From Planctomycetaceae bacterium (GTDB lineage Bacteria; Planctomycetota; Planctomycetia; Pirellulales; Pirellulaceae), in assembly GCA_005778405.1 (NCBI GenBank), contig SXOA01000150.1, forward strand, positions 1-64,000: DNA of 64,000 nucleotides. The letters run 5' to 3'. Under the pieces are notes generated by a model. The model made no database searches. It worked only from the letters and a program-made list of their open reading frames with translations, and was not told the origin of the DNA. A program made the translations under genes and the position numbers. Each line of letters begins with the position of its first letter. Positions within the stretch are counted from its first letter, which is position 1. This document shows, one piece after another, positions 1 through 64,000 of this stretch.

Positions 1-53
1 AGAGCGTCGGCCTCCGAAGCCGAAGGTTACAGGTTCGAGTCCTGTCGGGCATA
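1..53 (+). tRNA. 3' fragment of a tRNA cut by the window edge; anticodon loop CTCCGAA suggests Arg(CCG)
   Basis: The anticodon stem-loop cggcc-tccgaag-ccg, the T-arm acagGTTCGAGTcctgt and the acceptor 3' strand are all visible. The 5' half lies outside the window. Confidence 0.45.
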
Positions 54-146
54 TTCTTGATAGACACTTCTAATGAGGCTGAGGGCAGTTCGCGAAATAG
101 GCAACCGTGAAGTGTCTGGCCGTTTCTGAACTGCCCAACTGCAAAG

Positions 147-1928
147 TTAATACAGCACAATGGCCCGCCCCGGCCCGCCGTGGCAGTCTCTGATTTTGAG
201 AGGGGCGAAGACAAAGTACCCACCTTCTGGAACCTTGTCGACATTGTGCAGGAACTCGACGCCGACCATTTCTTTGCTGCCAAGCGCCCAGTAGGTCATC
301 AGTGCCTGCTGGGGATCGACGCCTCCCAGATCGGGTGCGTCCGTGGCGATGCAGCGAATTCCTTTCTCCTTCAGGTAGACGACCGTTTCCGCCCCCACGG
401 CGGGCCAGCCTTCGCTTTTTCCCGCCAGCGGCGCGGTCCAAACGCCCCCGTCATTGGGCTGCGGCTGGAAATGATTGTCGAGGTGACCCGTGTGGAAGAG
501 CACGATGTCTCCGGCTCTTAGCGCACCATGCTCCTTTTCAAATGCTTCAACGTGGTTGGGCTTGATAACCGGAGATGCGGGCCAGCTCTTCGCGGGTATG
601 CTGCCGACGAGGGACCGCACGTCAATAACCCGTACCGGGCCGCTGGTCCAAGCCAGCGGAACTTTCTCGGTCGTTATCGAACTCGTGCCGCGGGGACCGA
701 ATTTCTTCTCGTACTCTTCCAGCCAGCCCCGCACCTCGGGAGAGTAGGCAATTTTTGCTCCCTCCGGCGGCAGCGCAAAGGAAGGGGGGACAAGGTGCGT
801 CCCCGCCATGGAATCCATCAGATGCGTATGATGCCAGAGGTCCAAGTATTCGGAATAGAGAAAGTCGATCTTGAGGTAAACCTGGCGATGCTGCCCCGCG
901 CCGATTCCCGGTGAAGTGACGGGCAAGTTCGGAGCCAGGGTCGGCGAGAGATCGACCGCTCGTTTGTTTTTGGCCGATTCGATCAGCCGCTTGGGCACGT
1001 CTCCCCCGACGATTGAGAATGCGCGGCACTCGCTATAGGGTCCCCCTTGGTGTTTGGGACCAAGCATGCAATAGAACGCCCCCGTCGGCGGCAGCGCTCC
1101 CAGATTCGTTGCTCCTTCGGTCCAGATCATGCCATGTTTGAGTCCCGCATAGTGTGTAGGTTCGGCCAGATCCGGCAGCGGCCCCATGCTGGCACTGTCG
1201 GTCCCCAGAGTCATCACGCCGCGCGTGGCAAGGTACTCCATGCACTCTGGATTGGGGTCGGGAAAACCGGGAGCTTTGCGATTCAAGGCATCGGCCACGA
1301 AGCGGCTCCCCTCCGGCAAGGGGAGGTAATACTTGTCCGAAAATCCACTGCGAAACAGCACCACGTCCCCAAATCGCAGCGCACGATGTTGCTCTTCAAA
1401 CCGCTGGACATGCTTGGGGGTGACCAGCGGGCTGACTCCTTTGGGTGCCTGATCGAGCAAGTCGCGGACATCGACGACGCACGCTTCTCCGCCGAACTGC
1501 CACGCCTCAATCTTGTCGGTATAGGCCAAACCCAATGGCCCAGACTTCTCGCGCTTGAGATCGGGGCGCGCGACGGAATGCGGCGGCACATCGAGCTGCG
1601 TTCCGGTGTTGCCGTCAATCAGCAGCACATCAATGTTGTAGGGGGAGTCCGGGCCGATCACCCGCTGACGGGTAATCTGAAAACGGGGAAACGGAAAGGA
1701 AGGCCACGTGCAGGGATATTCTGGAGCGACCAGCAGTGAGTGGTCGACAAACTGAGGCGAGTCACGTTTGGAACCAGGAGCCTGAGCGCCGCTTCGATTC
1801 ACCAACAATACTGCAAAAAGCAATGCGCCATGGAAGGATCGCCAGGGCATCCAATTGCAAGTTCGGTTCGTCATAGGATCGGTTTTCTGGCAAGATTCAC
1901 GGTTGAAAACAAGCGGGAGCACCGGCAA
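147..1928 (-). CDS. secreted protein with two tandem cyclase-family (kynurenine formamidase-like) domains; the likely start is the internal Met near 1850, giving a signal peptide
   Basis: 593-aa ORF. Two repeats carry cyclase-like GTHLD/GTQLDVPPH motifs. A hydrophobic signal-like segment (MPWRSFHGALLFAVLL) follows an internal Met. Confidence 0.55.
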   Translation of the reverse strand: MPVLPLVFNRESCQKTDPMTNRTCNWMPWRSFHGALLFAVLLVNRSGAQAPGSKRDSPQFVDHSLLVAPEYPCTWPSFPFPRFQITRQRVIGPDSPYNIDVLLIDGNTGTQLDVPPHSVARPDLKREKSGPLGLAYTDKIEAWQFGGEACVVDVRDLLDQAPKGVSPLVTPKHVQRFEEQHRALRFGDVVLFRSGFSDKYYLPLPEGSRFVADALNRKAPGFPDPNPECMEYLATRGVMTLGTDSASMGPLPDLAEPTHYAGLKHGMIWTEGATNLGALPPTGAFYCMLGPKHQGGPYSECRAFSIVGGDVPKRLIESAKNKRAVDLSPTLAPNLPVTSPGIGAGQHRQVYLKIDFLYSEYLDLWHHTHLMDSMAGTHLVPPSFALPPEGAKIAYSPEVRGWLEEYEKKFGPRGTSSITTEKVPLAWTSGPVRVIDVRSLVGSIPAKSWPASPVIKPNHVEAFEKEHGALRAGDIVLFHTGHLDNHFQPQPNDGGVWTAPLAGKSEGWPAVGAETVVYLKEKGIRCIATDAPDLGGVDPQQALMTYWALGSKEMVGVEFLHNVDKVPEGGYFVFAPLKIRDCHGGPGRAIVLY

Positions 1929-2000
1929 GTCACTGAGGGACCGCCGTGCAAACTCCCCATGAATAGCATCAAAGAGTTATTGGCCGTAAAGGCTTAGGTG

Positions 2001-3041
2001 CTATTTGACCCGCACCAACTTCATAATGCGCCCCGATACGTTCCAATCCTGCACATACAGATTGCCGTCCTTATCCCAGTAGGATCCGTGAGTGCCGCTG
2101 AAGACCCCCTCAATCCACTGCTCCTGTGGGACGCCAAAGTTCACTCTTTTCGCCGGGTCGGCATTGTGGCCTAGAACGGCGATGATTGTGTTGCTCTTGT
2201 CGAGAATGACGACTCGTCCGTGCAAATCCGGCACCGAGACATAGTCTCCTTGGACCGCGGCGGAGGTTGGCATTCCCAGGCCGGTCACCACCTCCTCAAT
2301 GAAGTTACCCTCGAGGTCATAGTGCAATAGCCGACCCTTGGGCGTGTGGTTGCGGTCGCAAATGAGCAGGCGAGGTGGTTCGTACCGAGTATCGAGTGTC
2401 ATGCCATGGGCGGTGTTGAATTGCTTGAGGTCGTTCCCCTTGGAACCAAAGTGCTTCAAGTATTTGCCGGCCTTATCAAACTTAATAATGTGGTTGCTGG
2501 CATAGCCGTCGGACAGAAAGATGTCGCCATTGGGCGCGATAGTGATCGCCGTGGGGTTGAACTGCTTGAGTTTGAGTCCGGATTCCTCGGGAAAGGGCAA
2601 CTTCAAGACGATCTCGCCACTATGGGCGTTGAATTTGATCCCTTCAGCATTGGCGTTGCGGGCACCGTAAATGAACTCCGCATCACCCTCTGCGCGGATC
2701 TCCATATCATGGATGTTGGAGTACTTGTCTCCCAGATATTCCTTGATCACCTTTCCATCGGGAGAGAAAACGACGACTCCCTTGTTGGCGCTGGTGTAAA
2801 TGTTTCCGGCCTTATCGATCACGACCGCGCCGTGTGTCGGTCCCAGGGCGGAAGTTCCATCCGGGCGCAGTCCCCAGCCGGGCACCGTTTCAAAGGTCAT
2901 GATCCCGCAGCCCATCCTTACCGGCTTGGCATCCTTTTGAGCCAGAGCGGGAAGGGTCAGGCCGAGCGACAACACGAAAGCGAGGCAAGCGGAACTGGTT
3001 TTCACGATCGGGACTCCAGAGTGAATCTTCATATTTGACAA
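2001..3041 (-). CDS. NHL-repeat / six-bladed beta-propeller secreted protein
   Basis: 346-aa ORF with an N-terminal signal peptide. It has repeated motifs of the form 'G..F..P.G.A.D..GN.YV.D', typical of NHL repeats. Confidence 0.5.
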   Translation of the reverse strand: MSNMKIHSGVPIVKTSSACLAFVLSLGLTLPALAQKDAKPVRMGCGIMTFETVPGWGLRPDGTSALGPTHGAVVIDKAGNIYTSANKGVVVFSPDGKVIKEYLGDKYSNIHDMEIRAEGDAEFIYGARNANAEGIKFNAHSGEIVLKLPFPEESGLKLKQFNPTAITIAPNGDIFLSDGYASNHIIKFDKAGKYLKHFGSKGNDLKQFNTAHGMTLDTRYEPPRLLICDRNHTPKGRLLHYDLEGNFIEEVVTGLGMPTSAAVQGDYVSVPDLHGRVVILDKSNTIIAVLGHNADPAKRVNFGVPQEQWIEGVFSGTHGSYWDKDGNLYVQDWNVSGRIMKLVRVK

Positions 3042-3458
3042 AATGCTGGGGTGAGTGGGAATTCGGGGCAGCTTCGAATTCGTTTAAACGGTGGCCCATT
3101 ATCCGGTCGCTAGCGACGAACTACAACCAGGGCAGCGGGTTCACCCTGTCGGCCATCCAGGCCGTCTTGCGAATTGGAAAAATTCCGCAACGGCGCGAAT
3201 AAACAGCGAATTGGGGCATCTTCCAATGGGAACTGGTTTTTTGCGCAACCAGCGAACCTTTCTGGCCCTCAGCCGTCTACATCCTTGAACCTGTCACAAC
3301 AGCACACCCCAATCGCGAAGGACCCGAGAATTCAAATGACCGCCTGGAATTCGAATTACTGCCTGCACAATCGCGAAGGCATCGCCGCCATGGGTACGGC
3401 GAATTGCTCCGCCTATCCGCTGCGCTGGTGACACGGCTCTAATCCTCAAGGGATGCAA

Positions 3459-3488
3459 AGCCCGGTGTCACATACGCCGGGCTTTTTT
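3459..3488 (+). terminator. intrinsic terminator-like hairpin (gcccgg...ccgggc) followed by a T6 run, immediately upstream of the tRNA array
   Basis: GC stem plus a TTTTTT run seen in the sequence. It ends an AT-richer region (3040-3500). Confidence 0.4.
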
Positions 3489-3505
3489 GTGGACTGAAAT
3501 AACGC

Positions 3506-3578
3506 GGCTCGTTCGTTTAGTGGCCTAGGATCCTGCCCTTTCAAGGCGGAGAGATGGGTTCGATTCCCATACGAGCTA
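3506..3578 (+). tRNA. tRNA-Glu (anticodon TTC)
   Basis: Cloverleaf fold by eye: acceptor ggctcgt/acgagct, anticodon loop CTTTCAA, T-arm atggGTTCGATTcccat. Confidence 0.65.
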
Positions 3579-3581
3579 CTT

Positions 3582-3653
3582 GGTAGTCGAGGGCTGGTCG
3601 CCCATCTTCGGCTGATAACCGGGGCGCGCTGAGTTCGATCCTCAGGGCTACCA
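3582..3653 (+). tRNA. tRNA-Ile (anticodon GAT) with an unusually short D-loop
   Basis: Acceptor ggtagtc/ggctacc, anticodon loop CTGATAA, T-arm ctgaGTTCGATCctcag. The D-arm gggc-tggtc-gccc is atypical. Confidence 0.45.
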
Positions 3654-3670
3654 CTTGAAAATTGGAAATC

Positions 3671-3743
3671 GGGATCAAGGTGTTAGCGGCAGCATGCCCG
3701 GCTCTTAACCGGGAAGGTGAGGGTTCGAGCCCCTCGGGTCCCA
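3671..3743 (+). tRNA. tRNA-Lys (anticodon CTT)
   Basis: Anticodon arm cccgg-CTCTTAA-ccggg and T-arm gaggGTTCGAGCccctc. The acceptor has one mismatch at its base. Confidence 0.5.
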
Positions 3744-3777
3744 CTCGCTGTTTGACAATCTGGTTGTGGAATGACGA

Positions 3778-3848
3778 GCGCCCATGATGTAGCGGCAGCC
3801 TGCTGCCTTGCCATGGCGGAAGTGCGGGTTCGACTCCCGCTGGGCGCT
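3778..3848 (+). tRNA. tRNA-Gly (anticodon GCC); D-arm appears truncated
   Basis: Acceptor gcgccca/tgggcgc, anticodon loop TTGCCAT, T-arm gcggGTTCGACTcccgc. Confidence 0.5.
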
Positions 3849-3885
3849 CTGAATTCGTAGCCCGCACACTCCGTGTGTGGGAAAT

Positions 3886-3959
3886 CGGCGTGTGGGAGAA
3901 ATGGGAAGTCCACGTGCTTTGGGAGCACGAAGATGCTGGTTCGAACCCAGCCGCGCCGA
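3886..3959 (+). tRNA. tRNA-Pro (anticodon TGG)
   Basis: Acceptor cggcgtg/cgcgccg, anticodon arm cgtgc-TTTGGGA-gcacg, T-arm gctgGTTCGAACccagc. It resembles the canonical bacterial Pro(UGG) sequence. Confidence 0.7.
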
Positions 3960-3964
3960 CCTTT

Positions 3965-4038
3965 TGTGGTGCCTCCGTGCTGGTACGGTGGAGCGGCTGT
4001 TAACCGCTTCTACGCAGGTTCGATTCCTGCCGCCACAG
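3965..4038 (+). tRNA. tRNA-Asn (anticodon GTT)
   Basis: U1-A72 start as in E. coli tRNA-Asn. Anticodon arm agcgg-CTGTTAA-ccgct, T-arm gcagGTTCGATTcctgc. Confidence 0.6.
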
Positions 4039-4041
4039 CTT

Positions 4042-4127
4042 GGAAGTCAACCGGCTGGATGAGGAGCCTGTCTCGAAAACAGGTGGCGGCACTTCGCCGC
4101 TTGCGAGTTCGAGTCTCGCGGCTTCCG
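4042..4127 (+). tRNA. tRNA-Ser (anticodon CGA) with a long variable arm
   Basis: Anticodon arm cctgt-CTCGAAA-acagg, long variable stem-loop ggcggcacttcgccgc, T-arm gcgaGTTCGAGTctcgc. 86 nt long. Confidence 0.7.
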
Positions 4128-4145
4128 CTTGATCGAAAAACAAAT

Positions 4146-4218
4146 GGTCCCGTGGCCAAGCGGCTAAGGCAGCACTCCTACAAAGTGACGAGCGGTGGTT
4201 CGACTCCATCCGGGACTA
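4146..4218 (+). tRNA. tRNA with anticodon TAC (Val-like), atypical: C at the normally invariant U33 position and a 27-43 mismatch
   Basis: Acceptor ggtcccg/cgggact, D-arm gcc-aagcggctaa-ggc, anticodon loop CCTACAA, T-arm ggtgGTTCGACTccatc. Confidence 0.4.
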
Positions 4219-4257
4219 CTGAACCAATAAACCAAAACCCTATCTATGAAAACAACT

Positions 4258-4332
4258 GTCCTCGTGGAGCAGCCCGGAGTGCTCGCCGCCCTGTCACGGC
4301 GGAGGCCGTCGGTTCAAATCCGATCGGGGACG
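4258..4332 (+). tRNA. tRNA-Asp (anticodon GTC)
   Basis: D-arm gagc...gctc, anticodon arm ccgcc-CTGTCAC-ggcgg, T-arm gtcgGTTCAAATccgat, acceptor gtcctcg/cggggac. Confidence 0.7.
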
Positions 4333-4343
4333 CTGAGACATTT

Positions 4344-4425
4344 GCGTCGGTTGGGCATTGGCAAGCCTCAGTGGCCGTAACCCACCCGCCTTCGGGCTCT
4401 GCAGGTTCAACTCCTGTCCGGCGCA
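4344..4425 (+). tRNA. tRNA-Tyr (anticodon GTA) with a long variable arm; the anticodon loop CCGTAAC has C at the U33 position
   Basis: Acceptor gcgtcgg/ccggcgc, variable stem cccg-cctt-cggg, T-arm gcagGTTCAACTcctgt. Confidence 0.5.
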
Positions 4426-4443
4426 CTTTGATGATTGCGATAA

Positions 4444-4526
4444 GGCCAAGTGATGAAACGGGAGACATGCGACGCTCAGAACGTCGTGCCATTCATGGCG
4501 TGGGAGTTCAACTCTCCCCTTGGCTA
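4444..4526 (+). tRNA. tRNA-Leu (anticodon CAG) with a long variable arm
   Basis: Acceptor ggccaag/cttggct, anticodon arm cgacg-CTCAGAA-cgtcg, variable hairpin ccat-tc-atgg, T-arm gggaGTTCAACTctccc. Confidence 0.7.
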
Positions 4527-4533
4527 CTGAAAT

Positions 4534-4602
4534 TGCGGGTGGGCCAGCGCCCACTCGAGCCTCATAAGCTCGATGAGCCGGGTGCGACCCCCGGACCCGC
4601 TA
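4534..4602 (+). tRNA. tRNA-like with anticodon CAT (Met/fMet/Ile2-like), atypical: T-loop reads TGCGACC (G at the Psi55 position), short D-arm, position 1-72 unpaired
   Basis: Anticodon arm cgagc-CTCATAA-gctcg is clean. The T-arm ccggg-tgcgacc-cccgg and the acceptor pair only over 6 bp. Confidence 0.35.
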
Positions 4603-4606
4603 CTCT

Positions 4607-4677
4607 GGTCTGTAGGTGCTGCGGCCGCACACTGCTTTGGTAGGGCAGGAGCCCGGGTTCGACTCCCGGACGGACCT
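4607..4677 (+). tRNA. tRNA-Thr (anticodon GGT)
   Basis: Acceptor ggtctgt/acggacc, D-arm gtgc-tgcggcc-gcac, anticodon loop TTGGTAG, T-arm ccggGTTCGACTcccgg. Confidence 0.6.
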
Positions 4678-4691
4678 CTCGATATGAATTC

Positions 4692-4763
4692 GGGCCTGCA
4701 TGCCGCTGGAGGCGACTGATCCTTGCAAGATCGGTGTGATGGGTTCAACTCCCATCAGGTCCA
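4692..4763 (+). tRNA. tRNA-Ala (anticodon TGC), with the G3:U70 identity pair
   Basis: Acceptor gggcctg/caggtcc contains the G3-U70 wobble. Anticodon arm tgatc-CTTGCAA-gatcg, T-arm atggGTTCAACTcccat. Confidence 0.7.
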
Positions 4764-4778
4764 CTGAACGACGTACAC

Positions 4779-4850
4779 AGCTCAATGGTGAAACGGAAAT
4801 CATTCCTCGCTTCGAACGAGGAGGTCCGGGTTCGACTCCTGGTTGAGCTG
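4779..4850 (+). tRNA. tRNA-Arg (anticodon TCG)
   Basis: Acceptor agctcaa/ttgagct, anticodon arm cctcg-CTTCGAA-cgagg, T-arm ccggGTTCGACTcctgg. Confidence 0.55.
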
Positions 4851-4861
4851 CTGATTTACAT

Positions 4862-4939
4862 GGTTTCCGTAGTGTAGCGGTCGCTGCACGCCTGGCTGTG
4901 AACCAGGAGGCATGGGTTCGACTCCCATCGGATACCCCA
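4862..4939 (+). tRNA. tRNA-His (anticodon GTG) with encoded G-1, C73 discriminator and an encoded CCA
   Basis: G-1 precedes the acceptor gtttccg. Anticodon arm cctgg-CTGTGAA-ccagg, T-arm atggGTTCGACTcccat, 3' end ...cggatac-C-CCA. Confidence 0.65.
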
Positions 4940-4940
4940 T

Positions 4941-5033
4941 TGGCGAAAGTCGAAATCCGAAATCCAAAATCCGAAACTCGGAATCGAAATGCCCTTTTTC
5001 GGATTTCGTGCTTCGAATTTCGGGTTTCTATTT
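4941..5033. repeat. spacer made of short direct repeats (gaaatcc x3) followed by their inverted complement (ggatttcg... cgaatttcggg); predicted extended hairpin inside the tRNA array
   Basis: Seen directly in the sequence between tRNA-His and tRNA-Trp. There is no convincing cloverleaf. Confidence 0.4.
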
Positions 5034-5103
5034 ACGAATGTGCTCCTGGGAGAGCAGCTAGCCTCCAAAACTGGTCTACGGGGTTCGAATCCTCGCGTTC
5101 GTG
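5034..5103 (+). tRNA. tRNA-Trp (anticodon CCA)
   Basis: A1 start as in E. coli tRNA-Trp. D-arm gctc-ctggga-gagc, anticodon loop CTCCAAA, T-arm cgggGTTCGAATcctcg, acceptor acgaatg/cgttcgt. Confidence 0.5.
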
Positions 5104-5137
5104 CTCAAAGTAGTCCGCTCACTCCGTGGGCGAACAT

Positions 5138-5211
5138 GCCGACGTGGCGCGATTGAGAAAGGCGCCGGCTTCGTAAGCCGGTTCATGCTGGTGCGAATCC
5201 AGTCGTCGGCT
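5138..5211 (+). tRNA. tRNA-Thr (anticodon CGT); T-loop reads TGCGAAT (G at position 55)
   Basis: Acceptor gccgacg/cgtcggc (exact), anticodon arm ccggc-TTCGTAA-gccgg, T-arm gctgg-tgcgaat-ccagt. Confidence 0.5.
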
Positions 5212-5224
5212 CTGTTTGTGGTTT

Positions 5225-5297
5225 GTCCTCGCAGTGTGCCGGATACGCACGCGACCCTGCGAAGGTCGAAGACCAGGTTCAATTCCTGGCGAGGATA
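5225..5297 (+). tRNA. tRNA-Arg with anticodon GCG (uncommon in bacteria, which usually carry ACG)
   Basis: Acceptor gtcctcg/cgaggat, anticodon arm cgacc-CTGCGAA-ggtcg, T-arm ccagGTTCAATTcctgg. Confidence 0.45.
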
Positions 5298-5460
5298 CTG
5301 CGCCAGCAGCACCAGGCTCAAAATCAACAAGCCAAATCCCCCCGCGAGCACCGCTTTCATCCCTACGGCAGCCACCCGGAAGCCAAAAATGAGCACTTTC
5401 ACACTGCTGTTCGCGCCAACGTTGTCAAACGCGACCGGCTGATTTGCGACGATGGGCCGA

Positions 5461-6924
5461 CTAGCCTCCGCAACCGCCGCAGCCCCCTCCACCGCCGCAC
5501 CCTCCGCCGCCTCCACCACAACCTCCTCCGCCCGTCGAACAGCCGCCGCCCCCATTCGCACGCGGCAGCATGGCATAGACCTCGGCCAGCGGGCCGTCTG
5601 CCAATATGCCGGCACCGAACAATCCGATCGTCATCGCCAGCGTAGCGGGAGACATCGCCGCCGTAGCGGACTCCGAGAGTTGTGTCGCGGAAGCATGCTT
5701 TGCCTGCAGCGACTCGAGCGATGCTTGACCGCTGGACGAAAGTCGCGACCGAGCGAGCAGATAGACGAGCGCAGCCACGGCCGTCAAAAGGCAAGCGACT
5801 ATCAGAAACTCAACCGGCCGGCCGCGCGATAGCCCGATCGCAATTTTCGGCAAGCCAAGGAGCAGCGGCGCAGCCATGATGAGGCTTGCCGCCACGCTGC
5901 GAGCCGAAGGAGCGCCCGCTTGCAGAAAGCCTCGCTCGATCAGGCTCTCGTTGATTTCCTGTGCGATTGGCATTCCCGCCTTGGTGAGCGGCTCAATACT
6001 TTCCGCGGGAACGGCCGCGGTCTCGAACAATGCCTGTTCCAGCCGCGGCGAGTTCTTTGGCAACGGTTTGCCTTGCCGAATCGTGCTCGTGCTCCAGGTA
6101 AAGAACCCCCAGCCCTTGTTTTCTGTGACAAGTTGCAGCGTTCCGGCTTGCACCATCGCCGCGAACGCGGCCTGCACGGCCCGCGCTGCACCAGCCGCCA
6201 GACAGGCTACTTCGTAGGGGTCGAGACTCGCGGGTTTCTCGCCAACGGCCCCTTCGTTGGTGGGATTGACCAGCCGAGTTATGAGCGCCAGGACAGCGGC
6301 AATGATGACGAGGAGAATGTACAAACCCAGAAATCGTGGCCCGGTCCAGTCGAGCGGGTTCCACATCCCAGCCCCAAGCGGCAGGCCAACAAGACCCAGC
6401 ACGAGGAGCGGCGAGGAACGGGAAAGCATGAGCGGCCAGCTCGGTCTGGGGATGATCCAATACCGCCGGGTGTTCACACTCACGTGCTGGAGATCCTCGC
6501 CAAATCGTTGACCCGCGGGCGGCCAGATGTCGCCTGGCGGCAGTTGTCCGAAGAGCCGCTCATAACTCGCCAGCGTCTGGTTGTAGAGTTCGATGAATCT
6601 CGTTTGTTCCGCTTCGCCCCCTTTGGTTGGCCCATGATGCAGCGGCTGTTGAAGCACGTTTCGGCAAAGGTTTTCCCAGTACGAGCGGGTGTATGTCAGA
6701 TGCAGATGCCAGGCCTGATCGACTTGCTCGGAGGGAGTGACCACATGGCCCGCGGTGACGGCCAGGAAGAGAAACTTCCGGTACTCGGCAATCACTCGCT
6801 CGGAATAGGCCGCGCTCCAGCCGTTTTCGCGGGCCAGTCGCCGGGTAAACGTCAACTCCGTTGCGGGCTCATCGATTTGGAATGCGATCAACTTTGCCAA
6901 CAGAGTTTGTTGCGTAGCGTTCAT
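5461..6924 (-). CDS. membrane protein with an N-terminal GRDP-like (glycine-rich domain protein, DUF1399-type; ...VDQAWHLHL... motif) domain and a TIGR04222-like TM region, ending in a Gly/Cys-rich tail (GGGGCSTGGGGCGGGGGGCGGGGGCGGCGG)
   Basis: 487-aa ORF with multiple hydrophobic helices. The C-terminal tail is encoded by an imperfect GGC/GCC repeat at 5461-5550. Confidence 0.5.
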   Translation of the reverse strand: MNATQQTLLAKLIAFQIDEPATELTFTRRLARENGWSAAYSERVIAEYRKFLFLAVTAGHVVTPSEQVDQAWHLHLTYTRSYWENLCRNVLQQPLHHGPTKGGEAEQTRFIELYNQTLASYERLFGQLPPGDIWPPAGQRFGEDLQHVSVNTRRYWIIPRPSWPLMLSRSSPLLVLGLVGLPLGAGMWNPLDWTGPRFLGLYILLVIIAAVLALITRLVNPTNEGAVGEKPASLDPYEVACLAAGAARAVQAAFAAMVQAGTLQLVTENKGWGFFTWSTSTIRQGKPLPKNSPRLEQALFETAAVPAESIEPLTKAGMPIAQEINESLIERGFLQAGAPSARSVAASLIMAAPLLLGLPKIAIGLSRGRPVEFLIVACLLTAVAALVYLLARSRLSSSGQASLESLQAKHASATQLSESATAAMSPATLAMTIGLFGAGILADGPLAEVYAMLPRANGGGGCSTGGGGCGGGGGGCGGGGGCGGCGG

Positions 6925-7070
6925 GAGAGGCCTCCGAGGATTTGGCGAAAACCGACTCTCAACTCCACCGATACCAGCGACAACGAAGAATCCGGCGCGC
7001 GCGGAAAATTGTTTCCTGCCCCGGCCGCGGCGGGTACAATGAGGCCCAACATCGCACTTAGATTGGACTT

Positions 7071-7724
7071 ATGACGATTCACGAAAATTTGGCGCGAATC
7101 AAATTGCCTGCGGAGCCGGCGCTGGTCGCGGCGGCAGTGGGGGGTGATCGCGTTGCCCTGGAGCGTCTGCTCCTCGCCCACTACGACCCCTTGGCGCGCC
7201 GGATCGGGGAAAAGCTGCCACCTCGGTTGCGGGCGACGCTGGCCGCCGAAGACATCTTGCAACTCACGTTCCTTCAGGCCTTCCGCGACATCGGGCAATT
7301 CGAGCTGCGGGCGGATGCGACCTTTGGCAATTGGCTGGCGCGGATTGCCGAAAACCGCTTGCACGACGCCATCAAGGCGCACGACTGCACGAAGCACGGC
7401 GGAGATTTGCAAAGAGTCCAGGACGGCGCGGGAAGCGACGGTAGCGTTCTGTCGCTCTGGGACTGGATTGCCGCTGCCGACACTTCACCCGGCAGTATTG
7501 TGGCGCGGGAAGAAGCGCTGCAAGCTTTGCAGGTCGCTTTGGCTTCGCTGCCCAGCGACCAGGGCATGGCGATTCGACTGCAAGTGCTCGAGGGAAAATC
7601 GCTGGCGGAAACTGCCACGGCATTGGGCCGGACTTCCGACGCAATTCGCGGGCTCGTGCATCGCGGCAAAGAGCAACTGCTGGCCGCCATGGGGCGAGCG
7701 TCCAAATGGCTGAAGTCCCAATGA
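7071..7724 (+). CDS. ECF-type RNA polymerase sigma-70 family factor
   Basis: 217 aa with sigma-70 region 2 and region 4 (helix-turn-helix) features. Its stop overlaps the start of the downstream kinase. Confidence 0.7.
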   Translation: MTIHENLARIKLPAEPALVAAAVGGDRVALERLLLAHYDPLARRIGEKLPPRLRATLAAEDILQLTFLQAFRDIGQFELRADATFGNWLARIAENRLHDAIKAHDCTKHGGDLQRVQDGAGSDGSVLSLWDWIAAADTSPGSIVAREEALQALQVALASLPSDQGMAIRLQVLEGKSLAETATALGRTSDAIRGLVHRGKEQLLAAMGRASKWLKSQ

Positions 7725-7731
7725 AACTGCC

Positions 7732-10203
7732 ATGAACGACACACTGCGGAACCTTACCGAAGTCGACCGCGACGCGCAGATATTTCGCGTCGTGGATGAG
7801 GCGCTACAGCGGCGAGCGGGAGGGGAGGAGATTACCGACGACGATCTTTGCCGGGAACATCCCAACCTGCTGCCGGAACTGGCCGCGGAGCTGCGCAAGG
7901 TGCGAGTCATCGCGCGAGCGCGTGAGCAATCCAGACAGCCGGCTGCGGACCGACGCGACCCCGCGAGCGATGAAACGGCTGCTTTCTTACCGATGCGGCC
8001 GCAAGTGCCCCGCCTGTCACGCTCGCTGGATATTCGTTGCCCTCTGTGCCGCGAGCCGCTGGAGATCGCCGCTGATCAGCCGCTGGAGGACATTCCCTGC
8101 CTGTCATGCCACGGCCGGTTCAGCCTGGCCGGTGACGATCCGGGCCTGAAGGATCAACAGCCCGTCACTCGGATCGCCCATTTCGAGTTGCTACAACGGC
8201 TGGGAATGGGGAGCTTCGGCACCGTGTGGAAAGCCCACGATGTGAAACTCGACCGCACGATCGCCCTGAAGATTCCCCGCCGCGGGCATTTGAGCTCCAG
8301 TCAAGTGGAGAAGTTCTTGCATGAAGCCCGCGTCGCCGCGAAGCTGCGGCATCCACACATCGTCAGCGTCCACGAGATTGGCCGCGACGACGACAGCATC
8401 TACATTGTCAGCGACCTCGTGGAAGGGGTCTCGCTGGAAAAATTCAAGGACGCGAAACGGCTGACGCAGCGAGAAGCGGCCCAGTTGCTCGTCACCGTGT
8501 GTGACGCGCTGCACTTCGCCCATCAGGCGGGAATCGTGCATCGTGACCTCAAGCCGGGCAACATCCTGATCGACGCCCAAGGAGTGCCGCACATCACCGA
8601 CTTTGGCCTGGCCAAGCGCGGGAACGAGGAAGTCGAGATCACGATGCAGGGAGAGATCCTGGGGACGCCGGCGTACATGTCGCCGGAACAGGCCCGCGGC
8701 GAGTCGCACCTGGCTGACCGCCGCACCGACGTTTATGCGATGGGAGTCATGTTCTTCGAGCTCCTTACCGATTGTCTTCCCTTCCGCGGCAACGTGCCGG
8801 CCCTCACGCAGCACGCGATCCACACCGAGCCGCCCAGTCCGCGCCGGCTCAATGCGACCATTTCGCGCGATCTGGAAACCATCTGCCTGAAATGCCTGGA
8901 GAAGGATCCCGTGCGCCGTTACGAATCGGCCGATGACCTGGCTGCCGAACTGCGCCGTTTTCTGGCCGGGGACGAAATCCGAGCGCGGCCGATTTCGCGG
9001 AGCGAACGCCTCTGGCGCTGGTGCCGGAAGAACCCACGGATTCCCACGCTCTCCGCGGCGCTGCTCGGCGTCGTGCTGATTGCCTATGCCGGCGCCTGGG
9101 TCTGGTTTGAGGCCCACATCGACCGCACGCGGCAGAGGCTCCAGGAACAGGCCCACGAGAACCTTCAGTTCACAGGTGGGGCGATTACCACAGCCGCCGG
9201 GCACGACTTCGACAAGTATTTTCAGCAGGTTAAGGACGCGGCTCGCGATCCCGTTCTGGCCAAACAACTGCGGGAGATGCAAGTGGTTCAGCAGAAATAT
9301 GCGCCGCTCAACGCGGTCGTCAAAAACGGGCCGCTTCAGGCGGAATTGCTCGACGAAAAGCTCCGGCAGCCGCTCAAGAAGTGGACCGAGAGCTTGCCGC
9401 GGGGGCAGTCAGTGTTCTCCTGGTTTGTCATGCAACCGGACGGGTTGCAGGTCGCGCGATATCCAGAGGTGTCGGGAGGCGAGAATACCATCGGCGAGAA
9501 CTATTCGTGGCGAGCCTATTTTCATGGCGGCCCGGAAGACAAACCGCTCGATTGGCGGGCCATTCCTGGACAGCATCTGACCGGGACCCAATTGTCGCCA
9601 CCCTTCTTTACTCATCACACTTTTGAATGGGTCTTGGTCGTCTCGACCCCAATCCCCGATCCGCAAGCCTCGGACGCCCCGGCACTCGGGGTCCTGGGAC
9701 TCATGCTGAAGCTGGGGTCGTTCGTGGAACTGCCCGGCAACGCGCCTCATGTCTCGCGGACCGAGGATACCGCCGGCGCTGAAAGCCGCTTTGCCGTGCT
9801 GATCGATTCGCGTCCCGCTCACCAGGGGAAAATCCTCCAGCATCCTCGGTACAGCGATCTAGAGAGTGATCAAGCTGCTCGTAGAAAGCTGCTCGACAGC
9901 TCGCTTGAGCCGGCGTTGCGAGTGCAGGGAGACTGGACCTGGCAGGACGACTACCTCGATCCCCTGGAGGAGCAACATTCCGGCGCGGACCCGCAGCAAT
10001 GGCTGGCCAGCCGTTTGCCAGTGAAAATCAGCGGGACCGACAGCGGCCTGGATGTCATCGTTCAGGAAAGCTACGACCAGACGATCAAGCAACCCCTGGC
10101 CGAGCTACGCCGCGGCCTGATTCTCCTGAGCTTGATCACGTTTGGACTCGCCGCGGTCGTGATCGTACCGCTGTGGGGGATCATTCTGCGATTAGTGCGA
10201 TGA
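7732..10203 (+). CDS. serine/threonine protein kinase with a C-terminal TM anchor and a large extracytoplasmic domain (ECF-sigma-associated)
   Basis: Hanks kinase motifs HRDLKPGNILID, DFGLAK and GTPAYMSPE. Hydrophobic segments near residue ~430 and at the C-terminus. Confidence 0.8.
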   Translation: MNDTLRNLTEVDRDAQIFRVVDEALQRRAGGEEITDDDLCREHPNLLPELAAELRKVRVIARAREQSRQPAADRRDPASDETAAFLPMRPQVPRLSRSLDIRCPLCREPLEIAADQPLEDIPCLSCHGRFSLAGDDPGLKDQQPVTRIAHFELLQRLGMGSFGTVWKAHDVKLDRTIALKIPRRGHLSSSQVEKFLHEARVAAKLRHPHIVSVHEIGRDDDSIYIVSDLVEGVSLEKFKDAKRLTQREAAQLLVTVCDALHFAHQAGIVHRDLKPGNILIDAQGVPHITDFGLAKRGNEEVEITMQGEILGTPAYMSPEQARGESHLADRRTDVYAMGVMFFELLTDCLPFRGNVPALTQHAIHTEPPSPRRLNATISRDLETICLKCLEKDPVRRYESADDLAAELRRFLAGDEIRARPISRSERLWRWCRKNPRIPTLSAALLGVVLIAYAGAWVWFEAHIDRTRQRLQEQAHENLQFTGGAITTAAGHDFDKYFQQVKDAARDPVLAKQLREMQVVQQKYAPLNAVVKNGPLQAELLDEKLRQPLKKWTESLPRGQSVFSWFVMQPDGLQVARYPEVSGGENTIGENYSWRAYFHGGPEDKPLDWRAIPGQHLTGTQLSPPFFTHHTFEWVLVVSTPIPDPQASDAPALGVLGLMLKLGSFVELPGNAPHVSRTEDTAGAESRFAVLIDSRPAHQGKILQHPRYSDLESDQAARRKLLDSSLEPALRVQGDWTWQDDYLDPLEEQHSGADPQQWLASRLPVKISGTDSGLDVIVQESYDQTIKQPLAELRRGLILLSLITFGLAAVVIVPLWGIILRLVR

Positions 10204-10453
10204 TGGGCCATGGCTTGAGCGAATGGTTCAGTGAATCGCGCTATCCGACCACGAAAGAATTTCAGCGAACCATTCTTCGCTGTTTGCATCTACCCCTTGC
10301 AGAGCCAAAGATGCTCGCGAAGGAGCCGGCGAGTCCAAGCTCCGCACGCTTGCGCACATGACATGGGGATAGTCCCCGCAAGAGCCTTCTCCAAGGCCCA
10401 GTGTCACGAGTGAAACCGGGATTTTTTTGTGCGCTCAAGACGACAGAGTGTAT

Positions 10454-10525
10454 GACGCTGGAGCCAGACGGCACGGCCGCTGCCTGCAAAGCAGCTCCAA
10501 GTGGGTTCGACTCCCACCGGCGTCT
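10454..10525 (+). tRNA. tRNA-Cys (anticodon GCA)
   Basis: Acceptor gacgctg/cggcgtc, anticodon arm gctgc-CTGCAAA-gcagc, T-arm gtggGTTCGACTcccac. Confidence 0.7.
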
Positions 10526-10630
10526 CTTGCAAGCAAGCGATGTTTGTCGCCAGGCCAGCGGCGCACCGAGCCTCGATTTCGAGTCTGCTCGGCGTGTTCC
10601 GAACATGGGGTCTAACGAAGGCGGCAGACA

Positions 10631-10703
10631 GCGAGGTTAGCTCAGTGGAAAGAGCACCAGGCTACTAACCTGGATGTCGCGGGTTCGACTCCCGTACCAT
10701 CAC
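10631..10703 (+). pseudogene. tRNA-like element / probable pseudo-tRNA: good D, anticodon and T arms, but anticodon ACT and an acceptor stem that cannot close
   Basis: D-arm gctc-agtggaaa-gagc, anticodon arm ccagg-CTACTAA-cctgg, T-arm gcggGTTCGACTcccgt. The 5' acceptor gcgaggt is not complementary to the 3' accatca. Confidence 0.4.
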
Positions 10704-11105
10704 CGCAGGCGTGAAAAACCTGCTCGACCGGGCGCGCAAGCGTCTACCAAGAGGCCCGCGGGAGGCGGGCATTCGCTGGATCAGCTGTCGTCCATTGTGA
10801 CTCGTTCACACGGACGGCAGCAGCACTAGAAACATGCCTTGAAAGGCGCACATCCCGCTTACCACCGCTGCCACTAATTGATTTGTCGGCGCTCACGAGC
10901 GACGCGATTGGTTTCGGCCACTCGCTAACTCGCCAGCCAGGCATTTCAAAGTGACGGCGAAGTCTGCTCAAAGCGCACTTCCGCATTTTTCCGTGTGATT
11001 CGTGAACGTCCCGCCCCCCAACGGCGTCTCTTCGTCTTCAACACAGTTGTTTCATCGCGCGCCAACCGCGAGCCCAGTTGGCAAGATGAAAGGAGCCCAG
11101 CTCCA

Positions 11106-12212
11106 ATGTTCCTGTTCAAGCATTTCAAGATCCGCACCCACGAAATGGGCCTCTACTTCCGCGACGGCGAGTTCAAGGGACTGCTCCGCGCCGGCAAGCA
11201 CTGGCTCTTCGACCCGCTCGGCAAGGTCCGTGTTGAAGTCGTATCGCAGCGCGCGCCGTGGCTCGTGCACGAGCAGCTCGACGAAATCGTCAAGTCGGGC
11301 GCTCTGTCGGGCCGCGCCGTCGTCCTGGACCTCAAGGACTACGAGCGGGGCCTGGTCTGGGTCGACGGCCGCTTCAGCCACATTTTGCCGAAGGGTCTGT
11401 TCGCTTACTGGACTGGCCGCCGCGACGTACAGATCGAGATCATCGATGCGCGAATCGTGCGGTTCGAGCACAAGGACGCCAAGGTGATCATGCGGTCGGC
11501 ACAGGCACAGCTTGCGCTCGACATTTGCAACGTCGCCCGACACTGCGTCGGCGCGCTGTTCGTCGATGGCGAGTTCATCGAAGTTCTCGCTCCAGGCCAG
11601 TACGCGTTCTGGAAGGGACTTGTGGACGCCCGCGTCGTCGAGCTCGACCTGCGAGAAACGACCGCGGACGTGAGCGGCCAGGAGCTGATGACTGCCGACA
11701 AGGTGACGCTGCGGATGAACGCCCTGGCGACTTACCGCATCGTCGATGCCAAGAAGGCGGTCTGCGCGACCGACGACGTTCGCCAGGCGCTCTACCGCGA
11801 AACGCAGATGGCTCTGCGGGCCGTGGTCGGCGCGCACGAGCTCGACGCCTTCCTGGCCAACAAGGATGCGGTGGCCCTGGAGATCGAGCAGGCCGTTCGC
11901 CGCCGGGCCGGCGAACTGGGTCTGGAGATCGTGTCGGTCGGCATCCGTGACGTGATCCTGCCGGGCGAGATGAAGGACCTGATGAACAAGGTCACGGAAG
12001 CCAAGAAGGCAGCCGAGGCCAACCTCATCGTCCGCCGCGAGGAAACGGCTGCCATGCGCAGCCAAGCCAACACGGCCAAGTTGCTGGCCGACAACCCGAC
12101 CCTGATGCGCCTCCGAGAGCTGGAGGTTCTGGAAAAGGTCGTCGCCAACGGCAAGCTGAAGGTAGTCCTCGGCGAAAAGGGCCTGGCCGAACGGGTCGTG
12201 AACCTGCTCTAG
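11106..12212 (+). CDS. SPFH/band-7 (slipin/stomatin-like) domain protein
   Basis: RBS aaaggag upstream of ATG 11106. The SPFH-like core is followed by a coiled-coil C-terminus (..KKAAEANLIVRREETAAMRSQANTAKLLADN..). Confidence 0.65.
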   Translation: MFLFKHFKIRTHEMGLYFRDGEFKGLLRAGKHWLFDPLGKVRVEVVSQRAPWLVHEQLDEIVKSGALSGRAVVLDLKDYERGLVWVDGRFSHILPKGLFAYWTGRRDVQIEIIDARIVRFEHKDAKVIMRSAQAQLALDICNVARHCVGALFVDGEFIEVLAPGQYAFWKGLVDARVVELDLRETTADVSGQELMTADKVTLRMNALATYRIVDAKKAVCATDDVRQALYRETQMALRAVVGAHELDAFLANKDAVALEIEQAVRRRAGELGLEIVSVGIRDVILPGEMKDLMNKVTEAKKAAEANLIVRREETAAMRSQANTAKLLADNPTLMRLRELEVLEKVVANGKLKVVLGEKGLAERVVNLL

Positions 12213-12425
12213 CAGCAGTGCCCTGGGATTGAATAGGAAGGCAGTTGGACTGTCGGTCAGGGAGTCGTCACCCAGGTTCTCGAAAGGAGCAATCCTGCCG
12301 CCCTCATGCCGATTTGGCGTGAGGGCGGTTTTTTGATACAAGATGGATGGGCACTTTGTCTTCAGTGCAACTTCCGACGATTCGTTGGGGATGCCCCTAG
12401 ACTCGTTGGCAACCAGCTTTTCTCC

Positions 12426-13331
12426 ATGGATGCAGAACTCTCCCAAGCTGTTGCTGCCATTCGGACGGAGTGGGCTTCCATTCCCACGGTCGGCGTCATC
12501 CTGGGAACGGGCCTCGGCGGCTTGACCAGCGCGATGCACGTGGAAGCGGAGATTCCCTACCATCGCATCCCGTACTTTCCCCGCTCCACCGCCATGGCCC
12601 ACAAGGGAGCCCTTCACTGCGGCGAAATGGCCGGCGTAAAAGTCCTCACCATGGCTGGCCGCTGCCATCTGTATGAAGGCTATTCGGTCGCCGACTTGCG
12701 GCTTCCCATCCGCGTGATGCACACCCTCGGCGTCCGCACGCTCATCATCACCAACGCCGCCGGCGGCTTGAACGCGCGGTTTGAGCCGGGAGACGTGATG
12801 GTGATCGAGGACCATGTGAACTTGATGGGATTTTCCGCGTGCCCGAGCGGGTTGACGGTGGATTTGGCCGGGGCGGCAGGAGACGGAGAGAAGGAGAGAG
12901 GGAGAGACGGGGAGAAGGACAGATTCACTGAATCTTCTCTCTCTGTCTCTCCTTCTCTCTGTCTCTCCATCTCTCCCCAATCCGCCTACGACTCTGCTCT
13001 CGCGGACGCCGCCCTCTCCGCCGCTCGCCACGGCAACTTCCCCTGTCAGCGCGGCGTGTACGTCGGCGTGAAAGGCCCCAACTACGAAACACGGGCTGAA
13101 TATCGGGCATTCCGCCGCTTCGGGGATGTGGTCGGCATGAGTACGATTCCGGAAGTCCTCGCCGCACGGTCCCTCGGAATGCGCGTCCTCGGCCTTTCCA
13201 CCGTCACCAACGTCGCTCGCCCCGATGCCCCGCAAATCGTCACCTCGGACGAAGTCGTGGAAGTCGCCAGCATCGCTCAGCCCAAGCTGCGACAGATCAT
13301 TCTGGGGGTGCTCGGTTTTTTTTCGTGGTGA
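12426..13331 (+). CDS. punA: purine nucleoside phosphorylase (PNP/PunA family) carrying a ~25-aa low-complexity loop insertion
   Basis: Conserved PNP blocks (GVILGTGLGG, HCGEMAGVKVLTMAGRCHLYEG, LIITNAAGGLN, GVKGPNYETRAEYRAFRRFGDVVGMSTIPEV). The start is inferred at the internal Met. Confidence 0.75.
   Translation: MDAELSQAVAAIRTEWASIPTVGVILGTGLGGLTSAMHVEAEIPYHRIPYFPRSTAMAHKGALHCGEMAGVKVLTMAGRCHLYEGYSVADLRLPIRVMHTLGVRTLIITNAAGGLNARFEPGDVMVIEDHVNLMGFSACPSGLTVDLAGAAGDGEKERGRDGEKDRFTESSLSVSPSLCLSISPQSAYDSALADAALSAARHGNFPCQRGVYVGVKGPNYETRAEYRAFRRFGDVVGMSTIPEVLAARSLGMRVLGLSTVTNVARPDAPQIVTSDEVVEVASIAQPKLRQIILGVLGFFSW
12871..12975. repeat. GA-rich run followed by its CT-rich near-complement (imperfect palindrome), in-frame inside the PNP gene
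   Basis: ggagacggagagaaggagagagggagagacgggg ... ctctctgtctctccttctctctgtctctccatctctcc, with a central gattcactgaatc. Confidence 0.5.
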
Positions 13332-13597
13332 AAAAGTCGTCGGGTTGGTTTCCGTAACTGTGTGGCAGCCTTGCAGTTGCGAATTCTCGTGCCTCGACTT
13401 TTGCACCACCCCCCTCGCCGTTAGGGGGGTGGACGTGCTTCCTAGGTGCAAAGTCGCAAAATAACTTCGCCGCAAGTGACATAGACATCAACCATGTCTG
13501 TGCAACAAATACAACCGAATTGTCAAAGATCACGTTCGTAAATATACGCCTGTCCAGTTGGCACAGGCAAGAGGGGAATCGCCATTTTCTTGAAGAT

Positions 13598-14584
13598 TTA
13601 TTCCCCTCGCCGGGCACTCGGCGTCGGATAGCCCAGGGTCTTATCCACCACGTTCACCAGCTTCTGGCCGGAGAAATAGCGGCGGAGGTTTTCGCAGATG
13701 AGGTTCGTGGTGTCGTTGGCGCGGCGGCGGGATTGAGCGCCGACGTGGGGAGTGATGATGACGTTGGGGACGTCCCAGAGCGGGCTGGTGACGGGGAGTG
13801 GCTCGACTTCGGTGACGTCAAGTCCCGCGCCGGCGAGGTGGCCCGATTGGAGAGCGGCAATGAGGGCAGGCTCTTTCACGACTTCTCCGCGAGCGACGTT
13901 GACGAGAATGGAGCCGGGCTTCATCCGAGCGAATTCCCGCTCGGCAATCATGTGCCGCGATTGGGCGTTCAAGGGGACACAGAGTATGACCATGTCAGAC
14001 TCTGCCAGCAGCCGGTCGAGCTGATCGGCGGGCCAGATGGCATCGACCAGGCCGCAGGTAATGTCGATTTCGTCGGGAAACATGTCGGTGGCGATGATCC
14101 GCGTCTGGAAAGGTCGCAGCACGTTGGCGATGCGGGTGCCGTTGCCGCCGAGGCCTACGATGCCGACCGTGGAGCCGTGCAGGTCGAGGGTTGGGCGGCG
14201 GATGAATTCCTTCTTCTGGGCCGCGCGGAAAAATGTCGGCAGACCACGAAGCAAGCCAAGTAGAAGGGCCAACGTCTGCTCGGCGACCTGATCGGCGAAG
14301 AGGCCTGAGGCGCTGGTTACGACGATGTCCGATGCGATGACTTCGGGAACCAGGCAATGATCGAGACCCGCAGCGGAGGACTGGATCCATTTCAGCCGCC
14401 CGCCGCGGACGACTTCTGGCCAAGGGACGGAAACCTTGGCGTGGCCGCAGAAGATGTCGGCAGTGGGTAGTTCGGCGGCAATCCGTTCCTGTCCGGCATC
14501 GACGACCTCGGTTCCTGACGGGCAAGCGGCTACGATTTGCTCGTAGTGGCGGGGCTCGAGGGGATAGCAGAGGACGACGCGCAT
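13598..14584 (-). CDS. D-isomer-specific 2-hydroxyacid dehydrogenase family protein (NAD-binding)
   Basis: Rossmann motif GIVGLGGNG and the catalytic region ..VARGEVV...AGLDV...EPLP...P.N.IITPH. Confidence 0.75.
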   Translation of the reverse strand: MRVVLCYPLEPRHYEQIVAACPSGTEVVDAGQERIAAELPTADIFCGHAKVSVPWPEVVRGGRLKWIQSSAAGLDHCLVPEVIASDIVVTSASGLFADQVAEQTLALLLGLLRGLPTFFRAAQKKEFIRRPTLDLHGSTVGIVGLGGNGTRIANVLRPFQTRIIATDMFPDEIDITCGLVDAIWPADQLDRLLAESDMVILCVPLNAQSRHMIAEREFARMKPGSILVNVARGEVVKEPALIAALQSGHLAGAGLDVTEVEPLPVTSPLWDVPNVIITPHVGAQSRRRANDTTNLICENLRRYFSGQKLVNVVDKTLGYPTPSARRGE

Positions 14585-14706
14585 CGGACGGTGAGGAAAC
14601 GAAGAGGATTAAGATTAGGATTAAGATTGAGAAGGGAGAATTCGTCCGCGTTGACAGATTCTAACAGCAGGGTTACGGTTGCAGCAGAGGATGATTTGAG
14701 TCACTT

Positions 14707-15474
14707 ATGAATGATATGTCTGATATTCCGGCACCCGATGCTGACTTCGATAAGAACGTACCCGAGCCTCCTGCCCTGGACCTGCTCGCCCGTTGTGAGC
14801 GGAGGCTGGGGTACATTTTCCACGACAAGCAGATTCTCCGTTCGGCCTTGACGCATGCATCCGGGGCCGAACATCGCCTGGCTTCCAACGAGCGGCTGGA
14901 GTTCCTGGGGGACGCGATCCTGGGCTTCATCGTCTGCGAGATGCTCTTCCAGCAGTTTCCGCAGTATCTGGAAGGGGATTTGACCAAGATCAAATCGGTC
15001 GTCGTCAGCCGGCAGACCTGTGCGAAGATCAGCGAGGCCCTCGGCCTGCAAGAGTTCCTGATTCTCGGCAAGGGAATGACGACGCACCCCACTATCCCGC
15101 CGTCGCTGCTGGCGGACGTGTTTGAATCGCTGGTGGCGGCCATGTATCTGGACGGTGGCGACGCGGCGGTTCGGCCGTTCATCGAAGCCTTCATCGGCCC
15201 GGAAGTGGAGCTCGCGGCAGCCGGGGAACTTGGCGGCAACTACAAATCGCTGCTGCAGCAACTGGCGCAGCGCGAGTTTTCGAACACGCCGGTCTATCAC
15301 CTGGTGGATGAGCGGGGCCCCGACCACAGCAAGATCTTCAAAGTCGCCGCCCAGGTTGGCCCTCGGCAATATCAGCCCGCTTGGGGCCGCAACAAGAAGG
15401 AAGCCGAGCAACGGGCGGCGTGCAACGCGCTGTCCGAAATCAAGGGTGAGCCGCCGCCGTATTTGTCGGAGTGA
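14707..15474 (+). CDS. rnc: ribonuclease III
   Basis: RNase III signature ERLEFLGDAILG plus a C-terminal dsRBD. Confidence 0.85.
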   Translation: MNDMSDIPAPDADFDKNVPEPPALDLLARCERRLGYIFHDKQILRSALTHASGAEHRLASNERLEFLGDAILGFIVCEMLFQQFPQYLEGDLTKIKSVVVSRQTCAKISEALGLQEFLILGKGMTTHPTIPPSLLADVFESLVAAMYLDGGDAAVRPFIEAFIGPEVELAAAGELGGNYKSLLQQLAQREFSNTPVYHLVDERGPDHSKIFKVAAQVGPRQYQPAWGRNKKEAEQRAACNALSEIKGEPPPYLSE

Positions 15475-15559
15475 TTCGGCTTAGACGTTAGCTTAGCCGC
15501 CGCGTCCAAGCGGCGAATCCCCGCGCGGACGCGGGGGCTACGCTCACTTCTATGCTAGA

Positions 15560-17374
15560 ATGAGCGACATGGCGTCGGCTCAGAAGTTTCGGTGGCTCGT
15601 TGCGGCAATTGGCGTGCTCCTCGCCGTGGCAGGAGGAGGCTGGCTGCTGCGGCAATCATGGTCGGGCAAGCCTGCTGCTGAAACGAAGCAGCCGAAGGCC
15701 GACCCGCTTTTGCCAACGACCCCTGTCTCTCGCCCCGTCCCTCCTCCCGAGGGCTACGTCGGCAGCGCGGCATGTGCGAGTTGCCATGCGGACCTTTGTA
15801 AAACCTTTGCCCAGCATCCGATGGGGCGTTCCTCTTCCCTCACTCCGGGGCCAGCCGACATCGAGGATTTCTCGCCTGAGAAAGGGATTTTCACGGCTGC
15901 CAACGGAACCCGTTATCAAGCCGAAAAGGTGGGAGACAAGGTCCTACATCATGAGATCGGCACTGACGCTCAAGGTCGTACGCTGTATGACCTGAAGGTT
16001 CCAGTCTCGGTGGCGCTCGGTTCGGGAACCCGTGGCAAGACCTACGCTGTCAATCGCGACGGAATACTTCTGCAATCCTCCATCTCCTGGTACTCCGCCA
16101 AAGGGGGCTATTTCGAGTTGTCCCCAGGTTATGAAAATGTTGCCGACAATCCGCACTTCAGCCGCCGCATGATGGAAGGCTGCCTGGTTTGCCATATCGG
16201 GCGAATGGAGTTCGATCCCGATGTCCCAGAAAAGCTGTTGCCTCCCTATGTCCATGAGGTTTCCATTGGCTGCGAGCGGTGTCACGGCCCGGGGGAACAA
16301 CATGTCCGCTCGCAGGAAGCCGGCAAGACTTTGTCGCCCGACCCTTCGATCGTGAATCCGGCCCGGCTGCCGATGCGCGAGCGGGAAAGCGTTTGTTACC
16401 AATGCCATTTGCACGGCGTTCATCGGGAAGTGAGATATGGCCGGCATCCGCGAGACTTCCGCCCCGGTATGCCGCTCGAAGAAATCTTCTGCGTCCTGGT
16501 CAAGGAAGACGCGGCAGTTGGGGACTCCAAAGCAGTCAGCCAGGTCGAGCAGATGCGGGCGAGCGCCTGTTTCAAGGGGAGTCCGGAAAAGTTGGGTTGC
16601 ATCTCTTGTCACAACCCGCATGAATGGCCCGCTGTGGAAACTCGCGACGATTATTATCGCGAGCGCTGTAACAAGTGCCACAAGGACAAAGGCTGTTCCG
16701 TACCGGTGAATCAACGAGCGGAAAAGGGAGATTCGTGCATTGCCTGCCATATGCCGCGGTCAACTCCCAAAGACGTGGTCCATGCTTCGCAGACCGATCA
16801 CCGTGTGTTGAAATCCCCCTCCTCAGTCACAGAATCGGAACAGTCGCCTACTCCCGGACGTTCTCAGTCGCCGCTCAAGTTTTTTGACGACAGCGACAAG
16901 CGTCTGCCGCACTGGGAAGTGCAGCGAACCAGAGGGATGATGCGGGCGAGTGCCAGGACGGCGGATGATCCCGAGCAAAATTCCCTGGCGCTGCTGTTAC
17001 CGCTAGCCAACATCGCTCCCGACGACGTTCCGTTGTTGAACGCACTAGGGGGCGATTATCTCAATCGCCAGAACCATGTCCAGGCGAGAAAGTGGTTGGA
17101 AAAAGCGGTCGCGCTCCAGCCCAAAAATGAGCAAACCCACGTACTCATGACGCTGACCTGTATTGGAATGAAAGACTTCGCTGCCGCCAAAGAGCATATC
17201 GGCGTGGCGGTAAAAATAAATCCCCACGTCCCCCTAAACTTTGCGATTCAGGCCCAAGTCCTGGCGGAATGCGGCGAATATGCGCAGGCCCTCCGGGCAG
17301 CGGAAAAGGTGGTCGAGCTCGATCCCACTCAAACGAGTATTCGCGATCAACTCCTCAAGTTACAGCGGAATTGA
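15560..17374 (+). CDS. multiheme c-type cytochrome with a C-terminal TPR-repeat region
   Basis: Seven CxxCH motifs (CASCH, CLVCH, CERCH, CYQCH, CISCH, CNKCH, CIACH), an N-terminal TM/signal segment and TPR-like C-terminal helices. Confidence 0.7.
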   Translation: MSDMASAQKFRWLVAAIGVLLAVAGGGWLLRQSWSGKPAAETKQPKADPLLPTTPVSRPVPPPEGYVGSAACASCHADLCKTFAQHPMGRSSSLTPGPADIEDFSPEKGIFTAANGTRYQAEKVGDKVLHHEIGTDAQGRTLYDLKVPVSVALGSGTRGKTYAVNRDGILLQSSISWYSAKGGYFELSPGYENVADNPHFSRRMMEGCLVCHIGRMEFDPDVPEKLLPPYVHEVSIGCERCHGPGEQHVRSQEAGKTLSPDPSIVNPARLPMRERESVCYQCHLHGVHREVRYGRHPRDFRPGMPLEEIFCVLVKEDAAVGDSKAVSQVEQMRASACFKGSPEKLGCISCHNPHEWPAVETRDDYYRERCNKCHKDKGCSVPVNQRAEKGDSCIACHMPRSTPKDVVHASQTDHRVLKSPSSVTESEQSPTPGRSQSPLKFFDDSDKRLPHWEVQRTRGMMRASARTADDPEQNSLALLLPLANIAPDDVPLLNALGGDYLNRQNHVQARKWLEKAVALQPKNEQTHVLMTLTCIGMKDFAAAKEHIGVAVKINPHVPLNFAIQAQVLAECGEYAQALRAAEKVVELDPTQTSIRDQLLKLQRN

Positions 17375-17377
17375 GCC

Positions 17378-18205
17378 TCATTTCTCACCGGCGATTTGTC
17401 CCCGCGTGGTCAAAAATGCAGGCTCAGCCGGTTTGCCTTCGGCCGGAGGCGTCTCGCCCGGTTTGGCTTCGGGGGCCTTTTCGGGCGGCGGTTCCTCTGG
17501 TTTGGCCGGCGTGGCGGGAGTTTCGCCGGATTCCTTGGTGAACTTCGCGTTGGCGGCAACGGAATAGACGATGTCGCGAATCTTACTGACGGCTGCCGAG
17601 ATGCTAGCTGGGGAATCGTCCTTGGCCTCTGAAAATGCCTCAATCGTGTACAGTCGACTATCGCGAACAATCTGCAGCGATTGAACCGCGCAGGGGGAGC
17701 CCCCTTGCGAAACCTGCCGCACGTGCCGCACCCAAACTCTGCCGCCGAGTATCACCGGCTTGGGCTTCTCGCGCACGAATTTGTTCTTATCGCTTTCCAG
17801 CTTCTTGCGAATGTTGGTGGCCAAATCGGCAGCATTCTCTGCGCTTGTTTCGTCGGTTCCATAAGGAGAGTCACTGGCAGCCACGGTGATTCGCGGCAGT
17901 TCGCTGACCTTGACCTTGGCGAAGACCACTAGATACTTGGCCTGGGGATAGTGACCCCAATCAGCGGGAGGGCACAACTCGAGTCGCGAGCCATCGAGGG
18001 GCCGTGACAGCGGCTCATCGACGGGAGGAAGATCGGCGATATCGTAACTCTTGACTTCGTTTTTGGTTCCCTCGGAGTCTCCGCCCCCTTCCATGACGCC
18101 CTTTTCCGGTTTGTCGCCGCCGGTTCCTCCGCAGCCGGACAAAGTTGCGAGGGCAAAACCGGCAACGAGGATCACTTGTAAAAGGAAAGATTTCATGTTT
18201 GGCAA
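17378..18205 (-). CDS. putative lipoprotein with a Pro/Glu/Lys-rich C-terminal tail
   Basis: Signal peptide with lipobox LSGC. No recognisable catalytic motif. Confidence 0.4.
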   Translation of the reverse strand: MPNMKSFLLQVILVAGFALATLSGCGGTGGDKPEKGVMEGGGDSEGTKNEVKSYDIADLPPVDEPLSRPLDGSRLELCPPADWGHYPQAKYLVVFAKVKVSELPRITVAASDSPYGTDETSAENAADLATNIRKKLESDKNKFVREKPKPVILGGRVWVRHVRQVSQGGSPCAVQSLQIVRDSRLYTIEAFSEAKDDSPASISAAVSKIRDIVYSVAANAKFTKESGETPATPAKPEEPPPEKAPEAKPGETPPAEGKPAEPAFLTTRGQIAGEK

Positions 18206-18397
18206 AAGCCCCGATTCAGTAATTGTGGAGTTCGCACTGCATGATAGCCTTTCCGCAGCCAGTTTTCACGCGCACCGCCGGTAAACATTTGGTTGACGCA
18301 AGACAGGGGCAGTCCTATAGTGAGTCGGTGCGGTCGGATTAACCGTGGGCCGCAGCGACTTTTTGGTACTTGAGGATCCCCACGCAGGGACAGCTTC

Positions 18398-18892
18398 ATG
18401 AGTAGCGGCGAAGAAGGAGCTGGCGTTGGCTTTGCCACGATGCGGGGCCGCGATTTCCCCACGATCCGGCAGTTCACGGTGCTCCTGGAAAATCGGGTCG
18501 GCGAGCTTCTGAAGGTAGTGCGCAGGTTCGAGGGGAGCCGCGTCCGGATTGTCGCGCTCTCCATCAACGACGCCACGGAGTGTGCCGTGGTCCGTTTCCT
18601 GCTCTCGCATCCCGAGCAAGGGCGGGAGATTCTGGAACGAGCCGGCTTGGCGATCATCGAAACCGACCTGATCGGCGTCGAGCTCCCCCCCACCACGCAG
18701 CCGCTCGTGCAAGTCTGCACCGCGCTCCTGCAAGCGGAAGTGAACATCGTGCAAGCCATCCCGCTCATCATCCGCCCTCACGGCAACGCAGCCGTGGCGC
18801 TGATGGTGGACAACCTGGAAATGGCCATGGAAACCCTTCACAGCAAGGGCTTCACAATGCTGACGGAAGGGGATCTGGCGGAAGAAGAGTAA
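18398..18892 (+). CDS. tandem ACT-domain protein
   Basis: Two ~70-aa repeats with the beta-alpha-beta-beta-alpha-beta pattern typical of ACT (..FTVLLENRVGELLKVV.. and ..LIGVELPPTTQPLVQVCTALL..). Confidence 0.45.
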   Translation: MSSGEEGAGVGFATMRGRDFPTIRQFTVLLENRVGELLKVVRRFEGSRVRIVALSINDATECAVVRFLLSHPEQGREILERAGLAIIETDLIGVELPPTTQPLVQVCTALLQAEVNIVQAIPLIIRPHGNAAVALMVDNLEMAMETLHSKGFTMLTEGDLAEEE

Positions 18893-18931
18893 AGCCGGGA
18901 AGTGAAACCATCTGGCACGCTTCCTCGAGCA

Positions 18932-20065
18932 TTACGCCAGTGGTGCCATTGGGGCCTTCACATTTCCGCACCGCGAGCATGCAGGCAGCAAGCTGGGGCG
19001 AATGGTGTTGCATTCCTCGCATTTCTCGTAAAGCTGCGTCGTGCAGACCGGACAGACATAGGGCTCTTCGGCTTCAGCCGACAACGGTGCCGGGGGGACC
19101 AGCTTGCGGATGCTGCGGCGCGTCCAGGTGAGATACCGCAAAGGCCCGCGGCGAATGGGATAGGAGCAGACCGGGCAGAGAAAGGCTTCATAGGCCTCCC
19201 GATACTGCCGCAGGAGCCAATCGCGGCTGGGGCGGGCGATCATTCGGAGCAAGAAGATGAGAATCCACAGCACGACCGCGAGGGATGACAGAATCAAGAT
19301 GTACTTGAAGTAGCGGGCGGGAAAATACTCATGCATCACCAGGCCGACACGCAGGAGCACCGCCGCGCCGAGGGCATAGACGAGTGGCACGAATGACGAC
19401 CGGCGAAAACGGATAAAAAGCACCACGGCGACGAGCAGAACGGGTAAGAGGAAACCAAGCTTGAAAGTTCCCAGCCACAGGTTGTGACGATCCAGGAGCC
19501 TGGCATATTCGGTCTGGATTGGCGCTCGCAAAGCATACAGCGTCGCGTTGTATTCTTCCCGCCGCGCGGAGAGCGCCCGGCGCTCGGCGTCCAGCTTGAC
19601 GAGTTCTTCGTTGATTTTTTGATACTGCTGCTGGTTGGCGAGGAAACGGCGTTCGCTCTCGGCCAGCGCGAGTTGCTCGTCGGCGGAGGGCTTGATGCTT
19701 TGCTGCAGGTTCAGACGCTGAAACTCCAGCAACTGCGTCATCGTGCGCTGCGAGTTTTCGGTGCTGTCTCGTAGCAGTAGTTGCTGGGCATTCTGGTCGG
19801 CAATCCGCGCTTCCACCTGTTTCCATTGCCCCTCCAGCGCGACCCCCTCGCGCAGCACCTGCGCGTCGAGGAGCTCCGCCTCGATGGCCTGATATTCCGG
19901 TCCGGGCCACGAGCTGATGTCGCCAAGTGCAAAGCCGAGCAGCCAGTAAGTCAATAATGCCAGAATGACAGTGAAGAACCACAGCAAAACTCGATGTGAC
20001 CAAGGCCCTTGGGGACGAGCTTCCGGTAAAGACATGTTCGTTCCCGCCTGTGAAGTGAGAGCCAA
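18932..20065 (-). CDS. membrane protein: N-terminal TM, long coiled-coil, three TM helices, C-terminal Cys-rich zinc-ribbon-like region
   Basis: Heptad-rich segment ~residues 60-190. C-terminal CPVCSYP...CPVCTTQLYEKCEECN...CSRCGN. Confidence 0.4.
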   Translation of the reverse strand: MALTSQAGTNMSLPEARPQGPWSHRVLLWFFTVILALLTYWLLGFALGDISSWPGPEYQAIEAELLDAQVLREGVALEGQWKQVEARIADQNAQQLLLRDSTENSQRTMTQLLEFQRLNLQQSIKPSADEQLALAESERRFLANQQQYQKINEELVKLDAERRALSARREEYNATLYALRAPIQTEYARLLDRHNLWLGTFKLGFLLPVLLVAVVLFIRFRRSSFVPLVYALGAAVLLRVGLVMHEYFPARYFKYILILSSLAVVLWILIFLLRMIARPSRDWLLRQYREAYEAFLCPVCSYPIRRGPLRYLTWTRRSIRKLVPPAPLSAEAEEPYVCPVCTTQLYEKCEECNTIRPSLLPACSRCGNVKAPMAPLA

Positions 20066-20896
20066 CTATCGAAAGACCTGATCCGACAATTCCGGCAGTT
20101 TGCGGAGGCCGACTTTGCGGACGGTGCTCCAGGGAATGATCGTAACGGAGTAAGTGCCGTCTCCTTCCTTGCTGCCGAAGACGCCGAATTCCTTGATCGA
20201 GAGAACTTCAGAGTAGAGTTCCGGCGACACAATTTCCCCTTCGGCCAGGAAGATTTCCAGCTCGGTATCGTCCCCTTTGCGGTCCCAAAGGCGGCCGACG
20301 ATGTAGCAGAGGGGATGGATGCCGTCCGGCGGTGGGTCAACGATGTCTTCTACCTCGACCGCTTCGTAGACTTCCTCCACGTTCTCGTCCGACTCAAAGC
20401 CGGGAAAAACAAATTGTTCGCTGCTGGCAGGATCCGCGGAGGTTTCGGTGGGAGTTTCTTCGGGAAGCTCCGACTCGTCGTCATCGGAGGGGATGCGGAA
20501 TTTGGCCCCGCAGTGTGGGCATTTGCCCGCTTTGCCCTTCAGGCTGGGGGGCCCATTGAGCTTGTGACCGTTGGGACAGAGGAAAATGAACATCTCGGCC
20601 GGGTCGAGTTTCCCCTTGCCGCTTCCCTGGCCAATCTCCGCCTGTGGAGCCTTATCGTTCGCCGGCGTCTGTTCGACCTTTTCGGCGGCGATCCCCTCGG
20701 CTGGTGCGTCGGCGGAATGTTCCGCCGCGGGCTGTTCCCCTTCCTCTTCCTCCTCCGGCGTGGGGACGACGAAAGGGGTGCTGCACTTTGGGCATTTTCC
20801 CGGCCGGCCGGCCAGATTGTCAGGGGCCGTGAGCTGGTGGCCGTTCGGGCAAAGGAACTTGATGGGCATAAGAGGGGAATGGCGAGTTGTTTCCAT
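20066..20896 (-). CDS. protein with two tandem zinc-ribbon modules (CPNGH...CPKC / CPNGH...CPHC), an acidic linker and a C-terminal domain
   Basis: Duplicated motif FLCPNGH(Q/K)L..P....G..GKCP(K/H)C...F..P seen in the translation. Confidence 0.45.
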   Translation of the reverse strand: METTRHSPLMPIKFLCPNGHQLTAPDNLAGRPGKCPKCSTPFVVPTPEEEEEGEQPAAEHSADAPAEGIAAEKVEQTPANDKAPQAEIGQGSGKGKLDPAEMFIFLCPNGHKLNGPPSLKGKAGKCPHCGAKFRIPSDDDESELPEETPTETSADPASSEQFVFPGFESDENVEEVYEAVEVEDIVDPPPDGIHPLCYIVGRLWDRKGDDTELEIFLAEGEIVSPELYSEVLSIKEFGVFGSKEGDGTYSVTIIPWSTVRKVGLRKLPELSDQVFR

Positions 20897-21127
20897 AACT
20901 GGCGAAGAGGTCAGTCCTGATGGTAGTTGAAGGAGCGCGGAGGTTCAACGCAGCGGTCCCGGCAACTTGACGCGGCCCGCGCTTGTGCGAAACTAGCGAA
21001 AGCACTCGCGGAACAGAGTCAGCAATCACCGACCGGCACGGCAGCGGCAGGCATCTCGCCTGCAATCTCCGCCGGAAAGGGCAATTCTGTTTCGCCTCGA
21101 CGAGCCGCATCTGGGGATCCTTAGTCT

Positions 21128-21973
21128 ATGGCGATTGACGTAATCTGCGCCGCTTGCAAAACCCGCTTTCAGGTGAGCGACAAATTCGCCGGCAAGCAGG
21201 GGCCCTGCCCCAAGTGCAAAGCCATCATCACCGTGCCGTCCAAAAAGGACGAAGTGGTGATTCATGCGCCGGAAGTCTCCGGTCCCAAAGACAGCAAAGG
21301 GATGTTCGTTCTTAAGCCGCTCACCCGCACCGAGGCGCGCCTGTCGCAGTTGAACATCGGGATTATTGTGGGGAGCGTCGTGCTGCTGCTCTTGGTTTCG
21401 CTGGTGCTGCGGATTGCCTATCGCAAAGATTTGCAGATGCCGGCCGCCGCCGCCCAAGGCACGAAGGGAGGGCCCCCGAAAACCAAGGAAGGCACGCCGG
21501 CCGCGACCGACAAGAGTTCCAAAGAGAAAGCTAAGCCAGGCGAGACCGCACCCAAAATGGGCATCACGGTCCCCATTTCTTTGCAAATCATTTTGGCACT
21601 GGGCGCCATCTTGCTCGCCCCGGCAGTTGCCTTTGCCGGTTATACGTTTCTGCGGAACGATGAGCTGGAGCCGTATCGCGGAACGGCCCTTTATATTCGC
21701 CTGCTGATCATCTCCGGGGCCTACCCGATGATGTGGGGCATCTACTGGGCGCTGTTTGGTTATTTCTCGGACAATTTTGAGGGAGGCCCGCCTCTCATGG
21801 CGCTGGCCATGGTCGTGCCCTTGCTGATCCTGGCCGGAGCGTTCGTCGCGCACACGACTTTTGATATCGAGTATGGCACAGCGCTGTTGCACTGTTGCAT
21901 GTATCTGAGCGCCACGGTGTTGCTGCGGCTGATTATCGGATTGCCGCCGCACTGGACGGTTTGGGGCACGTGA
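21128..21973 (+). CDS. membrane protein with an N-terminal MJ0042-type zinc ribbon (CAAC...CPKC) and 4-5 TM helices
   Basis: MAIDVICAACKTRFQV...GPCPKCKAIITVP followed by hydrophobic helices. Confidence 0.45.
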   Translation: MAIDVICAACKTRFQVSDKFAGKQGPCPKCKAIITVPSKKDEVVIHAPEVSGPKDSKGMFVLKPLTRTEARLSQLNIGIIVGSVVLLLLVSLVLRIAYRKDLQMPAAAAQGTKGGPPKTKEGTPAATDKSSKEKAKPGETAPKMGITVPISLQIILALGAILLAPAVAFAGYTFLRNDELEPYRGTALYIRLLIISGAYPMMWGIYWALFGYFSDNFEGGPPLMALAMVVPLLILAGAFVAHTTFDIEYGTALLHCCMYLSATVLLRLIIGLPPHWTVWGT

Positions 21974-23087
21974 CCTGGGTGGCCCATCGTTTTCTGGGCA
22001 CATTGCTCGTCGTCACCCATTCGACAATCCGCCAGTCCAGCCAGCGGCGGTCGGGATCAGCCCCTTTCTTGCTTACAAAGCCCAAATGACCTCCCGTGGG
22101 CACGATAGCCAATCGAGTACTGCTCGAATAATTTGCCGCCTCGAACGGGCGCACGGGGACAATGGGGTCGTCCGCGGCAGCGACCACGATGGTGGGGACG
22201 TCGATTTCCTTGAGGAGCGGCGCGGAACTGGCGCGGCGATAATATTCCTCGGCGGAAGCAAATCCCCCGAGCGGAGCAGTGAACCGCTCGTCAAAGTCGC
22301 GGAGGTGACGGGGCGAAGGATGAAGCGGCGGCGCAATCTCGCGTGACACGCGACCATTGCGGATGACCGCCTCGCGCAAAAGATTGCGCAGGAATTTGCG
22401 GTTGTACCAAATGTTCAAGCCAGTCTCCATGTTTTGGGCGCAGGCAATCAGGTCAATGGGCGGGGCCACGGCCATCGCCCCTGCCAGATTGGCCGGTCGC
22501 TGCCGGCCGAGTTCTCCGAGGAGCTTGAGGACCAGATTGGCCCCCATCGAGAAGCCGACCAGAAACACGGGAGAGTCGGGGCACGATTCGATTACGTGGG
22601 CCAGGGCAACTCCCACGTCTTCGCTGCGCCCCGCATGCACCGGCAACTTTGCCAGCTCCTTGCCCGCGCCGCAGCCGCGCAGGTCCATGCGAAAAACCCG
22701 TACGCCCTTGGCCACCAGCTTCGCCGCTGTCCGCTGCATGTAGGTGGACTGATGGCAGCCGCCGAGGCCGTGGACGAGCAAAGCGACACGGTCGCCGGCT
22801 TGCCAGGCCGAGGGAACAGGAGACAGGGGACAGGGGACAGTCAAACGCTGCCAGTTCGCTGTTTCCTGTCTCTTGTGCCCTGTCTCCTGTTCTCCGTTTC
22901 CTGTCCCCTGTCCCCTGCTTCCTCCTCCCGGCACATCATCGTGCAGCACCAGCCGATCGCCATCCGGCAGCGGCACCAAGTGCTGCTTGCCATTGGCGGC
23001 CCATTTCAAGCCGGGAAGATAGCAGCCCAAAATAGTTTGGGCGTGACCGCCACGAACTAACGGATGCGGGATGAAGGGTGGGAACAT
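21933..23087 (-). CDS. alpha/beta-fold hydrolase (YheT-like) carrying a low-complexity loop insertion
   Basis: HGLGG oxyanion region, GFSMGAN nucleophile elbow, and the later catalytic Asp/His context. Confidence 0.65.
   Translation of the reverse strand: MFPPFIPHPLVRGGHAQTILGCYLPGLKWAANGKQHLVPLPDGDRLVLHDDVPGGGSRGQGTGNGEQETGHKRQETANWQRLTVPCPLSPVPSAWQAGDRVALLVHGLGGCHQSTYMQRTAAKLVAKGVRVFRMDLRGCGAGKELAKLPVHAGRSEDVGVALAHVIESCPDSPVFLVGFSMGANLVLKLLGELGRQRPANLAGAMAVAPPIDLIACAQNMETGLNIWYNRKFLRNLLREAVIRNGRVSREIAPPLHPSPRHLRDFDERFTAPLGGFASAEEYYRRASSAPLLKEIDVPTIVVAAADDPIVPVRPFEAANYSSSTRLAIVPTGGHLGFVSKKGADPDRRWLDWRIVEWVTTSNVPRKRWATQVTCPKPSSAAAIR
22805..22925. repeat. GA-rich / CT-rich inverted-repeat low-complexity element in-frame inside the hydrolase gene
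   Basis: aacaggagacaggggacaggggacag ... gccctgtctcctgtt ... cctgtcccctgtcccctg. The 17-mer caggggacaggggacag recurs as its reverse complement. Confidence 0.5.
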
Positions 23088-23281
23088 CGCTAAACCAGGA
23101 TTGGTTGGATCAAGGTGAATGGCCTCAATGAGCCTGCCTGGGAGAGTTGCATTTTACGTTACGCATTTTTTTCCGCAGGGCAAGAGAGGACGCCTAAAAA
23201 TCTTTACCGGGAAATGAATCCTGGCCAGAAACGCCGAAGTGCTAGCCAACATAGCTTCTCCAAGCCTCCTCAACCCCTAGA

Positions 23282-24235
23282 ATGAGATGCATCCAAGGAG
23301 TGGAGATGTTCAACTGGTTAAGGAACAAGCTGGAGCCGGTCTCCCTTCTGCCGGAGCCTCGCCGATTGCCCATGCCGTTCATCGTGGGCGCTCCCCGCTC
23401 CGGCACTACGCTCCTGCGCTTCATGTTGGATTCGCATTCCGAACTGGCGATTCCGCCGGAAACCGGATTCGTAATCCCCTGTTCTCAACTGACTTCAAGG
23501 GGGACCGACTTGGAGCGGGACTTGGTGGAGACCATCGGTAACTTCCCGCCGGAGGCTCCCGCATGGCAAGACTTTGGAATTCCGATCGACGCCCTACGGG
23601 ACAAAATCCGTCAAACCCGGCCGCTTACGGTCGCTGGCGGAGTACGAGCGTTCTACGAGATCTACGCCGCTCGCTTTGGCAAGCGGCGGTGGGGGGACAA
23701 GACGCCGCTCTACTGCCTCCATTTGGCCGACATTGAGAAGCTCCTCCCGGAAGCGCACTTCGTGCATCTCATCCGAGATGGCCGGGATGCATCCCTTTCG
23801 TTGAGAAACCTCTGGTTTTCCCCGGGCAATGACATCGCAACCTTGGCAAGGTACTGGCGTCGCGCGGTCAGCACTGCCCGGTCTCAAGGGGCCGGCTGCC
23901 ACCATTACTTGGAGGTCCGCTATGAGGATGTCGTGCTGCGGACGGAAGATACGCTCTTGAGAATTTGTCGCTTCCTGGACTTACCCTATGACCCGGCAAT
24001 GCTCCGTTACTTCGAGCGAACCCCACAGCGTTTGCAGGAGCACCGGGAACGAACTCGAACGGATGGCCGGGTGGTCGTCACCAGGAATCAACGTTGGCGG
24101 CAGCAACGGCAGACGACACAGCCCCCTGATGCCTCGCGGATTGGTGGCTGGAAGCAAGCCATGAGCCCAGAGGAGCAATTGCAGTTTGCCAGCATCGCGG
24201 GAGACTTGTTACGACAATTGGGATACGAAGCGTGA
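23282..24235 (+). CDS. sulfotransferase family protein (PAPS-dependent)
   Basis: 5'-PSB motif GAPRSGTTLL and a 3'-PB-like region (..LIRDGRD..). Confidence 0.6.
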   Translation: MRCIQGVEMFNWLRNKLEPVSLLPEPRRLPMPFIVGAPRSGTTLLRFMLDSHSELAIPPETGFVIPCSQLTSRGTDLERDLVETIGNFPPEAPAWQDFGIPIDALRDKIRQTRPLTVAGGVRAFYEIYAARFGKRRWGDKTPLYCLHLADIEKLLPEAHFVHLIRDGRDASLSLRNLWFSPGNDIATLARYWRRAVSTARSQGAGCHHYLEVRYEDVVLRTEDTLLRICRFLDLPYDPAMLRYFERTPQRLQEHRERTRTDGRVVVTRNQRWRQQRQTTQPPDASRIGGWKQAMSPEEQLQFASIAGDLLRQLGYEA

Positions 24236-24353
24236 AGGTCGCGAGACCTGCTAGCATCGCGATCGTAAGACCGCTCTTGTCCACTCACTAGCTCCAGCTA
24301 TACTCCGCCCCTTTCATCTCCGAGAAATCTCTCGGATCGTAAGGGATATCGCC

Positions 24354-25166
24354 TTGGAACAATTCCTTGATATCTTCGCAGGCCGCACGGCGCTGGCCAT
24401 CGCCCATCCTGGGCACGAGCTGCGGGTCTTTGGCTGGATGCAGCGGGCCAAGCCCTTGGTTCTCGTGCTGACCGATGGTTCGGGAGGAAGAAGCTCATCG
24501 CGGCTGGCATCGACCGAACGGATCATGCGACAAACAGGGGGCCGGCAAAGCGGCTTCTTCGGCCGATTTCCTGACCGGCAGATTTATCAGGCAGTATTGC
24601 AGGGAAATACGCAACTCTTTTTGAACGTGGCCACGGAAGTGGCGCACGAACTGGTGCAAAACGATATTGAGATCGTGGTGGGGGATGCCGCGGAGCGGGC
24701 GATTCTGACGCACGACCTGTGGCGTGGCGTCGTCAATCGCGCCATCGGGCTGGCCGAACAGGAAATGGACCGGCCTTTGGCAAGCTTTGAGTTTTCTCTG
24801 GACGAAGCGATCCCTGCGGCAGCGATCCCCGCGGCATTCAAGCTGGAGCTTAGCGACGCCGAGTTGCAGGCGAAGATTTCGGCGGCCCGCTCCTATCGCG
24901 AGCTCGCGCAGGAGGTTGAGGCGGTGATTGCGAGTCATGGAGAGGAAGGCTTGCGAGAGGAGACATTTCTGCATGCGCAGAGCGACGAACTCTTGGCAAG
25001 CGATCACCAGCCGCCCCGCTATGAGTTGCACGGCGAGCGTCAAGTCGCCGCAGGGTTGTACTCGCAGGTGGTGCGTTACCAGCGGCACGTCTTCCCCATT
25101 CTGCGGGCCCTACAATCGGGTCGCGAAAGAGCCCGCAACAAACGGCAACTCCTGGAGGCGGCATGA
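24354..25166 (+). CDS. putative PIG-L/LmbE-like N-acetylglucosaminyl deacetylase (BshB/MshB-like), with a divergent AHPGHE motif
   Basis: N-terminal ..LAIAHPGHE..VLVLTDGSGG.. resembles the LmbE metal-binding block. Its stop overlaps the start of the downstream GT4 gene (ATGA). Confidence 0.4.
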   Translation: MEQFLDIFAGRTALAIAHPGHELRVFGWMQRAKPLVLVLTDGSGGRSSSRLASTERIMRQTGGRQSGFFGRFPDRQIYQAVLQGNTQLFLNVATEVAHELVQNDIEIVVGDAAERAILTHDLWRGVVNRAIGLAEQEMDRPLASFEFSLDEAIPAAAIPAAFKLELSDAELQAKISAARSYRELAQEVEAVIASHGEEGLREETFLHAQSDELLASDHQPPRYELHGERQVAAGLYSQVVRYQRHVFPILRALQSGRERARNKRQLLEAA

Positions 25167-26377
25167 CTCGGCCGCTCCGGGTGCTGATCACCAACCACAT
25201 GTTGGCCGGGCGCAGCGGCACGGAAATGTATGTCCACGATTTGGCGAAGGAACTGCTCGCGCGGGGACATGCTCCGGTTGTCTATTCCCCGAAGCTCGGT
25301 CCTTTGGCCCAGGAACTGACTCAAGCAACTGTGACGGTCGTGGATGACTTGAGTCAGGTCGCCATGCCGCCCGACATCATTCATGGCCACCACACGCTAG
25401 AGTCCGCGATCGCCTTGTTGCACTTTCCCCGCGCACCGGCAATTTACGTGTGCCATGACTGGTCCTGGGAAAACGACATTCCACCGCGGATGGACCGCAT
25501 CCGGAGATATGTCGCCGTGGACCACACCGTTCGCGACCGTCTGATTCTTCTTGAAGGTATCCCGGAAGCCGCCGTAAGCGTCGTCAACAACGGCGTGGAT
25601 CTGAAAAAATTCCGGCCGCGAGGCGAACTTCCCAGGGCGCCGCGGCGGGCGATTGTGTTCAGCAATTATGTGACGAGGGAGCAGTTCGCGGTCATTCAAG
25701 CCGGGTGCGCTCGTCACGCCATCGAAGTGGACGGTGTGGGGGCCAATATTGGCTTTGTTTCCTCCAAGCCGGAAAATCTCATCGGCCAGTACGATTTGGT
25801 CTTCGCCAAAGGACGCTGCGCCTGGGAGTCGTTAGCTTGCGGTGTGGCCGTCATCGTCTGTGATACTTGGGGCATCGGTCCCCTGGTGACGACGCAGAAC
25901 CTTGAGTTTGCCCGCCAGCGGAATTTTGGCCGTCGGCTGTTGCAAACGGAGCTGAACGAGGAAGCCATTCGCGTCCGTCTTGAGCAATATGATGCGGCGG
26001 ACGCGAAACAGGTGTCGCGGCAGATTCGCGAAAGTTGCGGCCTCGATAAGATGGTTGACCGGCTGATTGAGGTTTATGAGCAGGCAATCGCTGCGCATCA
26101 GGCCGCAGCACAGCAGCCGGCCGATGAAGAACTGCGCTTGTTAGCGAGGCTCCTTCAATCCTGGTCCCGCTGCAAACAACCGCCGCAAATCGAAGCCACG
26201 GACCTGCGAAGCATAGTGCACGAGGAATTGCAATTGCAGCAACTTCCGATACTGCAAAAGCTCGATGCTCTCACCACGCGCCGCCGAGGTCTGAGAAAGT
26301 TCCTGCACTCGGTAAAGAAGCGGCTGCCTGGCTGGATGTCCGGGCGATCTGAGCCGACGATACGCAAAGCCGCGTGA
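25163..26377 (+). CDS. GT4-family glycosyltransferase (BshA/MshA-like retaining GT-B)
   Basis: N-terminal ..RSGTEMYVHDLAKELLARGH.. and a C-terminal GT1 domain with an E..E-type motif region. Confidence 0.65.
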   Translation: MTRPLRVLITNHMLAGRSGTEMYVHDLAKELLARGHAPVVYSPKLGPLAQELTQATVTVVDDLSQVAMPPDIIHGHHTLESAIALLHFPRAPAIYVCHDWSWENDIPPRMDRIRRYVAVDHTVRDRLILLEGIPEAAVSVVNNGVDLKKFRPRGELPRAPRRAIVFSNYVTREQFAVIQAGCARHAIEVDGVGANIGFVSSKPENLIGQYDLVFAKGRCAWESLACGVAVIVCDTWGIGPLVTTQNLEFARQRNFGRRLLQTELNEEAIRVRLEQYDAADAKQVSRQIRESCGLDKMVDRLIEVYEQAIAAHQAAAQQPADEELRLLARLLQSWSRCKQPPQIEATDLRSIVHEELQLQQLPILQKLDALTTRRRGLRKFLHSVKKRLPGWMSGRSEPTIRKAA

Positions 26378-26390
26378 AAAAAAAGTGCCG

Positions 26391-27818
26391 CTACACATGC
26401 ACTTCGGCGATTAGATTCTCTCCGGCACAGCGAGCCAGAATCGGTGCGACTACCTCAGCCAGAAACTCATCAACTTGCTCCGGCGCGCGGCCGATAAAAT
26501 GGCTGCTATCGAGAGCGCTCGCGAGGTTGACGCCGGCAAAGGCCTTGTCATTCGCCAACCGCTGCAGCATGTCGTTGGGCTTCCCTTGCCGTTTAACGAC
26601 CTGGGCTGCTTCCTGGCTGTGGACGCGGATACGTTCATGCAGCTCCTGTCGATCACCGCCGGCTTGGACAGCCGCCATCAGCAGGTTCTCCGTCGCCATG
26701 AAGGGAAGTTCTTCGGCCAGGTTTTTGGCGATGATTTGTGGATAAACAACCAATCCCGTGCTGACGTTCTGCAACAGAATCAGAATTGCATCGATCGCCA
26801 GAAATGCCTGCGGCAGCACGAGCCGGCGGTTGGCGCTATCGTCGAGAGTTCGTTCCAGCCATTGCGTGGCGGCGGTATTCGCCGTGCTGGATTGCAGGCT
26901 GATCACGAACCGGGCCAGCGAACAAATCCGCTCGCTGCGCATGGGGTTTCGTTTATACGCCATCGCCGAAGAGCCAATCTGGTCCGCTTCAAACGGCTCT
27001 TCCATTTCTTTGCGGCCCGCGAGGATGCGCAAGTCCGTTCCCAATTTGTGAGCGGACTGAGCAACTCCGCTCAGTACGTCCAGAATCTGGCTATCAATCT
27101 TGCGGGAGTAGGTCTGTCCGGTGACTGCATAGCACTCGTCAAAACCGAGTTTTTTGGCCACCAGGTTCTCTAGCTCTCGCACCTTGGCGTGGTTGCCGTC
27201 AAACAGAGCCAGAAAGCTGGCCTGTGTTCCGGTCGTTCCTTTGACGCTACGGGCTTTGAGCCCTGAAATGCGGTGCTCCACTTCCACCAGATCCAGGACC
27301 AGGTCATAGGCCCACAGGCAAGCTCGCTTCCCGACGGTCGTCGGTTGGGCAGGCTGCATATGGGTGAAGCCGAGGCAAGCGAGGCTGCGATGGTCCCGGG
27401 CGAATGCGGCCAGCGACTGGATGACTCCCGCCAGGCGACGGGCAACCATTTGCAAGCCTTCTCGCAGCAGAATCAGATCGGTATTGTCGGTGACGTAGCA
27501 ACTTGTCGCTCCGAGGTGAATGATGGCCCGCGCGGAGGGACAGACATCCCCATACGCATGGACATGGGCCATCACGTCGTGCCGCAGCTTCTTTTCATAG
27601 GCCCGGGCCTCCGCAAAATCGATATCGTCGGTATGGGCTCGCAGTTCGGCAATCTGCTGCGAAGTAATCGGCAGCCCGAGCTCCGCCTCGGCTTCCGCCA
27701 GGGCCACCCACAGCTTTCGCCAGGTGCCATGTTTCCGCTGCTCCCCCCACAGCCGGCTCATCTCAGCAGAAGCATAACGGGAAGTGAGCGGGTTTTCGTA
27801 GCGTTCGTGCTGGGACAT
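26391..27818 (-). CDS. purB: adenylosuccinate lyase
   Basis: Conserved PurB N-terminus ([13 protein letters not shown]...) and fumarate-lyase signature region. Confidence 0.85.
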
Positions 27819-27932
27819 AAGCGCCGGTCAAGGTGAGAGGAGAATACCTCATGATACCGCTACCAAGGAGTCTTCTAAAGTGCCGTGGCTTGCTCCATCC
27901 GTTATGATGAACACCAGGAGGAGGGGCAGGCC

Positions 27933-28940
27933 ATGACCAGAAACACCCTATTCGTTCTGATGGCCGCAATGGCGGGCTGGGGCGAGGTCACGGCTCACGA
28001 GGGGAAGGTGGCGACCGCTGAGCGAATCGAGCGGCTCATCACGGATTTGGACTCGGAAAGCTATGCGGTGCGGGAGGCCGCTACGCAGGAATTGGTAAAA
28101 CTGGAAGATGCGGCAGTTCCAATCGTGGAACAGGCCCAGAAGCACGAATCGGCGGAGGTGCGATATCGAGCCGCGGTCATTCTGGAAAGGCTCAAGGTCG
28201 GCCCGGTCTTCAAGATTCGCAAACAGTTGGCGGAGTTTGCCGGTAGCGGCAAAGCGGACCTGGATGTCGAAGAAGGAATGTATCTGCTGTCGCTGATTCT
28301 GGATGACAAGGTGAAGAGGGCCGATCTCAGCCGGCAACTTGATGAAATTGCCGCCAAGGTGCGGGAGCGGTTGGGAAAGGAAGTGATGCCGTCCAAGTCC
28401 GAGCCGACAAAAGCAGTGGAGGCTTTGCGGCAGGTGCTATTCACCGATTTGGGATTTGGTCCGAACGAAGAGGATTACACGAACGCGAACAACTGCTCGC
28501 TGGCCAAGATTTTGGAGACCAAGAAGGGGCGGCCCATTTTTATGTGCCACTTGATGATTGCGGTCGCCAGGCGGCTGGAGATTCCGATTGTGGGGCTGCC
28601 GGTTAGCGGAATGTATATCGTGAAGTACGACGGCTCCCGGGCACCTGCTGGGTATCCCAAAGACGACATCTATATCCATGCCTACGAAAAGGGACGCATT
28701 CTGAGCCGGGACGATCGGAAGCGGGAATACCGCAGCTACGATCCCGACGTGATGGTCCCGCCCGGCTCAAGCCGCGAGACGATGGAACGGATGCTCAACA
28801 ACATCGAAACCACACTTGCTAGCCGAGACCTGCCAGGCGACTCCCTGCGGCGGGATCTGGTGAACGAATTGGGTAGCCTGCTCGAGCAATCAAATCCTGC
28901 GAATCGCGGACGCGGCGGCATTCGTTTGGAGGATTATTAG
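27933..28940 (+). CDS. secreted HEAT-like/transglutaminase-like (SirB1/YchA-type) domain protein
   Basis: Signal peptide, HEAT-like repeat (..AVREAATQELVKL..AEVRYRAAVIL..), and ..CHLMIAVARRLEIPIVGLPVSGMYIVKY.. resembling the transglutaminase-like core. Confidence 0.4.
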   Translation: MTRNTLFVLMAAMAGWGEVTAHEGKVATAERIERLITDLDSESYAVREAATQELVKLEDAAVPIVEQAQKHESAEVRYRAAVILERLKVGPVFKIRKQLAEFAGSGKADLDVEEGMYLLSLILDDKVKRADLSRQLDEIAAKVRERLGKEVMPSKSEPTKAVEALRQVLFTDLGFGPNEEDYTNANNCSLAKILETKKGRPIFMCHLMIAVARRLEIPIVGLPVSGMYIVKYDGSRAPAGYPKDDIYIHAYEKGRILSRDDRKREYRSYDPDVMVPPGSSRETMERMLNNIETTLASRDLPGDSLRRDLVNELGSLLEQSNPANRGRGGIRLEDY

Positions 28941-28946
28941 AAAAGG

Positions 28947-30506
28947 TCAAATCTTCAGCCCGAAATGAGTCCTCAATCGAATGACGCAAACATCGACCGT
29001 AGAATCGATGTTGCCTTCCGCGAGTTTGCCTTCCTCTTGAAGCATCCTTGCCAGCCCTTCCAGCATCAGCCGGTCAAGTTGCGGGTCATAGAGCAGCAAC
29101 AAGCGCCGTTCGACAAGATCGCCGAGCGTCGTAACCCATTCTTCGCGAATGATCCGGCGAACCGCCTCTCCCCATCTTGCCGCCTCTCCGCCTCCCTGTC
29201 TCTCCTTCTCCAGCACGCCCCCCGGAATGACCCGCGCCCGCGAGTTACGCACATCCGCGGCACTCTCGCCAAGTCGCACCAGCACGGCCGTCGCAGTCTC
29301 CTCCGCCAGCGAACGACAGGTCGTCAGCTTGCCGCCGACGAGCGAGACGAGGGGAATCGGGGACGCTTCGTTCCACACAAGCTGATGCCGCCGCGTGATG
29401 GCGGCTGTGGATTTGGCATCGACGTGCGGCAGCGGACGGACGCCGCTGTAGTGCCAGGCGATGTCGGCGCGGGTGACGCCAGCCGCGGGGAAAATGTCGC
29501 CGACCTCGTCCAGGAGATAATCCAGCTCTTCGGCGGTTGCCACTGCCGTTGCCGGATCGCCGCTGAAGGACAAATCGGTGGTGCCGACAAGCGTCCCTTC
29601 GGCCAGCGGCAACAAAAACACCGGCCGCCCATCCGCCGCTTCGGTGTAGATGCCGCTAGCACTGAGCATTTCTCTGAGTTGCGGATGCCAGGTGAAGAAG
29701 TGGCTCCCTTTGGTTCCGCCCATCAGGCGGCGCGAAGAGACAGGGAGCTTTTGCAGCGTCTCATCCACCCAGGCCCCGGTGGCATTGATGATGGCGGAGG
29801 GCTGAAAGGAGAGGACCGGCTGCCCGTTCTCGCTTGTTGGCCCAACGTGAACGATGTCATTTTCCAGCCTCGCCCGGTGATAGGTCAGCACTCGCAATGT
29901 GCAGCCGTTCTCGTCGGCGGCTTTCTGCGCATCTCGGAGCAAGGCGACGACGAACCGTTCGGGAAAAGGAATCTGCGCATCGGAATAGGCGGCCAGCCAG
30001 GCGGCAGCACCCGCATCGACAGGGGGAACGCCGTCTTCACCAAGCTTGTGAGTGCTGCGGAGCGGCAGCGTCTTGTCCTGGGCGTAGGTGTCGTACATCC
30101 ACAGACCCGTCCGAACTAAGGCCAGTCCTCTTGATTCCGGCTTACCACCTCCGCCTATCCCGAGAAACTTCGTTGCCGACTGCCACAGCCCGCCAAGCTG
30201 ATTCTTCACTGGGATAAACAGTCGCAGCGGGCGAACGAAGTCCGGCGCGAGCTGCAACAAGCGAGTGCGCTCGGCCAATGATTCCTTGACCAGGCTGAAC
30301 TCGCCATACTCCAGATACCGCAGCCCGCCATGAATGAGCCGCGAGGAATAGGCAGTCGCCCCACTCGCCAAATCCGCCTGGTCCACCAGCAGCACGCTGT
30401 AGCCGTTAAGAGTCAATTCCCTCGCCGCCGCCGCCCCGTTGATGCCGCCGCCGAGGATGAGAATGGGGCGGTCGAGAGAGAAGGGGGCGTCTGGCATGAA
30501 AACCAT
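28947..30506 (-). CDS. glpD: FAD-dependent glycerol-3-phosphate dehydrogenase
   Basis: FAD-binding GGGINGAAAARELTLNGYSVLLVD plus GlpD-family blocks. Confidence 0.8.
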   Translation of the reverse strand: MVFMPDAPFSLDRPILILGGGINGAAAARELTLNGYSVLLVDQADLASGATAYSSRLIHGGLRYLEYGEFSLVKESLAERTRLLQLAPDFVRPLRLFIPVKNQLGGLWQSATKFLGIGGGGKPESRGLALVRTGLWMYDTYAQDKTLPLRSTHKLGEDGVPPVDAGAAAWLAAYSDAQIPFPERFVVALLRDAQKAADENGCTLRVLTYHRARLENDIVHVGPTSENGQPVLSFQPSAIINATGAWVDETLQKLPVSSRRLMGGTKGSHFFTWHPQLREMLSASGIYTEAADGRPVFLLPLAEGTLVGTTDLSFSGDPATAVATAEELDYLLDEVGDIFPAAGVTRADIAWHYSGVRPLPHVDAKSTAAITRRHQLVWNEASPIPLVSLVGGKLTTCRSLAEETATAVLVRLGESAADVRNSRARVIPGGVLEKERQGGGEAARWGEAVRRIIREEWVTTLGDLVERRLLLLYDPQLDRLMLEGLARMLQEEGKLAEGNIDSTVDVCVIRLRTHFGLKI

Positions 30507-30548
30507 TCTAGCGATTTCATCCCCTTCGTTCCGAGAAAGCAGCTGTTC

Positions 30549-31118
30549 CTACTTTCGCCAGATCGATTCCATCAGTTCGTGGTGAGCCAGCCTCGTCACA
30601 CCCTGTGCGATGGAAGCCATGATTGCCCACCAGTTCCTGTTCTTCAATGCTTCCATAGGAATCCATAGGCCGGGGAGCGCCGTGCTCCGGAGCATGCCGG
30701 GATCGTCTGACTCGATGAGCTGGAACTTCCCATCGACCAGGCGGTTCCACTGGCAGATTGGCTCGTCGGCATCCTGAAGTGCGACATACTCAATCACCCC
30801 GGCACGTTCATAGCATTCCCGCCGATGCTCATAGTCCAGCAAGTCATCGCCCGGAAAGACATCCAAGACGAAATTCGGCGGCCCGATGAAACAGCGCCCA
30901 TCGGGATCGACGGAGCATTGCTTGCGCTTTCCATGGTTCACCATCAACATCACTCCGGGCCATAGCCGCGTCTGTTCGTTAATCTGCACTGGCACCAGCA
31001 TGCAGCAATACAAGCCGGGCGAGGAGAGCCGGTAGTAGTTGACGCACATCGCAATGTCGGTAAGCAGGGCCGATTGGCCGACGTCGAGTTCGCGGGTCAT
31101 TGCGTATCTCCCTGGCAA
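30549..31118 (-). CDS. Uma2-family (DUF820) putative endonuclease
   Basis: PD-(D/E)xK-like arrangement ..PPNFVLDV..D...YE.....Y...GV.EY..L. Confidence 0.35.
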   Translation of the reverse strand: MPGRYAMTRELDVGQSALLTDIAMCVNYYRLSSPGLYCCMLVPVQINEQTRLWPGVMLMVNHGKRKQCSVDPDGRCFIGPPNFVLDVFPGDDLLDYEHRRECYERAGVIEYVALQDADEPICQWNRLVDGKFQLIESDDPGMLRSTALPGLWIPMEALKNRNWWAIMASIAQGVTRLAHHELMESIWRK

Positions 31119-31142
31119 AACAAACCGTTCTGAATCCTGAAT

Positions 31143-32498
31143 TCAGGGCCGCGCGGCCGGCAGTGATTCGTCTATTGGCGACCTTCCCCAAAAGAGCAGG
31201 GCCACGCAGCCGACCAGCGGGACCATGCCGGCGAAGAACAGGGCTGAGCCATAGCTGCCGGTCGCTTTGACGGTGTTCCCAACCCATTCCTGCATATAGG
31301 ACGACGCAATCCAGGTGATGCAGCCGAGTGCGCCGGTTACCAGGCCCTGATGTTTTTTGGAAATCTCCTGCGTGAGGGAATAGAACGGAGGAAAGAGCCC
31401 CAGCGACCCGAATCCAATCACGAGAAAGCTGCCGAGGAGCAGCCAGCCCTTCGGCAGTGAGCCGGCAAACATGCTCGCCATCGTCAGTAAGGCGCAAACC
31501 ACGAACGCCAGGCTTCGAGCAGCGTGTGGCGACCAGCCGCGCTTTTGCGCCAGGTGTTTGGAAAGCATGCCAGCGGCAATGCAGCCGACGTCGGCCACCA
31601 GGAAGTACCCCGCCCGAAACCAAGGAATGAAATCTTCCTCATAGCCCCGTCGATCGAGAATGAGCGGCATCCAGGCACGGAAGAATTGCCAGGTCAGGTT
31701 AATCGGGATAACAATGGCCAGCAGCGCCAGGAAGCGGCGAATCGTCGCCATGCCGACCGCGGAATTCCAGTGGATGCGGGAAATCTGATCTGCGGTGCTC
31801 GTCTCCAGCCGCGAAGGCTGTTCCGGCTCGCGCTGCAAGTCTTTGTCGCGGATGAGCAGGAGCCACGGAATGATCCAAAGCATCCCGATGAACCCAATGG
31901 CCTGAAAGGCGAACCGCCAACTGCCGGTTTGCGACGATACGACAAAGTAGATGACAATGGGCGTGAGTACGGCGCCGACGGAAGCGCCACTTTGCAGCAG
32001 GCCATTGCCAAAAGTCCTGTCGCGGGCCGAGAGAATCCGCTGGGTGGTGATCAGGGCGCAGGGCCAGTGCCCCGCTTCGAAGAAGCCGAGCACGATACGG
32101 CAGGTGTAGAGCCCCAGGAAAGCCGTGCGCGAGTTGACGTATTTCGCCTGCGTGGCCAGCTCCGGATCGAGCAGCCAAGGGAAGTACCTGACCAGACTCT
32201 CGCCGAGGGAGTCTCCATAGGCAGTCGCAATGCCAGCGGACGACCATCCGATGAGCACCGCTGGATATAGCCAGCGAATGCTAACGCGGTCGGCTACCAT
32301 CCCAAGGACGATCGCTCCGAGGGCGAAGGCGAGGCCGAACCCCTTTTCCATCTGGCCGTAGTGCGTCTCGTCCAGGTCCAATTCGGTCAGAATGGGTTTA
32401 ATGGATTCGGCCAGCGTCTGCCGGTCCATGTACATCATCATCGTGGCCAGGAAGAGGAGGCCACAGATGGTCCATTTCCAGGCGGGGGGACGGTTCAT
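31143..32498 (-). CDS. MFS transporter
   Basis: 12 predicted TM helices and an MFS signature near the TM2-3 loop. The ORF's upstream extension is created by the REP sequence, so the start is taken at the internal Met. Confidence 0.7.
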   Translation of the reverse strand: MNRPPAWKWTICGLLFLATMMMYMDRQTLAESIKPILTELDLDETHYGQMEKGFGLAFALGAIVLGMVADRVSIRWLYPAVLIGWSSAGIATAYGDSLGESLVRYFPWLLDPELATQAKYVNSRTAFLGLYTCRIVLGFFEAGHWPCALITTQRILSARDRTFGNGLLQSGASVGAVLTPIVIYFVVSSQTGSWRFAFQAIGFIGMLWIIPWLLLIRDKDLQREPEQPSRLETSTADQISRIHWNSAVGMATIRRFLALLAIVIPINLTWQFFRAWMPLILDRRGYEEDFIPWFRAGYFLVADVGCIAAGMLSKHLAQKRGWSPHAARSLAFVVCALLTMASMFAGSLPKGWLLLGSFLVIGFGSLGLFPPFYSLTQEISKKHQGLVTGALGCITWIASSYMQEWVGNTVKATGSYGSALFFAGMVPLVGCVALLFWGRSPIDESLPAARP

Positions 32499-32500
32499 TG

Positions 32501-32546
32501 TCGTCTTTCGCTCCGCGAAAGACATGCCTTTCGCGAAGCGAAAGGC
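32501..32546. repeat. REP-like double hairpin (copy A: ctttcgc-tcc-gcgaaag ... ctttcgc-gaa-gcgaaag)
   Basis: Two adjacent 7-bp-stem palindromes. The same unit recurs at 33241 and 33812. Confidence 0.6.
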
Positions 32547-32576
32547 AACAATGGAGGGCGACAGGCAACCATCACT

Positions 32577-33269
32577 TTATTTTTCCAATCTTCGGTAATA
32601 GAACTCGCCGGTCTTCAGGCCAGCCTTCTGAGGGTTATCCGCAATATAGCTGCGCAAGTAGTCGTATTGTTCCGGGCTGCGAACGAGATGGTCGAACGGT
32701 TCCTGCTGCCAGAACTTTCCCTTCTCGGAAGTCAGTTGATTGATGCGAAATGCCGTGTAGTGGAGCCAAGAGTCGCATTGTTCCTTCATTGCTTCCGCGG
32801 TAGGAAAAGCGGCGAGAAGGTGAACATGATTGGGCATCACGACAAAATCACCCATGCGGTATCGCTGACCGTCGAAGTGCAAGAGGGAATCGGCCACAAT
32901 TCTCGCTAGAATCGCCCGCCTTAACAAACAGCGGCCGTGGCACGTGTCCAAAAACTCTTCACGGCAACGGCGGAAGACCTTCTGAAATTCCGTTCGGTCC
33001 TTCTCGGAGATCTCCTCGATCACGACTGACCAAGGGTTGTCGGAATGGTAGCCACGATGCTGCAGCCATTCCTTCTTCTGGCGGTCCCACCGCGCAATCA
33101 CCTCCCGAGGAATGGAATCCTCGGTTCGAAAGGTAATGAAAACTACTGAGCCTGCTTGTGACCAGTGAGGACGACAGTGCTCGTAGATGAGCAGCTCGCT
33201 TTTTGGATCGAAGAGTTCGCCGAGCATGAGTAGCCCATAGTCGTCTTTCGCTCCGCGAAAGACATGCAT
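32577..33269 (-). mobile_element. REP-associated tyrosine transposase (RAYT; IS200/IS605 TnpA-like HUH Y1 transposase)
   Basis: HUH motif VMPNHVHLL plus a downstream Tyr region (..YIADNP..). The gene is flanked on both sides by REP copies. Confidence 0.7.
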
Positions 33270-33285
33270 TTGGCGGTGCGAAGGG
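33241..33285. repeat. REP-like copy B (first hairpin intact, second degenerate)
   Basis: tcgtctttcgctccgcgaaagacatgc matches copy A exactly over 27 nt. Confidence 0.55.
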
Positions 33286-33295
33286 CACTTACCCG

Positions 33296-33754
33296 TCAGG
33301 CAATGAAAGTACCCGTTCTCACCACCTCTTGGAGCACGATTCCGTAAATATTCCAGTCCAGGTCCGTATAAGCACCAGCGTATTTCACGATGTCTTTCTC
33401 CAGATGAGGTTGCAGCAGGTCCAACGATAAAGCAGGAGCATAGAGTCGAATCGAAGTTGGAACAAACGTAACTTGGGCCTCATACTCGGCTTGTTCCCCG
33501 GTGAGTGTTCGGTCCTTGACCTTGTCGGCAAACACTTCCTTTCCTTTGGACACAACGGCTTCGCCAACGATCTTGCTTCCATACCGGAACAAGACGATTG
33601 AGCCCGGCGGCACATCCTTCACGGAATTCGCATTCCGCAAAAAATAAACTCCTCCTCGACCTCGCAGCGCAGTCAATAGCCAAGTGAGCAAACTGTCTTC
33701 GGATGGGAACTCTTCACGGCTGTGCGGAAAGACTCGGACTTGTAATGATGCCAT
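33296..33754 (-). CDS. hypothetical protein, possibly PUA-like (EVE/ASCH-type) fold
   Basis: 152-aa ORF with plausible codon usage and no clear motif. It sits between REP copies B and C. Confidence 0.35.
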   Translation of the reverse strand: MASLQVRVFPHSREEFPSEDSLLTWLLTALRGRGGVYFLRNANSVKDVPPGSIVLFRYGSKIVGEAVVSKGKEVFADKVKDRTLTGEQAEYEAQVTFVPTSIRLYAPALSLDLLQPHLEKDIVKYAGAYTDLDWNIYGIVLQEVVRTGTFIA

Positions 33755-33811
33755 TTCTCTTCTCCTTTAACTCGCTCATTGTATCTCTGGTTCAATCTAA
33801 ATTGAAGAACT

Positions 33812-33855
33812 TCTTTCGCTTCGCGAAAGAACGGCCTTTCGCGGAGCGAAAGGCG
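33812..33855. repeat. REP-like copy C (ctttcgc-ttc-gcgaaag ... ctttcgc-gga-gcgaaag)
   Basis: Same double-hairpin architecture as copy A. Confidence 0.55.
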
Positions 33856-33861
33856 ACACTG

Positions 33862-34617
33862 CTACTTCCACGACTTCCCGTCCCAAGCGAGGACTTTTTC
33901 CAGCAAGTTGATGACGTCGGCAGAGAGCGTGCGGAAGATGACTTCTCCCTTTTCGGCAGTGGCGTGCCGCGGGTCGCCGATGTGGCCTGGCTCGGTCCGG
34001 TCCTTGGTGATCCAGCCGCGGTGAGCGGGTTCAAACGCGCCGCCGAACTCGACCGGCTGGACTTTGCTGAGATCGCCGACCAGGTGCGGATTGATGCGGA
34101 GCATCATCGAGGTTTCCCATTCGCAGGCGTGCCCCATCTGCTGCTGTTTGATGCTTTTGTCCTGCTCGTGCGGCTTGCCGCCGAGGGTCCAGTAGGTGGT
34201 GGCGATGAGACAGAGGTCGCTCCGCTCGCGGTACTTCTGCCGGAGTTCGAAGACGGCTTGCTGCGACGGGACGATGTTGCCGCCGTGCCCATTCACCAGC
34301 ACAATCCGCGTGAAGTTGTGGAACAGGAAGTTCTCCACCATGTCCCGCAGCAGGTCGAGATAGACCCGCGGAGCGGCCGACATGGTGCCGGCGAAATCGA
34401 GATGATGCTCGGAATTCCCCAGCCACATCATGGGGGTGAAGAGAACCCGGTCTCCCACCTTCTCGCTGACCCGGCGGATGATTTCGCCGCAAAGCATGCT
34501 ATCGGTAAAGAGCGGCATGTGCCTTCCATGCTGTTCCAGGGCAGCGATGGGAATCACAATCGGCGTGCTCCTCGGCAGAGCGGCCACGTCGGTCCATTTG
34601 AGGTCGGTGAGTTTCAT
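33862..34617 (-). CDS. creatininase (creatinine amidohydrolase) family protein
   Basis: Conserved ..LEQHG.H.P..TD...VNGHGGN.. blocks. Confidence 0.75.
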   Translation of the reverse strand: MKLTDLKWTDVAALPRSTPIVIPIAALEQHGRHMPLFTDSMLCGEIIRRVSEKVGDRVLFTPMMWLGNSEHHLDFAGTMSAAPRVYLDLLRDMVENFLFHNFTRIVLVNGHGGNIVPSQQAVFELRQKYRERSDLCLIATTYWTLGGKPHEQDKSIKQQQMGHACEWETSMMLRINPHLVGDLSKVQPVEFGGAFEPAHRGWITKDRTEPGHIGDPRHATAEKGEVIFRTLSADVINLLEKVLAWDGKSWK

Positions 34618-34803
34618 GGCAAGTGAGCAGAGGATTAAAGGGGTGGGGCCAGGGAGAATGGTATCGGGCGAGTTGCCACCAGCTTACGCGAAGGACCGCG
34701 GAGAGAAAACCAACCCAGTGTGTTTACGTGTATCAGTCGTCATTTTGCTAAGATTGTTGTATGCTGACGGATGATGTAATTTGCCTTACAAGGAGGTCTG
34801 CTC

Positions 34804-35172
34804 ATGGTTGTCCTATCTCGCAAGAAAAACGAGTCGATTATCATCCACGACAACATCATTGTCACGGTGATCGAGATTCGTGGAGACAAAGTGCGGTTGG
34901 GGATTGAGCTTCCTCGGGAGGTGCCGATTCACCGCAAGGAAGTCTACGACGCCATTCGGAGAATCGAGGAGTCTCCGGCCGCACAAGCGCCGACGCAACC
35001 CCCAACCATCCAACCACACTTCCCAGTGCGGCAGCCGGACAAGCTCGATCGCTTAGCGTCGGCATTGCAATCCAGGCTGGCAGTTTCGGTTAATCGTGAA
35101 CTGGTGGTGCAGGCGATGACGGAGGCGGGGATCGAGCTGCCGAACTTGCCAGCGGCTTCACCGCTCCGCTAG
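34804..35172 (+). CDS. csrA: CsrA/RsmA-family carbon storage regulator homologue with a ~60-aa C-terminal extension
   Basis: [48 protein letters not shown] closely matches the CsrA fold consensus. 122 aa total. Confidence 0.7.
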
Positions 35173-35210
35173 CGGGCCGATAATTGCGAAATGTTCATTC
35201 GCAAATACCA

Positions 35211-36059
35211 TTATTTCTGCTTTTCATCCGCATAGCTCAGGCGGATGTAGAGAGGCGCAAGGGTCCACAGATCATCGCGACGACCGGCCTGGAACTCGCG
35301 GAGGGCAAGCTGACCAATGGTTACCGCATTGGGAGCGTGAAGCTCGTCGGGAACTACAACCACATCTTGTGGCAACATGTCCTGCCAACGTGCCAGCCCA
35401 CTGCCGGTCACGGTGTCGCCGGCTTGCAGCGATGTTAACCAAGAATCTGCGGGTAGAATTGTTTGTCCGTCATCGAGCCGCTGAATCGGCCCCTCATCGT
35501 TTCGGCCCACCCGAAACCGGCCGACGAACAGTTCTTTCCGCTGGGCATCCAGCACCGCGTGAATGATGCCCGACTCGCCACAAAGTCCGGATTCATAAAC
35601 TTGGGCGGCCATGACATCCAACGTGTTGAGCCCGATCAAATCGCATTTCAGGGCATAGGCCAGCGTTTTGGCCAGCGTGACTCCCACCCGCAACCCGGTG
35701 AAAGATCCCGGCCCTACGGTCGTGGCCACCAGTTTCACCTCGCTTGGCTGCCTTCTGGCCTGCAGCAGGGCCCTCGCAATGGCTGGTGCCAAAGTGTTTG
35801 CCGAACGTTTCGCGGGGTCCAACCTTTCCCAGGCCAGCACATGCGAGCCCTCCAAGAGGGTTACAGAACCCGCTGGCGATGAGCAATCAAAGGCCAGAAT
35901 CAACACTCCTGCTCTCCCTTTTGGAACTGACCAATTCGCTCGAATTGTGCCCTTGAAATGTGTGTTCGGCTTGACCAAACTACAGGCCAATTCTAGATTT
36001 GAATGTTTGGCAGGTACTTTTCCTTGTTGGCGATTCGAACTCTTGCAAATCGCACGCAT
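35211..36059 (-). CDS. tsaB: tRNA threonylcarbamoyladenosine biosynthesis protein TsaB (YeaZ); the real start is probably internal
   Basis: ..VLILAFDCSS..GSVTLLEG..GPGSFTGLRVGVTLAKTLAYAL.. Confidence 0.65.
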   Translation of the reverse strand: MRAICKSSNRQQGKVPAKHSNLELACSLVKPNTHFKGTIRANWSVPKGRAGVLILAFDCSSPAGSVTLLEGSHVLAWERLDPAKRSANTLAPAIARALLQARRQPSEVKLVATTVGPGSFTGLRVGVTLAKTLAYALKCDLIGLNTLDVMAAQVYESGLCGESGIIHAVLDAQRKELFVGRFRVGRNDEGPIQRLDDGQTILPADSWLTSLQAGDTVTGSGLARWQDMLPQDVVVVPDELHAPNAVTIGQLALREFQAGRRDDLWTLAPLYIRLSYADEKQK

Positions 36060-36092
36060 GTCATCTTATCGTAGCCCAGAAGGCGTCCTGGC

Positions 36093-36845
36093 GTGAAGCG
36101 TGCCCTGATTAGCGATATCCACGCCAATCTCGAGGCGCTCCGAGTCGTGTTGGCGGACTTGCAGAAGCAGGGGCTAAAGGAAATCTTCTGCCTCGGCGAC
36201 ATTATCGGCTACGGCCCCAATCCTTGCGAATGCCTCGACGAGGTGATGAACAAGTGCAAGGTGACCATTCAGGGGAACCACGATCAGGCCGCCATCATTG
36301 ATCCCGATGGCTTCAATCCAGTCGCCCTGCAGGCGGTTTATTGGACCCGCGACCAATTGGACCGTGGTCCCGGCGGGCCAGCCAAACGAAATGGACGTTG
36401 GGACTTCGTCGGGGCACTTCCTCGGACGTTCAATGAGGGGGACTATCTCTTCGTCCATGGCTCACCGCGTGAGCCGACGAATGAATACGTCTTTCCCGAG
36501 GATATCTACAATCAGCGCAAGATGGATGCCCTCTTCAGCCGTATTCAAAAATATTGTTTTCAAGGGCACACGCACCTGCCCGGGATTTTTACAGAAGATT
36601 ACCGCTTCATCACGCCAGAAGAGTGCGGATACAAGTATCCCCTGGGCGAGCAAAAGGTAATGATTAACGTCGGCTCGGTCGGCCAGCCGCGGGACGGCGA
36701 TCCCCGAGCTTGCTTTGCCTGGATTGACGAGGGGGTGGTCTATTTCAAGCGGCTTGAGTATCCGGTTGAAGAAACTCGTCAGAAAATACACGCCACGCCG
36801 GAACTGGCGGACATGCTCGGGGACCGGCTGCTGTCGGGAAGGTAG
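36093..36845 (+). CDS. metallophosphoesterase (calcineurin-like, YfcE-type), copy 1 (GTG start)
   Basis: ISDIHAN...CLGDIIGYGP...GNHD...FVHGSP...GHTH motifs. Confidence 0.7.
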   Translation: MKRALISDIHANLEALRVVLADLQKQGLKEIFCLGDIIGYGPNPCECLDEVMNKCKVTIQGNHDQAAIIDPDGFNPVALQAVYWTRDQLDRGPGGPAKRNGRWDFVGALPRTFNEGDYLFVHGSPREPTNEYVFPEDIYNQRKMDALFSRIQKYCFQGHTHLPGIFTEDYRFITPEECGYKYPLGEQKVMINVGSVGQPRDGDPRACFAWIDEGVVYFKRLEYPVEETRQKIHATPELADMLGDRLLSGR

Positions 36846-36869
36846 CGGTTCCGCTTTCGATGGAATTTC

Positions 36870-37619
36870 GTGAAACGCGCCATCCTCAGTGATATCCACG
36901 GCAATTTAGAAGCGCTCGAAGCAGTGCTGGAGGATGTCCGTGCGCTGGGGGTGGACGAAATCTTTTGCTTGGGGGACATCGTCGGTTACGGCCCCAATCC
37001 TCGCGAATGCGTCGACCGGGTGATGCAATTCAACCGTTGCGTGCTCGGCAATCACGATCAAGGAGCACTCTACGACCCAGAAGGATTCAGCAGCGGGGCC
37101 GAAAAGGCGATCTTTTGGACCCGCGACCAGCTCGAAATGCCCAATGGCGATGCGGAAAAAACCCGTAAGCGATGGGAGTTTCTCAGCGAGCTTCCGCGCA
37201 CCTTTAATGTTGGGCCTTTTACTTTCGTGCATGGCTCCGTCCGCAATCCCCTCAACGAATATGTCTTTCCCGAAGACGTTTACAACGCTCGCAAGCTGGA
37301 ACGCATATTTGCCTTGATCGAGCGCTACTGTTTTCAGGGACACACCCATGTTCCCGGTGTTTTCACCGAGGAAGGGAAGTTCTTGAGTCCCGATGAAATC
37401 AACGGGAAATATGTCCTGCCACTGGGAAAGGCCATGATTAACGTCGGTTCCGTGGGCCAGCCCAGAGACATGGACCCCCGCTCGTGCTATGTCGTGCTGA
37501 CGGAACAGTTTGTGGAATTCCGCCGCGTCCCCTATCCGCTAGAGCGGACAATGGAGAAAATCCTATCTATCCCTGAACTTGACCCCTTCCTGGCGGAACG
37601 GCTCAAGGAGGGACGCTAA
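36870..37619 (+). CDS. metallophosphoesterase, copy 2 (tandem paralogue, GTG start)
   Basis: Same motif set. It aligns along its full length with copy 1 at roughly 55-60% identity. Confidence 0.7.
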
Positions 37620-37720
37620 GGGACGAATAACTTCCCTAGCGAACGAAGGATTCTGATTCTCCGTCATGTCACCGTGAACGGCCGTCCTACCCAGCCGGCT
37701 TCGCAGAAAGCGCCCCACCC

Positions 37721-40129
37721 TTGGATCGTCGTTACATCTATTTCATGTTCGCCGTCGTGCTCATCCTGGGTACGCACATGGGGCTTCGCATGCTTTTCTT
37801 GCCGCCGCAGCCCCCGGCAAAGAAAGTGGATGAAAGGGCCGTCGCCCAAAAAGACGCGGTCAAAGACAAGAAGGAAAAGGCTGCCAAAGCCACGGCCGAC
37901 GGCCCCGTCAAGAGCGAACAGAAATCTGGCGAAGGGGAAAAGCCCGCGGTCGTCGGTGAGCAGCCAGCCGCGGCCAAACCCGTCACTGGACCGCCAAACC
38001 AACGGGTGTTCCTCGGCTCCGTGGACGAAACCAGCGGTTACGCGCTCGGGGTTACTTTGAATACCTTGGGGGCGGCGGTCGAACGGGCCGAACTCGCCAG
38101 CGAGGCCTATCGCGATATCGAAGACGCCAGTGGCTATTTGGCCCATTTGGGATTGGTCGATAGTAAGGATGGCATTCGCATCACCGTGGTGGGCCCCGGA
38201 ACGCCGGCAGCTCTTGCCAAGGATTCTTCCGGCAAAGTTGGCCTGGTCGCCGCCGACATCATCACGTCCATCGCTGGCAACCCCGTGGCGGATGCCAATG
38301 CGGTTGAAACCTACCTCGCAAAAAAGACCAAGCCGGGCGACAGTTTGGAAATCAAGGTTACCCGGTTGATAGGCGGCAAGAACACGCCGCTGACCTTCAC
38401 CGCGGTGCTCACGCAGCGCCCTGTTCAAATCATTCGTCCTGAGTCGCGCGAACACCTGGATAAACTTGGGGTCGAGTACGATCCGCTCTCCTTCCTCCTC
38501 ACGCTCGAATCTTTCGAGAACAAGATGGTTGCCAGTGGAGATACCGAGATCCGCGGCCTGCCGTCGCTGGTCAATCGCAACTGGATCCTCGACAAGCAAT
38601 CCGCGAGCAGTGCGGAATTCAGCCTGACGCTGAGCGATGCCGACCTGAAGCCAATTGGCAAATCGGGCACGATCAAGGTCATCAAGCGCTACACGCTGGC
38701 AAGTTTCGCAAGCTCACCCGGAAAGAATTATCACCTCGACCTGGAAATCGAGATTCAGAACCTGGGCAAGGATAACAAGGAACTGTCCTATCGTTTCAAC
38801 GGCCCCACGGGCCTGCCTCTGGAAGGGTGGTGGTATTCCAACAAGTTGCATCCAGAGTTCTCGTTTACCAAGGGTGCCGGCGCTCGCGACATTGCTTGGA
38901 AAGTCCACGATAGCCGGCATCAGTTGCTAGGATGTCCGAATATTTACAGCGACGCCAAAGCCGCGCTCGATAAGGAAGAACCAACGGAGCAGTCGCTCTT
39001 GGGCGGTGACCTCCAATCGCTCGACTACGTCGGCGGTGACACTCAGTTCTTTGCCGTGATGATCCTGCCGCAGCCTGCAGCAGAATCGTCCCCCAAGTTT
39101 AGCAGGGCCTTTGCCCAGCCCGCTCAGGACATCACTCGTGCCGACCCGAAGCATATCAAAAAAACGCTGAACAATACGTGCGTTCTGGTGTCACCGGCGA
39201 AAGTGCTTGAACCGGGAAAGACGCTGAGCACGAAATTCCAGATTTTCATGGGGCCAAAAAAACAGGAAATTCTCGATGATTACGGCCTGGGCCGATTGAT
39301 CGAGCGCGGCTGGTCCTACGCCGCTCTTCCCGCCTCCTTGTTGCAGATGCTGTTGCGTGGCCTGTACTGGCTAACAGGTAACTACGGCGTATCCATCATC
39401 CTACTGACCGTCCTCGTTCGCTCCTGCATGCTTCCGCTGAGCCTGAAACAGGCCAAGAGCGCAGCCAAGATGCAGGAGCTTGCGCCGGAGATGACGAAGC
39501 TCAAGGAAAAGTACAAGGACGACATGGAGAAGCAGAGCACCGCCCTTCGCGAGCTTTACGCCAAGCACAAATTCAATCCCTTCGGCGGCTGTTTGCCCGT
39601 GTTCTTGCAACTCCCCATTTTCGTGGGTCTGTACCGCTGCCTTTCCGTGGACATCGCCCTGCGAGATGCTGACCTCTTCCCTGGTTTTTTCTGGGCCAGC
39701 AACCTGGCCGGTCCGGACAAGCTGTTTTCCTGGGAGGACTGGATGATTCCGTTCCTGGCCGACGAAACGGCCTGGCTTGGTCCGTACTTCAACGTCCTGC
39801 CGGTGGTCACTTGCGCCTTGTTCCTGGTCCAGCAGAAGCTATTCACGCCTCCGGCGACCGACGAACAAACGGCCATGCAGCAAAAAATGATGAAGTACAT
39901 GACCGTCTTCATGGGGGTCATGTTCTTCAAGGTTCCTGCCGGCCTCTGCCTCTACTTCATCTGTTCCAGCGTGTGGAGCATTGTGGAGCGGAAGTGGATC
40001 ATCAAGCAAAAGCCAGTCGTCGTCGCTGCTGGTGGTAGCAAGCCGGACGGCGACAAGGACTCGCGTCCAGCCAAACCGAGCACCAATGGATCGGGTGGCA
40101 ATGGGACGGCGAAGAAGGCCAAGAAATAG
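37721..40129 (+). CDS. yidC: membrane protein insertase YidC with a large periplasmic domain
   Basis: C-terminal conserved YidC/Oxa1 core (..NYGVSIILLTVLVR..LP.....K....MQ.L.P....L..KYKDD...). Confidence 0.75.
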   Translation: MDRRYIYFMFAVVLILGTHMGLRMLFLPPQPPAKKVDERAVAQKDAVKDKKEKAAKATADGPVKSEQKSGEGEKPAVVGEQPAAAKPVTGPPNQRVFLGSVDETSGYALGVTLNTLGAAVERAELASEAYRDIEDASGYLAHLGLVDSKDGIRITVVGPGTPAALAKDSSGKVGLVAADIITSIAGNPVADANAVETYLAKKTKPGDSLEIKVTRLIGGKNTPLTFTAVLTQRPVQIIRPESREHLDKLGVEYDPLSFLLTLESFENKMVASGDTEIRGLPSLVNRNWILDKQSASSAEFSLTLSDADLKPIGKSGTIKVIKRYTLASFASSPGKNYHLDLEIEIQNLGKDNKELSYRFNGPTGLPLEGWWYSNKLHPEFSFTKGAGARDIAWKVHDSRHQLLGCPNIYSDAKAALDKEEPTEQSLLGGDLQSLDYVGGDTQFFAVMILPQPAAESSPKFSRAFAQPAQDITRADPKHIKKTLNNTCVLVSPAKVLEPGKTLSTKFQIFMGPKKQEILDDYGLGRLIERGWSYAALPASLLQMLLRGLYWLTGNYGVSIILLTVLVRSCMLPLSLKQAKSAAKMQELAPEMTKLKEKYKDDMEKQSTALRELYAKHKFNPFGGCLPVFLQLPIFVGLYRCLSVDIALRDADLFPGFFWASNLAGPDKLFSWEDWMIPFLADETAWLGPYFNVLPVVTCALFLVQQKLFTPPATDEQTAMQQKMMKYMTVFMGVMFFKVPAGLCLYFICSSVWSIVERKWIIKQKPVVVAAGGSKPDGDKDSRPAKPSTNGSGGNGTAKKAKK

Positions 40130-40232
40130 CCCTCGGCTAGCGGAATTCGGCCAATCCGCTTGCTCCCGCCAAGGCATCCATCGATACTGATGGTTTAGTG
40201 ATTTCTGGCGAAAATGCCCGGGAGCATTCTCC

Positions 40233-42773
40233 ATGGCGGTTGGAAACTGGTTTCGTGTCATTCTGGCGGTTCTTTGCGCATCCGCGGCTGGAGTGGCCTG
40301 CGCGGAGGACGTGGATTACCTCCGGGACATCAAGCCGCTTTTGGCCGAGCAGTGCGGCAAGTGCCATGGGCCGAAGAAGCAGGAAATCGGCCTGCGGCTG
40401 GATACTACGGCGAGCGCCCTTCGCGGCGGCGATGGGGGGGCGGCGATTGTGCCGGGCAAGGCAGCTGGGAGCCTGCTGATCACGGCCGTGATCGGCAAGA
40501 GCGAGACGGTTTCCAAGATGCCGCCAGAAGGGGCGGGGCTGACCGAAGCTCAAATCGCCCTGCTTTCCAAGTGGATCGACGCAGGGGCAAAAGCTCCCGC
40601 GGATGAACAGCCGCTGGCCGCCCCGGAGAACAAGCACTGGGCCTTCCAGCCGCCGGTACGTGCGCCCTTGCCGAGCGTGCGCGACGCCGCCTGGCCGCGC
40701 GGGGCCATCGATACTTTCCTGTTAGCCCGATTGGAGAAGGAGGGAGTCGCCCCTTCGACTGCCACGGAAAAGTCCACGCTCCTGCGGCGGGCCTATCTGG
40801 ACCTCGTCGGCCTGTTGCCGACGCCGGCTGAGGTGGCCGCGTTTGAAGCCGACCCTGCGCCGGATGCCTATGAAAAAATCGTCGACCGCCTGCTGGCTTC
40901 CCCCCATTACGGCGAGCGCTGGGGCCGTCACTGGCTGGACATGGCCCGCTATGCCGACAGCAACGGCTACACGCGGGACTTTGGCCGGCAGATTTGGAAG
41001 TACCGGGAATGGGTCATCGATTCCATCAACCACGGCCAGCCCTTTGACCAATTCACCGTCGAGCAAATCGCGGGGGACATGCTCGACAAGCCAACCCCGG
41101 AGCAACTGACGGCGACCGGCTTTCACCGCAATACCCTGATCAACGAAGAGGGAGGAACGGACCAGGAGCAGTTTCGCGTGGAGGCCGTCGCCGACCGCGT
41201 GGCTACCACCGGCTCCGTCTTCCTCGGCCTGACGCTCGGCTGTGCCCGCTGCCACAGCCACAAATACGACCCGATCTCGCAGATCGAGTACTACGAATTC
41301 TTCGCCCTGCTCAACAACTGCGACGAGCCGACGATCGAAGTCCCGTCGAACCTGCAAATCGCCCGCGGCGAACTGGAGAAGCGGACGCAGATGCGGGCCA
41401 AGGTCAAGGAACTGGAAGCGGAACTCGAAAAGCAGCGGATGCAGTTGGACGAGGCCCAGAAAGCCTGGGAAAAGACCGTCACGCCGCAACAGCGGGCGCG
41501 GCTCCCCGGCCCAGTGCAAGTGGCCTATGACATGCTGTTCGAGAAGCGGGACGCCGCCAACAAAAAGCTGATCGAAGACTATTTCCGGGAGACGGATGAA
41601 GCCCGCAAAGCCTTTCCCGTCCTCGAGGATATCTTCAAGCTCAAGCAAGGCGAGCCCAATATTCCCACGACGATGATCCTCCGCGAGCGGGACAAGCCGC
41701 GCGAGACGTTTGTCCACAAGCGGGGGGATTTTCTCGATCACGGGGCCAAGGTCCATGGCGGAGTCCCCGCGGTGCTGCCGGCAATGCAGGTCAAACGTGA
41801 GGCCACAAGCGGAGAGTCGAAAGACAAAGCTCGCGGCAATCGTCTCGACTTTGCCAGGTGGCTCGTGGCCGGCGAGAATCCGCTCACGCCGCGGGTGGTG
41901 ATGAACCGGGACTGGCAGAAGTTTTTTGGCCGCGGACTGGTCGAGACGGAAGATGACTTTGGCACGCAGGGTTCACTGCCGACTCATCCCGAACTTCTCG
42001 ATTATCTGGCCCGGGAATTCGTGGAGGTGGGCTGGGACGTGAAGCGGATGCACCGCTGCGTCCTGACGAGCGCCGCCTATCGGCAGTCGTCGCATTGGCG
42101 CACGGACCTGGCCGAGCGCGATCCGCAAAACAAGCTTCTCGCCCGCCAGAGCCGCCTCCGGCTGGACAGCGAAATCGTGCGGGATGTGGCTCTTTCCGCG
42201 GCTGGACTTTTGACCAATGTCCTTGGCGGTCCCAGCGTCTTCCCGCCCCAGCCAGAAGGCGTGTATGATTTCACGCAAGACCCGAAAAACTGGAAGGCGG
42301 CCACCGGCGCGGACCGCTATCGCCGCGGGATGTACACGCACTTCTGGCGGAGCGCCCCGTATCCGGCCTTGACCGTCTTCGACGCCCCCAATGGCAACGT
42401 CACTTGCACCCGCCGGATCCGCAGCAATACGCCTTTGCAAGCGCTGACGCTGGCGAACGATGAAGCCTTTGTGGAATGCGTGCAAGCGATGGCGCAGCGA
42501 ATCATCACCGAAGCTCCCGCCGATCAGGTCGCTCGCGCCGAGTACACCTTCCGCCTCTGCCTCAGCCGGGCTCCGACTGCTGGCGAACGGGAGCAACTGG
42601 CGCAACTTGCCCGACAAGAGACCGAAACCTTCACCAAAGATCTGGCTGCCGCCAAGGAACTGCTGCCCAAGGGGTTGGAATCGCTGACCAGCACTCAGGC
42701 GTCCGAACTCGCAGCCGCTATCAGCCTCTGCCGAGTGATTTTGAATTTGGATGAGATGATTACGAGGGAGTAG
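40233..42773 (+). CDS. PSCyt (planctomycete cytochrome c) + DUF1549 + DUF1553 protein
   Basis: Signal peptide, heme motif CGKCH, and the characteristic DUF1549/DUF1553 length. It is followed by a DUF1501 gene. Confidence 0.8.
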   Translation: MAVGNWFRVILAVLCASAAGVACAEDVDYLRDIKPLLAEQCGKCHGPKKQEIGLRLDTTASALRGGDGGAAIVPGKAAGSLLITAVIGKSETVSKMPPEGAGLTEAQIALLSKWIDAGAKAPADEQPLAAPENKHWAFQPPVRAPLPSVRDAAWPRGAIDTFLLARLEKEGVAPSTATEKSTLLRRAYLDLVGLLPTPAEVAAFEADPAPDAYEKIVDRLLASPHYGERWGRHWLDMARYADSNGYTRDFGRQIWKYREWVIDSINHGQPFDQFTVEQIAGDMLDKPTPEQLTATGFHRNTLINEEGGTDQEQFRVEAVADRVATTGSVFLGLTLGCARCHSHKYDPISQIEYYEFFALLNNCDEPTIEVPSNLQIARGELEKRTQMRAKVKELEAELEKQRMQLDEAQKAWEKTVTPQQRARLPGPVQVAYDMLFEKRDAANKKLIEDYFRETDEARKAFPVLEDIFKLKQGEPNIPTTMILRERDKPRETFVHKRGDFLDHGAKVHGGVPAVLPAMQVKREATSGESKDKARGNRLDFARWLVAGENPLTPRVVMNRDWQKFFGRGLVETEDDFGTQGSLPTHPELLDYLAREFVEVGWDVKRMHRCVLTSAAYRQSSHWRTDLAERDPQNKLLARQSRLRLDSEIVRDVALSAAGLLTNVLGGPSVFPPQPEGVYDFTQDPKNWKAATGADRYRRGMYTHFWRSAPYPALTVFDAPNGNVTCTRRIRSNTPLQALTLANDEAFVECVQAMAQRIITEAPADQVARAEYTFRLCLSRAPTAGEREQLAQLARQETETFTKDLAAAKELLPKGLESLTSTQASELAAAISLCRVILNLDEMITRE

Positions 42774-42783
42774 GATAAACGAC

Positions 42784-44220
42784 ATGTCTCCGTCACTGGA
42801 TATCACCCGCCGCCACTTCCTGCAGGACTGCCGCATCGGCCTCGGCGGCATGGCTCTGGCTTCCCTTTTGGCCGAAGGAAACGGGCAGGTCTCCGCTGCC
42901 GGGAGTTCTGCGGCCAGTGACCCGCTTGCCGTTCGTCCCACGCATTTTCCCGCCAAGGCCAAAAACGTCATCTTCCTGTTCATGGCCGGCGGTCCCAGCC
43001 AATTCGAGCTGTTCGAACCCAAGGAGAAGCTGCAGGAGCTCGGCGGCCAGCAGATTCCGCAGTCGTTCGTGGCCAACAAACGGTTCGCCTTCATCAAGCA
43101 GGACGCCAAGCTGCTCGGCTGCGTGCGGAAGTTTGCCAAACATGGCGAGAGCGGTCAGGTGATTTCCGAATGTCTTCCGCACCTGCAAACGGTGGCGGAC
43201 GACATCTGCACCCTCCGGGCGATGAAGACGGACGTTTTCAACCACGGCCCGGCAAAATTCTTCATGAACACCGGCTCGCCGCTGTTCGGCCGTCCGAGCA
43301 TGGGAGCCTGGATCACCTACGGCATCGGCAGCGAGTCCAAAAACCTGCCGGGGTTCGTCGTCCTCCAGTCCGGTCCCCGCGGCCCGCGCGGCGGTGCGCC
43401 GAATTGGGGAAGCGGCTTTTTGCCGACGAGCTACCAAGGAGTCCCCTTTCGCTCGACCGGCGCGCCGATTCTCAATCTCGACAATCCCAAGGGAATCGCC
43501 CGCGAAGAGCAGGAGCGTTTCATCGGCGCGGTCAATTCGCTCAACAAGCTGCGTCTCACCGAAACAGGCGACGGCGAAATCGCCACGCGGATCGCCTCCT
43601 ACGAAATGGCCTTCCGGATGCAAGCCAGCGCCCCGGAACTGATGGACCTGGCCGGCGAAAGCCAGGAAACCATGCAGCTTTACGGCGTCGAGAAGGGCAA
43701 ACCCTCATTCGCCATGAATTGCTTGCTCGCCCGCCGGCTCATCGAGCGGGGCACCCGGTTTGTGCAGCTCTACCACACCGACTGGGATCATCACGGCAAC
43801 AAAGGGACCGAGCTCGGCGAATCGCTCGACAAAATCTGCAAGGAAACCGACCAGGGAGCAGCCGCCCTGGTGAAGGACCTCAAACGCCGCGGCCTGCTCA
43901 AGGACACCATCGTCGTTTGGGGTGGCGAATTCGGCCGGACGCCGCAGGGGGAAGTTCGCGACCTCCCTGGCCGCGACCACCACATCGAATCCTTCACCAT
44001 GTGGCTGGCGGGGGGCGGCGTGAAGCCCGGCCTCTCGCTCGGCAAAACCGACGAGATCGGCTACTACGGCGTCGAAGACCAGGTCCACGTCCATGACCTG
44101 CATGCCACCATCCTGCACCTGATGGGGCTCGATCACCTCAAGCTCACCTTCCGCCTCCAGGGCCGCGACTTCCGCTTGACGGATGTGCATGGGAAGGTGG
44201 TGGAGAAGATGCTGGCGTAG
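42784..44220 (+). CDS. DUF1501 (sulfatase-like) protein with a Tat signal
   Basis: RRHFLQDCRIGLGGMALA twin-arginine motif and conserved DUF1501 blocks. Confidence 0.8.
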   Translation: MSPSLDITRRHFLQDCRIGLGGMALASLLAEGNGQVSAAGSSAASDPLAVRPTHFPAKAKNVIFLFMAGGPSQFELFEPKEKLQELGGQQIPQSFVANKRFAFIKQDAKLLGCVRKFAKHGESGQVISECLPHLQTVADDICTLRAMKTDVFNHGPAKFFMNTGSPLFGRPSMGAWITYGIGSESKNLPGFVVLQSGPRGPRGGAPNWGSGFLPTSYQGVPFRSTGAPILNLDNPKGIAREEQERFIGAVNSLNKLRLTETGDGEIATRIASYEMAFRMQASAPELMDLAGESQETMQLYGVEKGKPSFAMNCLLARRLIERGTRFVQLYHTDWDHHGNKGTELGESLDKICKETDQGAAALVKDLKRRGLLKDTIVVWGGEFGRTPQGEVRDLPGRDHHIESFTMWLAGGGVKPGLSLGKTDEIGYYGVEDQVHVHDLHATILHLMGLDHLKLTFRLQGRDFRLTDVHGKVVEKMLA

Positions 44221-44234
44221 ACAGCGAATACGGT

Positions 44235-44876
44235 ATGGCCATCGAGAAAGTTAAGTGCACCGAATGCGGCAACCTGATTCTGCCGCAAACGGCAGCAGAG
44301 AACGATGGACTATGCGCACCGTGTGCAAAGATTCCAGAATCTCTACGGAAAGAAATGCGAGAGTTTGAAGCGCGAATCGCCACTGGTGTCATCTTCACGC
44401 CTTCATCGAGTGAAATTCATTCTGCTAGGCCCTTTCTCGAACTTGCTAACCCCAAAATAGGGTGGAATCTGGAGCCGAACTTCTATGCGGCATCAGGATT
44501 GGGGTTGGTTGCGGATGTGATTGCAAAAGCCAAGTCTGAACGAGAAGGGGACGTCTTTCTCGTTTCCAACTCGAATTCGCGTCTCAACTTGTCGTTCAAC
44601 CAGGTGTATGGTGTTTGTGAGCATCAAGATTCAGAAGGCCATAGTCTTCACGCATATTCTCCGCTAAATCTGAGACAGCAGGTTTCTGGCGAACTTCATA
44701 TCGGACAGCCGTGTCCGTGTTGCGGAGTGGGAATCGGGTGGTATCCTAGCTGCCTACACATGCCTCGCACCTTGGCATTCAATGTCTTCGAGTCCTTTTT
44801 ATCGCATTCCATTTTGGAAGAAGTTGTTTGGATTGACACCGGTGACCCTTCTCACACGGTTCGCGGGCATGGTTAG
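44235..44876 (+). CDS. hypothetical protein with an N-terminal zinc ribbon (CTEC...CAPC), in a locally lower-GC segment
   Basis: 213-aa ORF. GC is visibly lower (~50%) than the flanking genes. Confidence 0.4.
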   Translation: MAIEKVKCTECGNLILPQTAAENDGLCAPCAKIPESLRKEMREFEARIATGVIFTPSSSEIHSARPFLELANPKIGWNLEPNFYAASGLGLVADVIAKAKSEREGDVFLVSNSNSRLNLSFNQVYGVCEHQDSEGHSLHAYSPLNLRQQVSGELHIGQPCPCCGVGIGWYPSCLHMPRTLAFNVFESFLSHSILEEVVWIDTGDPSHTVRGHG

Positions 44877-44897
44877 AAACACGGATAACTCTCAACT

Positions 44898-46853
44898 TCA
44901 ATTCTCGTAGAGCAGCAGATCATCAATCTTCAGCGTGCTTCCGCCGCGAATCCCGAACCGAATCTCGTCCACGGCTGTTCCCATCTCGGCTGAGGGGAAG
45001 CTGTAATTCAGCGTCGTCTCTGTCCAGGTGCCGGTTTGGAGCTTGCTCACTCGCTGCATGCCACCCGCCAAGGGCTTGCCTGCGCGATAGAGAACGACGT
45101 CGATGGGGCCTTTTCCTTCCAGGTGATAGAGAAACTTGAGCTCGCACTCTTTGCCAAGGAGCCGCTCACCGCGGAGGCCGAGGCGAATCCAGTGCTTGTA
45201 GCCGCTTTCCGCATCGGCAGGCACTGATTTGGCATATTTCCAAGTCCGCGGCTTGTCATGAGAGGCGATTTCGAATGTGCCGGGCCATTCCTGACCCTGT
45301 TTGCCAGTATCGAACCAGCCGGTGAAGAGGATGCGATTTGGGAAAGGTCGCTTCTCATCTTTTTCAGCAGCATTGTACAGAACCACGTCGTCGATCAGCA
45401 GCTCGGCGCGAGGATCGATGTAAAACTGGATATCGTCAATCCGCTCGTCAGCCGTGAGCGGTCCACCGCTTCCGTCGGGGCGGCGCAGTTGGGTCATGTC
45501 AACCGTTGCCTGTTCCCACTTGTCCCGCGGCAAGTCCTTCACCGACAGATAACGGTGATACCCGTTGGTGAGGCTGTAAAGCTGGACCCGCAGTGTGCTG
45601 GTGCCGTGCAATTTGTACTTGAACGAGAGGCGCGTGTTTGGCCCCATCGGCGGGCCAGGGACGGGGTTGAAGATGACCGCCCGGTACATCGTCTTCACGT
45701 CACCTTGCAGGTCGTCAAAATCCTGCGTCAGGACCGCGCGGCATCCTCTCTTGCTTCCCTGGGGCAAGTCCTGCTTCTCTTCCTTCCCGCTCATCCACCA
45801 GCGGCGCTCGATATCGGTATCGTAGTCTTCGGCAACGTGGACTTTGCATGGAGAGCCGCCTTGCAATACGAGTTTACTGGCGTTCTTCGGCTCAGCGGGC
45901 AAACGCGGCTCGCCGGCGGAAACAAGCCTCTCCACGATCCAGCCGACGAGCTGTTCTTGTCTCGCGGATACAGCCACGCGGGCGTTCGGCTTTCCCTTGC
46001 CGACCGCCATCAGCCCTTGATCGTTCATCGTGAGCTGCAACTCCTCGAACTCGAATTCGCCGGGCCGCAGCAGTGAGGCGACGGCGACCGGGTCGAACAG
46101 CGTCGGCACCGGCTGGTTCCAGAGCTCCAGCAGGTTCGCCACTTGCCAGGCCAGCAGGCGGCCCGCAGCGAAGAGCTTCTGCTGCTCCTCCGGCGGCACC
46201 TTGGCGAGGGCAGTCGCGTCGAGGGGAACAATCGTGAGGGGGACGCCCGATTCCAGCACCTTCCTCGCCGCCGTCACGTCGAGTTTGATGTTCCACTCTG
46301 GCTCCGGCGGGGCCTTGCCGCTGTATCCGGCGAAGACCGAGCCCCCCATGATGACGAGCCCCTTCATCAGCTTCGCCGCCTCCGGATGGTCGGTGAGCAG
46401 CCGGGCGATGTTGGTGAGAGGGCCAATCGCCACCACCGTAATCTCGCCGGGCTGCTTCTTCAGTTCAGAAAAAAGCACTTCCGCGGCCGGCTCCTTCACC
46501 GGCTTCAGCGTCCGATTGAAAATCGCAGCCGGATGGCGGCGGTACTGAATCTGGTCGTTCACTTCCGACTTCGCCTGCGGCTCAGCACCGGCGGCCACGG
46601 GAATGCCCGACTTGCCGCACTGCGTAACAAAACGGCAGGCGAGCCAAGCCCGGTCCTCGGTTTGGCCGCCGCTGGTCGTCACCGCGCGGAGCTCGAGCTC
46701 CGGACTGGCGAGGATGAGCCCCAGCGCAAAGGCATCATCGACGTCCGTGCCGATGTCGGTGTCGAGAATGATGGGGATCGGCTTAGCGTCGGCAGCCAAG
46801 GCGGACGCGGCCAGTAGCACTGCGAGCAGGCCGCAACACAATGTCGTCTGCAT
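44898..46853 (-). CDS. inosine-uridine-preferring nucleoside hydrolase domain protein with a ~300-aa C-terminal extension
   Basis: Signal peptide. IUNH motif IILDTDIGTDVDDAFAL near the N-terminus. Confidence 0.65.
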   Translation of the reverse strand: MQTTLCCGLLAVLLAASALAADAKPIPIILDTDIGTDVDDAFALGLILASPELELRAVTTSGGQTEDRAWLACRFVTQCGKSGIPVAAGAEPQAKSEVNDQIQYRRHPAAIFNRTLKPVKEPAAEVLFSELKKQPGEITVVAIGPLTNIARLLTDHPEAAKLMKGLVIMGGSVFAGYSGKAPPEPEWNIKLDVTAARKVLESGVPLTIVPLDATALAKVPPEEQQKLFAAGRLLAWQVANLLELWNQPVPTLFDPVAVASLLRPGEFEFEELQLTMNDQGLMAVGKGKPNARVAVSARQEQLVGWIVERLVSAGEPRLPAEPKNASKLVLQGGSPCKVHVAEDYDTDIERRWWMSGKEEKQDLPQGSKRGCRAVLTQDFDDLQGDVKTMYRAVIFNPVPGPPMGPNTRLSFKYKLHGTSTLRVQLYSLTNGYHRYLSVKDLPRDKWEQATVDMTQLRRPDGSGGPLTADERIDDIQFYIDPRAELLIDDVVLYNAAEKDEKRPFPNRILFTGWFDTGKQGQEWPGTFEIASHDKPRTWKYAKSVPADAESGYKHWIRLGLRGERLLGKECELKFLYHLEGKGPIDVVLYRAGKPLAGGMQRVSKLQTGTWTETTLNYSFPSAEMGTAVDEIRFGIRGGSTLKIDDLLLYEN

Positions 46854-49800
46854 TATTTCCCTTCCTTCGCTACGGAGAACGACCGCACAATCCGGCTAGT
46901 GTTTCCCTGCTTGTCCTTGACGGAGACATCGAGCTTCGCCGACGCCAACTCGTCAATCGGCCTGGCGAGCTTCCATTCCCAGACTCCCTGCGAGACGGTC
47001 TTGAATCTGCCCGCCAGATTCTCGCCGGCGCTGGCTCCGTCAAGCGGAATGTTCGAAGTCACGCTCAGGCTCTCGGTATCGAGACCCGTGTAGGCATCGT
47101 GCATGCCGATCACGATCTTTGTGACTGTGCCGTTCTTGCCCGGCTGCGGCGAAGTAAGCGTCAGCGTCGGCCGCTGGTCGTCAAGCATCCAGCCCCGGCC
47201 CCTTTCTTCAGGCTTTTTCGGGTCATAGTCCCGGTCGAGGGGGCAGCCGAGGTCGATCCAGCGAACGAGCGTGCGGCGGTCCTCGTCAGAGAGGGGCGCA
47301 ACCTTCCCCGCGGCGACCGCATCCGGCGGCGGCATGACGCTGCCAACGAAATCAACGTCAACGCGATGTCCATTTCCCTTTGGTTCCATCTTCTTGCCAT
47401 GATCGACCAGGTCTCCTGCTCCCGGCTTGGATTCCGACGGATGGTCCTCGTTCGAGAACCCGTCCAGGCGCTTGCCGAAAACCTTCCACGTCAGCAGGCT
47501 CCGCCGTGCTTGCAGCTTGCGGATGTAGCGGGAAGCCTGCGGATAACCCCACGAGTCGTAGCCGACCGGCTTGTGGCCGTATTTGGCCCGTTCATCGACG
47601 GCGAGGCGATAATACGTCCCAGGGAATTCACCGTGGTGCTCGAAAGAGATGGGGGATTCGTCGTCCAGCACCAGATTTCCCGCCGGCTGGCCGTTCTTAG
47701 CTGTGTGGCAAGCGGCGCAGCTCCGAGTGAGTATCGGCCGGATGTCGCGGTGATACTCAACGCTCAGCGGACCCGATTGATGGCGCAAGCCAGTGTCGCC
47801 GCGGGCATCCCATCTCTGCTTCGAATCATCGGCCTCCTTAGCCGAGACGAGCGAGGTCTTCTCCGTCAGGTCAAATACCTTGTACTCGGGTTTGGCCGCC
47901 AAGGTGAGCGAGAACTCCGTCGGCTTCTGGCTATGGGCATGGCAGCCGCCGCAGTCGTGGCGGATTTCTCCCGGTCGGAGTTGATGCCACGACTGAGCCA
48001 TGTTGAGAGCCAGGCCGTGCTTGTCGAGCGTCTGAAACGTGAAGACCAGATCGGCTGGAATTTTAGCCAGGAAGCTGGTGTCTGGGTTACCATCGGGATC
48101 GAGCGGCTCCGCGCCATCCTTACCGGTGAATTTCCGCAGCGGCAACTCGCCGAGGATCCGCAGCCGCTCCATGGCGTGGCTGTAGAACTGACGGCCCGAC
48201 TTTTGGCCGCTCTTGCGGTCGGTGGTCGGCTCCATCGCCAGGATACGGACGGCATGAATGTCAGAGTTCTCGTACAGGCCGACGTCCCCTCCCTGGTTGT
48301 GCCAGGCGGTTGGCATGCCGTTGCCGTGACTGGTGAAGGCGTCGAGTCCCTTCCACGGATCGTTTCCGCCCGGATAAGTTGCCGTCACCTTCCCTTCCGG
48401 CACGCTTCCGTTGGGATAGCTTTCCCGCTTGTAGAAGCTCGACGTCCCGACAAGTCCAAACGGCGTTCCCGCTGGCAGGTGCGGCGAGCGCGAGCCGTCA
48501 TTGGCCAGCGGCTTCAGCTTCGCTGGCTCATCGATGCCATAAATCCGCTTGTACGGCACGACGGCCCGCGGCCAGCTTTCGTTGTAGTTCGGGTCGTTCT
48601 TGATCAGCCGCATCTCTCCCGGCTCCTCGAGCACTTTGCCGTCCTTGATGAGATAGATGCCACCGTCGAGCTGCGGCAAAAAGGTGTACTGGTGATTGAC
48701 CGGCCCCGGCGACCAGATGGTCAGCAGATGATTGTCGGGCGCGCCGGAAGGATGCGTAAACTTGCCGACTTTCGGCGAATTCTTGTCGTCGAAAATCGAC
48801 TCGTCCGCCGGCCCTTCCTGATTCAGTGCGAACGGCGTGAAAGAAACCGCTCCGGTCGGCATGAACGGCAGGTAGTAATATTTTCCTTTGCCGTTATAGA
48901 AGCGACCGAAACGGAGCGGCGGGTTCCGCGGATCCCGCATATTTGCGGGGCCAAAGCCGGCATAACCCTTGGGCGGCGACGGCGGCATTTTTAGATAGGC
49001 GCCAAAGCCGGAATTATTCTGATTGTAGTACTCCTCAATGATCAGTGACCCATCCGAAAGCTGCGTTTGAAAGTGAAACCCGTTCGAGGCTCCGCCAGGA
49101 TCAAATGCGCTTACCAGCGGTCCCCAGTTGGTTCCGTCGGGATGAATCGTCCAAATTCCCCAGGAGATCTCGCTGCGGATTCCCTGCGATTCCAGACTGC
49201 TAAACATGATTCGACCGTCGGCCAACACGACGGGATGAAGGGCACCCGCGATGTTGAGGTGGCCAATCTTCTCGATGTTGGCGGGATACTCTTCCGCGGC
49301 ATCGACGCTTTCGTCCCGGTCGTCCATCACAAACAGTTGCAGGGCGATGGCCGGATACCCCTTGCTCGGTCGATAACCCTCTCGGTTGCTGGTGAAGACA
49401 ATTTTTCCGCCCGGCAACGGATGCGGCCCCATGTTGAAGACGCCATAGTCATAGGCCGTCTTGCCATCGTCACCTTTGCGATAGTCAGCCCCCCAATTGG
49501 CCGCGCCAGTGTTCGGCACAAACTGCTGATTCGTCAGCCGGACGATACGGCGGCTCTTCAAGTGGATTTTGAAAATGTCAGCCCCTTCCTTCGGCGGCGA
49601 CCACTGGTTGGCGTTTTGAAGATTGTAGAGATGAACGTAGTAGGCCCACTCGCCGTCGAAGGAAATGACCGGATCGGTAATCGAGCCTTTCCCTCCCTCG
49701 ACGAGCAGTTCCTCGCTGCCGTCGGGATGCAGCAGCATCAAATCGGCCCCCGCCTCCATCGTCACCGGCTGGGAGAAATCGGTGTAGAACCGCTTGTGGA

Positions 49801-49990
49801 TTTTGTCCCCCGCCCGTTTGGCCCGGACGTAGACAATGTCGTAGTCGTACTTGAGCGACGGATCGTCTTTGATCGGCGGCGGATTGACGTTGAGCTTCTG
49901 GGTGAACAGCGGCTCTTCCTCGCCCGAAACCGACAGCGCCATCAATAGAGGAAAGAGCAGGACAGAGAAGAAAGTGAAAAAGCGTCGCAT
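46853..49990 (-). CDS. large secreted protein with beta-propeller-like repeats and two c-type heme motifs (CGGCH, CAACH)
   Basis: 1073-aa ORF. The probable start is the Met before the hydrophobic signal (MRRFFTFFSVLLFPLLMALS). Confidence 0.5.
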   Translation of the reverse strand: MRRFFTFFSVLLFPLLMALSVSGEEEPLFTQKLNVNPPPIKDDPSLKYDYDIVYVRAKRAGDKIHKRFYTDFSQPVTMEAGADLMLLHPDGSEELLVEGGKGSITDPVISFDGEWAYYVHLYNLQNANQWSPPKEGADIFKIHLKSRRIVRLTNQQFVPNTGAANWGADYRKGDDGKTAYDYGVFNMGPHPLPGGKIVFTSNREGYRPSKGYPAIALQLFVMDDRDESVDAAEEYPANIEKIGHLNIAGALHPVVLADGRIMFSSLESQGIRSEISWGIWTIHPDGTNWGPLVSAFDPGGASNGFHFQTQLSDGSLIIEEYYNQNNSGFGAYLKMPPSPPKGYAGFGPANMRDPRNPPLRFGRFYNGKGKYYYLPFMPTGAVSFTPFALNQEGPADESIFDDKNSPKVGKFTHPSGAPDNHLLTIWSPGPVNHQYTFLPQLDGGIYLIKDGKVLEEPGEMRLIKNDPNYNESWPRAVVPYKRIYGIDEPAKLKPLANDGSRSPHLPAGTPFGLVGTSSFYKRESYPNGSVPEGKVTATYPGGNDPWKGLDAFTSHGNGMPTAWHNQGGDVGLYENSDIHAVRILAMEPTTDRKSGQKSGRQFYSHAMERLRILGELPLRKFTGKDGAEPLDPDGNPDTSFLAKIPADLVFTFQTLDKHGLALNMAQSWHQLRPGEIRHDCGGCHAHSQKPTEFSLTLAAKPEYKVFDLTEKTSLVSAKEADDSKQRWDARGDTGLRHQSGPLSVEYHRDIRPILTRSCAACHTAKNGQPAGNLVLDDESPISFEHHGEFPGTYYRLAVDERAKYGHKPVGYDSWGYPQASRYIRKLQARRSLLTWKVFGKRLDGFSNEDHPSESKPGAGDLVDHGKKMEPKGNGHRVDVDFVGSVMPPPDAVAAGKVAPLSDEDRRTLVRWIDLGCPLDRDYDPKKPEERGRGWMLDDQRPTLTLTSPQPGKNGTVTKIVIGMHDAYTGLDTESLSVTSNIPLDGASAGENLAGRFKTVSQGVWEWKLARPIDELASAKLDVSVKDKQGNTSRIVRSFSVAKEGK

Positions 49991-50116
49991 CGTCAAACCT
50001 CTACAAGGCGGGGAAGGGCTTCTGGATTCGATCATTGTGGAACACTGCCAGCCTCCTTCGCAACCTGTCACCATTTTTTTCTGTAAGATGCCACCAGGGT
50101 CGTCACTGAATCACCA

Positions 50117-50857
50117 TTGCTTTCGGAGGCCATTATGAACTTCGCCTGGAAACTTACAACACTCTTCTGCTTCCTCATGCTTTTGGGCAACGCCCGCGCC
50201 GACGAAAAGGACTCTCCACTCCCCAAAGTTACCATCGATGGCAACGGCCCCGGCTGGGTGGAGCTAGGCGACAAAGATTTCACCAACAATAATTGCGACG
50301 ATGATACTTGGACTTGGAAGGATGGTTCGTTGCATTGCACCGGCAAGCCAGTCGGTGTCATCCGTTCCAACAAGCAGTACAAGAATTTTGAGATCGTCGT
50401 GCAGTGGAAGCATCTCAAGTCCGCGGGGAACTCCGGCGTTTTCGTCTGGACCACGGAAGAATCGCTCAAGGCAGTGAAGAAGGGACAGCTTCCCAAGGGC
50501 ATCGAAGTCCAGGTTCTCGACCACGGCTACGCCGAGCAGTATCAAAAGCAGACCGGCAAGAAAGGGGACTGGTTCACCACGAATGGCGACGTCTTCGCCG
50601 TCGGCGTGAAAATGAATCCCTTTCCGCCGCTCTCTCCCGATAAGAGCCGCAGCTTTCCGCGGAAAGACCTGGCGAAAGGGCACGGCGAATGGAACCACTA
50701 CTACATTCGGGCCATCAACGGCGAGGTTCGCCTCTGGGTGAACGGTGAAGAAGTCTCCGGCGGCAGCGGCTGTGAACCCGCCAGCGGCTTCCTGTGCCTG
50801 GAGTCCGAAGGCTCGCCTATTGAGTTTAAGAACATCCGGATTCGGGAGTTGCCCTAG
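50117..50857 (+). CDS. DUF1080 (3-keto-disaccharide hydrolase-like) secreted protein
   Basis: Signal peptide and conserved DUF1080 blocks (..GW..G...F.....DG.L...G....NSG.F...). Confidence 0.65.
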   Translation: MLSEAIMNFAWKLTTLFCFLMLLGNARADEKDSPLPKVTIDGNGPGWVELGDKDFTNNNCDDDTWTWKDGSLHCTGKPVGVIRSNKQYKNFEIVVQWKHLKSAGNSGVFVWTTEESLKAVKKGQLPKGIEVQVLDHGYAEQYQKQTGKKGDWFTTNGDVFAVGVKMNPFPPLSPDKSRSFPRKDLAKGHGEWNHYYIRAINGEVRLWVNGEEVSGGSGCEPASGFLCLESEGSPIEFKNIRIRELP

Positions 50858-50877
50858 GTCGAAATCCAAACTGCCTG

Positions 50878-51324
50878 TTAGCGCCGCGGTCGCTGCTTGG
50901 CCGAGATGGACTTGATGATCAGGTTTCCGCGAGTGGACTCATCCATGGGACGCTTGGCGAGCACGAGAGCTTGGGTGATGAGTGCCCGCACTTCCGGTTT
51001 GTCCAAATCTCCTGCGTCCGCGAGGCGAATGTTGCGGACGACTTTGCCTGCGCCGCGCAGGAGCTTGCCTGGGTCCTTGAGTTTCGGTCCCTTCTGCAAA
51101 AAACAGAGAATGAGGCCTCCGGCGAATGCGGCTAGGGAGAAGATGGCCTCGGATGGTTTTTCGGTGGGCCCAAAACCGACAACCAGGAAATTGTAGTTGT
51201 CGTACACCAATTGAACCGCGTTTGGGAACAGGGCTCTCATTTTCTTGAGCGAGCCCTTGATCAGCGCGGCATTTTCGGGACTGAACTTGCGAATGAACGC
51301 GGCAAGTTGTTTGGCGGGAGTCAC
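50878..51324 (-). CDS. DUF1801 (YdhG-like) domain protein
   Basis: 148 aa; only a weak length and composition resemblance to the DUF1801 family. Confidence 0.5.
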   Translation of the reverse strand: MTPAKQLAAFIRKFSPENAALIKGSLKKMRALFPNAVQLVYDNYNFLVVGFGPTEKPSEAIFSLAAFAGGLILCFLQKGPKLKDPGKLLRGAGKVVRNIRLADAGDLDKPEVRALITQALVLAKRPMDESTRGNLIIKSISAKQRPRR

Positions 51325-51328
51325 GTGC

Positions 51329-53461
51329 CTACACCTTTACATCCTCGTTCCGCACCTTGCCGGTGAAGGAGAGCTCGACCGAGGCGAGGCGGATGCCAGC
51401 GGCTTTTCCGGCAGGAAGGGCCAGCGGACCGTCGCTGGTTTTCTCGATGAGAATAGCGATGCCGAGGCCGAGGCCGAAAGAGAAGTTGGAACCGGGGGTG
51501 GGGTTCACAAACTCTTTGGCAAGCTCGAAACGGTCCATCCGCGACATCCCTTCCGGTGTGAATTGCGGGATGATGGGAATACTGATGTGCTCCTTCCGGG
51601 CCGTGGCTTTTTTGGCAGCCTCTGTGTATTGGAAGAAGAGGAGCTTGCAGGAGAAGTGTTTGAGGAAGTTGGCGTCGTAGAATTCCTTGTCCGGCGCGAA
51701 GCCGCAAGCGGTGATGGCAACTTTGTAGGTTCCGGCGAAGGGGCTGCGGACTTCTTGGGCGAGCAGCGCGGTGGTCCCTTTGGCAATGATGACGGGAAGA
51801 GCTCCTTCCAACCCAAAACCGATTTGCAATCTGCCAGGGAGCCTCTGCACGGCGAGCGAACCGCTCGTGTCCGCCGAGGCGATGGGACTGGCCTTCCAAC
51901 CCCGTGGACGGGCGGCCCCTTCTGCGGGGGAGAGTTTCGCAGCGCCGGTGAAGTCGCTGTCCAGCAACATCTGGTTTTCGTCGAAAGCCGGAACCCGCGT
52001 GACATCCCCGGTACAGGTACAGCGCTCATTCGTCGCGGGGACGATGCCGAGCAGCTTGTGGAGAGGAGTGCCGATGGTCAGCTTGTGCTCGCGCCCTTCG
52101 CGATCGTGAAAAGTGCTGGTGGGGTTGATGCCGACGAGATGGAACAGCGTGGCGACGTAGTCGTGCGGTTCGACTTTGTCGGTGGCGGGATAGCCCCCCT
52201 GCTTGTCGCTGCTACCGTAGACCTGGCCGCCGGAGATGCCGCCGCCGGCCAGCGCGCAGGAGAAGACCGGGCCCCAGTGGTCCCGCCCGCCGTTGGGGTT
52301 GACCTTGGGAGTGCGGCCGAACTCGCCGACAGCGACGACCAGCGTTGTTTCGAGCAGGCCCCGTTCGGCGAGGTCTTCCAAAAGGGCCGAAAAGCCGACG
52401 TCGAACGTCGGGCAAAGCACGTCTTCCACCCGCTCCGCGTTCTGGGCGTGCGTATCCCACAAAGGGTTGTCCACCGAGCTGTCTCCCGGCTCGCGCGGCC
52501 ACTGAACGTGAACGAGGCGGACGCCGGCTTCCACGAGGCGGCGGGCAAGGAGGGCGCACTGGCCGAAGCGGGTGCGGCCGTAGCGGTCGCGGATTTTGCC
52601 CGGTTCTCTTTCGATGGCGAATGCCTCGCGGGCTTTGCCGGATGTGAGCAAGTCAAACGCTTGCCGCTGAAAGCTGCCGTAGAGGTTGACCGCGGGGCCG
52701 CGTTCCTGCAACTCGAAGTGTTTTTCGACCTGCTTGAGCAGTTGCTCTCGCCGTTTGAGGCGGAGCGGAGGCAGTTCGGAGAGGCGCAACCCTTCCACCT
52801 GATAATCTGGGCGGGCCGGATCGCCGACGAAGCGGTCCACATCCCATTCGCTTCCCATGATGCCCGCGGTCTGGCCCGCCGGCGTGACGCTGTCGTTCAG
52901 CCGGGCGATATCCGGTAGCCAGACTGTCGAAAGCGGTGGCAGCGTGTCGCTCGGCTTGAATTTCTTGACCAGGCTTCCCCAGTACGGCCAGTCCGTCGGC
53001 TGGATGGTGCGGCTGTTCGGCCCCGTGTATTTGTAGCCGGTCCAGAGCCAGTAGCCGCTGGAGTCGTGCGTGTTGTCGTTCGTGGAAAGCGAGCGGATGA
53101 TCGCCAGCTTATCCGCATGAGCCGCCGTCCGGGGCAAAAGCTCGCAGAACTGAATCCCCGGCACGTTGGTGTTGATCGGTTTGAACGGCCCGCGGACTTC
53201 TAGCGGCGCATCGGGCTTGGGATCGAACGTCTCATGCTGCGGCGGCCCGCCGGCCAGCCACAGAAAGATCACGCTCTTGGCCTTCCCAAACGACTTATCC
53301 GTCGGCAGAATCCCCGGCGCAACTGTCGGACTTCCCCACACATTCCCGGCCATTACCTGCGGCAGCGACAGCCCGAGCGCCGATAGCCCGCCAATGCGCA
53401 GCAACTCCCGCCGCGAGAAGCCGCTGCAAAGTCGGGCGGGGGAAGTGAGGAGGGAGAGCAT
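51329..53461 (-). CDS. DUF1501 domain protein with a Tat signal and a ~250-aa C-terminal extension
   Basis: SRRELLRIGGLSALGLSL Tat motif; conserved DUF1501 blocks. Confidence 0.7.
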   Translation of the reverse strand: MLSLLTSPARLCSGFSRRELLRIGGLSALGLSLPQVMAGNVWGSPTVAPGILPTDKSFGKAKSVIFLWLAGGPPQHETFDPKPDAPLEVRGPFKPINTNVPGIQFCELLPRTAAHADKLAIIRSLSTNDNTHDSSGYWLWTGYKYTGPNSRTIQPTDWPYWGSLVKKFKPSDTLPPLSTVWLPDIARLNDSVTPAGQTAGIMGSEWDVDRFVGDPARPDYQVEGLRLSELPPLRLKRREQLLKQVEKHFELQERGPAVNLYGSFQRQAFDLLTSGKAREAFAIEREPGKIRDRYGRTRFGQCALLARRLVEAGVRLVHVQWPREPGDSSVDNPLWDTHAQNAERVEDVLCPTFDVGFSALLEDLAERGLLETTLVVAVGEFGRTPKVNPNGGRDHWGPVFSCALAGGGISGGQVYGSSDKQGGYPATDKVEPHDYVATLFHLVGINPTSTFHDREGREHKLTIGTPLHKLLGIVPATNERCTCTGDVTRVPAFDENQMLLDSDFTGAAKLSPAEGAARPRGWKASPIASADTSGSLAVQRLPGRLQIGFGLEGALPVIIAKGTTALLAQEVRSPFAGTYKVAITACGFAPDKEFYDANFLKHFSCKLLFFQYTEAAKKATARKEHISIPIIPQFTPEGMSRMDRFELAKEFVNPTPGSNFSFGLGLGIAILIEKTSDGPLALPAGKAAGIRLASVELSFTGKVRNEDVKV

Positions 53462-53513
53462 TGGTGGGAGTGGCCTGAGGCTTCTATTACGTTAACGCAG
53501 GCCGCTGGCAGGG

Positions 53514-55115
53514 TCAACTTTGAATCCCCGCCAGATTCTTCAGCAGCGGCACGAGCATCTCTTCCGGGAACAGACAGAACGAATATTCGCGCGAGCCGAG
53601 GATGCGGGCGCGGTGCAGGTCGGCGACGAGCTTCTCACGATGCTGGCGAAGCTGTTCTCTAAATGGTTCGAGCAGCGACGACATCCTCTCATTGGCGCTG
53701 CTGACCTGATCGTGCCAGGTTTTTTTCTGCTTCTCCCGCCACCGATGAGCAATGAGTTCTTGCTTCTGTTTCACAATAGCGGCGAATTCGGCCCGATGAT
53801 GGCCGGAATAGTCGTCAAGAAGCCTCTCGGGATGATGGATGGAGTCGCGATATTGCCGGTCGAGGGCAGTCAAATCATCCGGCGTTACCTGCGGTAGTTC
53901 CAGTGGCAAACGAACAGTGGCGGTGGCCGTGACAAACGCCGGGGGCTCGATGTTGAAGAAGCGGCGGATGATGGCGTCGGTGACTTCGTCGTACTTCGCC
54001 CCGCCGATGCCGTGGATGAACAGGTCGGAGAGGACCAGCCGGGCGTACATGGTAGTGATGAGAGCGCGGGGTCGGATACGGATGTCCGGCAATTGGATGG
54101 CATTTTCCCAAACTTGATCTTTCGTTAAGCGAAGTCCCACTCGGTCGGTCACTTCCCAGGAATCACCCCGGCTTCGTGCAAATAGTCGCCGACGTTGTGG
54201 TCTTGGGGCGTCCCAGATCCAGAAGGGCATTTCCAGCCAGTCGTCTTCCTGGATGAGGTCCGGCATCGGATGCAATCGATTCCGGATGTGGTTGACCGTG
54301 CGGAATTCGGCGAGGGCGGCGTTGTAGATCGCATGAAACAAGACCGACCGCTCGAAGAGAATCGAGAGGAACTGATACCAGCCTGCCGAGCGACAAATGA
54401 GACTGATGTCAAAGTCAGAGGTTTTCAGCCCGTGAGCCTCTTCCATTGCAGCGCGAGCGTAACCCAGGACATCGCCTAGTCCCATTTGGCTGCCGTCGGC
54501 CAGGCGGCGAGCATGTCGCCAAAGGTGCTCGATGATTAGCGGCTGCGAGGGGGAGTGTGAAGCGGCTCTTAGGGGAGCATAGGCGGCCAGGACGCGCGAT
54601 GCGAAGCTGTCGAATACTGGTCGCGCGATGATGCGACGCTCTTCCCAGGGCATTTCCTCCGCGGGAGCATCGAACGGAATGTCTTCTAATCGTGGAGCAT
54701 CAATGGCCGCCGTGGGGATGCGAATGTTGGGGCTCCGGATCACATCGTTATCAACCGTTAGGTTGATTGCCTCGCCGCCGACTTGCCGCGCTATCTCGCT
54801 CAGCAGAAAGTTCTTCAGCCAGACTCCCGAGTGATAGAGCGTGGGCTGATGACCGGTCGCGATGAAGGGCTTTCCAATGTCAGAATGGGTGACATCCAGC
54901 CACCGTTTTAGGTCGTCCCTGGCGGAAGTGCCGATCGCCGAAAAGTGAACGCCGGAATGCCGGTCCCAATCCTTGGCCAGCGTCTGGTTGCGTGCTACCA
55001 GCGCCGGAATCTCCGCTATCGGCGGCTCGATGAGGGCCGTTTGGTCCGCGACCGGAGCACGGAAACGGCGGTAACGAAGAGGTTCGCCAGCCGCCGTCAT
55101 GATGGTGCTCTCCAC
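53514..55115 (-). CDS. putative bacillithiol biosynthesis cysteine-adding enzyme BshC-like protein
   Basis: 533 aa, matching BshC length. ..ATGHQPTLYHSGVWLK.. resembles the BshC GGQQxGLxxGPLYT block. Confidence 0.4.
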   Translation of the reverse strand: MESTIMTAAGEPLRYRRFRAPVADQTALIEPPIAEIPALVARNQTLAKDWDRHSGVHFSAIGTSARDDLKRWLDVTHSDIGKPFIATGHQPTLYHSGVWLKNFLLSEIARQVGGEAINLTVDNDVIRSPNIRIPTAAIDAPRLEDIPFDAPAEEMPWEERRIIARPVFDSFASRVLAAYAPLRAASHSPSQPLIIEHLWRHARRLADGSQMGLGDVLGYARAAMEEAHGLKTSDFDISLICRSAGWYQFLSILFERSVLFHAIYNAALAEFRTVNHIRNRLHPMPDLIQEDDWLEMPFWIWDAPRPQRRRLFARSRGDSWEVTDRVGLRLTKDQVWENAIQLPDIRIRPRALITTMYARLVLSDLFIHGIGGAKYDEVTDAIIRRFFNIEPPAFVTATATVRLPLELPQVTPDDLTALDRQYRDSIHHPERLLDDYSGHHRAEFAAIVKQKQELIAHRWREKQKKTWHDQVSSANERMSSLLEPFREQLRQHREKLVADLHRARILGSREYSFCLFPEEMLVPLLKNLAGIQS

Positions 55116-55370
55116 TCCTCAATACGCCCAATTCATGAATTCTACCATGCGCTCCGTCTCATTCCTGCCAAATACAGTATTCAGACTGATGACACTTCTA
55201 GCGGCAACCTACCACCAGAAAACTCGGCCGCATTCGTTGCAACCTCTTATTCTGTTGTCGTTTGCGCATGTCGGCAAGGGTCATTCGGCACAGGCGCTGC
55301 GTAGTCTATTTCCGTGCCGGTCCAAGAGAGACTGGCGAATTCTTACCCCGGTTTGGCAAAGGAGATTGGC

Positions 55371-55688
55371 ATGAAACGGTTCCTCTTCGCAGTGGCGGCG
55401 GTTGTGGCGCTGACGGTTGGCACTTCGGTCACCAACTCGGTAATGGCTCAAGGATATGGTCACGGGCATAGCCACGGGCATCATCATCACCACCACCATC
55501 ACGGCAGCAGCCATGGACCTCGTTATGGCGGTGGATACGGTGGCGGGCAGATCATCCTTCGCCCGAGGTATGGTTACGGTGGCTATGGCTCGGGATACGG
55601 CAACGGATGCCACACGGATTATCGATATGGCAACCACGGCGTCATCCAGATCTACGGCCCCCGCGGCGGGTTCACGTTCGGCTATTAA
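55371..55688 (+). CDS. small secreted His-rich / Gly-Tyr-rich protein (HGHSHGH-H8 and GYG repeats)
   Basis: RBS ggagattgg upstream of the ATG, a signal peptide, then QGYGHGHSHGHHHHHHHHGSSHGPRYGGGYGGG... Confidence 0.55.
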   Translation: MKRFLFAVAAVVALTVGTSVTNSVMAQGYGHGHSHGHHHHHHHHGSSHGPRYGGGYGGGQIILRPRYGYGGYGSGYGNGCHTDYRYGNHGVIQIYGPRGGFTFGY

Positions 55689-55811
55689 CCTGCCGATCGT
55701 GCCAGCGACTAAAAAGATCGTAGGGAGCGTCCGCAAACATGGCGGCAACGCAGTTGCTTTAGCGGCGCTTCCTGCTCTCGGACTAGAAGAGGCTCAAGCT
55801 CGTTCCGCGAA

Positions 55812-56210
55812 CTAATCCTCGTTGATCACCACGGTCGCGGCGCGTCCCCCCGTGCGGTGTCCGTGACCGCGGCGGCGGCGGATGGGGCCTTCCCCTTCCT
55901 GAAAGTAGTAGCCGCCGAGGAGTTTATAAAAGAAGAGGATGATGAAGGCTCCGCCGGTGGCCACGCAAAACCCGGCGGGGCTAATCGGCGTGATCAGGGT
56001 TTTTCCCGCGGAGAAGAAAGACAGAACGCCGCAGCCGATGATGGTCCCGCCGATCCCCATCGCCATCGTGGCGACGGCTCCACCGGGATCTTTCCCAGGC
56101 ATGATTGCCTTTGCTAGCAGTCCCGTCAGGGTTCCAAAACCGACCCATTCAAGGATGATCTTGGCCCAGTCGGTAATCTGCTGCATCAGTTCGGGTGAGT
56201 CCGCTGGCAT
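55812..56210 (-). CDS. GlsB/YeaQ/YmgE-family stress-response membrane protein
   Basis: ..GLLAKAIMPGKDPGG...GIGGTIIG.. matches the family consensus. The start is taken at the internal Met. Confidence 0.65.
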   Translation of the reverse strand: MPADSPELMQQITDWAKIILEWVGFGTLTGLLAKAIMPGKDPGGAVATMAMGIGGTIIGCGVLSFFSAGKTLITPISPAGFCVATGGAFIILFFYKLLGGYYFQEGEGPIRRRRGHGHRTGGRAATVVINED

Positions 56211-56416
56211 AGAATGCTCCGTCGTCTCCGGTCCACCAATCACGGGCGCAAGGCTGCGCGGCCAAGGAATCCGCGCCCTCGTATATCGGCAGATTTCCGT
56301 CTGAGACTTCGCTTGATTCTGAGGGTTAGGCAAAATGATAGAAGGCAAACTGATGAGAATTCCCTGAATCTGGTTTTCTCACTCTGGCTGCCATCAATCT
56401 GACTTCGCCACTCGCC

Positions 56417-57982
56417 CTACATTCGCCGCTTGATCACGAGCACGGTCATGTCCTCGGATTGGCTCGCCTGACCGCGGTCGAGAAGGCGACGGACCTTGGC
56501 CAGGATGCCGTCGGCGGTATCGCGGAGATTATTGCTGACCAGGGAAGCCAGGGCGAGCTCGCTAATTCGCAAGCCTCCTTCATCAACCGCGCTCTGGGCA
56601 CCTTCACTGAGGACAATCAGAAACTCTCCCGGATGCATTCGGCGCGAAAGAGTTTCAAAACGAGTCTCGGGATCGGTTCCCAGGGCCAGCGTCGTCGATT
56701 TCAACACCTCGCGGTCGCTTCGCCTTACATGAATCGCCGCGGCGGCTCCGGATAGTGATAGTTCGAGATGACCGTCAGCAGGGTTCAGCAGGCCATAGGC
56801 CAGGGAGGAGAACTGGTCGCCGGCGGAGGTTGTCCAGAGGGTTTCGTTTACCCGCGAGAGCAGTTGGGAAGGAGTGTGCTCGTAGGCGGCGTGAGACTTG
56901 ACGGCAGCTTGAACGGCGGCGGCTCCCAGGCCGGCTTCAATCAGCTTTCCCTGGGCATCCCCCAGCGAAATCGAGAGCCGTCCGTCCGCGAGGACGGACC
57001 AGTCATAGAAGTCTCCACCAATGTCGTCGGCTTGCAGCGTCCAACCCGCGACTTCGAAATCGTCCAGCAGCGGCGTGACATTCGGCAGGCGCGAGGCTTG
57101 CCAGCGAGCTGCGGATTCCAGGTGTTTTTCGCGGCTCTTCGATCGGGCTCCTTCGGTCAAGAGCATCTCGCGCTCCAGATCGGCGGCAATTCGCCCGGCG
57201 ATGATTTCCACCAGGTTGGTCTGTTCGCTGGTGAAGTCCCGGCTCGTTTCGGCGAACAGCCACAGCGTTCCCAGTGGCGTACTGCTGCCGCTGATGGGGA
57301 CACAGATTGCCGCGGGAAAATTCTCTGGACACTTCCAATGCGGAAGGATCGCGGTGTCTTCCAGCACGACCGCCTGGCCAACGAGGGCTTCCAGGTCAGC
57401 CATCGCTCCCCGGAGCGACCGGGCTGGTGCGAGCATTCGCTCGAGCGGCAGATTGTGCGCGGCCCTCAGTTTAAGAGTGGAAGTGGTTTCATCGAGCAAA
57501 TACAAACCGGCTGCCTGGCAACCGACGGCATCCGCCCCCCCCTTCAGAATCGCGGCCAATCGCACCGCCAGATGCTCGGCGTCGTCGGGCCGAACAGCAA
57601 CGGGTACTCCCGCGGCAAGCTCCGCTTCTCGCTCGAGGACGGCCCGCTGCAAGCGGGCTTTTTCGGATAGCAGATTGGCGATGGCGAGCGCCAGTGGACG
57701 TACCTGTTCCAGCGGCAGGCGAGAAGTTGCCGGCTCATCCGTCGGCAGCAGGGAAAGTACGGATTGCGGTTGGCCATCGGCGTTGTCAACGGGCGCGGAC
57801 CAGACTCTGCCCGCTTCCATTGCGGAGCGGCCAATCGTCAGTTCCCAACCGCTGACGAGGGAAAACGAGGCGGCCAGTTGCTCAAAGGTGCCTGCGAGCG
57901 CTGGAGATTTAGGAGCAGACTCGGTGGGGGCCGGAAGACTATCGTTGAGCAGACTCAAGGAACTGACGGATTTTTTGGTCAC
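56417..57982 (-). CDS. PP2C-type (SpoIIE/RsbU-like) serine phosphatase with an N-terminal GAF domain
   Basis: C-terminal PP2C-like block (..GDFYD...G...GDA.G.....) preceded by a GAF-like region. Confidence 0.65.
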   Translation of the reverse strand: MTKKSVSSLSLLNDSLPAPTESAPKSPALAGTFEQLAASFSLVSGWELTIGRSAMEAGRVWSAPVDNADGQPQSVLSLLPTDEPATSRLPLEQVRPLALAIANLLSEKARLQRAVLEREAELAAGVPVAVRPDDAEHLAVRLAAILKGGADAVGCQAAGLYLLDETTSTLKLRAAHNLPLERMLAPARSLRGAMADLEALVGQAVVLEDTAILPHWKCPENFPAAICVPISGSSTPLGTLWLFAETSRDFTSEQTNLVEIIAGRIAADLEREMLLTEGARSKSREKHLESAARWQASRLPNVTPLLDDFEVAGWTLQADDIGGDFYDWSVLADGRLSISLGDAQGKLIEAGLGAAAVQAAVKSHAAYEHTPSQLLSRVNETLWTTSAGDQFSSLAYGLLNPADGHLELSLSGAAAAIHVRRSDREVLKSTTLALGTDPETRFETLSRRMHPGEFLIVLSEGAQSAVDEGGLRISELALASLVSNNLRDTADGILAKVRRLLDRGQASQSEDMTVLVIKRRM

Positions 57983-58363
57983 GGCTTTAGTGCGGCTGGA
58001 GGAGACAGTCTTTCCTCCATGAGCATTGCAGCAGCGCCAAAGTCATCCCCAGGAAAACTCTTTTCGCTGTAGTACCATCTTCCGTGACCGGCATAGCTTC
58101 TCATCGGCAGTCCGGCAAACTGCCACGGAGCCGGAATACGAACTTTTGCGGCCTGGGCAAGAGAGTTAGGCAGCATTACCGGCAAATCAGGTTCAGACGT
58201 TCGGAAATTGCCTGCTCTTGCGGAACTGAAGCAGCCGTCGACTTTCACGGGAAAACCGGCAATCCCTTGAATTCCCCCTAGCAGTGGCTAAAATCGCAAG
58301 GGTCTCTTCTGGCTCATCGCCCAAGGGCATTTTTCTCTTTTTTTGAATTTGCTGAGGTGATCC

Positions 58364-59896
58364 GTGAACGGTCTGCGTTGCAAATTTGTTTTGGTGGCCA
58401 TATTTGGCCTGGCTACTTGCCCATTTGCTGTCCGAGCACAATTTGACGACCTCATCAAAAAGGTGCCGTCGTCCACGAACGCCATCGCGATTGTGAATAT
58501 GGAAAAGCTGATGGCCAGCCCCATCGCGATCAAGGAGAAGTGGGCGCAAAAGAGGGACAGTGCGTTTGCTTCCGGCGTTTCGTTCCTGCCCTCCGACACC
58601 AAGTTCGCTCTCCTTCCCATGCAACTGGAGCACGAAACATGGGTGCCGATGTGGGAGGCAGCCATCATGGAAATCGACCACGAGCCATCCCAGGCCAAGG
58701 CGGTCGCTTTGACAGGCGGAAAGGCCGACACCATTATCGGCCGCGAGGCAGTCGCCCTTCCCGGAAACGCTTATCTGGTCCGACTCGCCTCGAAAACCGT
58801 CGCGTTCATGGCCCCATCCAATCGCCAAGCGATGGCCCGCTGGATGAAGGAAATCGACAGCCGCACCGAAATGGGCCTTTCGCCCTATTTGACCCAAGCA
58901 TTTGGCTACGCCAACGACGTGGGGACGCCGATCATTTTGGCGATGGACTTGGAAGACGTCATTACGCCGGAGCATCTCACGGCCAGAATGGAAGAGGAGA
59001 AGGAGTTTCTCGCCAAGCACAAATTGAATCCTGCCGAGACGGCCGGGCTGTTGTCCACGATCCGCGGGATTACCTTGGGACTCGTCTTTTCAGACAAGAC
59101 CTCCGGAAAACTCCGGGTGGACTTCGGCACCGACGTCACGCTGGAGGCGGAAACGGCGAAGGCTGCACTGCTGCATGTGCTCGCCAAACGGGGCGTGATG
59201 ATTGATGAATTCGAAGAATGGAAGCCGGTTGTGAAGGGGAAGACGTTTTATTTGGAAGGTGCTATTGGCACAAGCGGGATGCAGCGTATCTCCAGCTTGT
59301 TCAACCGGCCCCCTTCGTTGAAGGTTCCGGAAATCACCCAAGAACAGAAAGTCATGACCAAAGAGGAGCAGATCGTCGCCTCCTCTCAAAACTATTTCAA
59401 GCAAATCAATAAGCTCTATAGCGACCTGCGGGCCCAAAAGGCGGGAAATTCCTCCTACACCATGCCGCAACTCGGCGTCTGGATGAGCAAGTATGCCGCC
59501 AAGATTGATCAGCTGTCTGTGCTCAATGTCGATCCGGAACTCATCGATTATGGTGCCAACGCCGCCGACTTGTTGCGCGGCGGGTACAACGCGATTCGCA
59601 CGAGCGCTGCCGACAATCGAGTCCGCCAGGTGAATACTCCCATGCAGTACAACTACTATTCGTACGGAAACACCTATGGCTACGCCTATAATGGCTACGG
59701 GGGGGGTGGGCCTGTTGGAAACTATGGCACCGTTGCGGTGGCGGATACTGCTGCCTATCGGCAAGCGAGAATTGCGATTCACGCGGAAGAACGGATCAAA
59801 GGGGGGACCCAGGCCCGCAGCAGTATTCAGGAGCTTGAGAAGGCTACCGCGGACATCCGCAAGAAGATGACCATCAAGTATCAAGTCGATTTCTAA
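58364..59896 (+). CDS. hypothetical secreted protein with a Tyr/Gly-rich segment near the C-terminus
   Basis: Signal peptide and plausible coding statistics. Confidence 0.4.
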   Translation: MNGLRCKFVLVAIFGLATCPFAVRAQFDDLIKKVPSSTNAIAIVNMEKLMASPIAIKEKWAQKRDSAFASGVSFLPSDTKFALLPMQLEHETWVPMWEAAIMEIDHEPSQAKAVALTGGKADTIIGREAVALPGNAYLVRLASKTVAFMAPSNRQAMARWMKEIDSRTEMGLSPYLTQAFGYANDVGTPIILAMDLEDVITPEHLTARMEEEKEFLAKHKLNPAETAGLLSTIRGITLGLVFSDKTSGKLRVDFGTDVTLEAETAKAALLHVLAKRGVMIDEFEEWKPVVKGKTFYLEGAIGTSGMQRISSLFNRPPSLKVPEITQEQKVMTKEEQIVASSQNYFKQINKLYSDLRAQKAGNSSYTMPQLGVWMSKYAAKIDQLSVLNVDPELIDYGANAADLLRGGYNAIRTSAADNRVRQVNTPMQYNYYSYGNTYGYAYNGYGGGGPVGNYGTVAVADTAAYRQARIAIHAEERIKGGTQARSSIQELEKATADIRKKMTIKYQVDF

Positions 59897-60271
59897 TTGT
59901 CGGGAAGCAATTATCGTTTGGCCCTGGCCCGCCTCCCCGACTTATCATGGGAGCGCGGGCCTTTCTGTTGCATGGCCAAACTCTTGCTCTCCCCTCTTTC
60001 GTGAATTGGACAACGCGTGAGAAAATCACTGAAGCGGCTGAAGGCCCTGGTTAAAAATCCCGCGACGCATTTGGTATCGGGTCTGGTGCTGGTTGTTTCC
60101 GGTATGGCAAAGGCGATTTACGATCTGCTGAGCGCAGAACAGTCCTTTCGCCTGGGTGTTCATCATGGCGTGGCGCTCTTCGGCCTGGTCCAGGTGCTGG
60201 GGAGTCAGCCCGAACGGATTAATGGGCTGGATTAGACCATGGAAGCAATCGAACAACGCCAGGAGTAAAGC

Positions 60272-61075
60272 ATGGTTTTTCCTTTAGGAGACGACAACCG
60301 CGACCGGACATCCTTTCCGGTGGTCAATGTGATTCTGATCGTTGCCAACGTGGCGGTCTTCCTGCTGTTACAAGGTTTTGGAACCAACGATTCGTTCACG
60401 CTCGCCTTTTCCGCGGTTCCGGCGGAAATCCTGTCCGGCCGCGATGTTGTGACGGAAGATCGGCAGGTTCAGGTTCAAGGCGTCAACGGGCCTGAGGTTT
60501 ACGTGATCCCTGGGCTCAAGCCGACCCCCATTCCAGTGTTCCTCACCCTGCTGACATCGATCTTCATGCACGGTGGATTGGCCCACATTGCTGGAAACAT
60601 GTGGTTCCTTTGGATTTTCGGCGACAACATCGAACAGGATCTGGGACGAGGTCGCTATCTCGTTTTCTATCTCATTTGCGGAATTCTAGCTTCGCTCGCG
60701 CATGTCTTTCTCAGCGCGTCGGGACCCTCGGCACAAATTCCCAGCCTGGGTGCATCCGGGGCCATTTCAAGCGTTATGGGAGCCTATTTGCTGTTGCATC
60801 CCAAACGCCGCGTGACGGTACTTGTCGTGCGGATGGTGATGGACGTGCCCGGCTACGTTGCGGTGGGCCTCTGGTTTCTGTTTCAAATCATCAGCGGCCT
60901 GGGAGTGCTGGGGGGCATGCAATCGGGAGTGGCCTACGGAGCGCACATCGGCGACTTTCTGGCGGGGTTGGCACTTGCCAAGCCCTTCATGCTGGGGAGA
61001 CCCCCAGGCATCGGCAGTCGCGAGAGTTATGGCAAGGTTCGCTGGGGGCGAGACGGGACGAACCGCGAAGAGTGA
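60272..61075 (+). CDS. rhomboid-family intramembrane serine protease
   Basis: GASGAISS catalytic Ser motif, a downstream His (AHIGDFLAGL), and 6-7 TM helices. Confidence 0.8.
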   Translation: MVFPLGDDNRDRTSFPVVNVILIVANVAVFLLLQGFGTNDSFTLAFSAVPAEILSGRDVVTEDRQVQVQGVNGPEVYVIPGLKPTPIPVFLTLLTSIFMHGGLAHIAGNMWFLWIFGDNIEQDLGRGRYLVFYLICGILASLAHVFLSASGPSAQIPSLGASGAISSVMGAYLLLHPKRRVTVLVVRMVMDVPGYVAVGLWFLFQIISGLGVLGGMQSGVAYGAHIGDFLAGLALAKPFMLGRPPGIGSRESYGKVRWGRDGTNREE

Positions 61076-61106
61076 CCTGGAATTGCCCATTCCATTATTG
61101 GAAGTA

Positions 61107-62366
61107 CTACCCACCTTTTCGCCAACGGATCGGATCCTCGCTACGAGTGTCAAAGTGGTGTGAGGGGATAATCGTTCGCGGCGCGAGGTGCTTCAGCAGA
61201 TAGTCGGCCGTACGCTGGCTGGCACCTCCCCCCGCGAAACGGCTGCGGAGGTCCTCGAGGCGGTGGATGACGGCCTGCCGGGAAGGTTCGTCGGTGAGCC
61301 ATCCGATGGCATGGCTCGCGATGGCAGCGGATTTGTCTCCGCACGTGGGATACTCCGGAAACACCACCTTTTCATTGCCGGGCAAGGCAGGATCGTACAG
61401 CCGGCGATCGGCGGGAAAGATCTCGTCCGCGGCCAGGAGATTTACGAGGGTCATGTACTTCACCCGGATGAACGGCAAAACGGCATAGTAGAGGAGTGGC
61501 GAAGTGCGATAGACCATCACCGCCGGCTTGGCATGATACAGAAGTTCGAGTGAAACGGAGCCGCTGCAGGCCAGGCAAACGTGGGCCGCGGAAATGAGCT
61601 CCGGGGTGCGGCCGACGTGAACTTCAAATGGAAGTTTGAGACGGGCAACTTGCCGGCGGGCAACATCGGCCTGTTTTTCGTTGTACGACGCGATCGCAAA
61701 TCGCACGTCCGGAACTTCTCGCATGATAAGCTGCGCGGCTTTCAACAGTGTTGGCAAGTTATACGCTATTTCCTGATTCCTCGACCCGGGCAGCAGCGTC
61801 ACCAGACGGCGATGGTCCTGTCCGCCGGAAAACTGTTGCACGAATCTCGCGTCCAGCTTTTGCGACCGCAATTCGTCGTAGTAAGGATGGCCCACATAAG
61901 TCGCGTGACAGCCCCGCTCACGGAGCCAGGCTTCTTCAAACGGCAACTTGCACAGCGCGTGGTCCACGGTTCGTTTGACTTTACTGACTCGCCACGGCAT
62001 CCACGCCCAAAGCTGCGGCAGTCCATAGTAGAAAACGGGAATGCCCTGAGCCTTGGCCCGCGCCGCGATATGCCAGTTAAAGCCAGGAAAGTCGATGAGA
62101 ACCACGGCATCGGGGCGCTGTTCGCGAAAATAGCGGTCGGCCCGAGCCTTGAGCGACAGGAACTTCGGCAGCCGGGCGAGCACCGGGCCAATCCCCATTA
62201 CCGCCAGCTCGGTCATATCTTGCAGCAGATCGCACCCAGCCGCCTGCATGCGAGGCCCGCCAAACCCTGCGAAGCCGAGCCCCGGTTTGCGGCGGCTCAA
62301 CTCGGTGATCAGGTTGGCCCCGTGCAAATCGCCGCTTGGCTCGCCGACGGAGAAAAACAGTTTCAT
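61107..62366 (-). CDS. lpxB: lipid-A-disaccharide synthase
   Basis: The N-terminal FFSVGEPSGDLHGANL block is diagnostic of LpxB. Confidence 0.85.
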   Translation of the reverse strand: MKLFFSVGEPSGDLHGANLITELSRRKPGLGFAGFGGPRMQAAGCDLLQDMTELAVMGIGPVLARLPKFLSLKARADRYFREQRPDAVVLIDFPGFNWHIAARAKAQGIPVFYYGLPQLWAWMPWRVSKVKRTVDHALCKLPFEEAWLRERGCHATYVGHPYYDELRSQKLDARFVQQFSGGQDHRRLVTLLPGSRNQEIAYNLPTLLKAAQLIMREVPDVRFAIASYNEKQADVARRQVARLKLPFEVHVGRTPELISAAHVCLACSGSVSLELLYHAKPAVMVYRTSPLLYYAVLPFIRVKYMTLVNLLAADEIFPADRRLYDPALPGNEKVVFPEYPTCGDKSAAIASHAIGWLTDEPSRQAVIHRLEDLRSRFAGGGASQRTADYLLKHLAPRTIIPSHHFDTRSEDPIRWRKGG

Positions 62367-62740
62367 GCAGACTTCATCCGTGAAGTGTAGGAGTCCATGC
62401 TGGCCGGAAAGACCGGCAAAAATCGAGGTTCGCCATTGTCGCAAATCTGGGACTTGCGACCTAGTTCGAATCGGGCCAGGTAGGGGCCGGCTCCTGCCAA
62501 AAAACCCAGTGATTGCCGCAAAATCTCCCTAAAGACGCGCAGGGATTCGAGCTTTTGGCTCAAAAAACCGCGAAATTCTCAAAAATCTGCGGCTTTTTGC
62601 CGATTTTTGCGTGTTTTTCCCGGCGGGGCCGTTGCATTTTATCGTGGAGAGATTCTAATCGCCAACCATCCGCATGGCGGAAAACAGCGTATTTTCACGT
62701 TTCATTCTCACCAAGGAACCTCACTAGGAGGGTGGCCACC

Positions 62741-63070
62741 ATGGCAAAGAAAGCTGCGAGTGCGAAGGCCCCGAGCAAATCGGAAGTGTACGCGAGCATC
62801 TCGGAGGCAACGGGCGTCTCCAAAAAGGATGTCGGCGCGGTTCTGGACGCAATGTCGGCCGAAATCGGCAAGGCACTGAGCAAAAAGGGCTCGGGCGCGT
62901 TTCAGATTCCCGGTCTGTGTAAGATTATCCGCGTCAACAAGCCTGCCCAGGCTGCCAAGAAGGGCGTTCCCAACCCCTTCAAGCCAGGCGAATTGATGGA
63001 CGTTGCCGCCAAGCCCGCCAAAAACGTCGTCAAGGTTCGGGCGCTGAAGAACCTGAAGTCGATGGTCTAA
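62741..63070 (+). CDS. HU/IHF-family DNA-binding protein with a Lys/Ala-rich N-terminal tail
   Basis: RBS aggagg upstream of the ATG. The core (..ASISEATGVSKKDVGAVLDAMSAEIGKAL..) and the arm region match the HU fold. Confidence 0.75.
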   Translation: MAKKAASAKAPSKSEVYASISEATGVSKKDVGAVLDAMSAEIGKALSKKGSGAFQIPGLCKIIRVNKPAQAAKKGVPNPFKPGELMDVAAKPAKNVVKVRALKNLKSMV

Positions 63071-63104
63071 GACAGCACTTGTGCTGCTTGAAACCTCAAT
63101 TCAT

Positions 63105-63143
63105 GGGCCTCCCGTCCTCGCGACGCGGAGGCCCTTATTTTTT
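63105..63143 (+). terminator. intrinsic terminator (gggcctcc...ggaggccc + TTATTTTTT) downstream of the HU gene
   Basis: GC-rich hairpin followed by a T-run. Confidence 0.55.
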
Positions 63144-63232
63144 GAAATGTCGAAATTCGAATGACGTATGGCGAATGAGGTCGACCTTCTTACCCTAGAA
63201 TTCGTCATTTAGAATTCGAATTTCGACATTTT
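63144..63232. repeat. ~23-bp inverted repeat (gaaatgtcgaaattcgaatgacg / cgtcatttagaattcgaatttcgacattt) with a ~37-nt spacer, immediately upstream of the next gene's start
   Basis: Near-perfect inverted repeat seen in the sequence. It also contains internal ttcgaa palindromes. Confidence 0.5.
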
Positions 63233-63241
63233 CCTCGCCCT

Positions 63242-63871
63242 ATGGCTGATCGCCCGACGGAAATCTTTCGCGCCGCCAATAGCCAGCACGCTCAGATGCT
63301 GCGCCAATTGCTCGAAGAGCGGGGAATCAGGTCGTACGTCGTCAACGAAATCCAGACAGCCGGAGGTGAGTTGCCGCTCGGCTGGGTGGCGGCTCCGAGA
63401 ATTCTGGTCGCAGAGGAAGATGCGGTGAAGGGCCGGCTCATCGCCGAGCAGTTTGACGCTGTGTTGCGTGACGGGCGTGACATCGCCACAGAAGATTTTG
63501 AATTTGCGGATGCCAACTGGACCGACTGGCCGAACTGTCCAGGTTGCCAACAGCGCCGCGAGGTGCGCTGCAACGTCTGCGGCAGCCGGGGGAGCAAATT
63601 TTCGCTGGCGGACCTGATTGAAGAGGGGGGCCGCACCCAGGTCTTGCTCTTCTGCGACACCTGCGACGACCATTTTCGCCCGCAGTTCTTTCGCACTTGC
63701 CATCACTGCGGCCACGATTTCGGCAGCGGCATCACCCCCGAGCCGGTGCAGCAACCGATCGAGCTGCCGGAAAACACTCGCCGCACCTGGCTGGTCGCCG
63801 CGGGACTGATCGCATTTGCTGCCGCCGTCTGCGGCTATTTTTACTGGCTGGTAACCACGCGACCGAATTGA
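63242..63871 (+). CDS. DUF2007-like N-terminal domain + Cys-rich zinc-ribbon region + C-terminal TM anchor protein
   Basis: CPGCQQRREVRCNVCGS...CDTCDDHF...CHHCGHDFG, and a C-terminal hydrophobic helix. Confidence 0.4.
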   Translation: MADRPTEIFRAANSQHAQMLRQLLEERGIRSYVVNEIQTAGGELPLGWVAAPRILVAEEDAVKGRLIAEQFDAVLRDGRDIATEDFEFADANWTDWPNCPGCQQRREVRCNVCGSRGSKFSLADLIEEGGRTQVLLFCDTCDDHFRPQFFRTCHHCGHDFGSGITPEPVQQPIELPENTRRTWLVAAGLIAFAAAVCGYFYWLVTTRPN

Positions 63872-64000
63872 AAGATCAGGGAGAGTATGTCCCGCGAGGG
63901 CTGCTCGATTACAATTAAGGAATGGATCGCTCGCTCTCTCCCAAATTCTGCCGCAAGGACGCTTATGCGTATTTTGTGCAGCAGTTGCCGATTCTAGCGA

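Follow-up and report, generated by a model that had tools for sequence, protein, structure and literature searches.

The hydrolase gene and its inserted segment

A gene whose 384-aa product is probably a YheT-type alpha/beta hydrolase is located on the minus strand at positions 21933-23087 of the window, the term used here for the whole 64-kb stretch of DNA that was analysed. The assignment was based on the open reading frame listing, Pfam, NCBIfam and the annotation of the orthologues. The fold families Abhydrolase_1, Hydrolase_4 and Abhydrolase_6 were matched above cutoff in Pfam, the best NCBIfam match was PRK10985 (YheT-type) at 140.8 bits, which is below the 267-bit equivalog cutoff, and the orthologues carry the annotation Pirellulaceae YheT family hydrolase, which places the organism in the Pirellulaceae (Planctomycetota). 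The residues of the catalytic triad (Ser180, Asp307 and His334) were invariant across the orthologue alignment, and the gene remains intact, with the catalytic Ser, Asp and His kept, despite the insert described below.

Orthologues with 68-81% identity were 343-362 aa long and in the protein alignment ran from LVLHDD-P-x(3-9)-W directly into the strand before HGLGG, so that the insert was missing from these closest relatives. DNA alignment of the hydrolase gene with L002, which has an empty site, gave a gap of 108 nt or 36 codons, and this agrees with the additional loop that a preliminary description of the locus had placed between LVLHDD and HGLGG. The proposal that the segment is an insertion, in frame and located in a loop, was upheld, and as the orthologues do not universally carry the loop the grounds for refutation given in that description do not apply. 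The inserted segment itself (22806-22913, minus strand, 108 nt or 36 codons) was delimited by alignment to L002 and L001 and encodes roughly RGQGTGNGEQETGHKRQETANWQRLTVPCPLSPVPSA; its ends are defined relative to the insert-less orthologues and the boundaries are uncertain by a few bases.

The insert was found base for base in L001, which encodes a 99%-identical protein and belongs to an independent assembly (GCA_005801925.1), and the number of repeat units was unchanged between the window and L001 at this time scale of 99% identity. The window comes from a metagenome-assembled genome, and assemblers are prone to difficulties at palindromes and repeats, which would favour a chimeric palindrome that arose from amplification, sequencing or metagenome assembly. 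However, the identical insert in the independent contig was taken to rule out an assembly artefact, the reading frame was kept and related inserts occurred in many assemblies from different projects, and an artefactual origin is therefore considered extremely improbable.

Structure prediction with AlphaFold2 on the orthologue alignment gave hydrolase residues 57-90 a pLDDT below 50 with no secondary structure, between the strands at residues 45-51 and 101-106. The 36 residues encoded by the insert are thus modelled as a disordered loop that joins two beta strands and is remote from the catalytic triad.

Anatomy and folding of the insert

The insert is built, on the minus strand, from two arms of heptameric repeats that face each other across a spacer. 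The short arm (22811-22840) is pyrimidine-rich on the coding strand, where it reads (CTGTCCC)n and encodes VPCPLSPVPS, and corresponds to 4.3 units of AGGGGAC on the plus strand. The spacer or hairpin loop of 18 nt (22841-22858), recognised by sequence reading and from the folds, contains TGGCAG. The long arm (22859-22917) is purine-rich on the coding strand and consists of about eight degenerate heptamers including CAGGGGA, CAGGAAA, CGGAGAA and CAGGAGA, which read (CCTGTCC)n on the plus strand. Tandem Repeats Finder reported a period-7 array of AGGGGAC with 4.3 copies at 22811-22840 and a more degenerate period-7 array of its reverse complement with 7.6 copies at 22865-22917. Expressed as the unit ACAGGGG, there were about four copies at 22811-22840 and about eight degenerate copies of the reverse complement at 22859-22917.

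Two repeat words had been reported to recur downstream as their reverse complements, and both were present at those places. AACAGGAGACAGGG was located at 22815-22828 on the plus strand with its reverse complement at 22878-22891, and CAGGGGACAGGGGACAG at 22824-22840 on the plus strand with its reverse complement at 22901-22917. Match counts for the two words were 7 and 4 relative to 0.23 and 0.36 expected, a level that no shuffle reached, and within the 64-kb window all of the matches were inside the hydrolase element. The accompanying statement that the units do not form a simple hairpin was wrong, and the other observations on the repeat were confirmed. Since both arms are tandem arrays they are complementary in many registers (34-nt arms are 82% and 27-nt arms 89% complementary, for example), which accounts for one long hairpin. 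As coding-strand RNA the element folded at -74.8 kcal/mol (z -5.5) and as DNA at -34.1 kcal/mol (z -5.1), with 0 of 200 shuffles as good in either case. Sequence reading located only three runs of at least three G on each strand, and with fewer than four such runs per strand a canonical quadruplex is not expected.

A near-duplicate of the spacer's TGGCAG, TGGCAA, is found 48 nt away at the downstream junction (22800-22805), and the span between them takes in the short arm together with some of the spacer. Apart from this one 5-nt near-repeat, neither terminal inverted repeats nor a target-site duplication could be clearly recognised at the insert, and its right end was partly complementary to the host flank. 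Five of the six reading frames were open across the element, as they were across the phosphorylase element described below, and the stops came from the spacer only. As 10.8% of 110-nt background windows also reached five open frames, this was counted as supportive only.

Searches of the insert against Rfam returned only sub-threshold matches to miRNA hairpin models from eukaryotes, none above 35 bits where the cutoffs are 47-168. These matches signify a generic hairpin alone, and a known RNA family was rejected. A promoter and terminator scan of the insert gave no signal. An idealised insert peptide had zero matches among 5.8 billion proteins, while the real 42-residue peptide had a single match of 90 aa among 1.84 billion representatives, which was encoded by similar heptamer repeats and was uninformative.

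A second hairpin in a phosphorylase paralogue

The window contains a second gene, also of housekeeping type, with a similar insert, as had been claimed. This gene (12426-13331, plus strand) encodes a 301-aa paralogue of the purine nucleoside phosphorylase (PNP) family, identified from Pfam, NCBIfam and its orthologues; the open reading frame opens at 12306 and the start used by the orthologues corresponds to the Met at 12426. The NCBIfam model PRK08202 matched it with 286.7 bits in two stretches with the insert between them. The insert is an in-frame hairpin (12875-12978, plus strand) with a GA-rich arm at 12875-12923, an 8-nt spacer and a CT-rich arm at 12932-12978, and encodes GDGEKERGRDGEKDRFTESSLSVSPSLCLSISP. 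Folded as RNA it reached -79.1 kcal/mol (z -7.0), and residues 155-181 of the paralogue had a pLDDT below 50 in the AlphaFold2 prediction.

A scan of the window for purine and pyrimidine runs identified 12875-12978 as the sole other pair of a purine arm and a pyrimidine arm. Local alignment of the hydrolase and PNP inserts scored 34 relative to 23.4 +/- 4.1 for arm-wise dinucleotide shuffles, of which 18 of 1000 were as good (p about 0.02). The two inserts are hairpins of the same kind whose sequence similarity beyond arm composition is marginal.

No additional copy of the hydrolase-type or the PNP-type element was found within the 64-kb window. A CT/GA stretch at 29162-29211 that has a 15-nt word in common with the PNP element was rejected as a third copy because it is not an insertion relative to E. 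coli GlpD, and it is ordinary coding sequence of a GlpD-like gene. An intergenic hairpin of heptamer arrays facing their complements is located at 4944-5022, and similar ones occurred in sister loci.

The hydrolase loop in other relatives

In L006, a hydrolase orthologue with 57% identity, the pyrimidine arm of the heptamer was present alone at the equivalent loop and encodes SPVSCSLSPVS. The insert-less orthologues L088 (GGTGGACAGGGAGCGGAAGAAAGCAGC), L003 (GGACAGTCAGACG) and L002 (GAACGACGAGGCAGAG) had short loops that are purine-rich and contain GGACAG-like words. At about 55% identity, orthologues had different, longer loop inserts with small palindromes. Between two of these, L089 and L090, one small loop palindrome showed a paired change; the palindromes in both loops were small and local only, and overall the loops folded no better than shuffles. 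The hydrolase loop, like the PNP loop, is thus a recurrent site of repeat-like sequence.

Hairpin types and turnover in the PNP loop

Among PNP orthologues with 70-84% identity, a single loop differed wholly between close relatives in the protein alignment. DNA of seven orthologues had a strong hairpin at this loop in every case, and the hairpins were of four types. Arms of GA and CT were found in the window, L081 and L083, while (GGGGTCA)n facing (TGACCCC)n was found in L084 and L037. The third type, (GGGGACA)n facing (TGTCCCC)n, has the same unit as the hydrolase insert and occurred in L085. The fourth was a perfect GTAG REP doublet with 27-nt arms (GGTGGGGTAGGCTTCCAGCCTGCCCA...TGGGCAGGCTGGAAGCCTACCCCACC) in L086 and L087, with a partial copy in L061; its GTAG tag is that of the REP superfamily (PMC3733652). 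More copies of this doublet were located at other Pirellulales loci, and their arms had paired changes.

The flanks of the PNP loop were 79-87% identical while the loop itself was unalignable between types, and the types did not track flank phylogeny. The nearest flank neighbours were the window (GA) with L037 (GGGGTCA), L081 (GA) with L086 (REP), and L083 (GA) with L084 (GGGGTCA), the last two also having a common gene order. All eight of the close PNP paralogues with DNA available had a strong loop hairpin (z -2.5 to -9.2), although the sequences were unrelated. Within the GA/CT type the arms were 73-92% conserved, the spacer 53-60% and the flanks about 82%. Covariation in the GA/CT hairpin amounted to two compensatory pairs from three sequences, too few to serve as evidence.

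A conserved 23-residue loop (GxNPLIGxNDDRLGPRFPDMSxP) without a hairpin is found in canonical PNPs, among them a 276-aa paralogue whose gene adjoins this one in the sister genomes. The paralogue group with hairpins is without this canonical loop, and distant non-canonical paralogues had arbitrary sequence at the loop and no hairpin. Given the loss of the canonical loop and the arbitrary sequence in distant members, the site looks, from these alignments, to be released from constraint. A (TGACCCC)n array is bound to bring TGA into frame at every third unit, and sequence reading showed that in L084 exactly such a unit has TGT, a sign of selection at the coding level.

It could be argued that the hairpin or its peptide is functional. 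The hairpin might be maintained at this point of the gene as a structure of the mRNA or DNA, for instance one that pauses translation, is processed or binds a regulator, or the additional loop might be an adaptation of the enzyme. The presence of a loop hairpin in all eight close PNP paralogues despite their unrelated sequences would fit such a role, as would the arms of the GA/CT type being better conserved than their spacer and the identity of the hydrolase insert in two assemblies of the species. However, the closest hydrolase orthologues manage without the insert, which makes a functional hairpin or peptide less likely. The Rfam, promoter and terminator searches mentioned above were negative, the insert peptide is of low complexity and predicted to be disordered, and the distant non-canonical PNP paralogues are without a hairpin. 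Sense RNA folded more stably than antisense RNA in five of eight elements, with L085 strongly reversed, and as there was no consistent bias there was no sign of an RNA-level function. We regard a functional role as distinctly improbable.

Recurrence of the heptamers at other loci

The hydrolase element and the PNP element of L085 aligned over 98 nt with a score of 66 relative to 23.9 +/- 4.3, and 0 of 1000 shuffles were as good; the shuffles destroy heptamer periodicity, so that part of this score reflects the common repeat unit. The variant units also follow a similar order in the two elements, and their CCCTCGGYC ends are alike. In L083 and L084, pure arrays of (TGACCCC)9 and (TGTCCCC)5 were located a short way upstream of a neighbouring gene's start codon, at positions orthologous between the two. 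Switches between GGGGTCA and GGGGACA units were spread through both arms and through the arrays at orthologous sites.

The sequence (GGGGACA)3 was found in 13 IMG/VR viral contigs, in one case as an inverted pair, and a paired-array pattern scan of viral contigs had no match. Some of the viral arrays mixed GA-type, GGGGTCA and GGGGACA units, which links the two inserts of the window as variants of one repeat class. In these sequence comparisons, the heptamers are a clade-wide repeat class that recurs at other loci with fast turnover. The proposal in the preliminary description of a family of small in-frame repeat elements is supported to this extent, by the match to the L085 element and by the same heptamers at other loci of sister genomes, but not by the window itself, where the two instances were marginally similar and a further copy was absent.

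Comparison with known repeat systems

Rickettsia palindromic elements (RPEs; Ogata et al. 2000), as treated in two later papers (PMC10969869, PMC3733652), are about 100-150 bp long, lie in frame in unrelated metabolic genes, add a fold-compatible peptide and are present in some orthologues while absent in others. In small AT-rich genomes, RPEs make up multi-copy families in which both the sequence and the encoded peptide are conserved. The hydrolase insert resembles them as a 108-nt hairpin, within the size range of these palindromes, and as an in-frame insertion absent from orthologues with 68-81% identity. It differs in that its arms are low-complexity heptamer arrays and its host belongs to the Pirellulaceae. 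Only one copy per type was present in 64 kb, the searches with the insert peptide gave no conserved family, and a related copy was located in a gene of another species.

REPINs and intragenic GTAG/CGTC REPs consist of two inverted repeats with a more freely evolving spacer and compensatory changes in the arms (PMC3116915, PMC3733652), and intragenic REPs are occasionally in frame and encode 20-30 residues (PMC3733652). Like the REP doublets, the hydrolase insert is an in-frame hairpin of inverted repeats with a spacer. Unlike a REPIN it has tandem heptamer arms rather than a unique 20-40-nt palindrome, and it is not a strict REPIN because the GTAG/CTAC tag is absent; among the loop elements this tag was found solely in the different PNP-loop element of L086, L087 and L061.

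G-rich heptamers are known as simple sequence repeats, with GGGAATC in Xanthomonas and GGGGA(C/T)T in Nostoc, and in Xanthomonas there are 70-75 cases in which two facing heptamer arrays form an inverted repeat (PMC4692102). [quoted passage not shown] The hydrolase repeats are similar in having a 7-nt unit that starts with a G run, a variable unit number and dispersal over loci, and in forming arrays on opposite strands that are 18 nt apart as in the Xanthomonas inverted pairs. Sister genomes had pure arrays of the same heptamer units with 5-9 copies. The cyanobacterial STRR heptamers are similar G-rich 7-nt repeats. The hydrolase pair differs in being in frame within an enzyme gene, and the Planctomycetota were outside the study of the Xanthomonas and Nostoc repeats (PMC4692102). 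It also differs from quadruplex-capable heptamer repeats, since it does not have four G runs per strand.

By analogy, the insert would behave like the RPEs and intragenic REPs while being built like the G-rich heptamer inverted pairs of Xanthomonas. No description of such an insert in Planctomycetota was found in the literature searched.

Origin of the insert

A hairpin of facing heptamer arrays that was inserted in frame and is tolerated in a disordered loop is a real feature of the hydrolase gene. The best explanation, in which our confidence is about evenly balanced, is that the insert is a copy of a lineage-typical heptamer hairpin (a GGGGACA array facing its reverse complement) that came to lie in frame as surface-loop DNA. 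As part of this explanation it would be neither a protein module nor a known RNA, and would be selfish or neutral at the DNA level and kept where the loop tolerates it.

By this route, copies of the hairpin may be set at new sites by a mechanism acting on single-stranded hairpin DNA, as has been proposed for REP doublets and their tyrosine transposases. After placement, the number and sequence of the units would drift by replication slippage, and copying from arm to arm would maintain complementarity. Loops that tolerate insertions might be hit or kept repeatedly, which would explain why inserts are found in one hydrolase loop and one PNP-paralogue loop in many lineages. The survival of the insert in the gene is attributed to its length being a multiple of three, to arms that are almost stop-free in any frame and to its position in a disordered loop away from the catalytic residues.

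A purely local origin is possible, and a serious rival to the dispersal of hairpin copies. Purine-rich loop DNA could have been expanded by slippage to a heptamer array, a fold-back or template switch could have copied the second arm, and arm-to-arm correction could have kept the palindrome. The loops of L088, L003 and L002 are GA-rich with GGACAG-like words even though they are without the insert, and such loops fit a local origin if, as these sequences suggest, the hydrolase loop was ancestrally purine-rich with words of this kind. The TGGCAG/TGGCAA near-duplicate brackets exactly 48 nt in which the short arm and a portion of the spacer lie, although a 5-nt repeat within 50 nt arises by chance about 5% of the time. 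The occurrence of these heptamers in simple tandem arrays at other places in the clade, the unit switches spread through both arms and the orthologous-site arrays, and the absence of a second copy from the 64-kb window would also be in keeping with local expansion. However, a local origin leaves unexplained the heptamer, the similar unit order and the CCCTCGGYC end in an unrelated gene of another species, as well as the presence in one PNP loop of hairpin types that are unrelated, a dispersed REP doublet among them, in close relatives with 82-87% identical flanks.

Dispersal is preferred because the unit, the unit order and the end recur in that unrelated gene, because unrelated types, one of them a bona fide REP doublet that is dispersed, occupy a single PNP loop, and because the PNP hairpin types ignore phylogeny. 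Observations that count against dispersal are the lack of a second copy in the window, the slight similarity of the two window instances and a hydrolase loop that was already purine-rich ancestrally. The same applies to the lack of clear terminal inverted repeats or of a target-site duplication beyond the 5-nt near-repeat, to the complementarity between part of the right end and the host flank, to the nearly empty searches with the insert peptide, and to the share of the L085 score that is due to the common heptamer unit.

A further reading, which we consider rather unlikely, is that the loop sites of Pirellulaceae are landing pads where unrelated hairpins (heptamer-array, GA/CT and REP doublet) replace one another, or that the cell requires some hairpin there whatever its sequence. 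Landing pads would call for an integration or recombination process in which a hairpin already present in single-stranded DNA is the target. If either of these possibilities holds, hairpins in coding regions would be a managed feature and not debris.

Implications

The chief interest of these loci is the turnover of hairpins at fixed loop sites rather than the hydrolase insert itself. The PNP paralogue loop, with four hairpin types between flanks that are 82-87% identical, is a natural test bed for how hairpins are created and exchanged and how their complementarity is kept, and also for how proteins gain disordered loops from DNA that resembles non-coding sequence. The findings carry a warning for annotation, since an unusual low-complexity loop in a planctomycete enzyme can stem from repeat DNA that the ribosome translates. 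The picture of selfish palindromes inside genes, known from Rickettsia and from REP-rich proteobacteria, would be extended to free-living Planctomycetota and to another building block, namely G-rich heptamer arrays in inverted pairs.

Intergenic palindromes

A hairpin of (CGAAATC)n facing (GATTTCG)n was located at 4944-5022 of the window in the spacer between two putative tRNA genes. Three more intergenic palindromes with arms of 18-26 nt were identified at 15482-15552, 32496-32553 and 63145-63231. The second of these, with a CTTTCGCTCCGCGAAAG core, was similar to positions 9887-9938 of a relative's locus (L007), and this likeness suggests a REP-like family shared within the Pirellulales. A further dispersed family of hairpins is represented by the intergenic palindrome GGGGTCGGGAGGGGTTTTCGCG / CGCGAAAACTCCTCCCGACCCC, which recurs among the sister genomes with several copies per locus (L081 6532-6574 and 15236-15312; L083 5300-5378 and 9949-9991; L086 6435-6514).

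Repeats within coding sequences

The loop of the purine nucleoside phosphorylase (PNP) paralogue held a GTAG-tagged REP doublet with a GGGGTAGGCTTCCAGCCTGCC core in some species (L086 10444-10526, L087 2913-2995 and L061 528-590), where it was in frame and encoded GVGFQPA...GRLEAYPT. Further copies of this doublet outside the PNP loop, at other Pirellulales loci (L010 3655-3716 and L040 4457-4542), showed paired arm changes. Orthologues of the YheT-type hydrolase at approximately 55% identity carried longer loop inserts with a small stem (L089 509-721 and L090 1633-1833), and a paired stem change was found between the two, CCGGGACCA/TGGTCCCGG against CCGGAACC/GGTTCCGG. A purine-rich heptamer-like array of GGAGTCG/GGGGTCA units, lacking a facing arm and encoding EVRGQESGEWSQESGLGGQGS, was located at 160-235 of locus L003 within a 299-aa zinc-ribbon-like ORF. 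A CT-rich stretch at 29162-29211 of the window, GA-rich on the coding strand of a GlpD-like gene, had an exact 15-nt word in common with the PNP hairpin arm, but this stretch is no insertion and aligned with native E. coli GlpD sequence.

The PNP paralogues

In two syntenic genomes, the canonical PNP paralogue had a pure heptamer array directly before its start codon, the two arrays being orthologous in position: (TGACCCC)9 at L083 9033-9104 and (TGTCCCC)5 at L084 9067-9115, with the units differing by one base (TGACCCC versus TGTCCCC). These arrays may represent a variable repeat in the 5' leader. At the PNP loci (window 12426-13331; L081, L083, L084 and L086 at approximately 9100-10900), the canonical loop GxNPLIGxNDDRLGPRFPDMSxP was lost in the paralogue group of the gene bearing the GA/CT hairpin. 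PNPs of 48% identity retained this loop, as did the 276-aa paralogue that lies next to the gene in the sister genomes. The remaining conserved PNP motifs were still present in the group that lost the loop, so this paralogue may differ in activity.
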